Origin: Tenrec ecaudatus
Lineage: Eukaryota
NCBI RefSeq assembly: GCF_050624435.1
Contig: NC_134541.1
Span: 125,086,480 to 125,150,479, forward strand
Direction: 5' to 3'
Length of the DNA stretch: 64,000 nucleotides
The translations under genes were made by a program, and so were the position numbers. Under the pieces are notes generated by a model that saw only the letters and a program-made list of their open reading frames with translations, was not told the DNA's origin and made no database searches. Below, piece after piece: positions 1 through 64,000 of this stretch (positions are counted from its first letter, which is position 1; every line of letters starts with the position of its first letter).

Positions 1-62
1 CGATCTAACTTTTATTTCCTTTCTTCGGCCAGCATAGGGTGTAGTTTATGATTTCCTTAAGG

Positions 63-253
63 CAGCGGTTCTCAACCTGTGGGTTACAAACCCTTTGGGG
101 GTCGAACAACCCTTTCACAGGGGTCACCTGATTCATCACAGTAGCAAAATGACAGTTATGAAGTAGCAATGGAAATAATCTTATGGATGGGGGTCACCAC
201 CACATGAGGAACTGTATGGAGGGTCGCAGCAGGAGGAAGCTTGGGAAGCACTG
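63..253 (+). mobile_element. MITE-like nonautonomous DNA transposon, ~190 bp with ~14-bp terminal inverted repeats (cagYggttctcaacc ... ggttgagaaccactg type), copy A
   Basis: The copy starts with cagcggttctcaacctgtggg and ends with gcttgggaagcactg, which is an imperfect inverted repeat of the start. Two further copies lie at 32297-32484 and 60418-61085. Confidence 0.55.
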
Positions 254-916
254 CCCTATGGGGTTGTTCTTTGTCATCAAGCTGATTGCAACTCACGGCA
301 CCCCATGCATGTCAGAGAAGACCCCATGACTACTCAGTTCTTGAGGTTGTTAATTTTCAGAAATAGTTCATTGGGGTTAGCTTCTGGGGCACCTCTGGGG
401 GCCTTCAGATTGGCAACCTTTCGGCTGGTTGTCCAGTGGTGAACTATCTCCACCACTCAGGAACTCCTCTGAAGGTGTGCAGGTAGGTGATTGAGATCTT
501 TTCCCTTATAGTCATTCACAGCTATAAATTTCTCTCGGAGCCCTGCTTTTGCTGCATCCCCTAAAATTTGGCCTGGGTTTTCATTTAAAATTTCTCTTTA
601 ATAATTTTTCCAAAACAATATTTTTTCGCCTTGCACTCATTAAGAATGTGTTCCCTACCTTACACATATTTGTCAGTTTTCCTACTGATTTGTCATTTTA
701 TTCTATTATGATCGAAAATAGCTATATTATTGCATTTTTTTAAAGATACGAAGACTTGTTTCATAATCCAACATATGATCTATCCAGGAGAATGAGCCAT
801 GTGTACGACAGAAGATTGCGTGTCTGATAGGTCTAACTAGTTTCTTGATCGTTGGTTTAGGTCTGAAAGAAACTTCTCCTACCACACATGGCCAACAATG
901 TAATCCCATCTTATTC

Positions 917-949
<33 letters not shown>

Positions 950-950
950 T
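917..950. repeat. (GT)n microsatellite
   Basis: The tract is gtgtgtgtgtgtgtgtgtgtgtgtatgtgtgt. Confidence 0.9.
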
Positions 951-1112
951 AGTTGAGTGATCTTTTACAGCCACTGGGCCTCGTGACATTATCTAGGATT
1001 CTGAGACCTTAGGTCAGCTTCTTCTGCCCCCAAGCATTCTCTGCTCCTCAAATCGCCAGGGTTGTTGTTGCCTGATGACCTGTGTCTATAAGGGTCCCTC
1101 TATGGCATTTTC

Positions 1113-1292
1113 GGGAGTCCCGGTGGCCTGGTGCTTACGCGTTGGGCTGTGATCTAGCTGCAAGATCAGAGTTCGAAACCACCAGCTTTGCTGCGGACAC
1201 ACATGGGGCTTTCTACTCTCAGAGAGTTAGACTTGGAAACCCATCCTAGAGCCTCACTGTGAGTCCACCTAGACTCCCAGGCAGTGAACATT
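1113..1292 (+). mobile_element. AfroSINE (tRNA-derived SINE), followed by duplicated 3' fragment at 1300-1378
   Basis: It has a tRNA-like head (gggagtcccggtggcctggtgcttacgcgttgggctg...agttcgaaaccaccagc) and a conserved tail (ggggcagttctaccctgtcc...tatgagtc). Confidence 0.7.
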
Positions 1293-1490
1293 TGTATGTT
1301 AGACTTGGAAACTCACAGGGGCAGTTCTACCCTGTCCCAGAGCCTCGCTATGAGTCCTAGGCAGTGACTTTGCCTGGAACCCTTGGCCTCGGGAAGGCTT
1401 CCTTAAGACTCTTCTCTAAGCACCCCCTTCGGCCCTAGCACCCCCTCTGTCTAGCCCACCTCATTTGCCTCCTGCAGGAGCTTGCGTCAG

Positions 1491-1690
1491 GAGGCCTGGC
1501 GGCTAGTGTTTACCAGTTCGGCTCCGATCTGAAAGGTCGGCAGTTCGAAACTACCAGCCGTTCTCTTCTGGGGAGAACGGGCTTTGGACGCCCGTCCACC
1601 GTTACGGTCTCGGAAACCCACAGTTCCAGCCCGTCTCACAGGGCCGTGGTGAACCCGCTTCGACTCCACAACACCGAGTTTGGTTTTTTA
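1491..1690 (+). mobile_element. AfroSINE
   Basis: It runs aggcctggcggctagtgtttaccagttcggctcc...ggtcggcagttcgaaactaccagcc...cgactccacaacaccgagtttggtttttt. Confidence 0.7.
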
Positions 1691-1699
1691 AGAGCTTCC

Positions 1700-2450
1700 T
1701 GGATGCTTGCTTCAAAGTCCCCTGAGCCTGGCCCAGTCCCCTCCGCTCTCTGAGCCTCAGTTTCCCCTTGAGGCGCTCTGCGCGCGGAGACACCGCCGCG
1801 GGGGGCACGGAGCACCCCACGCGTGGCCAGCGTGCCACCCCTGCAGCCTGCGCGGCCTTCCGGACTCCGCGCCCACTGCGCATGCTCTGCACTCGCCCCG
1901 CCCCCCGCGCTTGGGGGCGGGGTCTGGGCGCGCCTGCGCAGTTGCTGCGCCCGGCTTCCGGGCCTTGCAGACGCGATGAGACCCAGGGCCAGTGTCGCCG
2001 AGTAGCGGGGGCGTGTGGGCGTGCTGGCCCAGAGGTCGGTGCCAGCGGGGTCTTCGGGTTTGCGCCGAAAGGTGCGGAAAGAACCTGGGTTCGCCGCCCG
2101 CCGCCACCACCTGGCATGTCGGCCGAGGCCTCGGGCCCGGCGGCGGCCGCGGGCCCGTCCCTGGAAGCCCCGAAGTCCTCGGGTCTCGAACCTGCGCCCG
2201 CTGCGTACGGTCCCAGCCCGCTCACCCCGAACAGCAAGTACGTGAAGCTGAACGTGGGCGGCTCGCTGCACTACACCACCTTGCGCACCCTCACGGGGCA
2301 GGACACCATGCTTAAAGCCATGTTTAGCGGCCGCGTGGAGGTGCTCACCGACGCCGGAGGTATGCACGCCGCTTTCCGTGTGCCGTCAGCCCCCCCAGGT
2401 CCCTTCCCCCCACTCTTGAGGTGCCCACGCTCCAGGCAGCCCCCTCTCTG
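1700..2450 (+). promoter_or_regulatory. KCTD13: CpG-island promoter / 5'UTR region of KCTD13 (GC boxes, e.g. gggggcggggtctgggcgcgcc at ~1908-1930; TATA-less)
   Basis: Very high CpG density and GC content just upstream of and across the KCTD13 ATG at 2116. Flanking AT-richer repeat DNA ends at about 1690. Confidence 0.6.
2116..2359 (+). CDS. KCTD13: KCTD13 coding exon 1 (BTB/POZ N-terminus)
   Basis: ATG at 2116. Translation is [82 protein letters not shown], matching the KCTD13 (BACURD1/PDIP1) family N-terminus. The donor is ag|gtatg after 2359, in phase 1. Confidence 0.9.
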
Positions 2451-3084
2451 CTCCACTGCAGCCCCGTATCCCATCTTTCTTTCCTTCCTTCCCTGTCTCA
2501 CCCAGTCTCCCACCTGCTCCTGCCCCGTGCCCACCAGCAGTAAGCAACTGAGCCCCTAACTCTGGACCAAGCCCTAGGATACAGCATCATTCTTAACCTT
2601 CATTCTGCACATCCACGCACCAGACGCCCCTCACTCTCCCACCCTTCCCACCGCTGCTCAGATGACTTGAGAACCAAACCTGCCACCTGCAGCTAACCCT
2701 CCTGAAGTCAACCTTTGTTTCCGCCTGCCTGGGCGTCCCCCCCCCCTCCCAACACCAGCCCAGAGACTGGGAGACCTCTAGCCTGGAGGAATCCATCTGT
2801 GGATGCAGGTTCAACAGAAGACAGCTTTGAGTTTGGCAGTTCCCCTGAGCGGGCAGTTCCCCTTGGCAATTACCTTCATACAGCTCAGGGCCCCCTGGGG
2901 TGGGGCCCAGGGGGACGGTGGGTGCAGCAAAATGTTGGGTGAGGGGATTCAGAAAGGGTTGGCAAGGATTGTGAAAACACGAAATAAAAACTTTAGGATG
3001 GGGTGGTGCACAGCTTTGAAGAAGGTGCAAACTTAGGCGGCATATATGTTCAATGCTAGGGACAGGTTGGTATTGAATCTGATT

Positions 3085-3290
3085 CAACTGACACCAAACA
3101 AAACAACACTGTCACTGTTGCTTCTGACTCATCATGACCCATAGGACAGGGTAGAACTGCCCCTGTGGGTTTCTGAGACCATCACTGCTGATGGGAGCAG
3201 ACAGCCCCAGCGCTCTCCCACGTAACTGCTGGGGGTTTCAAACTGCTGACCTGGTGGTTAACTCATAGCCACTTGACCACGAGGGCTCCG
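3085..3290 (-). mobile_element. AfroSINE (reverse orientation)
   Basis: It is the reverse complement of the SINE consensus, from caactgacaccaaacaaaac...gggtagaactgcccctgtgggtttc to aactgctgacctggtggttaactcatagccacttgaccacgagggctcc. Confidence 0.75.
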
Positions 3291-3544
3291 GATTCTGACT
3301 CGTGCCAAGTAATCAAACAACAACAACAAAACGTATCTGTGATTACGGATCATGATACATTCTGTGAACACTCTCAATAAAGGTCTAGTGACCTGCATCA
3401 TGAGCATTAATGAAAACAGGTTGGAAGTTTACTGATAAGGTAATTCCATAAGGGTTTTCTCATGGTGGAAACCTTCTGACCACAGAACAGAGAGAGGAGG
3501 GAGTTGATTCTCTGTGGTTGGAAATATTTAAAGGGAACCTCTGG

Positions 3545-3660
3545 GACCGTGGGAGAAAGACGAGACTTACTCTCTCGGAAACCTACATCGACAGTTCTGC
3601 CCTGTCCTATAGGGTCGTTCGGAGTTGACCTCGACTCAGTAGCAGTGAGTTTGAGTTTTA
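3545..3660 (+). mobile_element. AfroSINE 3' fragment
   Basis: It reads ctctcggaaacctacatcgacagttctgccctgtcctatagggtcgttcggagttgacctcgactcagtagcagtgagtttgag. Confidence 0.6.
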
Positions 3661-3825
3661 TGGGGCCGAGGATATTTCAGAGGGGTTCCTTTGGTTACGG
3701 CAGACGTTTGGAGCAGATCAGAATGCAGACTGTGTTGTAACCTGGAATATATATATGTATATCAAAGGGTGGTGGCCTCAGGACCTCCAGCAAAGTCTTT
3801 CTTCCTGTTTCCTCACCCCTGCCAG

Positions 3826-3995
3826 GCTGGGTCCTGATTGACCGGAGTGGCCGCCACTTTGGTACCATCCTCAACTACCTGCGGGACGGATCAGTGCCGC
3901 TCCCGGAGAGCACCCAGGAACTGGGGGAGCTCCTAGGGGAAGCCCGCTACTACCTGGTCCAGGGCCTGATTGAGGACTGCCAGCTGGCCCTGCAG
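3826..3995 (+). CDS. KCTD13: KCTD13 coding exon 2
   Basis: The acceptor cctgccag| precedes 3826. Together with the g carried over from exon 1 the exon encodes [56 protein letters not shown]. The donor is cag|gtgagg after 3995. Confidence 0.9.
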
Positions 3996-5788
3996 GTGAG
4001 GTCCCTTCCCTGTCTCAGTGCCCCACCCCAAGACCCTGGGGGAGCCACATAGTGGCTCATGACTAAACTCTCTGCCAGAGGGTCCACTGCGAAGCAGAGC
4101 TGCCCCTTTGGGTTTCCCAGGCTGTAATCTCAACAGCTGATGGACACATCTTTCACCCATGGACTGGCTGGTGGGTGCAGACCACCCAACTTCATGATTA
4201 GCCTTGGAGCACTTACATTGTCAGGAGTGGGAGGGTCCTGCCTGCAAAGTTCTTAGGGTAAAACCTGGCTCTTACTGGCTGTGACCCAGAATTTGAGAGT
4301 CTTTTGTACTCCCTCTCCGCTTCCTCAAGCAGAGCCCTCCTCAGGGGCCAGAATTCTTGCAACCCTTGAATGGTAGTTGTCCCGCTACTTGCTGGTTTTA
4401 CCTGATCAGCCCAGCTGTTCCACTACCTCCTGAGTAATTATCACTAAATACAGGCCCAATCTGTTCTCGCCTTTGCTCAGAAAGACTAACTCGCTCCCTA
4501 GTGCCACTCGGAAAAGAACGCCAAATGGAAATATAAGGACCCATGATCTCGCCTCTCCCTCACCCTAGTGTCTCTCTGTTTGGTTCTCTCTCTCTCCGAA
4601 GTAGTGAATCCTTAACTCCCAAATGAAGTAAAATCTCATAGAGGCAGAACTGCTCCTGGTAAAGCGGGGCTAGCGGTCCCAGCCTTCCCCGCAACCCCAA
4701 GCAGCTCTTGCGGCAGTTTTGTGGATCTCTGAAGATTGGGAGGCTCTGGGTTTGGAAACAGCAGCCAAGGCCTATGGGTTCAGGCTTAGCTCTCCTGAGG
4801 ATCAGCGAGTAGTGTAACCTTGGGTGAGCCCCTCCCCATCTTCGGCGCTGCATCCGGGCTTCCAGAAGATAAGAAGAAGCAGCGTCTTGAGTTTTCACAT
4901 AAAGCCTTTTATTCTGCCTTGACAATGTTAAAATGTGCCCTTCGGGATGCAGTTTAGGATTGCAGGCCGTTTGTGATACAGTAGTAACAGGGGGGATAAA
5001 ACTAGTCACAGGAGAGCGTGCTCTTAGTAAAGAAGTGACAACTTGGAACCGTGCTCTGTTATCAGGGGATGCTTACTGAGTGCTTGTCCTTGTCTTCATG
5101 TAAATTATAACAAAACCTTTGCCATTTTAACCAGTTTGAAGGTGTGTAAAATTCCACTGACAAAAAAGAATATAAATGATAAAGGGGACATGGGGGAGGC
5201 AGGGTGGGGAAGGGAGGGAAAAAAATGAGGATCTGATACCAAGGGCTCAAGTAGAAAGAAAATGTTTTGAAAATGATGATGACAACATATGTACAGATGC
5301 GATTGACACAATGGATATGTGTTTAAATTGTGACAAGAGCTGTAAGAGCCCACAATTAAAAACAAAACCCAGTGGCATTCATTATAGGCAACCTGTGTCG
5401 CAACCTATCACCATGATCAGTTTCCACATGTGCACCCAGGACCCCAGAGTATAGGATTCCTTTGGACAGTATCCACGTTTTGCAGACTGGCTGACCGCAC
5501 CCTCCAGGAAGAAGAAACATTTATATTCAAGTACACGTAACTCAGAGAAGCATCTTTAAACGTGATGCCTTTAGTGAAATACGCTCTGCTGTCTTGTGTG
5601 TTCGTTTGTTTTGGTCTTACTGCTGGTTGAGACCTGCTAAACTGACTTCACGAAGGAGTTACCACTCACCTACAGGACACTGGAAGTGTGCTCCTGAGCT
5701 ATAGTTTAACTACGTCCACCTACTGATTTAACTACAGGGAATCACAGCTACTTCTGTGGCTCTCGGCTTGAAGGTAGATTTGGTACAC

Positions 5789-6035
5789 GCATTGCCATCA
5801 ACAGGAACCTCAGAGAGGTTGGGTCCAAACCCCAAATCCTCACCGCCGTCAAGTCAGCTGGCTCGCGGTGACCTTCGAGGGCAGGGTAAAACTGCCCCTG
5901 GAGGGTTCCCAGCCTGTAGCTCTTTACCGGAGTAGAAAGCCTCATCTTTCTCCCAGTGGGCAGCTGCTGGATTAGAACTGCTGACCTGGAGGTTAACAGC
6001 CCACTGTTTAACCACAACGCCAGAAAGAGCCAGTC
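5789..6035 (-). mobile_element. AfroSINE-related tRNA-derived SINE (reverse orientation)
   Basis: Its tail is gaactgctgacctggaggttaacagcccactgtttaaccacaacgcc; the reverse complement matches the SINE head. Confidence 0.6.
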
Positions 6036-6183
6036 AGTGGCAGCGCTCAGGATCCACCGCCGGCTATCTGGCTGCAAGTGTGGTGCTTTTTCTGTTGTGT
6101 TCCAGCCACGTCTTCTCCGGGTCTCAGATTCTTTTTTCCTTCAAAGAAGGTACAGAGAATTTTCATCCCGCCCTTGAGTTTGT

Positions 6184-6372
6184 GATGCTCTGGTGGCATA
6201 ATGGTTGCACATTGGGCTTCGATCCACAAGGTCGGCGGTTTGAAACCACCATCCGCCCTTTGTATAACTGTTAGAGTCTCGGAAGCCTACAGGGGCATTC
6301 GCCGTGTCTGATGCCTGATAGGGTCTCTATGTCGGAGTTCACTCAACGGCAGTGAGTTTTCTCCGTTTGTGG
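6184..6372 (+). mobile_element. AfroSINE
   Basis: It runs gatgctctggtggcataatggttgcacattgggcttcgatccacaaggtcggcggtttgaaaccaccatccgcc...tcaacggcagtgagttttc. Confidence 0.75.
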
Positions 6373-7664
6373 TCCTTGGTTCTCTGTAAGTCTCTTCTTG
6401 GAAGAGCTCATTCGCACTCCTCCTCTGCTCCCCTCTTCCCGGGGGTGTCCATGTCCTATGTTTGGATGCCTTCACTCCCATCCTGTCCCCGCTCTTGCAC
6501 GCTGAGGCCTGGTTTTGCGTGTGTACATTGCAGATCCAAATGCCTCTGAGCTGCAGAGAGCTCGTCCTGTTTCTTAGTTTCGTTTTCTGCACTTGGCACT
6601 CAAGGGCTCGGGCTGCCTTGTGTGCATTTAGCCTGTCACTTCCAGCTGCTGGACAAGAATCACCGCATTTTATTTACCCATTCCCCGGGGGCGGAGACCC
6701 CGCTTTGTGTCACCCGACCCCCACACACCGTGCCCCAGGGAGCCTCCTTCACCATGTGTCCCCTGGTGGCCCGAGCCAGGGTTTCTCGGAGTGTGGCTGG
6801 GAGAGGCGCTAGTTCATTAGCCTTTTATGCCTGTAGCCCTGTCAGCCGGATGCCAGGAATCCTGTTTCCGAGCAACCTCAGTCACACGTGGCATCTGTAG
6901 CTTTCTGACTTTGCCTGACTGATGAGGACCTCGTTTGAATTTGCATGCTCTGACTAATGATGTTGAGCATGTTTGTAAACTCACTAGTGTTTCTTTTTGT
7001 TTCCCCTCCTGTGAACTGCCTATTCATATTCTTTACCTAATTTCCTACCGAGTTTCCTGTTTATTTTGGTGGTTTCTTCCTTTCTCTTTTTTTGTTGCTT
7101 TGCAGGAGGAGTTCCTTGCATATTTTAGCTCAATCTTTTGCAGCCGGGGAAACAGGAGGCCTGTTAGCCTAAGGCACTGGCACATAATAAATTAGCTTTC
7201 CCCTTCATACCCAGAACTGCCGATTGCAATGTCCGGGTTGAACCCACTAGCTCCTCCACCGGAGAACGTTGAGACTGGCTGCTTCTATAAAGATTCACAG
7301 CCGCAAAAACCCTTTGGAGTTTCGAGATGAGTCCAGGTTGATTCAGTGGTAGTGGGCTGGGTCTGTGGGCACCTGGACTGGTGCCATTTACCTGGGATCC
7401 TGGGGAGAACGGAGAAAATAAGCAAATTACTTTCTGGGGCTCAAGCCTCGGCTGAGCAGGCCCAGCTAAGAACAGTTGTTCCCCTTAGAAATTTTTAGTC
7501 CGTGTTAGACGTGGGCAAAATTGTTTCTCTCAGAATGTGGCCTATCTGCGTCATTCGCTGTTGCATAGAAATCTTAGATTTATTTATAATTACAAAAAGC
7601 CATTTTTTAAAAGTAGAATTGTGCATTTTAGAAATCTAGAAAACACCGACAAAACAAAAGCACC

Positions 7665-7668
<4 letters not shown>

Positions 7669-7695
<27 letters not shown>
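7669..7695. repeat. (TG)n microsatellite
   Basis: The tract is tgtgtgtgtgtgtgtgtgtgtgtgtg. Confidence 0.9.
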
Positions 7696-8099
7696 ACTTT
7701 GCCAAAAGACAGGTTTGTGTTATTTTCAAATCTGCCCTTTTTTGTTGTTGCTGCTAATGACTGCCATCTTTTCATGTCAGTAGGTTAATATAGTACCCAG
7801 GCCACATTCAAATTGCTCCATATTCAGAGTGTTCTGTAAATGCCTCTTAGAGCCGGCGTGGCGTGTCTAGCCTGAACCCACATTGGGCCCTCTCATTGGG
7901 TCTGGTTGTGAACGCTTCTTCGGCCCGTTCTAAAACATGGTACTGAATCATGAAGGAGACCTCCCGTTGCCCTGCATCACGAACCACTCTCTGAACTTGG
8001 TTGTTTCCTCTTGATCAGCCTGCCCTGCCCTGCCTTGCCAGTCTAGAACAAGCAGATAGATTTAAAGGTTTGATCTGAAACACCTTGACAAGAATACTC

Positions 8100-8650
8100 T
8101 TTGATGAGTGTGGTAGTTCCCTAATGTGGGAAGAGTGTAGGGTGGAGTCTAGGCCGTCAATCTGGAGATAGCCAATGAGACTTCTGTGTGGGCGTGGCCT
8201 TCTCCGAATTCTGGGAAATCTGTGACTTCCTCCTTGGAGGCAGAAGACACCTCTCTCTCTCTCTCTGCTACTCCCTGGGAGACATTGCAGAAGACAAGCC
8301 ACATGGACGCAACCAGACCTCGGAAACTGGAGAAGCCACAGAGAGACCCTGGCCAGCACTGAGATGCTTACAACGCCACTGGATCCAAAGACTTTCTACC
8401 CACTGGCCTGTGATCTTCTGCATTCGGCATCATTGCATGTGTTGCATGAGTCTGAAGAGAACTTTATAGATTGATATCAGAAATATGTGCTAGTATCAGA
8501 CTTATGGACTTGATCTGGACTGGGCTGGGGTGTTTTCTCCATGTTCAGTTGCTCTTGTATATAAACCTCACCCTTATACACATATGTGTGTCCATGGATC
8601 TGTGTCTCCAGTCCCCCCAGACTCACACAATGAGAGTCTGCATCCCTCGT
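8100..8650 (+). mobile_element. Unclassified ~550-bp interspersed repeat (R-family), copy 1, in KCTD13 intron 2
   Basis: It is about 85-90% similar to 63365-63900 and 57625-58550, and to the reverse complement of 56560-57125. Shared blocks include gagtctaggccgtcaatctggagatagcc, aagccacatggacgcaaccaga and ccactggcctgtgatc. Confidence 0.6.
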
Positions 8651-11169
8651 TGAAGTCACATTGAGAGACAGCTAATGCTGCTCATAGGACCCGTCCCTAG
8701 TGACGCTCGTGACTGGCTCTAGATGCAGGTGAAGGCCATTTGGTCCTCAGTTGTAGGAACGTTTCCTTCTCGCCAGCTCTGAAGTCATCCGTGAGGTTAT
8801 CTGTTACTTCTTAATCACACAGCCACTGATGGCCCTGCCTGGGCCGTCCATACTAGGGGTGGCTATGGTCCTGTCATCGGGCCACAGGGAACCCTGTAGG
8901 TGGCATTACTGATGAAAGCACAAGTGTTCATAGTAGCTGGCAGTCGTCTTAGGTGGCATGTGGTCAGGCCCCTTAATAATTTTTTGCCTGATGGTGTCCA
9001 TTTAAGAAACCTTTTCTCTATTTTATATTTTCTGTCCAGCTCTATAGTTTCAGTCTTTGAATGTGAGCGGAATTCAGTTGTAAGTGTGAATTGCAAAGAG
9101 ACTTAACTTTTTGTGTGTTTCCCCTCCCCCCCCCTTCCATAAAGTGAGCTAGATTTTCCAGTGCTACGAACTAAACTATCTCTGTTAGTCGGTGCTTAAG
9201 TGGCTACCCTTGATTCTTGGCTCCTGTATCCGGGCCCTCCTTTAATCCCCTCCCGCGTTGAATAGGGTGGACGTGTGTAACCATTCAGACAATTGTGGAA
9301 ACAACGGTGTGTGTCCCCTGAAGGGAAGTCCTAAACGACAGCCCCGCCGCCACCTTGCACTCTGTCTCTGGTCAGTCACTTTGGGGGCAGCCGGGCCTCA
9401 TGGGGAGGGAGAGAGCCCTGGGAGAAGCCCTGCCCACTGCCAGCACCCACCTACCCACCGTGAGAGCAGCGGATCCTCCAGGCTCCGCCCAATCTGCAGG
9501 TGACCGGAGCCGTGGCCAGCATCTTGACCAGAGCTTCCTGAGTAGCCCCGAGCAGCCAGCCAAGCCAGCTCCAAATTTCTGGCCCAGAGACACTGCTTGG
9601 TGCTGGTTGCTGTTTGAAGTTGCTAACTGTGGAGTTGTTCGTTGAACAGTGATAGCCAAGACAGGCTTTTTAGTTTCTGAAGTCGGGCTGTGCCTGCAAA
9701 CGGCACACGTTGGCGAGCTTTTCAGAGTCTTTGAATGCCAGCCTTTGAGGCGGTGCCGGTGGCAGTTCAGGAACAGTGACTACAATGTAAACTTGGAGAA
9801 CGGGATCCTTGTTAAGCAGTGGTAGGAAGTTTGGCAACAGTGCCGTTGCATCTTTGCCTCTTGTTGGGTTGTTGTCGGGCAGCGTCCAATCCGCTCAACT
9901 CACAGTCACCCCAAGAGCCTCCGAGGGGAGCGCGGTCCATCCCTGCACCGAGCTCACAGCTGTTCTTCCGTCTGAACCCCACTGTGGCAGCCTCCTGAAG
10001 GGCCTTCCTCCTCTCCAAGCATGCTGTCCCTCCAGGGCCTGGTCTCCTGACCGCACGTCCAAGGCACGTGAGGCAAAGTCTCGCCATCCCTGCCCCCAGG
10101 AGCACGCTGGCTGGACGCCTTCCAAGACAGATCCGTCTGTTCCTGGGCAGTCCGAGGGGCCTCCACTTTTCTTCCCCAGCACCGTAGTTCAGCTGCATCA
10201 GTTCCTCTGATCTTCCTCAGTCACCGTGCAGCTGAGACTTGCATGCGAGGCCACTGAACCTCCCGTGGCTTCCACTACCTCCCGACGACCCGTATTGAAA
10301 TCATCCTAATCCTCTAATGTGCTCTGCTTCGTTTTCAGTTGGTGCTTTTCTGCGTTAGTTGGTCCTTTGTGCTAGGCGCTTTGTTTTTTCTGTCCTTGAT
10401 TTAGGGTTTTCTGTATGGGGGAGTCAGGCCGGTGGACCTAGGGAGAGAGCGTCTGGATTAATCATTCCCCGGGAGCCCAGAGGGGGCTGTGGTGGGGGAA
10501 GGCCACAGCAGCAAGGGGTTCAGAGGAAAGAAATGGTCCAAAGCCAACTGTGGTGAGAATTGCACAGCCCCTGCCAATATGACTGAACTGTTGAATGGTA
10601 TAAAATGTCCATGTTGTATAATCATATTACACAAGGGCACAATGCCATGCATGACAACATGCACATAATACACATAACATGCTGTGTCATATGCGACAGC
10701 CCAGTAAAAAACAAACAAAAATGAAAATACCATGGTGTGGGTCAGGCACACCTTAGAACTCAGAGTAACGTCCTTGCTTTTCAACCCTTTATGAGCCCTT
10801 TCAACCTAGGGCAGTCTACTCTGCCCTGTCAGGTCACCGAATCAAAATCAGCTCAACGGATTTTTTGTTTGGGTTTGCTTTTGTTGCTGGGTAGGTAAGT
10901 TTTTAAGGCTGTTTACAAAAACACAAACGATAAACTCGTGGCAGCAAAAATGAAACTCAGTCTAAGCTGCGGTTAATATACTGCTCAGAAAATAGCACTC
11001 AAGTCTCAGAAGTCAGTTAGGTATTTGGCTAAACGACTACATTAGAAAAGAAAGATCACTGTGATTAGATAGCTCGCAGTATTCATCAAAATACCCAGAA
11101 TGCACATAATCAAATAAAAGTTTTATTGATTTTTTAAAAAAACAACGAGCTCTCGTATACCTAATTCCA

Positions 11170-12400
11170 GGCTTCATTTGATCTCTGGACTGCCGTTACC
11201 ACGAGCATTGATTACGGATCCAAGCAAGACACAGTCCTTAACAACTTCAGTCTTACCCTGGCCTGCTGGTTCAGTTGTGAGGATTTTGATTTTTTTTACA
11301 CTGAGTTGTATCCATACCAAGTCCTTGATCTTCATCGGCAAGCGCTTCAGGCCCTCCTCACGTTCAGCAAGCAGGCTCGAGTTGTCGGGTAATAAGTCTT
11401 CCTCCAATCCTGAAGCTGCGTTCTTCGTCATCTGTACCAGCTCCTGTGATGACTTGTCAGCAGACAGGTTGAGTAAGCATCCTGAGAGGATACAGCCCTG
11501 ACGCACCTCTCTCAGGATTTTAACCCGGGCAGCCGTCCCGCATTCTGTTTGCACAACTGCCCCTTGATCCATGTACAAGTTCTGCATGAGCCCAGTGTAG
11601 TGTTCTGGGATTCCCAGTCTTCTCAAGGCTCTCCGCGAGTTTGTCCTGATCCACACAGCTGAATTCCTTTACAAGTAATCATCTTTCTGGCATTCTCCAC
11701 GTTGCGCCAAGGTCTGTCTGACATCAGCAATGATCGACCTTGTTCCACGTCCTCTTCTGGATCCTTCCGGAGCCTCTGGCAGCTCCCGGTCCATGTGCTG
11801 CTGCCCCCGTGGCTGCATGAGCTTCAGTGAATGTTTGCGTGCCTGGGGTATCAGCGACACTGCCTTGTCATTTGAGCATTCTTTTTCTTTGGAATGTGTA
11901 CAAACAGGAGCTCTTCCAGCCAGCTGCCAAGTAGCACGTGTTTCATTTTCCAAATATCCTTGCATCAACAAGTGAGTGCTTCCAGTGCTTCACCAGCTTG
12001 TTGAGACATTGCAGTTGGTGTTCCGTGCCTTCCTGGCACCTTGCCAACACTCTGAGCGCAACTTGACTTCTCCTGTCAAAACCAGCGGTGCCCGCTCCTG
12101 TGCCAGCTCTTGAAACGGCGGGCTGTCCACAGCCTCCTTTAGGGCAGTGACTGCGCCTGCAATCTGCTCTAGATGCCTCCAGCACCCGCCCATATTTTGC
12201 CCTCGGAATCTTTCAAGATCGCAACTCAAGGCTTGAATTTTTTCTCAAGTTCTTTTCCGTTGAAGCTGAGCATGCTCTTCCCGGTTCGGTTTTCCAGCCA
12301 GGTGTTTGCCCATTTCATTAGTGCCATTTCACACTCTCTTTTCCAGCCGCCCTTTGCAATTCCGCTAGCGTAGAACATTTACCTAAGATACGGGGTGATA
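11170..12400 (-). mobile_element. RTE-type (BovB/RTE-like) LINE fragment, degenerate reverse-transcriptase ORF, in KCTD13 intron 2
   Basis: The minus-strand ORFs contain the RTE reverse-transcriptase-like motif ...VRQGCILSGCLLNL... (compare RTE/BovB VRQGCILSPYLFNLY). The frames are broken. RTE is the LINE partner of AfroSINEs. Confidence 0.5.
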
Positions 12401-14848
12401 GAGGAGACCTCCAAGCAGCGCTGAAGCATCCACCTGCTTGTTCCTGGAGGTGGTGAGAGGCGTTAGGAGGGGGCAGAACCGTTGAGCAGGACGGAGCCAG
12501 GACTGGTTGGCCTTGCGCCTTCCCAGCCTCTCGAGATAAGAGGAGAGGTTAAAGTGAACAACAGAGCCTTCTCAGGGAAACACGGCCTAAAGATAGCATT
12601 GAAGTTACTGCAGACTCCTTTTATGACCTTGGGGGGCGGGGGGGGCGTGTGTGTGCCACAGTGTAATTCCACACAGTGCCAGGACTTCACAGTGTTGACA
12701 CTGTGTCTGGGTAGAAGTTGTACAATACTGCTTGGCACGATTGAACTGTGGCGGGATGTAGGCATTAACTCCCAGTGAAACAAGCAAACAAGTGCTCCTC
12801 CGCAGTAACCCCAGAAAGACGCGGACTTGTCTCAGGTGGACGGGTGTGACTTGGGTGGAAGGAAGTGAAACCCCGAAAGATTCCTGGGCAGCACCTGTGC
12901 CCCTTTGGAGAGGTTGCACAACGAGGGGAGAGGGCTTTTGCGCAGGCAGGAAGCAGGCTGAGAAAAGGGGGGGCCAGCCACCACCCTCCAGTGCAGAGAG
13001 CACCGAGGAATCACTCCGGGAGAAGGGTAGGAACGGAGGAACGAAGTCACACAGCGGCTACGACATGCCTCCTGCTTCCCCGTCTCCCACGAGACCGATT
13101 GTGGTGACCAGAGGCCTTTCTCATCACTGTGCCCTGGGGGTGCAGAGGTGGAGCACGTCGCTCTTGGGCTCCCAGGTCTTTAGATCCAGAGGAAACATGT
13201 TAAGGGGCCATAGTTTGAGCTGCCCATCCCCACGGGGCTCTGACTTCGATGACAAGCTGATGCCGTCAGGAGATGAGATTTTTGGAGGGTGAGTGTATTT
13301 TGCATGTGGGTCAGCTGGGGCCAGAGTCTGGACACTGGAGCCAGCTTCTGAGTCGGCCCGCCATGCTTCAAATTGCATCCCCGGGGTGATCTCCCCCGTC
13401 ACCGAACAGGCCCGACATCTGTGGCCAGGAGGCTATTGAGGAGATAGATGCTGACGTGCGACTTCTGCACCAGGCCCCTCAAAGACACGGCGGTCTCTGC
13501 CCTGCACCCTTGGCTCATTTGCCCCCGGGAGGCCAGCTGCCAGGCCATGCGGTCACTTACAAAACCCCGTGGAGACGTTCAAAACGACAGGACTCCGATG
13601 CTTCCTGCCAACAGCTGGAGCGTGTGAGCTCTCTCGGAAACAGCCTGCGGATGCAGTCGAGCCTTCGAAGGACCGCAGCCCTGCCTGGTCTCTTGACCGC
13701 ACCTTCCCCGGGGACTCATGCCCAGCTAAGCCGCTGCTCAATTCCTCCCCTACGGCCAACACCATCCACGACTCTGCCCACCGAGTGGCTTCCCTTTTAT
13801 AAACAGAAGGTTCTCAGTGCTCCGCTTAGGAGCTCTCTTCTCTCCGTCAGTTCACTGCTTTCTCTGACGGCTCTAGGGCATCTCTGGAGCCCTGGTGGAG
13901 CGAGCAATGGTCACGCTGTGGGCTGCCGGATGCAGGGTCAGTAGTTGGAGACCCGTGGCCGCGCCACAGGAGAAAGACAAGGCGCTCTGTTCCCCTAGAG
14001 AGTGACCATCTTGGAAACCCCCAGGGGCAGCCCTGCCCTGTCCTGTGGGGTCGCTGTGAGGCAGCATGGACTTGAGGGTGTGGGGGTTGGGGGCAGTGTG
14101 TCTCAACATCTGGTAAGGACAGCCTCTCCTGTCTGTCCCTCCTTTTAGAAATAGGCTTTTCCTCTGTCCTGCTAATTTTAGCGAACGCTTTCTGCAGCTC
14201 TCACAATAAACACCTTCTGGCATCACCCATGTGGTCTTCGGGTTGGAAGAGGTGGAAAGGCTTGGACCTGAAAGTTCTGGAAGAGAAAGAAGCAAAGCCC
14301 CGTGTCCGGTCCTGTTTCTGTCTCCAGCCTTGCCTCCCCCCCACCCCGTTCCCCACCACCACCACAGTCATTCACTCACCAGATACTTAGGGGGGCTCCG
14401 CTGTGGACGGTGCACTTACTCCGCGGGCTGGAAGAAACCAACCATCAACAGAGATACCTCTCAGACGAGGAGCGTGTGAAGAAGAACGTGACCCGGAGAT
14501 GTGAAAGGCAGGAGGCCGAGGCGGCCGCTTCAGCCAGGGCTCTTAGGAGGAGCAGTGGCCAAGCTGTGACCCCAGAGGAGCTGCCCGGGGAGAGGACTGG
14601 GAGAGGGCAGGGGGCCCAGTGGGGTTGTGAAGAGGTGGGGCTGAAGTCCCAGTGAGTCAGGTGGGGTGGGCTTAGGAGTCATGGTCAGAGAGCTCCACAG
14701 GCCTTGGATCCTGCAGCGTCCACCGCGGCCCTGGAAGGAGTTTGGGTGTGGTTTTCTCTCCCACGTCCAGCAGGCCAGTTTTGGAGGCTCTGAAGAGGGG
14801 AGCAGCCTTTGGTTCTGCTGTTAACCACTTTATGCCTTCCTTCCCCAG

Positions 14849-14938
14849 CAAAAAAGGGAGACCCTGTCCCCGCTGTGCCTCATCCCCACGGTGACCTCTC
14901 CCCGGGAGGAGCAGCAGCTCCTGGCCAGCACCTCAAAG
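14849..14938 (+). CDS. KCTD13: KCTD13 coding exon 3
   Basis: The acceptor ttccccag| precedes 14849. The exon encodes QKRETLSPLCLIPTVTSPREEQQLLASTSK. The donor is aag|gtgagc after 14938. The preceding intron is about 10.8 kb. Confidence 0.9.
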
Positions 14939-15017
14939 GTGAGCCCTGCAGGCTGGAGGCTGGGGCCGCCCTGGGCAGTCTGACCCTCCGTCTTGCTCCA
15001 TCCTTCCTCTCCCACAG

Positions 15018-15070
15018 CCCGTGGTGAAGCTCCTGCACAACCGCAGCAACAACAAGTACTCCTACACCAG
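15018..15070 (+). CDS. KCTD13: KCTD13 coding exon 4
   Basis: The acceptor cccacag| precedes 15018. The exon encodes PVVKLLHNRSNNKYSYT(S). The donor is ccag|gtgacg after 15070, in phase 2. Confidence 0.9.
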
Positions 15071-16186
15071 GTGACGGCCGGGGGGATTGGGAGTGGGTGG
15101 GTGGCAGGCCGGAGTCCTGGGCTTGGGGTCGAGGAGGAGGGCCCACCCACCCGCCTGCCTGCCTGCCTGGGCCAAGTCTAGGAAGGCCACTTTCCCACTG
15201 GGTCCTTGGGTCAGGCCATTCTCACTCTGCCGGAACAGGGGACTGCTGTTTGTCATAGGCTACCTGGAGCCAGGTGAGGGTAAAGTGACAGGTGGCTAGC
15301 ATTTCGTAAGCCCTTATTTCACAGCAGGCCTTGCACCAAGCACCCTGCATCTATAGGTCGCCCCCAATGTACGATGCAATTCCAATGCTACAACTCAACC
15401 AGAAGTAGGAAGTAGGTTCTGGTGACGAAAGTCGACTACCTTTTTTTTAGGGGGGAGGGGTTTTTAATAGTATTTCCTTCTGTTGTCCCTATCTTTATAA
15501 ATCTGATCGGTATTTATTTGTCTTTGGGTTGGGGGGGTGAGAATATTAGCCACAAACGCTCAGCTCCAACAGAGGTGCTCCCTGGTCCCAGACCCCTGCT
15601 GTGAGTGCAGTCTGACTTGAGGTGACTGCTGTGTGGGCGTTCCCAGACCCAGCAGACAGCCTGTCTCCTTAAAGCAACTGCCAGGTTTGACCCGCACACC
15701 TCCTTTTCGGCAGCATAACCTCTACCCCTCTTGGCCACCAGGGCTCCCTGTTCACACGTCACGTAAGCCAGACAGGACACAGGCCGTCACCACCCCTCTT
15801 GAGTTGGGGACTGTGTATTGCACGGCTTCCGTACGGCCGTGCGAGGCAGTCTGTGCTGTGTGTCCTCTGTGCAGACGAGGAGGTAGAGAGGTGAAGCAGC
15901 TTAGCTCCGGGCACTGAGTTCCACGGTGGCTGTGTGAGCTGGCAGGCCAACAAGCCTGCTCCCGAACCCGCCTGCCTGGCCACCTTGCCCGGCTGAGATC
16001 TGCCCGGCAAAGGCTGCTTCCCCTCCGAGGCCAGCTTAGCCTGGCTCTAGAGGTGGAGGAAGCCCCCTACCCCTGGACAGGACCTGAGCGCAGGGGGTCT
16101 GGGACCCTGTCCTGCTGGGGAGGGAGTTGGGGCAGGGTTGTGGGGGAGCCAGTTGTGCTGAGGCCCCCTGGCCCCGTGCTCCTCAG

Positions 16187-16382
16187 CACCTCGGATGATA
16201 ACCTGCTGAAGAACATCGAACTGTTTGACAAGCTGGCCCTGCGCTTCCACGGGCGGCTGCTCTTCCTTAAAGACGTCCTGGGGGACGAGATCTGCTGCTG
16301 GTCCTTCTACGGGCAGGGCCGCAAGATCGCCGAGGTGTGCTGCACCTCCATCGTCTACGCCACGGAGAAGAAGCAGACCAAG
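16187..16382 (+). CDS. KCTD13: KCTD13 coding exon 5
   Basis: The acceptor cctcag| precedes 16187. The exon encodes (S)[65 protein letters not shown]. The donor is aag|gtcagg after 16382. Confidence 0.9.
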
Positions 16383-17279
16383 GTCAGGAGGGCCTCGGGT
16401 CTGGGCGGGAAGGAAGTGCGGGCTGCAGCAGGACCCTGGGTGAAGGCAGCGCAGCAGCTTGCGCCAGAGCAAGTCCACTCGTGAGCGTCAGGACTGTGGG
16501 GCTGTGGACCCTTGGACAGGCCACCCTCACCTCCATGGCTCTCCGCTTCTCTGCTGTGGCCTGGGGCTGTTGGAGTCTGGTGGACTCTTGATGTAGGACC
16601 CTCTGGCTGGGTTCAAGGCTGCCTGCAGTCCCCTGCCGTGGCACGCCGGTTTGAAAGTGTGTGTGTTTCTCTGTGTAGTCGGATCTCAGAAAGGTCCCCG
16701 CCCAACAGCCCAGTGAGGTCTCCTCTGCTCAGGACCACAGGGGTCCTTAGAACAAGCTCTGGGCCTGCAGTGCGGAGCCGCCACCGGGGCGCCTGTCAGC
16801 ACCTGCTCTCTGCACAACACTGCGCCCAGCCAGGTCCCAACAAAGGTGGCCCAAGTGCGGAGTCACGTGTGAGCCCCTTGTCCCCAGTTCCAGCAGAGGG
16901 CACCGGTCTGGTCCCTTCGGACCTTGGTTAGACAGGCCAGCGTTCCTGCAGGTATCAGCAGCCGGGGTCCCCCTCCCTCAGCCGGAGCAGCCCACACGCC
17001 CCTCCTCTCGAAGTCCCTTTTCCTTCTCTCTATCTGCCACCTGGAGTTGGGTTTTAATCCCTAAGTCACACTTTCTGTGAGACCCCTCCCTCACTCACGA
17101 GCTTTTTCACCCAAGACCCCAGACAACGTTTGGCTCAATGCAGTGTCCAGCGTAGCCTGGGCTCTTGCTCCAGCAGCAGGGTGAAGCTCGTTGTGGGCAG
17201 GGCTGTGTCTTTTTCTGTTCGGAATCTTCCTAGTGGTCAGCAGTTTACAGAGGATGCTTTCTCCTCCCATAAAGAGTTA

Positions 17280-17362
17280 CCGTCTCAGAAACTCACAGGG
17301 GCAGTTCTGCCCTGTCCTGGAGGGTCACCATGAGTCGGCATCGACTCCATGGCAGTGAGGTT
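17280..17362 (+). mobile_element. AfroSINE 3' fragment
   Basis: It reads tctcagaaactcacaggggcagttctgccctgtcctggagggtcaccatgagtcggcatcgactccatggcagtgaggttg. Confidence 0.6.
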
Positions 17363-18387
17363 GTCCTCTCCTTACTACTAGCGGGCCCCTAGGAAGCATT
17401 TCTCAGATGTGTCTGAAAAAGTAAGCAACTGGGCTGTCACGGGGGGCCCAGGCAGCTGAGCCCACAATTCAGATCCGCTGCCCAGGAGCTATACGCAGGA
17501 CACCCCCATCCAAAGCCTCACAGGGAGGAGCCCCTCCCGTCGCCCCTCTGATTCCGTCCCTGCCTGCTCTCCCTCTGCCTGACATGAACTCCACGTCACG
17601 GTGGACGCAGACACACCTGCCCCAGCGCTGCCTCTTCCAGCCGTCCACTTCCTGGCCTCCCCCTCCTCCTCTGTCTTGTTGGGCAGGGGTCCCCGCAGTG
17701 AGGCCTTTCCTGACCTCCCTCTTTAAAGCCGTAACCTTCCAGCCGGGGTCGTCCTCATGCCCTCCCCCGACACATCGTTCACTGTGGCGTCTGTCCTCAC
17801 CGCCTGACGGACGCGCTGGACGTAGTGTGTGTCTATGTGCGTGCTCCCTCCACCGCACACGCTTCCTGAGAGCGGGGGTTTGCTCTGTTTGGCTCACGAC
17901 TATATTTCTGATGCCTGGAACAGTGCCTGGCACAGAATAGCCGCTCCGTAACTCTCTGCCAGGTGAAAGAAGTTACCGAGAAGCTTGGCAGGCAGAGGGT
18001 AACGCAGCCGAGTCCAGAGCTGGGCCTTGACGTGCAGGTGTGACTTTGTGGAGCAGAGAAGTCGTAGAGAGGCCAGGCCAGGGTGGGCAAACCTGAGGTG
18101 GAGAGCCAATCAATCAGTTCCCTTGCAACAATTTAAAAATTATTCAAGAGCCATAAACAAATATATACACAAACAAACAAAGTCACTATTATCTTAATAA
18201 CATCCTTTAATTGAAACTATCAGAATCTATTTTCAGTTTTAGTTCAGAGCCACGTGTATGTACCAAAAGAGCCACGTTTGCCGACCCGGGCGGGGTCCAG
18301 GCCACAGGGCCTGTGCCTGGGGGGTGGGCTGGCTCTGTGCAGCAGGTCCAGAGGGGGGAGGCTCAGGGGCTGACTGGTGTTTTGCAG

Positions 18388-18624
18388 GTGGAATTCCCAG
18401 AGGCCCGGATCTTTGAGGAGACATTGAACATCCTGATCTACGAGACCCCCCGGGGCCCGGACCCCGCCCTCCTGGAGGCCCTCGGGGGCGCCGCGGGAGG
18501 TGGTGGGGCAGGCCGCGGGGAGGATGAGGAGAACCGAGAGCACCGTGTCCGCAGGATCCATGTCCGGCGTCACATCACCCATGACGAGCGTCCTCACGGG
18601 CAGCAAATTGTCTTCAAGGACTGA
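18388..18624 (+). CDS. KCTD13: KCTD13 coding exon 6 (terminal, includes TGA stop 18622-18624)
   Basis: The acceptor tttgcag| precedes 18388. The exon encodes VEFPEARIFEETLNILIYETPRGPDPALLEALGGAAGGGGAGRGEDEENREHRVRRIHVRRHITHDERPHGQQIVFKD*. The six exons sum to 990 nt, giving 329 aa, the same length as human KCTD13. Confidence 0.9.
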   Translation: MEFPEARIFEETLNILIYETPRGPDPALLEALGGAAGGGGAGRGEDEENREHRVRRIHVRRHITHDERPHGQQIVFKD

Positions 18625-19099
18625 CCTCTGCCCCTGCCCCCTGGAGCTCGGCTGCTCCTGTCCCTGTCCCTTTTGCTTCCCGACCTATGCCCCGGCTCTG
18701 CTGGCCAAGTCGCGGGCCATCCTCCCGGCCCTCTGTTGCATGGTGCCCTTTACGTGGGCCCTTTCCATCGGTTCCCGCCCCTCTGCTGATAACACGGTAC
18801 ATCCCAGACCCTCCCCCTCAGGCAGAGCCCTTCCGATGGGAAGGCCTGCGTTCACCCCCTTAGGCTACCCCGTCTTGTCCCGCCAGTGTTCCGCCCCAGC
18901 GGCTGCAGGACGGTTTCCAGCCCCTTGGCTCATTTTCCAGTCCGCTGCCCATGCCATGGGTCAGTCGGGCCCTGAGTAACACCCCCACCCCTTGACCACT
19001 GTCCCTCCATTGCGCAGGGCAGTTTTCTGCAACTCCCCAGCCCCCAGGTTTTTACCACCTCCTTAACTTTGTGCTCCCCCCTCGACTGGTTTCATATTA

Positions 19100-19105
19100 T
19101 TTATT
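19100..19105 (-). terminator. ASPHD1: AATAAA polyadenylation signal of ASPHD1 on minus strand (plus-strand tttatt)
   Basis: Plus-strand tttatt at 19100-19105 is AATAAA on the minus strand, about 350 nt downstream of the ASPHD1 stop at 19455. It faces the KCTD13 signal only 27 bp away. Confidence 0.5.
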
Positions 19106-19131
19106 ATTTTAATTTTCTATTAAATTATTGG

Positions 19132-19137
19132 AATAAA
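19132..19137 (+). terminator. KCTD13: AATAAA polyadenylation signal of KCTD13 (3'UTR 18625 to ~19155)
   Basis: The hexamer gaATAAAgtg lies about 510 nt downstream of the stop. A GT/T-rich region follows. Confidence 0.6.
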
Positions 19138-19454
19138 GTGGAGGTAAGGGTCTTGTGCTGGCTTCCAGGGAAAGGGACAGGAAGATGGCCGGCATTCAAA
19201 GGGGGCCTGGCCAGTGGGATGGGTGGCGACGTGGGCCCAGGCCCTGAGCATCTGTCTCCCTGAGCGGCATCGTAGGGAAGGAAGGAGGGACGCAGACCTC
19301 AGAGAGGAGTGAAAGCCTGTATTGCGTGCTGGCTGGCCACTGCCCGCCCCCACCCTCAGGCCCACCCACCCACCCACGCTGTGACGACCCCTCATGGTGT
19401 CCCTGAAGGTCACATCCCTCCAGCCCAGGTGTCCGGCGGAAACACCCTCAGAGG

Positions 19455-19564
19455 TCAAAGGTCCGGCGCGAAGACAAAGTCGAGGGCCTGGCGTTCCGCC
19501 CCAGCCACGTTGGGGTGCCACAGGTCCACGATGAAGACCACTCGAGGCCCATCTTCAGGAGCTC
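19455..19564 (-). CDS. ASPHD1: ASPHD1 terminal coding exon (includes stop; plus-strand tca 19455-19457)
   Basis: The reverse complement reads acceptor cccctag|ga gct cct gaa gat and encodes (G)[35 protein letters not shown]. This is the conserved C-terminus of the aspartyl beta-hydroxylase fold; compare ASPH ...FRLIFIVDVWHP. Confidence 0.8.
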
Positions 19565-20176
19565 CTAGGGGACAGGAGAGCAGCTGACCCAAGTACGTCC
19601 GTGCCAGGAGCACCGACCAAAGATGCCTAAAGGCCTCCCGATGGTAAACACATGCCGGGCACCCCCCTCACTGCCAGTGAGTTGGCCCTGACGTGTCACT
19701 CACTGGGACTAGAAGCCCGTCCTTCTCCCAAGGAGCCACTGGAGGTTTTGAAGTGCCGACCTTGCGGATAGCAGCCCGATAGATGGCCAAGAGGCCATCA
19801 TCTTAGCCCTTTATATAGATTAGCTCATAGTCTTCCAAATAAATTGGGGAGATACCCTGTAATCATGCCCATCTTATACAAAGCGGCAGACAGGTTACAC
19901 GGTGTGCTCAAGGTCGCCCAGCTGATGGTGCAGAGCATGGACAGGAAGCCCTGTGCCCCAGACCTAGTCCCCGTGCCGTGCCCCTTGGCCAGCTGAAAGC
20001 CTGCGGGCACCTGCTGAGGAAGGGGAGGCCTGGGTCCCCAGGTGACTGAAGCGGTGATGCCACTTGCTCAAGGTCGTGCAGCTGGCAAACTGCCCGGACA
20101 GGAAGCCAGACGGACTTGATCCTGTAGCTCTCCAGCCTAGGGGCCCTGCACTCATCCCGAGGCCCTCCTAGCAGGC

Positions 20177-20193
20177 GGGGGGGGGGGGGGGGG
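20177..20193. repeat. G17 homopolymer (C17 on ASPHD1 sense strand) starting 6 nt into ASPHD1 intron 2
   Basis: The run is gcaggc-g(17)-cttaccgttatg. On the minus strand this reads cataacg|gtaag then C17. Confidence 0.9.
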
Positions 20194-20198
20194 CTTAC

Positions 20199-20312
20199 CG
20201 TTATGCGCCACCGTGTGCAGGAAGGAGTCATCCACCAGTAGACAGTGCCCTTCAGCCCAGCACTGGGGCTCCCCACCAACCACCAGTTCACAGCCAGCAG
20301 GGATCTTCAATC
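20199..20312 (-). CDS. ASPHD1: ASPHD1 coding exon 2
   Basis: On the minus strand the acceptor is cttcacag|, followed by (G)[37 protein letters not shown](G). The donor is aacg|gtaag. The exon is 114 nt with phase 1 at both ends. Confidence 0.8.
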
Positions 20313-21085
20313 CTGTGAAGAGAGACCTGGGCATCCTCTCCAAGGACCTCGGCAAGTTCGTCACTGAGATCCGAGGGCCCGTTAAATGCCAGGCCTCCCA
20401 GTGGGCCAAGTATAATTATAATACAGTAGCGGATGGAAGGCGCGCTGGGAGACCGAGCACGTGCAGAGGAAAGCATGTGCTACCCCTTAAGAGAAAAGGC
20501 ATTTGCATAAGGACGTGGCATCTCCTTTGGGGCTTTCTGAGTCTACAACATGCCAGGCCCTGCGTCCTGAAGAGGTCTCTGGGAGAACTAACCACCCTGC
20601 CCCAAGCGAGCAGGACATGGCCAAGTGCAGTGGGAAAATGAAGCAGCTAACTCCGCCAGTGGGATTAGGAAGGCGTCCCAGAAGAGGCGTGGCCCTGGAA
20701 AGTCCGAGTTGATGGGGGAAAGGCATTCTCAGTTGAGAGTGTAGCATGCGCCTACCCATCTGCCAGCCTCAGTTCGAGGCTTTCATGGTCGGGGAGGTGG
20801 GGAGGACAAACATGGGGGGTGAGAGGGGAGCTGGAGCACCCCAAAGTGGAGTGCATGTGGCGAAGACCTTGGCATTCACAAGCTTCCTTTTCCTTTGACC
20901 CCCCACCACCCCGTCATAGCAGCATCACCAAGAAAACCACAATCACGACTTGAACACGTCACTGACATCGCTGCCCCTTTTAAACGTAGAGACGGGGGAT
21001 GCTGTTAGAATTTTTAAACGTCTTTTTTTTAATTCAAATGCATTTTGAGGAATATTTTCTCTGGAGGGAAGGCGTGCTGACTACC

Positions 21086-21292
21086 GGAGCCCTGGTGGCA
21101 CAGTGGTCTCCTGTTGGACTGCGGTCACAAAGGTCTGCAGTTTGAAACCACCAGCGGCTCCAAAAGAGAAAGGGCTTCTTCCTACTTCAGTAAAGAGTTC
21201 CGTTTCGGGAGCTCACAGGGGTCATGCTATCCTGTCTTTCAGGGTCAAGTTGCTTTGAGTCGACTCATGCATCGACTCAATGGCAGTGAGGG
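21086..21292 (+). mobile_element. AfroSINE (full length) between KCTD13/ASPHD1 3' ends and ASPHD1 exon 1
   Basis: It runs ggagccctggtggcacagtggtctcctgttggactgcggtcacaaaggtctgcagtttgaaaccaccagcggctcc...gtcgactcatgcatcgactcaatggcagtgagg. Confidence 0.8.
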
Positions 21293-21550
21293 GGGATGAG
21301 TGAGCACTGATGGTCAGTTGGACACAGATTCTTTTTAAATAAGTGAGACAAAAGGACTGCTCAGGAGATGCATGGGACAATGGCACTTGGCCGTGGCGGA
21401 GTGCCTGAGATGGTTCACAGGTAACCGAAGCTCACCTGGTGGACCAGAGGGAGTCGGGGAAGATTTGGGCGCAGAGAGGCCTGCTCACAGCCACAGTGTA
21501 AAGAGCCTAGAGTGGGGGACCGTGAAGGCAAGCAGGTAGCAGCTACTTAC

Positions 21551-22415
21551 CCAGGTGGCATCTGACCCTGGCATTGGTGGGCCCGCAGCGACCCTCAAGT
21601 TGGGCCCCAGGCAGGAGGACCGAAAAACCTGCGCTGCCGAAGGTGTTCGCACTCATGAAGCTCCGAAGGCCCCTCAGTGCCCTATAGGCCCCCGGGCACC
21701 GGCGGCAGTTGCTGGGTTGGCACCTCCCTGCTTGGTACAGCAAGAGCTGGTAGCACCCAGGGGCCAGGGCCGGGGACCAGCCCCGAGGCAGAGGGGTAGC
21801 CCCTGAAAAGTCCCCGCTCACAGCCCCGAAGTCCCGCAAGATGGCAGGGAAGCTGCTCTCTAAGAGCTCCACATCATGCCGTTGGGAATCACGTGGCACA
21901 AACGGGACGGAGGGCAGGTCCGGCAGAAAAAGCAGGCCTGGGCGCTGAATGCCTAGGCCCCCTGGCCCTCCCTCTGGGCCTGGCCCACCCTGAGCTGCTC
22001 GCCTCACCCTGCCCATCCCTGCCCAGGAGTAGCGCCTGGCATAGGCTCGTAGGCGACGACTCACTAGGCCTTCCGTTCTGGCTCCCTCCCCTGGGTCTCC
22101 AGTGCTTCCTGGGCTTGGCCTGGCGGCCCCAGAGCACCCCCCAAGCCCGCCACGGAGCCCCCCAGCCCGGCTCCTAGCCCCCAGGGCCTGCATCTCTTGG
22201 GAGCCCAGGCGGTAGCAGTACCAGAGGAAGAAAGAAGTGAGGGCTCCCAGGAGCAGGGTAAGGGCCGAGGAGGCCAGGGGCAGCGGCCACAGGGGCGCCA
22301 TGGGCAGGGAGGCCTTGGCCAAGAGGCCTGGGGCCTCCCCCAGACCCCGGTTCTCCCCACTTGTCCCCTCCATAGCTGTTCCTGGGCACTCTCCTAGGCT
22401 GTCTCCCTTCCACAT
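21551..22415 (-). CDS. ASPHD1: ASPHD1 coding exon 1 (aspartate beta-hydroxylase domain-containing 1); first in-frame ATG at 22413-22415
   Basis: The minus-strand ORF reads MWKGDSLGECPGTAMEGTSGENRGLGEAPGLLAKASLPMAPLWPLPLASSALTLLLGALTSFFLWYCYRLGSQEMQALGARSRAGG...CPGAYRALRGLRSFMSANTFGSAGFSVLLPGAQLEGRCGPTNARVRCHL(G). The donor is ctgg|gtaagtag at 21550/21551. The ORF track's 'M' at 22421 is actually GTG. An in-frame stop sits upstream at 22482-22484, so the N-terminal extent is uncertain. Confidence 0.75.
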
Positions 22416-22449
22416 TTCCACGTTCCTGCAAGGGGTCCCCTCGTCTCCG

Positions 22450-24460
<2,011 letters not shown>

Positions 24461-24771
24461 TAAGCCCCTACCTGGCAGGGTGGAGAAATGAATGAGGGTA
24501 TGCTTGTAGCTGCATCTTAGGGGTTAAACCCAGGAAGGAGGGCTGGGGGAACTGGGGGTAGGGATGTCTGCGGAGGCAGCAAGAATACCCAGGATACCTG
24601 GGCTGGAGATGGAGGTGCTGGGAGAGACGCCAGGCGCTGCATACGAATGTTCTCGGGCACACGGACAAAGACAGGTGGACAGAGACAGCAATCAGGGACG
24701 AATCTTCTGTCCCCCTACCCATTCTGGTCCCCAGTCAGACTTCAGGGAAAGACACAGAGACTGCGGATAAT

Positions 24772-24883
<112 letters not shown>

Positions 24884-25232
24884 ACACCACACTGAAACCC
24901 AGAGAAAGCCGGGAGGTTGTGAAAGCAAGAGCCAGGAGGTGCTGCCAGTCCGTCCGTCCGCAGAGCCCAGAACGCCATTGAGGTGACAATGAAGGTGGCA
25001 CTGATGATGACCCCTCTCTGTCCCCATCTGGCTGCCCAAGATCCACAGGAGCAGTGGACTTCCTTGAAGGCCCAGCATCCTGAGGGAAGGGGGAGTGTGA
25101 GGGCCGGGATGGGAGGGGCGGCTGGGATCCCCTCCCCCAACCTTGGCTCTCAGCCTTTGGTGGGTCCCTGTGGGTCCCTGCAAACCCAGCTGATTGAATA
25201 AAGAAGAAGGTGCTTTGGAATGAGGTCCCTAA

Positions 25233-25487
<255 letters not shown>

Positions 25488-25804
25488 TGACTGCAGAGTG
25501 TGGGGTGAGAGCCCCTGAAAGGCCATGGCCCTGCAGGGAGGACAGAGACAGCTGGAAAGAGAAGGCGATGGTGAGCGGACACCCAAAGACACCCAGATCC
25601 TGGGATGTGATGGTGAGAGAGAGAGACAGACCCAGAGATGGGTAGAGCCACAAGTCAGGGAGTGAGAGAAATGAAGAGTCTGTACTCTATTGAGAAGGGG
25701 AGGCCTCCCCCCCACCTAGAAGAGAGGGGAAACCTCGGGAGGGGGAGAAACCCAGAGAGTAAGCACCAGGCTGAGTCAAGAGAAGCTCAGAGACAGCTGA
25801 GTGA

Positions 25805-26371
<567 letters not shown>

Positions 26372-26469
26372 TAGGTGGGAGATTGGGCTCCTGGAGCCAG
26401 GTGGAAGGAGGGATGCCAGATGCAGGTGGGAGAGAGACTAACCCTTACTATGTGCCAAAGGAGTGCTGG

Positions 26470-26670
26470 GGGCGGGGCAGCAGTTAAGCACTTGACTTGC
26501 ACTGAAAGGTCAATGGTTCAAGCGCACCCGCCGCTCCTTGAGCTAAAGCGAAGGCAGTCAGCTTCTATAAAAACTATAGCCTTGGAAACCTTCTCAGGCG
26601 GTTCTCCTCTGGCCTACCGGGTCACTGTGAGTCAGTTTCCATTTCAAGACACTAGGTTTGGTTTTGATTA
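26470..26670 (+). mobile_element. AfroSINE
   Basis: It runs ggggcagcagttaagcacttgacttgcactgaaaggtcaatggttcaagcgcacccgccgctcc...ggcctaccgggtcactgtgagtcagtttcc. Confidence 0.65.
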
Positions 26671-26794
26671 CGCCGTCCCAAAAAGTCCCGGGGAGGCAGT
26701 CTTCAAGCCAGGGCTGCTAACCCAGAGGTTAGGACCCACCACCGCCCTGCGGGAGAATCGCCTCCACTGAGATTCAAAACCCAAACCACCCAAC

Positions 26795-26962
26795 ACACGG
26801 CCATCGAGTCCATGCTGACCACCCGCTGTGGGTTTCCCAGACTGGAACTCTTTATGGGAGTAGAAAGCCCTATCTTTCTCCCGGTGCATGGCTGGTGGTT
26901 TCGAACTGATGACCTTGCGGTTAGCAGCCCAATGTGTAACCACAATGCCACCACGGCCTGGG
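26795..26962 (-). mobile_element. AfroSINE (reverse orientation)
   Basis: It runs caacacacggccatcgagtccatgctgaccacccgctgtgggtttc...ggtggtttcgaactgatgaccttgcggttagcagcccaatgtgtaaccacaatgccaccacggcc. Confidence 0.7.
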
Positions 26963-27344
26963 GACTCCTGTGGGAGTAGTAGAGCCCTGCCAGCAGCTTG
27001 CTAGGAGTTAGAATCTGCTCCGTGGCGGCCAACAGGGACAAGCACCATGTGCCAAGATCCCTGGGGTTGCCCAAACGGTTTGTGCTCAACTGAGAACCTA
27101 AGGGTGGGTGGGTGGGTGGATCCCACCCCGGGGGGCCGTGGGAGAAAGGCCTGGTGATGTGCTTCTGTAAAGATGACAGCCCCGAACCCGCCCTGGACCC
27201 CGTTCTGCTCTGTAACTCATGGGTTGTCACCAATCAGAAGCAAGTAGTCCCAGGCTGCAGGCTGGATTTGGCTACCATGTGCCTGGCCCCTTTCCCCGAG
27301 GTTCATCTAGATTACAGCTGGGGGAGGGAGGCACTGGGTGGTAA

Positions 27345-27659
<315 letters not shown>

Positions 27660-27805
27660 TGACTCATCCGATCTCCACGATGCTCCTTGAGTTTGATAAC
27701 ATGACTCATATCACCATGGTGTTGGGGCCACTGTGAGGGGGATGGGGGGCAGGGGGCCTTAAGGAATCGCCCCCTCACCTGACCGACTTGCGCTGCCTTC
27801 TCTAG

Positions 27806-28123
<318 letters not shown>

Positions 28124-29677
28124 TGATTTTATGTCGGCGGATTCACACATCTAAGTGGCAGTACATCTCTTCAGTCAGCAAAGATTTATAGTGTCTGCTT
28201 CGGACCAGGTCATAGCCTTGCGGAGAGGCATGAACAGCCAGTGAGAAATCTGAGGTCAAGGATTCAATCCAGCGGAGAGACAAACTGGTCACCAGGGGGA
28301 TCTTGGTTCCAGGCAGGAAGAACTACGGTGGAGGTGGAGGAGAGGCAGGCACAAGGAACAGATAACCAAGGAGTCTGCGTTTCTCCTAAGGCTAGGGATG
28401 CTTTCTGTGTCCAGACAGACGAAAAGGCTCATTCCAATTCCTAGAGAGGAAGGGCAATCTTGAGGAGCTGAGGGAATTCAGCCTGAAAGACAGGGCTGCC
28501 CTGGTGTGTGTGACCTGTTTGTTTCCCACCTCTACCTCGCTGGGCCTTGCAGGCTCCTCTGAAAAGTGATCTTACAACACCCAGAGTGTTATTAGGAGAA
28601 ATGAGTCCATGCAGGTAGCATGCTTAAAGCAATGTCTGGTAGACACCTGGCGGTTACTGCTTGTAGTGATTACACCCAGAGTGGGAGGGGGGGAGCAGGG
28701 GGGACAGGGGCAGGATGGGGGTGGAAACCTGGCTTGGAGGCGGGTTGCATTGAGATCCCCAGCGGCCTGATCATCATCATCATCAGTCAGGAGTGCAGAC
28801 GACTTTATCATGCAGGTGAGGGGGAGGCAGTTTGAAATGGGTTAAGCCTCCAGAGGATGACATTTCTGGTAGCTGTGGGGAGGGCAGGCTATATTCGTGC
28901 ATGACTGCGTTCATGGGCACCCGCCCCCAGGCGACCTACACACCCAGGTACATTCATCCCCACCTGGGCGCACCAGAACCTGCCCCCATGCCAGTGTGCA
29001 TTCCCTCATACGCATGTGCACCGCCGTCCCCATCCTCCAAGAACTCTTCTTCCTGTGTGCAGAATTGGAGGACTTGTGTGTTGCCTGGTGCCCGTGTCCC
29101 CTCCTAGCCTGCCTGGCCCTGTGTCCCCTGCCCCCTGTGAGCCCTGCTGAGACCAAATCCCCTGTGGACGTTAACTGATCACCGTGTGTGTCTTCCTCAC
29201 GTCTCTCCAGCTCCTCCAGAGACCCAGAGCTGCCCACACTCGGCTTCATGGTCAAGGGACCAGTGAGCCAGGCCCATGGGCTTGGTGGCCGTGGGCCTGG
29301 GCAGCACGGAGCACAGATTGGTCCGTGACCAAGTGCTGGACTTCAGGTCTGACAGCACGGCTCTCCCAGGTCTGCTTTAAGCAGCCATCCTCCCCAGGGC
29401 ATTTAAAGTAGGACTCAGAGGCTAAGTGGGACAGTGGAGAGCAGGGCTGCCGCATAGATGGGCCTCCTCTGCCTGCCTCAGTCTGCCCTGCTCTCGGCAG
29501 CCACCCCAAGCACCCATGGGACCAAGACCCCGTTTAAGCCCTTTCCAAGTTGCACTAAAGGGGTCCTCTGCCTCAGAGTGGCTTCCTTACCCTTCTGAAC
29601 AGCCAAAGCTCCCTTCCGCGCTCACCGCAAGTCCAGCAAACCTTCCCACTCATCCCGAACTCTGTCACCAACCACGA

Positions 29678-29870
29678 GGAGCCCTGGTGGCGATGTGGTG
29701 TCTTGTTGGACTGCCAACTGCAAGGTCAGCGGTTCAAAACCACCAGCCGTGTCTCAGGAGAAAGACTGGGCTTCCTATTCCCATGAAGAGGTGTTACAGT
29801 CAGGGACACTCACAAGGGTAGGGGCACCATGCGTCAGCGTCGACTCGACGGCGGGGAGTCAGGTTTGTGG
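29678..29870 (+). mobile_element. AfroSINE
   Basis: It runs ggagccctggtggcgatgtggtgtcttgttggactgccaactgcaaggtcagcggttcaaaaccaccagccg...gtcgactcgacggcggggagtcaggtttg. Confidence 0.8.
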
Positions 29871-30804
29871 TTCTGCACCAGCCACAAATCCATTTGCTTC
29901 TCACAGGAAGGGACCGGAGGGGATGGCCGAGGCAGCCCCTTCTCCCATTGGGGGAAAGAGACTCCAAGGTTAAGTGACCCCAGGACTCCCTCCCACCCAC
30001 CCCCGCCCCAGTCCTCCCGCCACACTCAGCCATTGACCAAGACTGAGGAATAGGCAGTTCATGGTGTCTGAGCACCTTCTCCGGGCCCTGTGGGCGCCGC
30101 GTTTTCTTGGCTGGTTCCAAGTTCATGTCACTTCAGGCGGATCCTCCATGAGAGGAAGCACTGTTGCCATCAACAGGTGAGAGGTCTCTAGAGGCAAAGC
30201 CACCTGCTTAGTCACCTGGCTAACAGGTTGTGAAGCTGGGGTGAGAACTCAGATCTGCTTGACTCCACACTGAGGACCTCCCCAAGGCTGCTTCTGGACG
30301 TGGCCAGCCGGCTAGATTTTCAGAAGTCCAGTAAAGTGTGCGTGGCCTGGTTTAGTCTCTTGGGCAGGTGGGGGGGTGGGCAGCAACAGACGTTGGTTAA
30401 TGTGATGATTGGATGCTACCCTAGGGACTGTGGCAGGCAAGGGAGCAGCCTCTCAGCTAGAAATGGGAAGTGTCAGGAAGGCTTCCCAGAAGCCATCAGC
30501 CCAAGTTACTCCCAAGTTATTTGCTGGAAATTGAGAAAAGGGGAGGAGGGGGGAGTCCTTCCAGTTGGGGCAGCGCTGTGAGCAAAACGCGGATGCACTT
30601 CCGACTGTGGAGGAAACACAGGTTGTAAGTGGCCGGAACCAAAGGCGGAGGCGCTGGGTTGGACTCAGCTGTGGAGGGCCTTAAAGGTCCTCATAGGGCA
30701 TTTGGACTTGACTCGGTGCGCCACCACGGGTCCTGGCAGACGCTATCATCTGCACATCACTGTGTGCTGGAGAGCTGGGGTTTTTTGTTGTCCATCTTGG
30801 TCCT

Positions 30805-30995
30805 TGGAGTCCTGGTAGCATAGTGGGTAACGTGTTGGGCTGCCTAAACACAAGGTTGGCAGTTCAAAACCACTAGCCGCTCTGCAAGAGAAAGATGTGG
30901 CTTTGACACTTCTGTCTCTTACAGTCTCAGAAACCGACAGGGGCAGTTCTCGCCCACCCTACAGGCTCCCTGTGAGTCAGAAATGACGAGGGCAG
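30805..30995 (+). mobile_element. AfroSINE
   Basis: It runs ggagtcctggtagcatagtgggtaacgtgttgggctgcctaaacacaaggttggcagttcaaaaccactagccgctc...ctgtgagtcagaaatgacgagggcagcc. Confidence 0.75.
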
Positions 30996-31241
30996 CCAGA
31001 TCCTACTAAACCCTGGCTCTTCAAGGTCAAGGTCTGGTTTTTGTTCAAGCCCGCCCAGGAAATGCTTGCTGGGTTGTAAAATCCCGAGAGGCCAGTGGAA
31101 CACGACTTTCCTCAGAACGCCCTGCCATGGGGCCGTGAGATAGCTCTTTCAAGACAGGACAGTCCAAGTCCTGACGGCATTTCACACGGCTTCCCTGGAT
31201 GAGCGAGTGCCTGGGTGCATCTCAGATAAAAACAAAAACCA

Positions 31242-31439
31242 CAATGCTATTGAGTGGGTGCTGACTCTTAGAGACCCTTTAGGGCAGGGTAGAACGGCCC
31301 CTGCGAGATTTCGAGACTCGCTCTTCCCGGGAGTAGAAAGGCTGTCTTCCTTTCCTTGTGAGGAGCAGCTGGTGGTTTCGAACTGCTGACTTTGCAGGTA
31401 GCAGCCCCACTCATTAACCCCTAGGCCACCAGGGGCACT
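31242..31439 (-). mobile_element. AfroSINE (reverse orientation)
   Basis: It runs ...gggcagggtagaacggcccctgcgagatttcgagactcgc...gctggtggtttcgaactgctgactttgcaggtagcagccccactcattaacccctaggccaccaggggcac. Confidence 0.75.
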
Positions 31440-31849
31440 TCCATGGAGAGAAGAAAACGGTTGTCACCGGGCCCTGATTTTCTCATAGTTTCCACAGCTG
31501 GAAAATGGGCCAGCAAGGCTCCCTTGGCCTCCCTCCCAAATGCGGAGCGGCCCCGCTCTGGAAGCTGAGCAAGCTCTGCACATCTCCTCTCTTGTCAGTG
31601 CGTGGTCACAAGGCGCATGAGTGCCAAGATCCAGACCCGCTTTTCTGAGCCATCCTCCTCCACTGGAAAATGCGGAGCCCAGCGGGTTGCTGAGACAGGG
31701 TAGGAGAGAGAAGGGAAGGTTACAATGACCTTGAGGGGCTCTTCAGCGTGGACTCTGGCACGGAGCTAGCTTGGGCCCCTGGGCACCTGAAGGTGGGGAA
31801 CAAGCCAGCCCTGGGGCAATTGGTGAGAAGGGGTGGCATGGAAAAATAA

Positions 31850-32176
<327 letters not shown>

Positions 32177-32296
32177 TGAAGAGCCCCTCTTCCCAGTGTC
32201 TCCATCTGAAGATCTCGGGGCCCCTGCCAAGATGTCCCAACAGCCGAGTGTTGATGTTGAGAGCCAGCCACCATTAGGGGGAGTCCTTCCCTCAGA

Positions 32297-32484
32297 GCAG
32301 TGGTTCTCAACCTTCCTCATGCAACCCTGGAATACAGTTCCTCATGTGGCGGTGACCCCCCAACCTTAACATTATTGTCGCTGCCATTTCCCTATCATTT
32401 TGCTACTGTGATGAACCAGGCGACCCCTGTGAAAGGGTTGTTTGACCCCCAAAGGGGTCACAACCCACAGATTGAGAACCACTG
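32297..32484 (-). mobile_element. MITE-like TIR element, copy B (SEZ6L2 intron 6)
   Basis: The termini are cagtggttctcaaccttcctc and gattgagaaccactg, a perfect 14-bp inverted repeat. The interior is homologous to the 63-253 copy in reverse orientation. Confidence 0.6.
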
Positions 32485-32879
32485 CCTTAGGGTCATCCTC
32501 ATCCTGGGGGAAACGGTTCTCAAGGTCAGGACCTGGCAGGTGTGCCCTCCTGGGGCACTGTCATTCGGGGCCAGGGGGAGGGGTGCGTAGGCTTGAAGGC
32601 TTTCTCCTGAGTGCCCCATAACTAGTCTCCACCCCAGGGCCCCACCACCGGAGGACCTCCATCTCAGGCTTGCCTTTGGGAAGAGCCTTGACATTAGCAG
32701 ACTCTTTGTTCTGGGAGGGGGAGGGGAGAGGGTGCTTTTCTACTCCAGGGTCACTTCCTTTGCTGGGCGGTGACCTGGCAAAGGTCCTGTCCTGTGAAGT
32801 AGGCCAGTGGGGCAGAGGCCATCCCTGGGCCAGGCCCCCGTTGAGGTTGAAGCACAAGAGGTCTGACCGTGGGGCCTGA

Positions 32880-33140
<261 letters not shown>

Positions 33141-34638
33141 TGAGGGTTTGGGCCTGACTCAGGGCAGTGGGGCTTTGAGGTAGGGGAGAGGGGGGATTGT
33201 CAGACACACCTGAACCAGATCTCAGCTGGGATCGGTACCACCCCAGTGGAATTCTTTTCCTGCCATAGGCAGTGTGTGGGGGGGTGGTACAAGGTAAGTC
33301 ACTGAACCTCTCGGAGCCCCCGTTTCTTGTCTGTAGAACAGAGACCCTAGCTCCTCCCCCCTTCAGGTGTCCGTGAGGATAAAGGAAGCGTGTAGTGTAA
33401 AGCATCTGGTGGCACGTGGGTTATGAGTGGTAGGCTGCTAAGTGCGAGGTCAGTAGTTGGAAGCCAGCAGCCACTCCCTGGGAGAAAGAGGAGACAGAGA
33501 CATTCTACTGCTGTAAAGCGTTACCGTCTCTGTAGCTGTGGGAATCCCAGGCCAGCAGAACCGTTAGAAAAGAAAGAAAAACTACAACAAAACAAAAATG
33601 AGTCACAGTCTCGGAAACCCACAGGGTCAGTTCTACATGCCCTGTACGGTCGCTCTGAGCCACCATCGCCTCGATGGTTTCTAAAGGGAGTTGGGTTTCT
33701 AAAGGGCTGCGAAGGGTGCCCAGCATGCAGGAAGCCCCTGGACGTCTCTCCAGCAGCACGGGAGGAGTTCTCATTATTTAGCAAACCGATGTCCCAGGTT
33801 TGTGCTTGTGCTGCTGCTGCGTTGGGCAGGTTATGTAATCACACTGTGCCTCAGGTTCCTCTTCTCTAAAACGAGGGCTGAGTGTCTGCCGCAAGCCTAC
33901 TGTGCGGAGTAAATGAGATGTGTTAGGCAGGGTTCTCTAGGGAAACAAAACCAGGACACTGATGATTCTATTTAGATAGATGGATAGCTATAGATGTATA
34001 CAGCATGAAGGAATATAACAGCTAATTAGTCCACACAGCAGTGCAGAGGGCTCAGTCCAACTCACTTCCGTGGAACAGTTAATTTGCTGGAAATCCTTCA
34101 ACTCACGATAGCTGCCGGGTCCAAGGTCGAGGAAGCAGACAGCTGAGTCTTCCCTCGGACAATGCAGGCAGAGCCTGCCTACAGGCAGCAAACAGCAGGG
34201 CGGTCACGAAGAGTCAGCAGCTCAGGAGCTTGGGGAAGCAGGCCAGATGGAATTCATGAAACGCAAGAGGACAGGAGTCAACAGCCTCAGGCTCAAGCGA
34301 TGGGCACCCCTGCAGCGTGGCGAAGCAGGCCTCAAAGGAGCCTGGAGCTCTAGCCACACGACCCACGGGTTGGCTTGTCCCACAGGTAGTGTAGTTCACT
34401 GGTTGAGGCAGAGAACTAGCTAAAGAAGCCGCACCCTGGTCCGATCACCAGAAAGCAAGAAAGGTTTGGGCCTTGTCGAGCCATTTATCTCTTTGCCCTC
34501 CAAGCAAACTGCGACCTGATTAATCCCACATGTTCCTATTGGCCAGGTTGGCACAATAAGCCTACCCATCACGTGAGATAGAGTGTCACGGGCTTGTAAG
34601 CATGGGTGACATGTAGCAATAAGTCAGGAGAGCGCTAA

Positions 34639-35094
<456 letters not shown>

Positions 35095-35095
35095 T

Positions 35096-35200
35096 GAGAG
35101 AGGAAGGAGGAGAGGGGGAGTGGGAGGAAGAGAAAAAGAGAGAGGGAGGGGAAGGAGAGGGAAGGAGAGGGGAAGAGGGAGGAAGAGAGAGAGAGATCAT
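35096..35200. repeat. Polypurine (GGA/GAG-rich) low-complexity tract, SEZ6L2 intron 8
   Basis: The tract is ggaaggaggagagggggagtgggaggaagagaaaaagagagagggaggggaaggagagggaaggagaggggaagagggaggaagagagagagag. Confidence 0.85.
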
Positions 35201-36378
35201 CTTTTTCTGGAGGGCTTCAGCAAAAAGGCCAGGAAACGCTCTCTTTGGCCTAACTTGGGTCATGTGCCCCCTGCCTTAGGCAACAAGGTCAGCGATCGTG
35301 CGAGAAGACACTTAGGAGCCAGATCTTAATGGACAGAGAGTATTTGCAAAGGGGGGAGATTGGGGAAGAGCCGCCCAGGTGGAAGCAGAGAGTCGGGGCA
35401 AAGGTTGAGGCACAGCAATGATGCCTGGTCTTCGAAGAAAGAAACTTTCAATGTGGCTAGAGCCCAGGGCAAACCGTGGCAGGAAAGAAATAACAAAACA
35501 GACAAGAGCTGGGCAGAGTTTGTCTCCGCTGTGAGGCCTGGGAAAAATGGGAGTTGGCACAGGTCTTGATGGGTGGGTAGAACTAGGCTATGATACCTGG
35601 CCAGGTTATGTAACCATGAAATAGGACAGTGGAGCTGCAAACGGAAACTGCTGGGTCGATCGTGAGCATGGAAGCGCCCCGAAAGCCCTTGTCTTTTCTT
35701 AAGAGTCTCTGGGGTGGAAGCCTGGCTCCGGACTGCCGATCATTGCTTCTCTTTGGGTTTCAGACTCCTCTTCCGTAGCACAGGTCTTACCTTACAGGTA
35801 GTTAGTGTTGCAGCTACGGTGTGATCCGGGGGCCCCACACGGAAATGGCCTAGAAACGATTCATTTTGGTCCTGGCGTCGGCCCAAGTGGAAGCTGGGTG
35901 GCGTTTGTGCTTGCTGCCATCTGGGATCCTAGCAACAGCTCGGAGAGTCAGGGGTGGTCAGGCGCTGATGGCTATTTTTACCAAGGCACCCACACAAGTC
36001 AGTTCCGCAGAGACACTCTCTGTCCCCAACTTTGCCATTTCCAGTGCCTAGTGGCTATGGCTGGAACTCCCGAGGCCTGGGGTTGGGCCACCTGGTTCAT
36101 CTACCACCCAGTGATGTGATCTTGGCTTTTTAGTCCTTGACGCTCTGTGCCCTCATCTGTTGCAGGGTGGGTGGGATTGGACCCGCCTAGGACTCGCCTT
36201 CCAGAGACCCAGGAGGTCACCTGTAAAAGAGGAGGGTGGGGGTGTGTGTGGGCAAAATGGGGTGTGTAAGGTAAGCTCAAGGGCCATCAATTTTTTAAAA
36301 GGCCCGAGTGGCCAAGCCACACCAGAATGCAGCCCGAGGCCCCAGGGCAGGGTCCCTTAAGACCTGACCTAGTGCTGA

Positions 36379-36696
<318 letters not shown>

Positions 36697-36917
36697 TGAA
36701 TCCTGCCCTTTCTAGAGCCTCCGTCGCCTTAGCTGAATAGCGGACAGGCTTGTTAGAGAATTCCGGGGCCACCTGCTCAGATGATGTCAGGAACCACCGC
36801 AGGAGTTGGGTTCAGTCGTGAGGGTAGGTGATAGGCAGGCTGAGGAAAGCAGCAAGGTATGGCCTGGACCCAACCTGCCGAGGGAGGAGCAGGAAGAGCG
36901 GAAAGCAGGTCGGGTGA

Positions 36918-37280
<363 letters not shown>

Positions 37281-38006
37281 TGATCAGGTGGCTCTAGGCT
37301 CATAGGTTCAAATCACTGGTCAACCAGGTGACCTGGGACCAATAAGTGTGGGGGCAGGGGTCATGTGACCTTTCTGCAGGACTTTTGTGAAAATGGGGCT
37401 CTGCCCTTTGGTAATTTCTGGGATTGCCTGCTTGGGAGATTTCCAAGGACCCAGGCCCAAGCTGCGAGTGGGAGGGTGTACGTGGGTGCATAAGGCCGAT
37501 CATTTTAACCATTTGGTATGAGGTGGTCATATGACTGGACAGAACCCTAGTGGGCCTGGCCAGAAAGCAGGTCCTCTGATTAGACCCGGAGTTGTCGAGG
37601 TGACCAAGGAACTAGAACGTGGGCAGAATTAGTAAGGACAAGCCAGGGATGGCTGCAGCCACTGTGTCGGTCCACTGCGGGCGGGGCTTCCTCTTCATCG
37701 CTGACCTCTTCCACGCACTTGGACGACCGTGGGCTGGAGCACGGAGAGGCGAGGATGGGGCAGAGCCAGGCAGGGCGTCCTCCAGGTGTCCACAAGGGTC
37801 TCTCTAAGTCAGATTCGGCATTGAGCAGACTGGGAGGACCCACAGAGCAGATGGAACCTGGAGGGACCAGTAAAGAGGACAAACCTGGGATTGGTCGAGA
37901 GTGAGGCGGGGCCAAGCCTGGGCAGAAGGGGGCGGGACTGGACAGTAGGTGAGCTCTCTAGTGGGCGGGGTTAGGGAATTAAGCTGAACTGGATGGGACT
38001 GGCTGA

Positions 38007-38294
<288 letters not shown>

Positions 38295-38297
38295 TGA

Positions 38298-38812
<515 letters not shown>

Positions 38813-39409
38813 CACCACCCCTTTGCCTCCAATTCCCCTGGGTTCCACCCCACTTCTCTTCTGCCTCTGAGACCCCGTCCCCGTCCCCCATCTGGGTTCC
38901 ATCCCTCCCCTCTAGGCCCTGCCCCTCTCTTCTTTAAACAGCGCCCCATGTTCTTTGGGCTTCACCTGTGAGCTCCGTGTCCCCACTATCGCCTCTGTCC
39001 TGCCCCTCCCGCCTTCTCCATGTTCTGAGTCGCACGGCTGTGGGGTCTGCTCTATCTTCAGCCCACCGGGCTCCGGCCCATGCACTCTTGGATCCCCGTC
39101 CCGGTCCCCGTCCCCGCCGCAGTCTGGTGGTCTCTCGCCCCTTGACCCTCAGAGGAGCTCCTTAGTTGATGCAAGGGGCGTACGAGAGTGTGCCTTCCGT
39201 GAAAAACAGCCCCCCAGTCACAGCTCATTGTGGTTGGAATAGCAGCCAGCAGTCAGCGATGCAGGGACACAGAGTCCCTTGTTCCGATGGGTCCTTCCTC
39301 ACTTCCTTGCGGTTGTTCCTCCTCCATTAACACAAAAGGAACCGACCTGTGGGCCTTACCTGCTGAGTCCTGAGCAGCTTGGTTCTGCAACCCCCCAGCC
39401 CCACCCCAA

Positions 39410-39580
39410 AACCTCACTGCCATCGAGTCAATTCTGACTCACAGTGACCCTATAGGACAGGGTAGAATTGCCCCTGTGGGTTTCTCTGGGAGTTGAAAGC
39501 TAAGTCTTTCCCCTGCAGAGTGGCTGGTGGTTTTGAACGGTGGACCTTGCTGTTAGCAGCCAGGTCACCCGGGCTCCTCT
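39410..39580 (-). mobile_element. AfroSINE (reverse orientation)
   Basis: It runs cactgccatcgagtcaattctgactcacagtgaccctataggacagggtagaattgcccctgtgggtttc...gctgttagcagccaggtcacccgggctcc. Confidence 0.75.
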
Positions 39581-39859
39581 GGCCACCTGTAGGTAGATCT
39601 TAAAAGCCCACCACGTGCAAGGCTGACCTTTAGTAGCGAATACGCTAGACCAGTGAGTCTTTTTGAGAAGACGTCAGGGATATTTCGGTTTACGGGTTAA
39701 ACGTGACCTCAGGGCAATCATTCCCGGAGTTGGCCCAGCCTCCAGACCCCCGGCAAACTTGAAATTCTCTGGATGCATTCCCCCCCCCTTGTGATCAGGA
39801 TTCTTCTGTAGACTCTTTCATCAAAATGTATGCAGTTTACCTTAGAGTAAGGCCTCAGA

Positions 39860-40010
39860 GGAGACCTGATGGTCTAGGGGTTGTGTCTTGGGCTGCAATC
39901 TGCAAGGTCTGCAGTTTGAAACCACCAGCCACTCCAAGGGAGGCAGATGGGACTTTCTACGCCTGTCAACAGTTACTGTCTGGGAAACTTCAAGGGGCAG
40001 TCTGACACTG
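39860..40010 (+). mobile_element. AfroSINE (5' portion) followed by short ccgttagccggcc tandem (40012-40062)
   Basis: It reads gagacctgatggtctaggggttgtgtcttgggctgcaatctgcaaggtctgcagtttgaaaccaccagccactcc. Confidence 0.65.
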
Positions 40011-40321
40011 CTGCTGTTAGCCGGCCATTAGCCAGCCGTTAGCCGGCCGTTAACTGGATTAGCTGTCAGAGACTCTGCCATGGGCCTGTGGGATTGCTAT
40101 TCTCCCTGTGGCCAAGGGGGTGGCATGGGGAAGTTTCAGAATGCCAGATTTGGGCTGAACACAGGAAAGCTTTACAAGGGACACCTGTGGAAGGAGTGAG
40201 CTCCCCAGCCCCGGAGGGATCCACAGAATCACAGGCCTGAGGAGAGTTCAGCAGGCCTGGAGAAGGAGGCTCGCTGAAATTTCCAAGTCTGCGGGATTTC
40301 TCTCCACTGTTCTCTGGTCGG

Positions 40322-40510
40322 GGGAGCCCTGGGGGCATTGTGGTTACACCCTGGGCTGCTAACCCCAAGGCCAGCAGTTCAAAATGACCAGCTGCTTCTC
40401 AGGAGAAAGACGAGGCTTTCTGCTCTGATAAAGAATTACAGTCTCACACACCCACAGGGGCAGTGATGAGTCAACCTTGATTCGATGGCAGTGAGTTTGG
40501 GTTTGAGTTC
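40322..40510 (+). mobile_element. AfroSINE
   Basis: It runs gggagccctgggggcattgtggttacaccctgggctgctaaccccaaggccagcagttcaaaatgaccagctgc...gattcgatggcagtgagtttgggtttg. Confidence 0.8.
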
Positions 40511-41012
40511 CATGGCCATGACCCTGAGCAGGGACCGGTTCTGCCCCTCCCTTGCTGAGAGGCCACGGCCAGTGGCACTTCTGTCAGAAGGAGATGACAG
40601 TGACATTGCCCTCTTGGCATGAGGAGTTCCATGTTTGCAAAATGCTGAGCAGGGTGCCTGGCCCTCCCCCAGAGGAGATGTCAACTCGAATGCCTGAGGG
40701 GTCAAGGGGGCAGTAGAGCGACCAGAGAAGTGACCAGACTTACGTGACAGGTCTGCTGGGGGCCAGGACCATCATGTCCCTTTAGAGAGGGGCAGCTGCT
40801 GGCCTACCCAGACTGTCTGCCACGCAAGGCCGACCCTGCTGGGGTCTAGCTGGTCCGCCCGGGCACTGGATGTGGGCAAGCACCTCATGGTGGCCCCATC
40901 CCTCCTGTTTTCTGGAAGAAGTCTGTCATCTAAAATATTCTGAATTGTTTTTTTCTCCATGCCTGCTCCCTTCATTCTGAGGATGTGGTGGGTCAGGAGG
41001 GTGCTCTGCTAA

Positions 41013-41732
<720 letters not shown>

Positions 41733-41979
41733 TGACACATTCCAAAGACCTGGTTGGCTCGGACAGTCATTTAGGGGCCTGGAGAAGGAAGCAGAAGGCC
41801 CTGCTCTGACCACTCTGAGCCCTTTCCCCAGGAAGGGCAGGAGAACGTTTTCGTTGTGCTTGCAGAAGGCAGAGACCCAGGCTCTCAGCCCAGCCCCAAG
41901 GGGCTCCAGGCCCTCTCCCCAGCTCCCTTCCCCTCCCTGGCTCAGACCCCGCCCCCTCCCCTCCCTCCTCTCCCTGCAG

Positions 41980-42605
<626 letters not shown>

Positions 42606-42609
42606 TGAT

Positions 42610-42768
42610 GCGGTCTCATGATAACCCTGTAGTGTAGGGTAGAACTGCCCCTATGCAGTTTCTGGAATTGTAACTTTTAGCAGAGTAGAAAGTTGTTGGG
42701 GGGGTCTTTCCCCCACACAGCAGCTGAGGGTTTCAAACCGCTGACCTTGTGGGTAGCAGCTCAACATG
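42610..42768 (-). mobile_element. AfroSINE (reverse orientation) in SEZ6L2 intron 17
   Basis: It runs ccctgtagtgtagggtagaactgcccctatgcagtttc...gagggtttcaaaccgctgaccttgtgggtagcagctcaac. Confidence 0.7.
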
Positions 42769-43171
42769 GAATCAGATGCCACCAGGACCCCCAACCTGCT
42801 CTCTAGGGTCTCCATCCTCCGGCCTGGGCCTTTCATTCCGACGAGGGCCCTGGCCACAAGCTGGTCGGTCAGCTGTGCTCAGGGAGCAGGGAGGGGGTCC
42901 TTTGGCCCACGGTGGCCGAGTGGAAGTTTCTGCCCAATGGCCAGATCGCCCCATTGTCCAAGGCCATCTGGGAATGCAGCTCTTTCAGATTTCAAGAGAC
43001 TGTAGAGCTAACCAGATCCACCCCTTAGCCAGGTGCAGGCCCCGTCCCCTAACCCCGACCTCAGGAGCTACGGGCCATCTTCAGTGTTAGGGGGTCCTGT
43101 CACTCTCCTCCTGGATGCTCTGCCCCTTCGGCTGCTGTCCCCACTCCATCTGATCCCATCTCTGTCCCCAG

Positions 43172-43201
43172 GATACTCGGGAGTATGAAGTGTCCATCTG
43201 A
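43172..43201 (+). CDS. SEZ6L2: SEZ6L2 terminal coding exon 18 (DTREYEVSI*; TGA 43199-43201)
   Basis: The acceptor tgtccccag| precedes 43172. The exon reads gat act cgg gag tat gaa gtg tcc atc tga. All 18 exons sum to 2775 nt, giving 924 aa. Confidence 0.85.
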   Translation, partial: DTREYEVSI

Positions 43202-43355
43202 ACCCCAAGACAGAGGCTGCAGGACCCAGGACAGCCCTCCCCTCCTCTCTCTGAGCAGGGGGAGACCAGGCTCCTGGCTCCCCTTCTCCCTGCTGTGTAA
43301 ATAGCCTTCCAGTCCCACAAAGGGGGTGCTCCTGTGGCCCGGAGACCCCACCGTA

Positions 43356-43361
43356 AATAAA
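43356..43361 (+). terminator. SEZ6L2: AATAAA polyadenylation signal (proximal) in SEZ6L2 3'UTR
   Basis: The hexamer sits in ccgtaAATAAAccagc, 155 nt after the stop. Confidence 0.5.
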
Positions 43362-43682
43362 CCAGCATCCTGTCGCCCAAAGCCGCCTCTTTTCAGCTGC
43401 CAACCAGGGGCCTGCCCCCATCCTGCGTACTCATCACTGGCTTTTGGACCCTGGAGGGGACACCCACGAGGACGGCCCCACTACCTGATGGCTGCAGTCC
43501 GTTTCTCTTGACCACCAGGGCCCAATGCCCCCACGTGTCCCGGGCCCCCAGGTCTGACCGCTGGCCTGGCTGAGTCAGAGGACCAGGGGTGAAGGAGTGG
43601 AGCAAGCTGGGCCAAGTCCCTGCCTGTGGTCTCCCCAACTCACCACATCCCCATCTTGGCTTCTGGATTTTTGTTTTTGAGC

Positions 43683-43688
43683 AATAAA
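43683..43688 (+). terminator. SEZ6L2: AATAAA polyadenylation signal (distal) in SEZ6L2 3'UTR
   Basis: The hexamer sits in gagcAATAAActgaaaatcacc. A T-rich stretch precedes it. Confidence 0.5.
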
Positions 43689-43944
43689 CTGAAAATCACC
43701 ATTTCTAACTAGGCTGCTGGGTTCCGGGGGCAGCAGGTTAAACGTCGTCCCTGGGGGGATGGCCACGGTGGCCTCTCTGGAGAAAGCGCCGGAAATGGAG
43801 ACTTTGGGAAGAGAATGGAAATCTAAAAGGAGACTGCATGGTTGTCAGGGGTGGGGGCTGGCCTGAGGTCAGAGTGCGGCCTTCAGCTCCGCCTCTGTGG
43901 CGGAACAGGTAGACAAGGTACCACTGTGATGGGGCTTGCAGTCC

Positions 43945-44110
43945 CAGGCCAAACCCGCTGTCGCTGAGTTGACCCCTGTGGACAGCGCAGACCTGTTTCT
44001 GCCGGTCTCTGCGGAAGCCGACCGCCACATCTTTGTCCTGCAACACTGACCTTTCAGTTAGCAGCCGATGCTTAATCCACCCTTTCACCGGGGCTCACCG
44101 GTGGTGGTGG
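43945..44110 (-). mobile_element. AfroSINE (reverse orientation)
   Basis: It reads ...ctgacctttcagttagcagccgatgcttaatccaccctttcaccggggctcaccggtgg. Confidence 0.65.
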
Positions 44111-44649
44111 TGGGCTAGACATCGCTCGGCCCTTCTCGCAGGAAGGGAGCCGGCAGGTAGCCTGCCCCCTCTCGTGACCGGGCAGGAGGCAAATGCTTTC
44201 CAGTCGTTTCCGGCCCGGTTTGCCTCCTCCACTTCCTTCTGCCTCCCTCTGGAATTTAGTAAGTGTGCTGTTTTGTTTGGCTGTGTTTGTTTGTTTTGGG
44301 CATTTTAAGCATATCTCCTGTTATATTTCTACCAAGTATTGTGCACATGTGCAGCATTTCATAAACGATGGTCTCTTTTGTGCCCTGTGGGTGTCTGTTC
44401 CTGCTTCATCTACTTTTGAACCCAGGAAGCCCTTGAGAGTGTTTCTCCTCCTCCAAGTTCAGTGACGCTTCACGCAGTCTGGCATGAGGTGTTCCCACCA
44501 GCAGGAGGCCCCAGAGCAGAGAGGGTCAGAGTCCTCGGCTCTAAGGTTGGTGGTCCCTTGGAAGAAGGGGGACAGCTGGCCACGTGGCAGGAGCTCGCTT
44601 CTGCCAGCAGGCTGATAGAAAATTGCCTAAATGAACACTATGCCCATAA

Positions 44650-44838
44650 ACTCAACCCAAACTCACTGCCACCGAGTTGCTCCAGACTCACAGCGACCCT
44701 GTAGGACCCGGTAGAAACTGCCCCTGTGGGCGTCACTCTTCCCAGGAGTGGAAAGCCTCCTCTTTCTCTCTTGGAGTCGCTGGTGGTTAGGAACTGCTGA
44801 CCTTTCAGGTAACAGCCCAGCGCGTCACCAGGGGCCCC
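44650..44838 (-). mobile_element. AfroSINE (reverse orientation)
   Basis: It runs cactgccaccgagttgctccagactcacagcgaccctgtaggacccggtagaaactgcccctgtgggc...gctggtggttaggaactgctgacctttcaggtaacagcccagcgcgtcaccaggggcccc. Confidence 0.8.
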
Positions 44839-45223
44839 TCTACCCTCAGGACTGCTACTTTCCAGAGAAGCCAGAGAGACAGCACTGCGTTGGTGGGGAG
44901 GGAAGGATCCCTGTCTCTTTATGAGAGGCTCTGAGTCCTGGCGGTGTCCTTGTGGGTGCCGGTGGGGGAAGAGGCGATGGTTCTGGAACACTTTGGAGGC
45001 TTCAGGGTTGGGGGTGCTCCTTGCCGAAAGTTCCCTCCAAGCGGAGGTGCTCAAGTGAGCTGTGCAGGAGCTCTGGGTCATCTTCTAGAGGGACGAAGTG
45101 GGGCAGGGGCTGAGGGGACACGAGCAGCACCCCAGGGTGGGGATTGTCCTCCAGATGTCCGGTTTGCAGGCGGGACTCCCTAGAAGAGAATAAGGATAAG
45201 CCATGTGCTTAGACCACGGCTCG

Positions 45224-45242
45224 TGTGTGTGTGTGTGTGTGT
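45224..45242. repeat. (GT)n microsatellite
   Basis: The tract is gtgtgtgtgtgtgtgtgtgt. Confidence 0.85.
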
Positions 45243-45289
45243 ATTTCCATCCTTCATCCTCTACCCCGCCCACCAGCTAGCCAACCTCT

Positions 45290-46310
45290 ACCCCACCCCT
45301 AATCCATCAGGTATCCATTCACTTTTCCTCATCTGTCTATTCATTCATCTATCCATCCATGCAACCATGCCCTTTGGACTCTCCATTTACCAAGTCACTC
45401 ACTGTTCTTTTACTGCCATTTACCATTCGCCTGCCACCTATCCTTCCACCCACCATTCTCCTTGTAGCACACATTGGTCATTATTAGCCAGCCATTTCCA
45501 ATCTACCCACCCAGCTCCATCCACAGCCCTATCCTTCCCCATCTGTCTTCCTGCCCATCTACTGTCCATCCTTCATCTATCCATCCACCTACCCACCCAC
45601 CCATCTATCCACCATCCATCCATCCATCCATCTACCCATCCACCCATCCATCCACCCATCCATCCATCTACCCGTCCACCCACCCATCCATCCAGCCAGC
45701 CATCATCCATCTACCATTCATCCATCTACCCATCCATCCACCCATCCATCTACCATCCATCCATCCATCCACCCACCCATCCAGCCAGCCAGCCATCATC
45801 CATCTACCATCCACCCATCCACCCATCCATCTACCATCCATCCATCATCCATCCATCTATCCACCCACCCATCCAACCAGCCAGCCATCATCCATCTACC
45901 ATTCATCCATCTACCCATCCATCCACCCATCCATCTACCATCCATCCATCCATCCACCCATTCACCCACCCATCCAACCAGCCAGCCATCATCTATCTAC
46001 CATCCATCCATCCATCCATCTACCCATCCACCCACCCATCCAGCCAGCCAGCCATCATCCATCTACCATCCACCCATCCACCCATCCATCTACCATCCAT
46101 CCATCATCCATCCATCTATCCACCCACCCATCCAACCAGCCAGCCATCATCCATCTACCATCCATCCATCTACCCATCCATCCATCCACCCATCCATCTA
46201 CCATTCATCTACCCATCCATCTACCACCCATCCACCCACCCATCCATCCAACCAGCCATCATCCATCCACCCATCCTTCATCCATTCACCCACTCATCTG
46301 TTTCACTCAA
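45290..46310. repeat. ~1-kb (CCAT/CCAC/CAGC)n-type simple-repeat tract (tetranucleotide-based, degenerate)
   Basis: For about 1 kb the sequence is a continuous run of catccatccacccatccatctaccatccatcc... This generates the spurious 379-aa '[11 protein letters not shown]' ORFs. Confidence 0.9.
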
Positions 46311-46740
46311 CTGCCCACTCTCCAGCCCCCATTTAAACTCCTAAGAACAGAGAGTGTGTTGTCCACCGCCTTACTCCAGCCTCTCAAGCCGTGCTGACAC
46401 AGAGTAAACGTTTAATAAACACTCAGTGAATTGATCCTTTTGCCCATTCATCCATTTACCCAGGCTCCTTCCCCCACCCCCCAAAACAACCCACACAGAG
46501 GAGGGAGCTTCAATAAGCGCATGGAAAGATAACGGAAGCTCCCCTCGTACATTCACACCCAGTCTACTGAGCTTCAACTTTGCGCTCACAAAGCTGGTGC
46601 TCACTAACCTTTTCTTCCTAGTAAATGGTTTCTTTGGGAGACACCTCCTCCAGGCAGCTTTTCATGATTCCTTCCTGTCCCAACAGAGGCAGAGATAAGC
46701 GGTCTTCTCGTCGCTTCCACTGTTCTCGTCAACACTTAGC

Positions 46741-46952
46741 CATATCTCACTGCCATCGAGTCGATGCCGGCTCACAGTGACCCTCCAGGTCAGGGTAGAA
46801 CTGCCCCTGTGGGTTTCTGAGACTGTCACACTTTACCGAAATAGAAAGCCCTGTCTCTCTCCCTCGGAGCGGCTGGTAGTTTCAAACTGCTGACCTTGCA
46901 CTAAGCGGCCCAACTCGTGACCACTACGCCACCAGGGCTCCCGCGCTAAGCT
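46741..46952 (-). mobile_element. AfroSINE (reverse orientation, full length)
   Basis: It runs cactgccatcgagtcgatgccggctcacagtgaccctccaggtcagggtagaactgcccctgtgggtttc...ctggtagtttcaaactgctgaccttgcactaagcggcccaactcgtgaccactacgccaccagggctcc. Confidence 0.8.
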
Positions 46953-47967
46953 GAATTCCCCAGGGGCAGACGCCGCACCATTCATTCCTGCGTCTGAGGC
47001 TCCTAACTCAAGGACTGGCGTCTGGGAGCCCCAAATGTCTGGTGGCAAACTGCACAGCCTTGTCACCCTATACACACCTTGTCCCAGGGAGATGGTAGGA
47101 GGTGGGCCTTGGTGCGGGTACGGTTTTTGTCAGAGCTAGAGATGGCAGAAGGGAAGAGAGCTGAGAACGCTGAATTCAAAGATCAGGGTAGAACAGAGTT
47201 GGAATCGATGGTCAAAGTCCCCTACCCTGTTAGCAGGGTGCCGACCCCTCGCTCTCTCCCCTACAAGCTCCTCATCCTTCTCCCAGACTTAGGGCGGCTC
47301 CCGGGAAGCCTCACTCACCGGGTATCTGTGCCTCGGGTCTTGGTGATGAACACTGGAAGTAGAAGCCCCAGTCAGAGAAAGGACTCTCCCCAAGGCTAGA
47401 AAGTGCTCTGAGCCAAAAGGGCTGGGGTACTTCCAGGTAGGTGTAAGGAGTGAGGAGCAGGCGAGTGGGCAGAGGGTACCGTGCAGTGCAGGTCCTAAGC
47501 TGGCTGTGAGATAGGGAAGCTGGGCAGACGCCCTTGGAGAGGTCAGCAGTGGTTGGGAGGCGTCAGGGACTATGGCGGGGTCTCTGGACATGGTTGGGGT
47601 AGGGAGTCACCTTGCTTAGATATCTGGGTCCCCTGGTCTCTCATTTGCTTTTTCTTGGGTGGAACGGGGTTCATTTGGAAGCCGGCGATAAACAAAGCCT
47701 CATCAGTGAGTTCTGTGCTGATCCGGGTCAGAAATTCCTCAGAACGGGATACAGAAATCTTCTGGGAAAGAGAAGTCAAAAGTGGTTTAGCCTGGGAGCT
47801 GCCACCTGGGGGAGCTGGGCCTGGCAGGGAGCAATCTGGGGGATCTGGGGCAAAGGAACTCAAGGACTGAGTCTTCACATTTGACTTGGGAGGCGCTGGT
47901 CCAGGGGGCAGACATTGGGGACCTCAGGCTCAGGGTCCATGATGAGGACTATGGGATCTGGGTGGGC

Positions 47968-47970
<3 letters not shown>

Positions 47971-48022
<52 letters not shown>

Positions 48023-48038
48023 GGTCTGAGCCTAAGGC

Positions 48039-48086
<48 letters not shown>

Positions 48087-48113
48087 TGAAGGTCTGGAGA
48101 TCTGAGCCTAAGG

Positions 48114-48146
<33 letters not shown>
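47971..48146. repeat. Compound (TG)n microsatellite: three (TG)14-30 blocks separated by a repeated ~20-bp spacer (aaggtctgagcctaaggc)
   Basis: The structure is (gt)n-gaaggtctgagcctaaggcgg-(tg)n-aaggtctggagatctgagcctaaggctc-(tg)n. Confidence 0.9.
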
Positions 48147-48147
<1 letters not shown>

Positions 48148-49289
48148 GTCTCAGGCAGGAGGTCTCAGGGCTGGGGGATCATGGCTCAGACCTGGGGCCT
48201 GGTGCTTGGCCCAAGAACTCCCCACACCCTTCCAGTCCACCTCTAATGCTCCCGCCCTGCTGCCCTGCTCACCGGCCCTATGCTGCACAGGGAGGGTGCC
48301 CCTTGGGATGGCCAGCTGCTCTTTTTATCCTCATTCTTGGAAGGTGTGGATGCCATCCCGCTGAGAATAAATGGAGCCTGTTTAGACTGAGAACACCCCC
48401 TTCCCTCCCCAGCCTCATCCCGACACCATTCCACCCAGCTCCCCCCAGGTTTAAACGACTATAGAGGAACCAGCCCGCTGTCTCAGCGCCCCCACTGTCT
48501 CCGATTCTTTGGGGGGAGGGCGGAGAGCTGGTGGGCACAACAATTCGCCTCCCCATTTCACCCCTTCCCTCCCTCCCAAGCCAAGGCAGTCGACTTGCCG
48601 CCCCGGACCTGGCAGATCGATTGAAATCTTGGCAATTGCGCAGCAAGGGAGCTGGGGGGCTGTAAGGGGTCCCTGCGGCAGCTGTTCCTAGCGGGCTTGA
48701 TGGCGGGGAGAGGGAAGACAGGGACGCGGAGGTGGGGAGGGAGGCTGGAAGGACAGGGACCCCGGGTAGTGTCTGCGAACGTTCGGCAGCCCGGTTGCCA
48801 GGAAACGTATTAAGGGTTCTAGAACCAAAGGTGGGGATAATTTTCCCAGCATGCCCCGTTGCTTCCTCCGGCCTCCGCTCCACCGCGCTTGGGGTCCCTC
48901 CTTGGGGACGGCGACCCCAGCGCCAGAGCCTGGGGAAGATGGGAAACATCACACACGGGAGCCTCGGGCGTAATCCTCCAACCACTAGGGGCGCCCGAGA
49001 AGCCGCCCTGCCCTAGGCCGCTCTCCAAACTCTCTAGCCGTCATTTCGTAGTCCGCGGCTGGTGAGAGCAAACCAGGCCAGAGCCAGGGGGCAGGGAAGA
49101 GCCACCCAAAAAAAAAAAAAGAGGACTGTACCAAATAGCCTTGTCTCTCGGGGATGTCAAGACTTAAGAGGACGGAGTCTTTTCTCTTTATCTTTATTTC
49201 CAGGAAGTCATGGTCTCCGCATTTAAAAAAGAAACCCAGATCTTTGAATATGTCCGTCTTTTGCCTTCGCATCTTCAGTTCCTTCTTTT

Positions 49290-49900
49290 GCTCGGTATCC
49301 ATGGTTCTCCGCTCCCCCTCCCCCTGGACTTTGGTCTGCGCCGATCAAAAGGGGCGGAGCGGAGGGGGAGGGAAGGGGAAGGAAGCGAGCCCGTCTTAAA
49401 GGGACCGTAGCCATTCTTCAGCTTTTCTTGTTTCAATTTGGCAGCTACAAGTTCGGGAGGGTAGGTTCCCGGAAGCGGAGTGCAGCTGGAGCCGCTAGGG
49501 CGGCCGCTGGGCGCCGGGGCGCCTGCCCGCGGTTCCCTATCGGAAGGGTGGGGTGTGCACGCCCTCTGCGCCCAGCACACACGGGGCCGGCCCAGGCGCT
49601 GGCCGGCGGCGAGCTTTCCCCTTGGGCGCTGGGCCTGGGCAGCGGGGTGCGTGCGCTGAGCCGGACGGTGAGGTCGCGCTGCGGGGCTGGAGCGGCTCGC
49701 CACCTGCAGAACGGGCCCGGGACGGCCGGGGAGCCGCCGCGATGGCGGGCGAGAACATCTTCCTGTTCGTGCCTAACCTCATCGGTGAGTGCGGCGCGCG
49801 GCCCTGGGGCGGCCGCGAGGGCGACTGGTCCGGGCCAGGGCTCTGATGCCCCTGCGCCGGTCTCCCCGTCTCCGCTCCAAGGTTATGCCCGGATCGTCTT
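49290..49900 (+). promoter_or_regulatory. CDIPT: CpG-island promoter / 5'UTR of CDIPT (GC boxes ~49335-49360)
   Basis: CpG is dense from about 49300 through CDIPT exon 1. Motifs such as aaaggggcggagcggagggggagggaagggg are present. Confidence 0.55.
49742..49784 (+). CDS. CDIPT: CDIPT coding exon 1 (CDP-diacylglycerol--inositol 3-phosphatidyltransferase)
   Basis: ATG at 49742 sits in a gcgATGg context. The exon encodes MAGENIFLFVPNLI(G). The donor is atcg|gtgagt. Confidence 0.9.
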
Positions 49901-50016
49901 CGCCATCATTTCTTTCTACTTCATGCCCTGCTGCCCGCTCACGGCCTCGTCCTTCTACCTGCTCAGCGGACTTCTGGACGCTTTCGACGGACACGCCGCG
50001 CGAGCGCTTAATCAAG
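49882..50016 (+). CDS. CDIPT: CDIPT coding exon 2
   Basis: The acceptor ctccaag| precedes 49882. The exon encodes (G)YARIVFAIISFYFMPCCPLTASSFYLLSGLLDAFDGHAARALNQ(G), which contains the CDP-alcohol phosphotransferase D-G-x2-A-R motif. The donor is caag|gtgatc. Confidence 0.9.
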
Positions 50017-50675
50017 GTGATCGGGAGCCTTGGGCCCCCAAGGGGCGGGGGCGGGGTGGACCTGGAGCCTGAAGGGGACCTGTCACTGCATGGCCCGGCG
50101 ATGTAAGGAAGCGATTTGAGCTGGTTCTTGAGAGGGACTTACTGGTTGTGATGTCAGATGGCAGGGCTGGATGGCGGTGGGCAGTGCTGAAGGCCCCATC
50201 CGATGAGCCTCCAACAAGTGTTTTCTGAGGACCTGCTGTGTGCCAGACACCAGCCATGGCGATGCCTGGAGGCATGCTCAGAGGAAGGATGGGGCTGCAA
50301 AACATGATTTCTGGAGGGCTGACTGATTTTTTAAAATGTGTTCTCCAGACTCACCTCCAAGACTTTGCTTGGGACTTAAGTCTCTGTTTCCCCCTAGGCT
50401 CTGGGACTGATGGATTGTAGAAATAGCTCTTCCACCCCCATCCTGCCTCCCGCACCGCTCCCTTCCCACTCCCTGCCCCTTCTCTGCCCGGAATTGGTGA
50501 CACTTGCCTCTTGACCTCTCACCCAGCCCCTATCAGCCTGCTGTCTTCCCCAGGCAGGGCAGAGTGGTCATTTTCAATCTACCGAACTCTAGCATCAGAG
50601 TGAAACACCCCTTTGTCGTGAGCACACTGACCCTCAACCCCAGCCCCTTCCCACCTAATGGTCGTGATATTTCAG

Positions 50676-50829
50676 GGACCCGATTTGGGGCCATGCTGGA
50701 CATGCTGACGGATCGGTGCTCCACCATGTGTCTGCTGGTCAACCTGGCCCTGCTGTACCCCCGGGCAACCCTTCTCTTTCAGCTCAGCATGAGCTTGGAT
50801 GTGGCCAGCCACTGGCTGCACCTCCACAG
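50676..50829 (+). CDS. CDIPT: CDIPT coding exon 3
   Basis: The acceptor atatttcag| precedes 50676. The exon encodes (G)TRFGAMLDMLTDRCSTMCLLVNLALLYPRATLLFQLSMSLDVASHWLHLH(S). The donor is cacag|gtctgc. Confidence 0.9.
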
Positions 50830-51275
50830 GTCTGCTGCCATTCCAGGGTACCTGGGGTTGGGAGCACTTGAAGAAGGCAGTGTAGTGGGATGGTGGGAGG
50901 AGTGAGACTGAGGCAGGGGTGGGGGTGTGGGAAACGCAGGTCTTCGGGGTTGGCCACAGCCTTCTTGGGAAGTGTTTCATTTTAAGCCTCGGTTGAAGGA
51001 CCCAGGCCAAGGCCTGTCCTTTTCAGAATTCACTTCGGCCCTGTTCACAGTTAAATGAAGCCATGCCTCAGGCCCTCTGGCTGGGTATTCCAGAAATCCC
51101 GGTAGGTAGTCACTTCTGGGAAAGAGTCGGGAGCTTTCGATTGTGGCTTTTGAACCGTGGCTGCCCCTAAGTTGGTAATCGTGTGGCTTTGGACAAGATA
51201 CTGGTCATGTGTACAGCAGCCTGGATGTTCGTGGTAACATGAACTCCTGGCACGGCTGCCCCGCTTCCTCCCCAG

Positions 51276-51357
51276 CTCTGTGGTCCGAGGCAGTGAGAGT
51301 CACAAAATGATTGACCTGTCAGGGAATCCAGTGCTTCGGATCTACTACACCTCCAGG
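51276..51357 (+). CDS. CDIPT: CDIPT coding exon 4
   Basis: The acceptor ctccccag| precedes 51276. The exon encodes (S)SVVRGSESHKMIDLSGNPVLRIYYTSR. The donor is agg|gtgagc. Confidence 0.9.
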
Positions 51358-51657
51358 GTGAGCATCTCCACCCCTCCCTTCATTGGCCCAGCTTTTGCCA
51401 AGTCCTGGGCATGCCCTGTTCCCCGGTAGAGCAGAGAGAGACAGGCCTCCTCGTCTCCCTGGGAAGGAGAGGCCTGAAAGAGAAGGGTGGGTGGGAAGGG
51501 ATGGTGAGTGGTCCCCAGCATCTAGTAGAAGAGGAGCCTGTGGCTCCCTGCTACCTTCCCACCTGTGGGTTTGGGCTCCCGAATGCATTGTCAGCTGGGG
51601 GAAGGGAGGCCCACTGCCCCACGCTCTGCCTAAGCAGCCTTCCTGCTGTTTTTGCAG

Positions 51658-51739
51658 CCTGCTCTGTTCATCCTGTGTGCCGGTAATGAGCTCTTCTACT
51701 GCCTCCTCTACCTGTTCCATTTCTCCGAGGGACCTCCAG
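51658..51739 (+). CDS. CDIPT: CDIPT coding exon 5
   Basis: The acceptor tttttgcag| precedes 51658. The exon encodes PALFILCAGNELFYCLLYLFHFSEGPP(V). The donor is ccag|gtagga. Confidence 0.9.
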
Positions 51740-51868
51740 GTAGGAACAAAGGGGCAAGAGGGGTGGGCGGTGGAGGGATTGTGGCCTGCCCAGGGAGGTG
51801 ACGGTTGGAGACTCCTGGGCCCATGCCTGGATCTCATCCCCTTGTCTCCCCCCTGCCCTCTTCAACAG

Positions 51869-52014
51869 TTGGCTCCGTGGGTCTTTTCCGGATGGGCCTC
51901 TGGGTCACCGCCCCCATCGCCTTGCTCAAGTCCGTCATCAGTGTCATCCACCTGGTTACAGCCGCCCGCAACATGGCTGCCCTGGATGCGGCAGACCGGG
52001 CCAAGAAGAAGTGA
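51869..52014 (+). CDS. CDIPT: CDIPT terminal coding exon 6 (TGA 52012-52014)
   Basis: The acceptor cttcaacag| precedes 51869. The exon encodes (V)GSVGLFRMGLWVTAPIALLKSVISVIHLVTAARNMAALDAADRAKKK*. The six exons sum to 642 nt, giving 213 aa, the same length as human CDIPT. Confidence 0.9.
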
Positions 52015-52537
52015 CCCTGGCACCTCCACCCCCAACCCCCCCAGTGCCCTGGGAGGTCTCACTGTGCCACACGGCTCCCCGTCCCCTCATAGGAGGTCCC
52101 ACTCTCACGCCTACCTACTGTGTCATCCGACCCGCTGGGATGGGAACCCGCCTCTCTCCGGTGAGGTCACACTCTCTCAGCCCTGCAAGCCCCAGGGGCC
52201 CAGCGCATGGACTCCACAATCAAGGAAGGATGCTGACGAGGCCACACGGTGTGGGTGATGATGCTCCTGGGGCCCCCAGGAGGTCTGTCGAGGACGGTAT
52301 TGTCACACCTGCTGGCTGGACCCCGGGGTCTGGCTGGACTGGAGATTTGGGGGGCACTTGAATAAGGGAGAGGATGTGAGGGGCTCAGTTCCCCAGAAAG
52401 CAGGGGAGCCTGATCAAAGGAAGTCTGGGTGTGTATGTGGGGGGTGGGGTAACCACTCTCAGAAGAGAAGGGGCTTCTAGATCAGTACCCGTTGCTCTCT
52501 CCTCTGCCCTGCCTTCCCGGGCCCTGGAAACCCTGAC

Positions 52538-52543
52538 AATAAA
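52538..52543 (+). terminator. CDIPT: AATAAA polyadenylation signal of CDIPT
   Basis: The hexamer sits in ccctgacAATAAAcgtgggagc, about 525 nt after the stop. Confidence 0.55.
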
Positions 52544-52785
52544 CGTGGGAGCATCACTCTGTGTACTTGGTTCCTGTGAGGTGCCCAGGTTGAGGGGAAA
52601 TGGCAGGTGGAACTAACTGGCACCCAGTTTGGTGGCTGGCTCCCCCTCGACATTCCACAGTACCTGCAAAGGCCCGTTCTGCCACCCCAGTGCATACCCT
52701 GGCCTCACTCCCTGCCTGCTTCCTGGATGACACTGTCCACATTAACTTAGAAACTTGAGCTGTTCCACCCCCACTAGAGGTCGGC

Positions 52786-52930
52786 GGTTCGAAACCACCA
52801 GCTATCCCCGAGGGAGAAAGACAAAGCTTTCTACTCCCATAAAGGGTTACGGTCTCAAAACCTCACTGGGGCAGTTCCACCCTGCCCTATAGGGTGACAC
52901 GGAGTCACTGGGAGTGGCTGTGAGTCTCCC
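52786..52930 (+). mobile_element. AfroSINE fragment
   Basis: It reads ggtcggcggttcgaaaccaccagctatccccgagggagaaagacaaagctttctactcc...gggcagttccaccctgccctatagggtgacacggagtcac. Confidence 0.65.
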
Positions 52931-53066
52931 AAAATGAACACCGACCTCCTAGAGTAGGCATCCAGGAGCAGCTCCGTAAGTATATGTCAGTAGATTGGTT
53001 GGTTCTGCACAATGAATGGGCCCAGAAATCAGTAACGTAAAATCATTTTCAGCACTGACCATCTAA

Positions 53067-53272
53067 GGAGCCCTAGGGACACCGTGGTTACCCATTGGGC
53101 TGCTGACTGCAAGGCCAGCAGTTCGAAACCACCAGCTGCTACATGGGAGACAGAAGGGACTTTCTACTCCAGTAAAGAGTTACAGTCTCAGAAACTCACA
53201 GGAGCAGTTTTGCCCTGTCCTACAGGGTCACTGAGTCAACATTGACTCGACGGCTGTGAATTTGGTTTGGGC
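53067..53272 (+). mobile_element. AfroSINE (full length)
   Basis: It runs ggagccctagggacaccgtggttacccattgggctgctgactgcaaggccagcagttcgaaaccaccagctgc...gagtcaacattgactcgacggctgtgaatttggtttgg. Confidence 0.8.
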
Positions 53273-53295
53273 GATCATGTATTCTAGACATTGTT

Positions 53296-53470
53296 GAGCC
53301 CTGGTGGTATAGTGGTTAAGCATTGGACTGCAACACCCATGGTCAGCGGTTCAAAACCACCACCAGCTGCTCTGGAGAAAGGCTGAGCTTTCTAGTCTCA
53401 TAAACGGTTATGGTCTCGGAAACGCACAGTGGCTGGCTGTGGGTCAGTCTTGATGTGAAGGCAGTGAGTA
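53296..53470 (+). mobile_element. AfroSINE (tandem to previous copy)
   Basis: It reads gagccctggtggtatagtggttaagcattggactgcaacacccatggtcagcggttcaaaaccaccaccagctgctc. Confidence 0.8.
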
Positions 53471-54120
53471 CTAGGCATTGTTTGAGGTATCGGTCCTGAC
53501 TAACTCCTGCTATTTGAGCCCTCTCTGCAGCCTGGCACCAGTTTTCTTGCCGAAAACTATCAATCAGGTCTGCCATCTGGCAGACCTTGGGGTGGGGTGG
53601 GCATGGGGGGCTCTTTGGCTGCTTCCCATCTCATCTTCCTCCTCACTCCGTCAACTGCCTCAAATGGCAACCAGTGTCCCCAAAAGAGCAGAAACAACCC
53701 AATGTGTCTGGGGCCTGAGCTCTTGTCTTGGGCAGAGGGGACTTGGTGGGAAGCCCTGCGGCTGAGTCATGAAGAAACAATTACATACAACAGGGAGTGG
53801 AACCCCCATTGTCTGGTGAAGGGGGTGGGGATCCTAAGCACCATAGGGATTCAGCAGGGAAGAGCGAGCCCAGGAAAGAATTCCCAGCTGAGGGAACAAA
53901 GCAGGGAGCCCAGAGAGCATCCAGGGAATAGCGGGAATGGAAGGAGATGGATTTCAGCTAGAACGTTCTGTGCGAGGGGTGGGGTGAGACTGAGGAGAGG
54001 CGAGGCAGGAGAAGCCCGCGGGGGCGGTCTGAGGAGCCAGGGAGGTCATTGGGACGGTTTCCTGAGGCTCTTCACACTTAGCTGGTGGGGGTGTTCGAAA
54101 TCAGTAAGGCATCCCACAAA

Positions 54121-54305
54121 GGAGCTCTGGTGGTGGAGTGCTTACACGGGCTGCCCCCCACAGGGCCAGCAGTTCCAAACCACCAGCTGCTCCTCGGGAG
54201 AAAGAGGAGGCTTTCTACTTTGTGAAGAGTGAGTCTAGAAAGCCACAGGGGTGGTGCCACCCTGTCCTGTAGGGTCAGCTTCGACTCGATGGCAGCGCGT
54301 TTTCC
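54121..54305 (+). mobile_element. AfroSINE
   Basis: It runs ggagctctggtggtggagtgcttacacgggctgcccc...ccagcagttccaaaccaccagctgctcc...gcttcgactcgatggcagcg. Confidence 0.75.
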
Positions 54306-54325
54306 CAGAAAACTTCACTGCAGAC

Positions 54326-54392
54326 GGATGGATGGATCGATGGATGGACTGATGGATGGATGGATGGATGGATGGATGGATGACAGAAATGT
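54326..54392. repeat. (GGAT)n microsatellite
   Basis: The tract is gatggatggatcgatggatggactgatggatggatggatggatggatggatg. This is the reverse-complement motif of the 45.3-46.3 kb (ATCC)n tract. Confidence 0.9.
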
Positions 54393-54599
54393 CTTCCCAT
54401 GTCAACCTCTCCGTCCCCCCCCACACAAGCAGCCGCACTAACCTATGTATCTGTCTAAATAAATGCCTTGTCTACACCCAACGATTTACATATTTCAAAT
54501 TTCATTCTTATATCTTTTTTACTGCTCAGCTACTAACAAGTGCCGCTGTTCTAGTGCTGCTGTGTAGGACTCATCCCAGAGTCAAGACATACTCTACAA

Positions 54600-54715
54600 T
54601 AGTACAGGAGAAAGAAGGCCCACTCCCATCAGGAGGCACCGAAACCCAGCGGGCAGTTCCACCCTGTCCGACAGGGTCGCTGGGGGTCAGCGTGGACTCA
54701 AGGGCAGCGAGAGCT
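54600..54715 (+). mobile_element. AfroSINE 3' fragment
   Basis: It reads ggcaccgaaacccagcgggcagttccaccctgtccgacagggtcgctgggggtcagcgtggactcaagggcagcgag. Confidence 0.55.
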
Positions 54716-56559
54716 ACAATTGTCCATCCTCTGCAGTATGAGACCTCCTCCTTAGACAGGAAGCTGAGACCTCTGAGAACATCTCAGCCTGGCCAGATTG
54801 GCTCCGGAGCCTGCTCCCTGAGGACCGAAGACACTGCTCTCTGCATAATGGCTGCCGCGTGGTATATTCTGTTAATTATTAACCAGGCCCCGCTGCCGTG
54901 AACGATGCCACCGCAAATCATCTTGGACCTCTTTTAAGGGGGACACTTGTGCCTGGATGTGGACGGGCTTCTAGCAGAGCAGTGGCAGGGACAGGTTTGT
55001 GTCTGAGAATGCTAATACACCAAGCCGAGCTGCTCCTCCCACTGCCAGTGGCCCCTAGCTGACCGGAAGCTCCCAAGCTCCCGGTCAAGGTGGGAGGCAG
55101 GAAAATGGGCAGCTTGCTTTCTGCCAGGGTGCTGGGGGCAGGGCCCTCCTAGTTCCTGTCCAGTAGGTCTTCCTTACATTTGCCCTCGGCTTCTCAGTGC
55201 TTCCTTTCCAGCCAGCTGGGTCCTGGGAGCACTTGCCCAAGGCCAAGAGCAGGGAGCCCCCTGCCAGCCTGGTTCCTTCAGCCTTGACTGTTCCTAGTGC
55301 TACCCACTCACAGTGACATCACAAGTCTCTCAACCCAGCGGCATATGGGCAAGCTATAAAAAAGGAGGGAAGACGTAGAGGGGAGAGTGAGCGCCTGCCA
55401 CCCAAGCAGTATATGCCCTGGGCCCCACAAGGCACTGAGGACCCCAGGAAGGGCTTGGGAGCTCCCCTCTGTCTCCCAGGAGTGAGATCTGGAGGTTAGA
55501 CTGGTCCCTTCTCTCCTATGCCCAGTGATTGGACTCAGCTCCGCAGGAAGCCGTAAATCACAGACTCTATGTTGACAGGGTAGAGCCTGTCACCTCTTGG
55601 GGGGTTGGGGTTGAGAGTCAGGTTGGAGAGCAGGAGAAGTGTTTGTATCCTGGGGGCACTAGAGTTTAGTGGGGTTACATGTGCATTCTAGCTTTCTAGA
55701 TTTCAGCTCTGCTATGGACAGGAGTCACCGTTTGTTGTTGGATGCTGCTGCAATTAGGTTTATTGTGCCAACTGGGCCAATAGGAACATGTGGGCAGAGT
55801 TTAATGGGGTCAAAGCTTGATTGGAGGACAAGCAGATAAATAGCTTTCCAAGGCCCACCCCCTTCCCTCTTCCTCCCTGGTGATTGGATCAGTGCTGTCA
55901 CTTTGGCTCCTTCCCTGCCTCAATCTGTGAGCTACACTACCTGTGGGCCAAGCCAACCCGTGGATCATGTCTCTTGAGCTTGAGGCTGATTGATTCTTTG
56001 GCCATGAGTTGGAGATCGCCTTGGGCCTGCCTGACTAAGCTCCTGAACTACTGCCTGTTGCTGCCCCATCCTGCTGCCTGCGGGCAATCTCTGTCTGTCT
56101 CGCCTGAGGGAGGATTTCTCCATCTGCTTCCTTGACCTTGGACCAGGCAGCCCATGTGAGTCCATGGACTTCCATCATATTAACTGTTCGGAGAAAGTGA
56201 GTTAAACTGAGCCCTTTGTACTGCTGTGTGGACTAATTAGCTGCTACATTCCTTCTTGCTGTACAAACCTACCCTCTTATAGATATATAATCCTAGGTGT
56301 CCTGGTTTTGCTTCTCTAGAGAACCCTGCCCAACACGGATGCCATGAAGTCAGTTCCTATGCATGGGGACCCTGTGCACAACAGGACAGGACACTGACCG
56401 GCTACACCCTCCTCACCATTTTTCTTACATCTGGGCCCATTGTTGCAGCCACTGTGTCCTTCCATCTCATCGAGAGCTTCCCTCCTGTCTTGCTGTCCCT
56501 CCACTTTACCAAGCACGGTGTTCTTCTCCAGGAAACAGTCTCTCCCGACAGTATATATA

Positions 56560-57125
56560 TTGTCATATATATTGTGTTCATCTGGGTAGACTAGAGAAGC
56601 AAATCCATGGACACACATATGTGTCTAAGAAAGAGATTTATATACAAGAGGAATTGAACATTGAGAAAACATCCCAACCCAGTCCAGCCCAAGGCTATAA
56701 GTCTGATATTAGTCCATATGTCCGATACCAATCGATAAAGTCCTCTTCAGTCTCATGAAACACATGCAATGAAGCCAAATGCAGGATGATCACAAGCCAG
56801 TGGGTAAAAAGTCTTGGGTCCAGTGGCGTTGTAAGCATCTCAGCACTGCCAGGGGTCTCTCTGTGGGTTCTCCGGCTTCAGAGGTCTGGTTGCGTTCATG
56901 TGGCTTGTCTTCTGCAGTGTCTCCCAGGGAGTAGCAGAGACAGAGAGAGAGGTGTCTTCCTCCTCCAAGGAGGAAGTCACAAATTCCCCAGAATTCTCAG
57001 GAGAAGGCCATGCCCACATAGAAGTCTCATTGGCTATCTCTAGATTGGCAGCCTAGACTCTGCCCCTACACTCGTAAGCCTTCCATTGACACCAGATTAG
57101 GTGACTGCCACATATATTGCTCTTG
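56560..57125 (-). mobile_element. R-family interspersed repeat, copy 2 (reverse orientation)
   Basis: Its reverse complement aligns end to end with 63365-63900. The start corresponds to ...gtggcagtcacctaatctggtgtcaatggaaggcttacgagtgtaggggcagagtctag and the end to ...ctctagtctacccagatgaacacaat. Confidence 0.6.
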
Positions 57126-57624
57126 GCAGGGAAGACATCTCCTGCCGATGGGAATTCAGAGCACCAGACTCCTCCCATGCTGGACTCCACCACTGCCGCA
57201 CGGTCTCCAAGGCTGCCTGCGTCAGTGCCACCGGCAGAGCCTGGAGAACTGCACGTGGCAAGTGTTGATGGGCAGCATGTAGTCAGCAGGCCCGACCCCC
57301 ACTTGGATTCCATTGGCTACAACTCAGTCCCCAGCCATGTGCAAGGAGGTTGAAAACACAGACTTGTGTGTGGGCTTAGGGAGAAGGGAAAATAGATTTC
57401 ATAAACAGGTCCTCATCACACTGTGAGTTTGCTGCTTACAGCTGTTGCTTTATCTTTCAAAACGGGCCCTTAAACAGAACGCTCCCGGAGCAAGCTGCCC
57501 ATGGAAGGCCCTTTCCCTGCTCAGTGGGAATCGCAAAGCAAGGAGCCAAGCTCACCATGCACACAAAGATGTATGAGACCAAAGCACCTTGCAGGGTGTG
57601 GTCGTTACAGAATCTGTTCCCAAT

Positions 57625-58017
57625 TTGAGGCTATTAAGAGTGAAGGGGTGGAGTTTAGCCTGTCAATCAGGTTGCAGCTTGATGACCTCATTTGGAGGCG
57701 CCAAGGAGCTAAACAGCTTGCTGGAGGCGAAACACACACTCACTCCCTGTGAGGCATTCCTGTTGACAAGACACATGAAGCTACACTAGAGCCCTGGAGC
57801 TGAGAAGCCACGTGGAGACCCCTGCCAGTGCTGAGATGCTTCCACCACCACTGGACCCACAAGACCACCCACCCACTGGCCTGTGAGCTTCCTGCATTCA
57901 GCGTCATTGCCTGTGTTTCGTGAGACTGACAAGGACTTTATAGATTGGTATAGGACATATGAGTTAATATCAGACTTACAGACTTGATCTGGATTGGGCT
58001 GGGATGTTTTCTCTCTC
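57625..58017 (+). mobile_element. R-family interspersed repeat, copy 3, 5' part (interrupted at 58017 by a nested retroposon; resumes 58437-58552)
   Basis: It is homologous to 63400-63790 and breaks at ...ctgggctgggatgttttctc|tctcttttttttttt. Confidence 0.6.
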
Positions 58018-58436
58018 TTTTTTTTTTTTTGTAATTAATTCAAGGATCGTTTGTTGGCCTTTAGGAGTGTTTTCCAGTTCAGTCTGTTGGGGCACCACGC
58101 CCTGGCCCCAAAGTCCACTTTCAGCATTCCCTGGGGACCTTGCCACTCCATTCCCTTGCTGTTCCGCTGCACTCCCCCAGTGCTTTGCCTCAGTGTGGTG
58201 GGATCAGGTCAGGTGCAATTCCCACACTGTGTCTCCGGTGCTGTCCCCTGTAGCGCCCTTAGTCACTGAGGGGCATCATATCTCATAGTGGGGCCAGCCA
58301 TGTTGTTCTCTCTGTGGACTGGCTGCTCTACTCAGGAACATCATCCTCACGGCCTGGTGGGCCAGGCTGTGCTTCACTCTCTCCTCCTCCCCCTTCATCT
58401 GCTCCCGTGTGCTCTGATCAGATATGTCCCTCTCCT
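58018..58436 (-). mobile_element. Poly(A)-tailed retroposon (LINE 3' end or SINE; family unidentified) nested inside R-family copy 3, with 13-bp target-site duplication gggatgttttctc
   Basis: A T16 run at its low-coordinate end is a poly(A) tail on the minus strand. An identical gggatgttttctc sits at 57997-58009 and 58429-58441, flanking the insert. A second, 5'-truncated copy of the same element lies at 60769-60968. Confidence 0.65.
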
Positions 58437-58552
58437 GGAGCTGCGGAAGGGATGTTTTCTCAATATTCAATTGCTCTTGTATATAAAGCTCTTTCTTACA
58501 CACATATGAGTGTCTCTGTATTTGTTTCTCTAGTCTACCCGGACTAACGTAC
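58437..58552 (+). mobile_element. R-family copy 3, 3' part (after nested insertion)
   Basis: It reads tcaatattcaattgctcttgtatataaagctctttcttacacacatatgagtgtctctgtatttgtttctctagtctacccggactaac and matches the 3' end of the 63365-63900 copy. Confidence 0.6.
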
Positions 58553-59466
58553 AAGGGGGTTGCTGGATTGAGAGGCATCTTGCAAGGATAGACATGGGGA
58601 GGGGGTGGGGGTGGGGAGGGAGCCTAAGGCAAGGCAGACCCCATCCAGTAGAAGGAGGGCAACGAGAGAGGTTTTGTGGGAGTTTAGGTGGGAAGGACAT
58701 TCTGTTTATTCATGAAAGGAGGTGGAGAGTTCCGGGCTCTGAGCTCACATGGGTGGTGGGACCATAAATGGGAGTGCTAGCAACAGGTGTTCAATACGAG
58801 GACCGTCGCCAGGGTTTCCGGGTGAGGTGTCATCACTTATTATGGGATGGTGCCCAGGTGCTGGGCCAGAGGGCTGCAAACCGCAGCTTGAGAGCCGAGG
58901 GTGGCTCCTTTGATAGTTGTGCCTCTGAAGTAAAATGAAAATAAAACTAACAGTTTCATTTATTAAAAAATGTAAAGGGTAGTCTTCAGATCATGGCAAT
59001 TTCATTTGTTTGTAAACATGTAGTTTCTAACTAATTGAGGGACAGGTGGGCTCTGCCGCGTACAGGTCCTCGGGTTCCAGTTCTCTGTCCAGGTATTCTT
59101 TGCTCCTGGGTTCAGCTCGAGGTCCCGGGTTTCTGGCTTAGCTGCTGAGCTGGCAAATGCCAAGTGCTCCAAAGTGGGACTTGGTGGGGAAGAGGGGTCA
59201 GGGGGGCAGACACAAAAGCCCATATTATTCTTGCAAGGGTGCAAATGAGCTAGAAAATTACATCATCTGCTATAAAGGTCCCACGTTTAAAGTGAACTGG
59301 GAGTGGGTGTGATAAGGTCCCTAAGTGATGGCCTGGAGAAATCCTTTAAAGTCATCTGAACTTGAACTGGCGTGGGGGGTGGCAGAAGGCTTCAGCCTCT
59401 TTCCTGTCGCAAAAGCAATGAGTTAATGAGTTTGTTTGATATTCAACCCAAGAAAAACCCAGTGCT

Positions 59467-59478
59467 AGAGAGAGAGAA

Positions 59479-59509
<31 letters not shown>

Positions 59510-59524
59510 AAGAGAGAGAGAGAT
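59467..59524. repeat. (GA)n-rich microsatellite
   Basis: The tract is agagagagaaagagagagagagagaaagagagagagagagaaagagagagagagag. Confidence 0.85.
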
Positions 59525-60199
59525 GAACTTAAATCAGTGCGTCAAGGTCCTGATTGCATTTAAGGGCGATTAAGAGGCTTTCAAGGGTAATTTGGTAAAA
59601 AGTGGTTCTCCCCTGAGAGACCAGCTTGGAGTCTGGCTCCGTAAACAGAGCTCCACTGCTTCCAGCAAGCGGTAGTCTGTGTCCTCCCACTGGGCTGGAT
59701 TCTGTCTCTCCCACTGCCCGGTCGGTCAGGGCTGGTTTTCCCGCTTCTGTGGCTCTCCCAAACCTGGGGGGTAGATGCAGCAGGCAGCTGGGCTAGGTGA
59801 TACCTTGGTGTGTAGCCCCAAGGGGGGCTGGGGCTGGGTGAATCGAGAGAAGTGGGGTGGGGAGCTTGTGGGCGCAGAAAGAAGGCACGTGGGCGCCCGA
59901 TGCCATCTTGGTTAGAGCTGCGGCTGGGCGGGGGTGGCCCTCCTGCCCCATTTGCTTCTATTTCCTCCACCAGGTGTAGGATGAGGAGCGAGGAGGTGTG
60001 AATGGTTGTTTTGAAGGGGGAATCTCACACAAGATGGGCAGGGCAGCCTCTCTTGAAATTTGCTACCAGGCGTTTCAAACGCCATCTGTCAGCAAGGTGG
60101 GTGTTTCTCTGATTGCCACCAGCTGCTGGGGGTGGGGGGTGGTGATCTGGGGAAGTAGGGAGAAGGGGTGGGGTTGCCCACTGAGCATCCACAGAAGGG

Positions 60200-60340
60200 G
60201 GCCCTGGTGGGGAAGTGGCTCTATGTGGTTGGCAGTTTGAGACCACTCACAGCTGTCCCTCTCAGTAACCCAGAGTCCCTCCATGTCCCACAGGGTCATC
60301 AGGAGTCAGAGTGGGCTCAGGGGCAGCAAGTCTGCTGGTT
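60200..60340 (+). mobile_element. AfroSINE (internally deleted)
   Basis: It runs gggggccctggtggggaagtggctctatgtggttggcagtttgagaccactcacagctg...cccacagggtcatcaggagtcagagtgggctcaggggcagcaag. Confidence 0.6.
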
Positions 60341-60417
60341 TTATCGTGTGAAAGAAAAGGGGCAGGAGAATTAAGGGAGGTACCGACACAGAGTGTAATG
60401 ACACTGCTGGTGGATCG

Positions 60418-61085
60418 TCAACCTTCCTCTGGCCGTGACCCTTTCAGACAGTTCCTCATGTGGTGGTGACCCCCCAACCATAACATTATTTTCGTTGCTA
60501 CTTCATCACTGTCATTTTGTCACTGATGAATCGTCATGTGAATATCTGCTAGGCAGGATGTCTTTGCATCGTTACAAATTGAACATCATGAAAGTATCGT
60601 GATTCATCACAGAAACAACATGTAATTACATATTGTGAAATATTTATTTCTAATGACAGTAAATGAGTTTGTCTTGAAGCATGGTGCAGCATGGGTTGTT
60701 CATGTCGGGTACTCGTTGGTGGGCATATATGCAGGTGGGCGGGCCCGCATAGAGACCGATAGAGGAGCGGTGTCTTTTTTTTTTTTTAGTTCAAGGATTG
60801 TTTGTTGGCCTTTAGGAGTGTTTTCCAGTCCAGTCTGTTGGGGCACCACGCCCTGGCCCCAAAGTCCACCTTCAGCATTCCCTGGGGACCTTGCCGCTCT
60901 ATTCCCTTGCTGTTCTGCTGCACCCCCAGTGCTTTGCCTCGGTGTGGTGGGATCAGGTCGGGCGAGAAGCAGTGTCTTAAGCAGTTCCATCAGAAATATG
61001 TGTTTTCCAACCGTCTTAAGCGACCCCTGTGAAAGGGTCGTTCTACCCGCAAAGGGGTCGTGACCCACAGGTCGAGAACCACTGG
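60418..61085 (-). mobile_element. MITE-like TIR element, copy C (longer variant) carrying a nested poly(A) retroposon at 60769-60968
   Basis: The outer ends are homologous to the 63-253 and 32297-32484 copies (...gttcctcatgtggtggtgaccccccaacc... and cctgtgaaagggtcgttctacccgcaaaggggtcgtgacccacaggtcgagaaccactgg). The interior contains a tttttttttttttagttcaaggattgtttgttggcctttaggagtgttttccag... insert, the same family as 58018-58436. Confidence 0.55.
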
Positions 61086-63364
61086 TCTAATCTGCGTCAG
61101 GTTGCATAATAAAAGACAGGTGTGGTGGAGGGAGAGTGGCTGGGTTGGAAGGAAGAGGTCTCCATAGATGTTGCTCGGCTGAGAGAAACCTGAGCTGCGA
61201 AGAGGTACAGGGTGCAGAGTGACTTGAGTGAATGAAGGTGGGGGTGGAGTGGGTGGGGGGCAGCCCCGCTCCTGAGATACACTAGTCACACCTTTTGGCT
61301 GCTGGTAGATGGGCACACCACCTAGGGAGTCCCTGCCCCTGGGGAGGGAGGCAGCAGTAAAGGAGGTCTATTGGCCATGGCTGCCCCAAGGACTTGGCTT
61401 TGGGAAGACATCTGGGGACCGAGGACTTCTGGAACCCAGACAGGATTACTGTGATAATTCTGTTTCCTTTGGCTCAAGTTGGATTTGTGTTCCTGAGGGG
61501 CCCTGTACACAGCCCCCCACCAGGCTCAGGCACACTCTGCGATTGAAAGGGCTTTAGAAGAAGAATGTTGATCGTGGCTTACCAGCAAATAGCAATCCTT
61601 AAGAAGTAGGCTTTATTTAACCCCCCCCCAAAAAAAAAAAAGAAATCCAAAGAACAAGTGTGAACTTGGCTGAGCCGTGATTCAGGCTGGTTTGGCAGTT
61701 ACGTACTGATATACTTATCTCCCATGACATGATCTGCTGTGACCAGCCTGATCTGATGTAAGAAAGGGATTAGAATGGGGTACGACACCCCCTAATCAGA
61801 TGAGAGCCTTGATCTGGTGTTAGGGGACATGCCTTAGAGGTGTCCTGCGACACCTTTCATTTCAGAGCGGAGGAGGAGGGACCTACTACCACCAAGAAAT
61901 AAGAGTGGGGAGTAGATTCCGTCCTTCAGACCCAGGGTCCCCAAACTGGGAACCTCTGCTACCTGGGGGAAGATGGATGCCAAGACACGGGGAGCTTTCC
62001 GGGGACTGCCAGCCCCACAGCTGTTGAAAGGGCACCAGGACCATCCTCTGGGAGCAGACACAGAGGGATGCTTTTTCCAGAGCCAGCACTCTGCACTTGA
62101 ACTTCTCCTCAGAGCCCCCCAAACGGTGAGAGAAGGACCTGGTTCTTCGAGCCAACCCCGATGGTATTTGTAGGAGCGCAGAAGCCCTGGACTATTGAGA
62201 CTGAGACACGACACACCTCATGTGGGTGTTAGTCATGATAAGGTCTGAGGCTGCCAATAGGAACGGGGACAGGGACAGGAAGAAACAGACTACAGATTTG
62301 CTTCCGCCAAGCTTGCCTACCTGTTACCCATCCCCAGGGGCCCCAGGTCATAAACAACACCAACTTTTCACACCTGTTCTGCACCAGGAACCAGGTGAAG
62401 AACTTTTAATGAATCACCTTTCCTAAGGGGAAAAGTCTATGGGAGGCTAACCTGCCTCTTCTACAAACACTGAGCCAGAGCTCCCAAGTGCTTTCAACTG
62501 AGTCTTTGCCTCCACCAGCGCATCCTTGAGGGCAGCCGCTGGCCACACGGGTGCGACTCGACATAGACTCGCAGGAGAAGACCCGGGGTGTTAGGCCCCA
62601 GGAGAGGGACGGGAGTCAGACTTGACGAGAGAGTTACCACGGCATCTGCACCTTGCCCCCATCTCCACTCACAGGGAAAGGGGGTCAGATGAGTGGAATC
62701 AGGTGCTCTGGCCACACAGCGAGTGTGGGAAACTGAAAACCAGTCAGAGAGTGTGTTCAGCAAACGCCCAACGTTCATGTGTTCAGGAGTCGGGGAGACC
62801 AAGGCTCCCGTGGAGGAAACCTTCACCACGTTTGTGGGTTCGAAAGGCATCCCTCTCACATTCTTCTAAGTGAAAGTCGTCCCCCACGATGTGCCCCCCA
62901 ATATATGCCAAACCTAAGGTGCTGTTTGCAAACAGCAGGGCTGTACACTTGGAGGTCAACTGCTTGAAGGTGATCTGCCCAAAGGTTGTCAGTCATCTAA
63001 GGCAATCACACCCTATTGTCTGTCCCAGCCTAAGGAGGGCCACTCCCTTCAGGTAAGGATCACGGATGGTTCCCAGCAGGAGCTCAAAGACACCTCAGGT
63101 CAAGCCTACTCAGGGACGGCCAACGTCAGGCTGCCAGCTTGACTCTAGAGCCCACCTGTCTTGTTACCTACGTGTCTGTCACCTGTGTGCCTCCATAGCC
63201 TCCCTTCCTATTGCATGTACGCCCCCTGCTCATCCCCCTTCCTATAACGTGTGTGATTGCCTCAGATTACATGAACTCCTGAGATTACTCGCTCTCTCTG
63301 CCCTGGGCTGGCTCCTGAAGTCATGACTGCGAAGGTGAGGCCTTGCATGCTTTATCTTGTCTGA

Positions 63365-63900
63365 TGTATGTGGCAGTCCCCTAATCTGGTGTCAATGGAA
63401 GGATTCAGAGTGTAGGGGCGGAGTCTAGCCTGTCAATCTGGAGATAGCCTTCTGTGTGGGCGTGGCCTTCTGAGAATTCTGGGAAATCTGTGACTTCCTC
63501 CTTGGAGGTGGAAGACACCTCTCTCTCTCTGCTACTCCCTGGGAGACATTGCAGAAGACAAGCCACATGGACGCAACCAGACTCGGAAACTGGAGAAGCC
63601 ACAGAGAGACCCCTGCCAGCGCTGAGATGTTTCCAATGACACTGGATCCACAGACTTTCCACCCACTGGCCTGTGATCATCCTGCATTTGGCTTCATTGC
63701 ATGTGTTTTGTGAGTCTGAAGAGGACTTTATAGATTGGTATCGGACATATGGGATAATAGCAGACTTATGGCCTTGCACTGGACTGGGTTGGGATGTTTT
63801 CTCAATGTACAATTCCTCTTGTATATAAATCTCTTTCTTAGACACATGTGTGTCTCCATGCATTTGTTCCTCTATTCTACCCAGACTAACACAATGTCTC
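63365..63900 (+). mobile_element. R-family interspersed repeat, copy 4
   Basis: The copy runs tgtggcagtcccctaatctggtgtcaatggaaggattcagagtgtaggggcggagtctagcctgtcaatctggagatagcc...ctctattctacccagactaacacaat. Confidence 0.6.
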
Positions 63901-64000
63901 TTTCATTTTCCTCCTCAGTTACACGGCCACCCCTTGGGCCCATTCGGTCGTGGGGAGGCTGGACCCCGACAAGTGAGTAAACCCAAGCTTTTCCCTACAC

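Follow-up and report, generated by a model that had tools for sequence, protein, structure and literature searches.

A conserved AT-rich island between the convergent KCTD13 and ASPHD1 genes is a probable shared polyadenylation module

KCTD13 and ASPHD1 run towards each other in the genome of the tenrec Tenrec ecaudatus, and the short interval between their stop codons raises the question of how the 3' ends of both transcripts are formed there, and whether the two mRNAs overlap as a result. We examined a window of 64 kb (the whole stretch of DNA that was analysed, to which all coordinates refer unless another locus is named). Judged from its sequence and conservation, the AT-rich island at 19090-19139, with its imperfect palindrome, is probably a shared cleavage and polyadenylation module that would work in both directions, for KCTD13 on the plus strand and for ASPHD1 on the minus strand. 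The overlap of the two mRNAs that this predicts is, in all likelihood, a side effect of the compact layout that is tolerated, and not a dedicated regulatory device.

Two convergent genes and the signals between them

All six KCTD13 exons were placed by tblastn, with a human KCTD13 sequence as the query. The last coding exon, which is also represented in the list of open reading frames, occupies 18385..18624 on the plus strand and closes with a TGA stop codon at 18622-18624 (C-terminus ...HGQQIVFKD). The spliced protein has KCTD13/BACURD1 orthologues as its best database matches, at 91-95% identity, and carries the Pfam domain BTB_2. ASPHD1 lies on the minus strand in three coding exons with consensus splice sites (22415-21551, 20312-20199 and 19564-19455); the last of these (19455..19564), defined by its splice acceptor and translation, ends in a stop codon at 19457..19455. 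Its spliced protein is 93% identical to ASPHD1 of Echinops telfairi and contains the Pfam domain Asp_Arg_Hydrox. Exon maps, orthologue matches and domains thus bear out the first-pass annotation, which had named these two genes and described them as convergent. They stand tail to tail with stop codons ~830 nt apart and the island in between, and the same order was found in all seven of the other genomes fetched, including that of the echidna, where KCTD13 is absent from the gene calls and its last exon was located by tblastn. The predicted 3' ends would give KCTD13 a 3'UTR of ~525 nt (18625..19150, plus strand) and ASPHD1 one of ~370 nt (19085..19454, minus strand).

Each strand of the island carries two poly(A) hexamers. 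The probable main signals, proposed on the basis of sequence and conservation, are an AATAAA at 19132-19137 on the plus strand for KCTD13 and an AATAAA at 19105..19100 on the minus strand for ASPHD1, exactly where the first-pass annotation had put them, with 26 bases in between. A point missing from that annotation is that an ATTAAA lies just 5' of the AATAAA on either strand, at 19119-19124 for KCTD13 (plus) and at 19113..19108 for ASPHD1 (minus), where it may act as an auxiliary or alternative signal; these two are likewise conserved. The four hexamers make up an imperfect inverted repeat, TTTATTATTTTAATTT / AAATTATTGGAATAAA, at 19100..19137, with arms at 19100-19115 and 19122-19137 that a repeat search scored as 75% complementary and a spacer of 6 nt. 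The repeat lies within the 50-nt island, which has ~25% GC within flanks of 60-70% GC.

This arrangement is more than chance: a facing TTTATT...AATAAA pair within 60 nt occurs only here in the whole 64-kb window, it sits exactly between the convergent genes, and it is near-invariant across mammals. The palindrome was also considered as a stable RNA hairpin, and this was ruled out by minimum free energies like those of shuffled sequences (z-scores of -0.3 to -1.8). No Rfam family was recognized, the sole match in 18000-20500 falling far under threshold, and an exact-pattern search for the island in metagenome contigs returned no match. A scan for bacterial-type promoters and terminators gave nothing meaningful and is irrelevant for this DNA.

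No other strong poly(A) signal is present in either 3'UTR. When 13 poly(A) hexamer variants were scanned in both 3'UTRs of the window, the KCTD13 3'UTR contained none of the 13 before 19119 and none outside the island, and the ASPHD1 3'UTR outside the island contained only a weak AATACA at 19323. Among the mammals compared, no conserved alternative canonical signal was found on either strand within ~2.5 kb. Two arrangements that would have altered the predicted overlap were rejected on these comparisons. A conserved distal KCTD13 signal, producing a long overlap, is ruled out because the AATAAA at 19838 (plus strand) is common only to Echinops, and a conserved proximal ASPHD1 signal, preventing any overlap, is found in none of the mammals, with candidates in the turtle only. 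The distal AATAAA (19838-19843) sits in ASPHD1 intron 2 and appears to be lineage-specific; if used, it would extend the KCTD13 3'UTR to ~1.2 kb, spanning the entire last ASPHD1 exon.

The sequences flanking the island differ between the two sides. Beyond the KCTD13 hexamer lies a GU-rich downstream element, GGGUCUUGUGCUGG (GGGTCTTGTGCTGG), at 19148..19161 on the plus strand, a putative CstF binding site that begins 11 nt and ends 24 nt past the hexamer, at sequence level within the limit of ~40 nt or less, and is kept in part as gguctgGTGCTGG in other eutherians. On the ASPHD1 side, the downstream region GAGGGGGGAG...GGAGGTGG is G-rich, poorly conserved and without a clear GU- or U-rich element. 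G-rich auxiliary downstream elements are known at poly(A) sites, and the stretch GAGGGGGGAG...GGAGGUGG...UGGGGGCUGGGG at 19033..19083 (minus strand) may be one, as far as its sequence can suggest. A CA dinucleotide is present on this side at 19088/19087. The UGUA upstream motif is absent on both strands in the window.

Approximately 30 nt present in other mammals (ctaggctggcctgggcctgcaccagctca-like) are missing from the window at 19072/19073, with a smaller gap in Echinops. The gap lies just 5' of the island on the KCTD13 strand and just 3' of the predicted ASPHD1 cleavage site, which suggests that the ASPHD1 downstream region is evolutionarily labile.

Conservation of the island and the age of its parts

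We compared the window with loci from an ape, Echinops, the rodent Mastomys, the bovid Budorcas, the marsupial Sarcophilus, the echidna Tachyglossus and the turtle Pangshura. In a multiple alignment, scored by the share of species that match the window, the island is the peak of the stop-to-stop interval, at 0.85-0.95 over 19087-19146 versus a mean of 0.54. Within 19090-19139, Mastomys, Budorcas and an assembled RNA contig match the window at every base (50/50 each); the ape and Echinops match it at 49/50, Sarcophilus at 43/50 and Tachyglossus at 38/50. Across the whole stop-to-stop interval, nucleotide identity of the eutherian UTRs to the window is 58-64%, with Echinops at 91%.

The layout is conserved as well as the letters. 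The first-pass annotation had proposed comparing the spacing of the two signals across species, and it proved to be an identical 32 nt, with all four hexamers present, in the four eutherian genomes (ape, Echinops, rodent and bovid), and 29 nt with nearly the same layout in the marsupial. Each hexamer has its own phylogenetic range: the KCTD13 ATTAAA (19119-19124) is kept in every mammal examined and also in the turtle; the KCTD13 AATAAA (19132-19137) in therians and the turtle, with TATAAA in its place in the echidna; the ASPHD1 ATTAAA (19113..19108) in therians; and the ASPHD1 AATAAA (19105..19100) in therians, echidna and turtle. The echidna island is shorter (ataatttattattttatattaaattattggtataaagtg): its ASPHD1 strand has AATAAA, and its KCTD13 strand has both ATTAAA and TATAAA. 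Because the echidna carries this shorter version, the module is older than the monotreme/therian split. The turtle has an intergenic interval of 2.4 kb, in which ttctattaaattattgtaataaag is retained with a tttatt 41 nt upstream, and its ASPHD1 has candidate signals nearer the stop codon than the island. As the turtle retains ttctattaaattattgtaataaag, the KCTD13 half of the module is older still, predating the mammal/sauropsid split.

Why should 50 bases be held so nearly invariant? The best explanation is that every base is constrained from both strands simultaneously, with the hexamers of one mRNA doubling as the U-rich sequence that lies upstream in the other. An unlikely alternative is that the island is kept mainly as a post-transcriptional element of KCTD13, such as an AU-rich element or a site for an RNA-binding protein or microRNA; the minus-strand AATAAA would then be a mere complement, which ASPHD1 uses incidentally or bypasses by ending at a non-canonical site elsewhere. 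This reading draws on a nonamer matching the AU-rich-element consensus, UUAUUUAUU (TTATTTATT), at 19097..19105 of the KCTD13 strand, which covers the very bases complementary to the ASPHD1 AATAAA, and on the fact that 50/50 identity exceeds the need of two hexamers. The weak downstream element on the ASPHD1 side also fits it, as does retention of TTTATT in the turtle despite nearer candidate signals for ASPHD1. Against it, the ASPHD1 3'UTR is without another canonical signal in all six mammals compared, a spliced ASPHD1 RNA contig extends to the island, and the echidna retains the AATAAA of the ASPHD1 strand without the exact nonamer. The two roles are compatible with one another, and a post-transcriptional role of the nonamer in KCTD13 mRNA may add to the constraint on a sequence whose main job would still be 3'-end formation of both genes.

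Two other features of the 3'UTRs emerged from the comparison. Within the KCTD13 3'UTR, blocks at 18682-18726 (GGCTCTGCTGGCCAAGTCG(C/T)GGG) and ~18783-18800 (AACACGGTACAT(C/T)CCAG) are kept from afrotherian to marsupial and may be microRNA or RNA-binding-protein sites. In the ape locus, an Alu-like insertion with a poly(A) tract (~11175-11310 of that locus) lies in the ASPHD1 3'UTR between the island and the stop codon, and accounts for the longer ape stop-to-stop distance of 972 nt.

Predicted mRNA overlap and transcript evidence

If the island works as a shared polyadenylation module, RNA from either strand would present ATTAAA and then AATAAA, the two sets together forming the imperfect palindrome. 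RNA polymerase II transcribing KCTD13 would cross the island, CPSF would bind the AAUAAA at 19132-19137, and with the GU-rich sequence at 19148-19161 as downstream element, cleavage would fall at ~19147-19165. Polymerase II arriving from the opposite side would expose the ASPHD1 AAUAAA at 19105..19100, with cleavage expected at ~19090-19075, for example at the CA mentioned above.

In the sense of its own transcript, each AATAAA lies beyond the complement of the other, and therefore, when both are used, the overlap must measure 38 nt (19100-19137) or more. Mammalian cleavage usually occurs 10-30 nt past the hexamer, and with this distance the geometry gives an overlap of 58-98 nt. The mature mRNAs would then be complementary over ~60-90 nt of AU-rich sequence at their 3' ends, and from the positions of the hexamers and the usual cleavage distance we place the predicted overlap region at 19087..19150 on both strands. 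Thus, the 60-90 nt put forward in the first-pass annotation agrees with the geometry, on the condition that both signals are used, and the transcript evidence is consistent with it.

That evidence comes from one Logan contig (L010, run SRR22936722), the RNA contig included in the comparison above. It contains the full spliced ASPHD1, with the exon 2/3 junction visibly spliced, followed by the 3'UTR, the island and another ~215 nt orthologous to KCTD13 3'UTR sequence, in antisense. It shows that ASPHD1 mRNA reaches the island. The extension fits either two overlapping mRNAs joined by an unstranded assembler or reads from read-through transcripts or pre-mRNA. Only this contig is informative on 3' ends: L003 and L009 cover upstream or unspliced sequence, four pig KCTD13 contigs from Logan end 100-245 nt past the stop codon, short of the island, and a look-up of KCTD13 in Latimeria gave no match. 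At 1738-1755 of L010, the KCTD13 hexamer lies within a perfect palindrome, AATAAAGTTTATT, which creates an extra AATAAA on the ASPHD1 strand upstream of the island.

Genome annotation offers a further view of transcript ends. In a chimpanzee assembly, the annotated ranges of ASPHD1 and KCTD13 (6001-24589 versus 11926-30589 of the fetched locus) overlap by ~12.6 kb, whereas the ranges in the other ape assembly are without such an overlap. The chimpanzee annotation suggests ASPHD1 read-through isoforms, antisense to KCTD13, in primates, and therefore at least some ASPHD1 transcripts appear to run past the island.

These isoforms are among the observations that could favour the overlap as a regulatory device, in which 3'-end pairing, polymerase collision or read-through couples the expression of KCTD13 and ASPHD1. 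Possible routes include masking of the AU-rich element or of microRNA sites, RNA editing by ADAR, and transcriptional interference. The complementarity is perfect, with a computed cofold energy of ~-83 kcal/mol for a 61-nt duplex, conservation is extreme, and there are tail-to-tail precedents in which the expression of one partner, or its choice of poly(A) site, is affected by the other (PMC5966356; mechanisms in PMC10491648). However, the overlap is short and the duplex has only 18% GC, no interaction of KCTD13 and ASPHD1 is reported in the literature searched, and dual-strand processing constraints suffice to explain the conservation. We consider such a device quite improbable. The first-pass annotation had presented the locus as a natural sense-antisense pair with potential for transcriptional interference or duplex formation; what stands of this interpretation is its structural part, namely convergent genes, sole canonical signals and a conserved layout, and the regulatory part is speculative. 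It had also pointed to the dosage sensitivity of 16p11.2, which is context and not evidence.

Relation to known systems and significance

In one data set, ~23% of the human genes expressed were sense-antisense genes; tail-to-tail pairs overlap at poly(A) sites, and the selection of these sites can be swayed by the partner, RNASEH2C-KAT5 being an example (PMC5966356). Closely apposed transcript ends are enriched among coding/coding convergent pairs in mouse and human, and it has been suggested that poly(A) signals are shared (PMC10491648). Tail-to-tail coding pairs are thus a frequent and well-described class, of which KCTD13/ASPHD1 is a very clean example, and because the class is so common, the arrangement is less remarkable than the first-pass annotation implied.

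As in RNASEH2C-KAT5, the KCTD13 and ASPHD1 genes lie on opposite strands with 3' ends that meet, and the overlap, here predicted, is at the polyadenylation region. In RNASEH2C-KAT5 the 3'UTRs overlap over a long distance, there is a choice of proximal and distal sites, and one site in human is newly evolved, whereas KCTD13/ASPHD1 would have an overlap of ~60-90 nt, one palindromic AT island and a single conserved site per gene. Yeast has bidirectional termination zones, as outlined in a preprint (bioRxiv 10.1101/2022.11.02.514956), and Arabidopsis pairs share poly(A) signals (as cited in PMC10491648). Both resemble the island in that a compact AT-rich sequence serves transcription from both sides, which for the island is our reading of its layout. 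The yeast and Arabidopsis signals are degenerate, AT-rich and set in compact genomes; here, in contrast, canonical mammalian AAUAAA and AUUAAA are kept base for base in eutherians and stay recognizable, though more substituted, in the marsupial and the monotreme, and the genome is a large one, without space pressure for sharing.

The island also resembles a canonical mammalian poly(A) site, with AUUAAA then AAUAAA on each strand, a U/A-rich context and a GU-rich element on the KCTD13 side. It departs from such a site in having no UGUA and a G-rich ASPHD1 downstream region, and in that each site supplies, through its complement, the U-rich context upstream of its partner. We found no paper on an overlap or interaction of KCTD13 and ASPHD1 in the literature searched, where 'antisense' in one set of matches most likely refers, going by titles and abstracts, to morpholino reagents. 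The pair is absent from the supplements of the antisense-pair papers checked.

As a candidate driver of the 16p11.2 copy-number syndromes, KCTD13 has been widely studied. Should both signals be in use, 3'-end formation of KCTD13 and of ASPHD1 depends on a single stretch of 50 bases, and a variant or edit in the island, or a knockout that deletes one 3' end, would hit both genes. Such a double hit bears on the reading of mouse and cell models. Additionally, the island is a clean natural palindromic mammalian poly(A) module, suited to testing whether dual-strand constraint leads to ultra-conservation. A more far-reaching idea, to which we give little chance, is that the island may be a conserved coupling node, where the two 3' ends pair or the polymerases interfere and through which one gene tunes the 3'-end choice, stability or AU-rich-element accessibility of the other in neurons. 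If true, this would place a cis-regulatory link inside the dosage-sensitive 16p11.2 region and account for 50 bases that are near-invariant in eutherians.

The surroundings of the two genes yielded some minor observations. In all fetched loci, the head-to-head neighbour of ASPHD1 is a SEZ6L2-like gene that encodes Sushi and CUB domains; in the window, the corresponding open reading frames begin at ~25800 on the plus strand and include a CUB-like one at 27351-27662. ASPHD1 intron 2 starts with a run of ~17 C right after the exon 2 splice donor (GGTAAGCCCCCCCCCCCCCCCCCGCC; 20180-20198, minus strand). Dinucleotide microsatellites of the (GA)n/(CA)n type at ~24730-24900 and ~7690-7720 appear as ERERER/CVCVCV and THTHTH runs in the translations of open reading frames.
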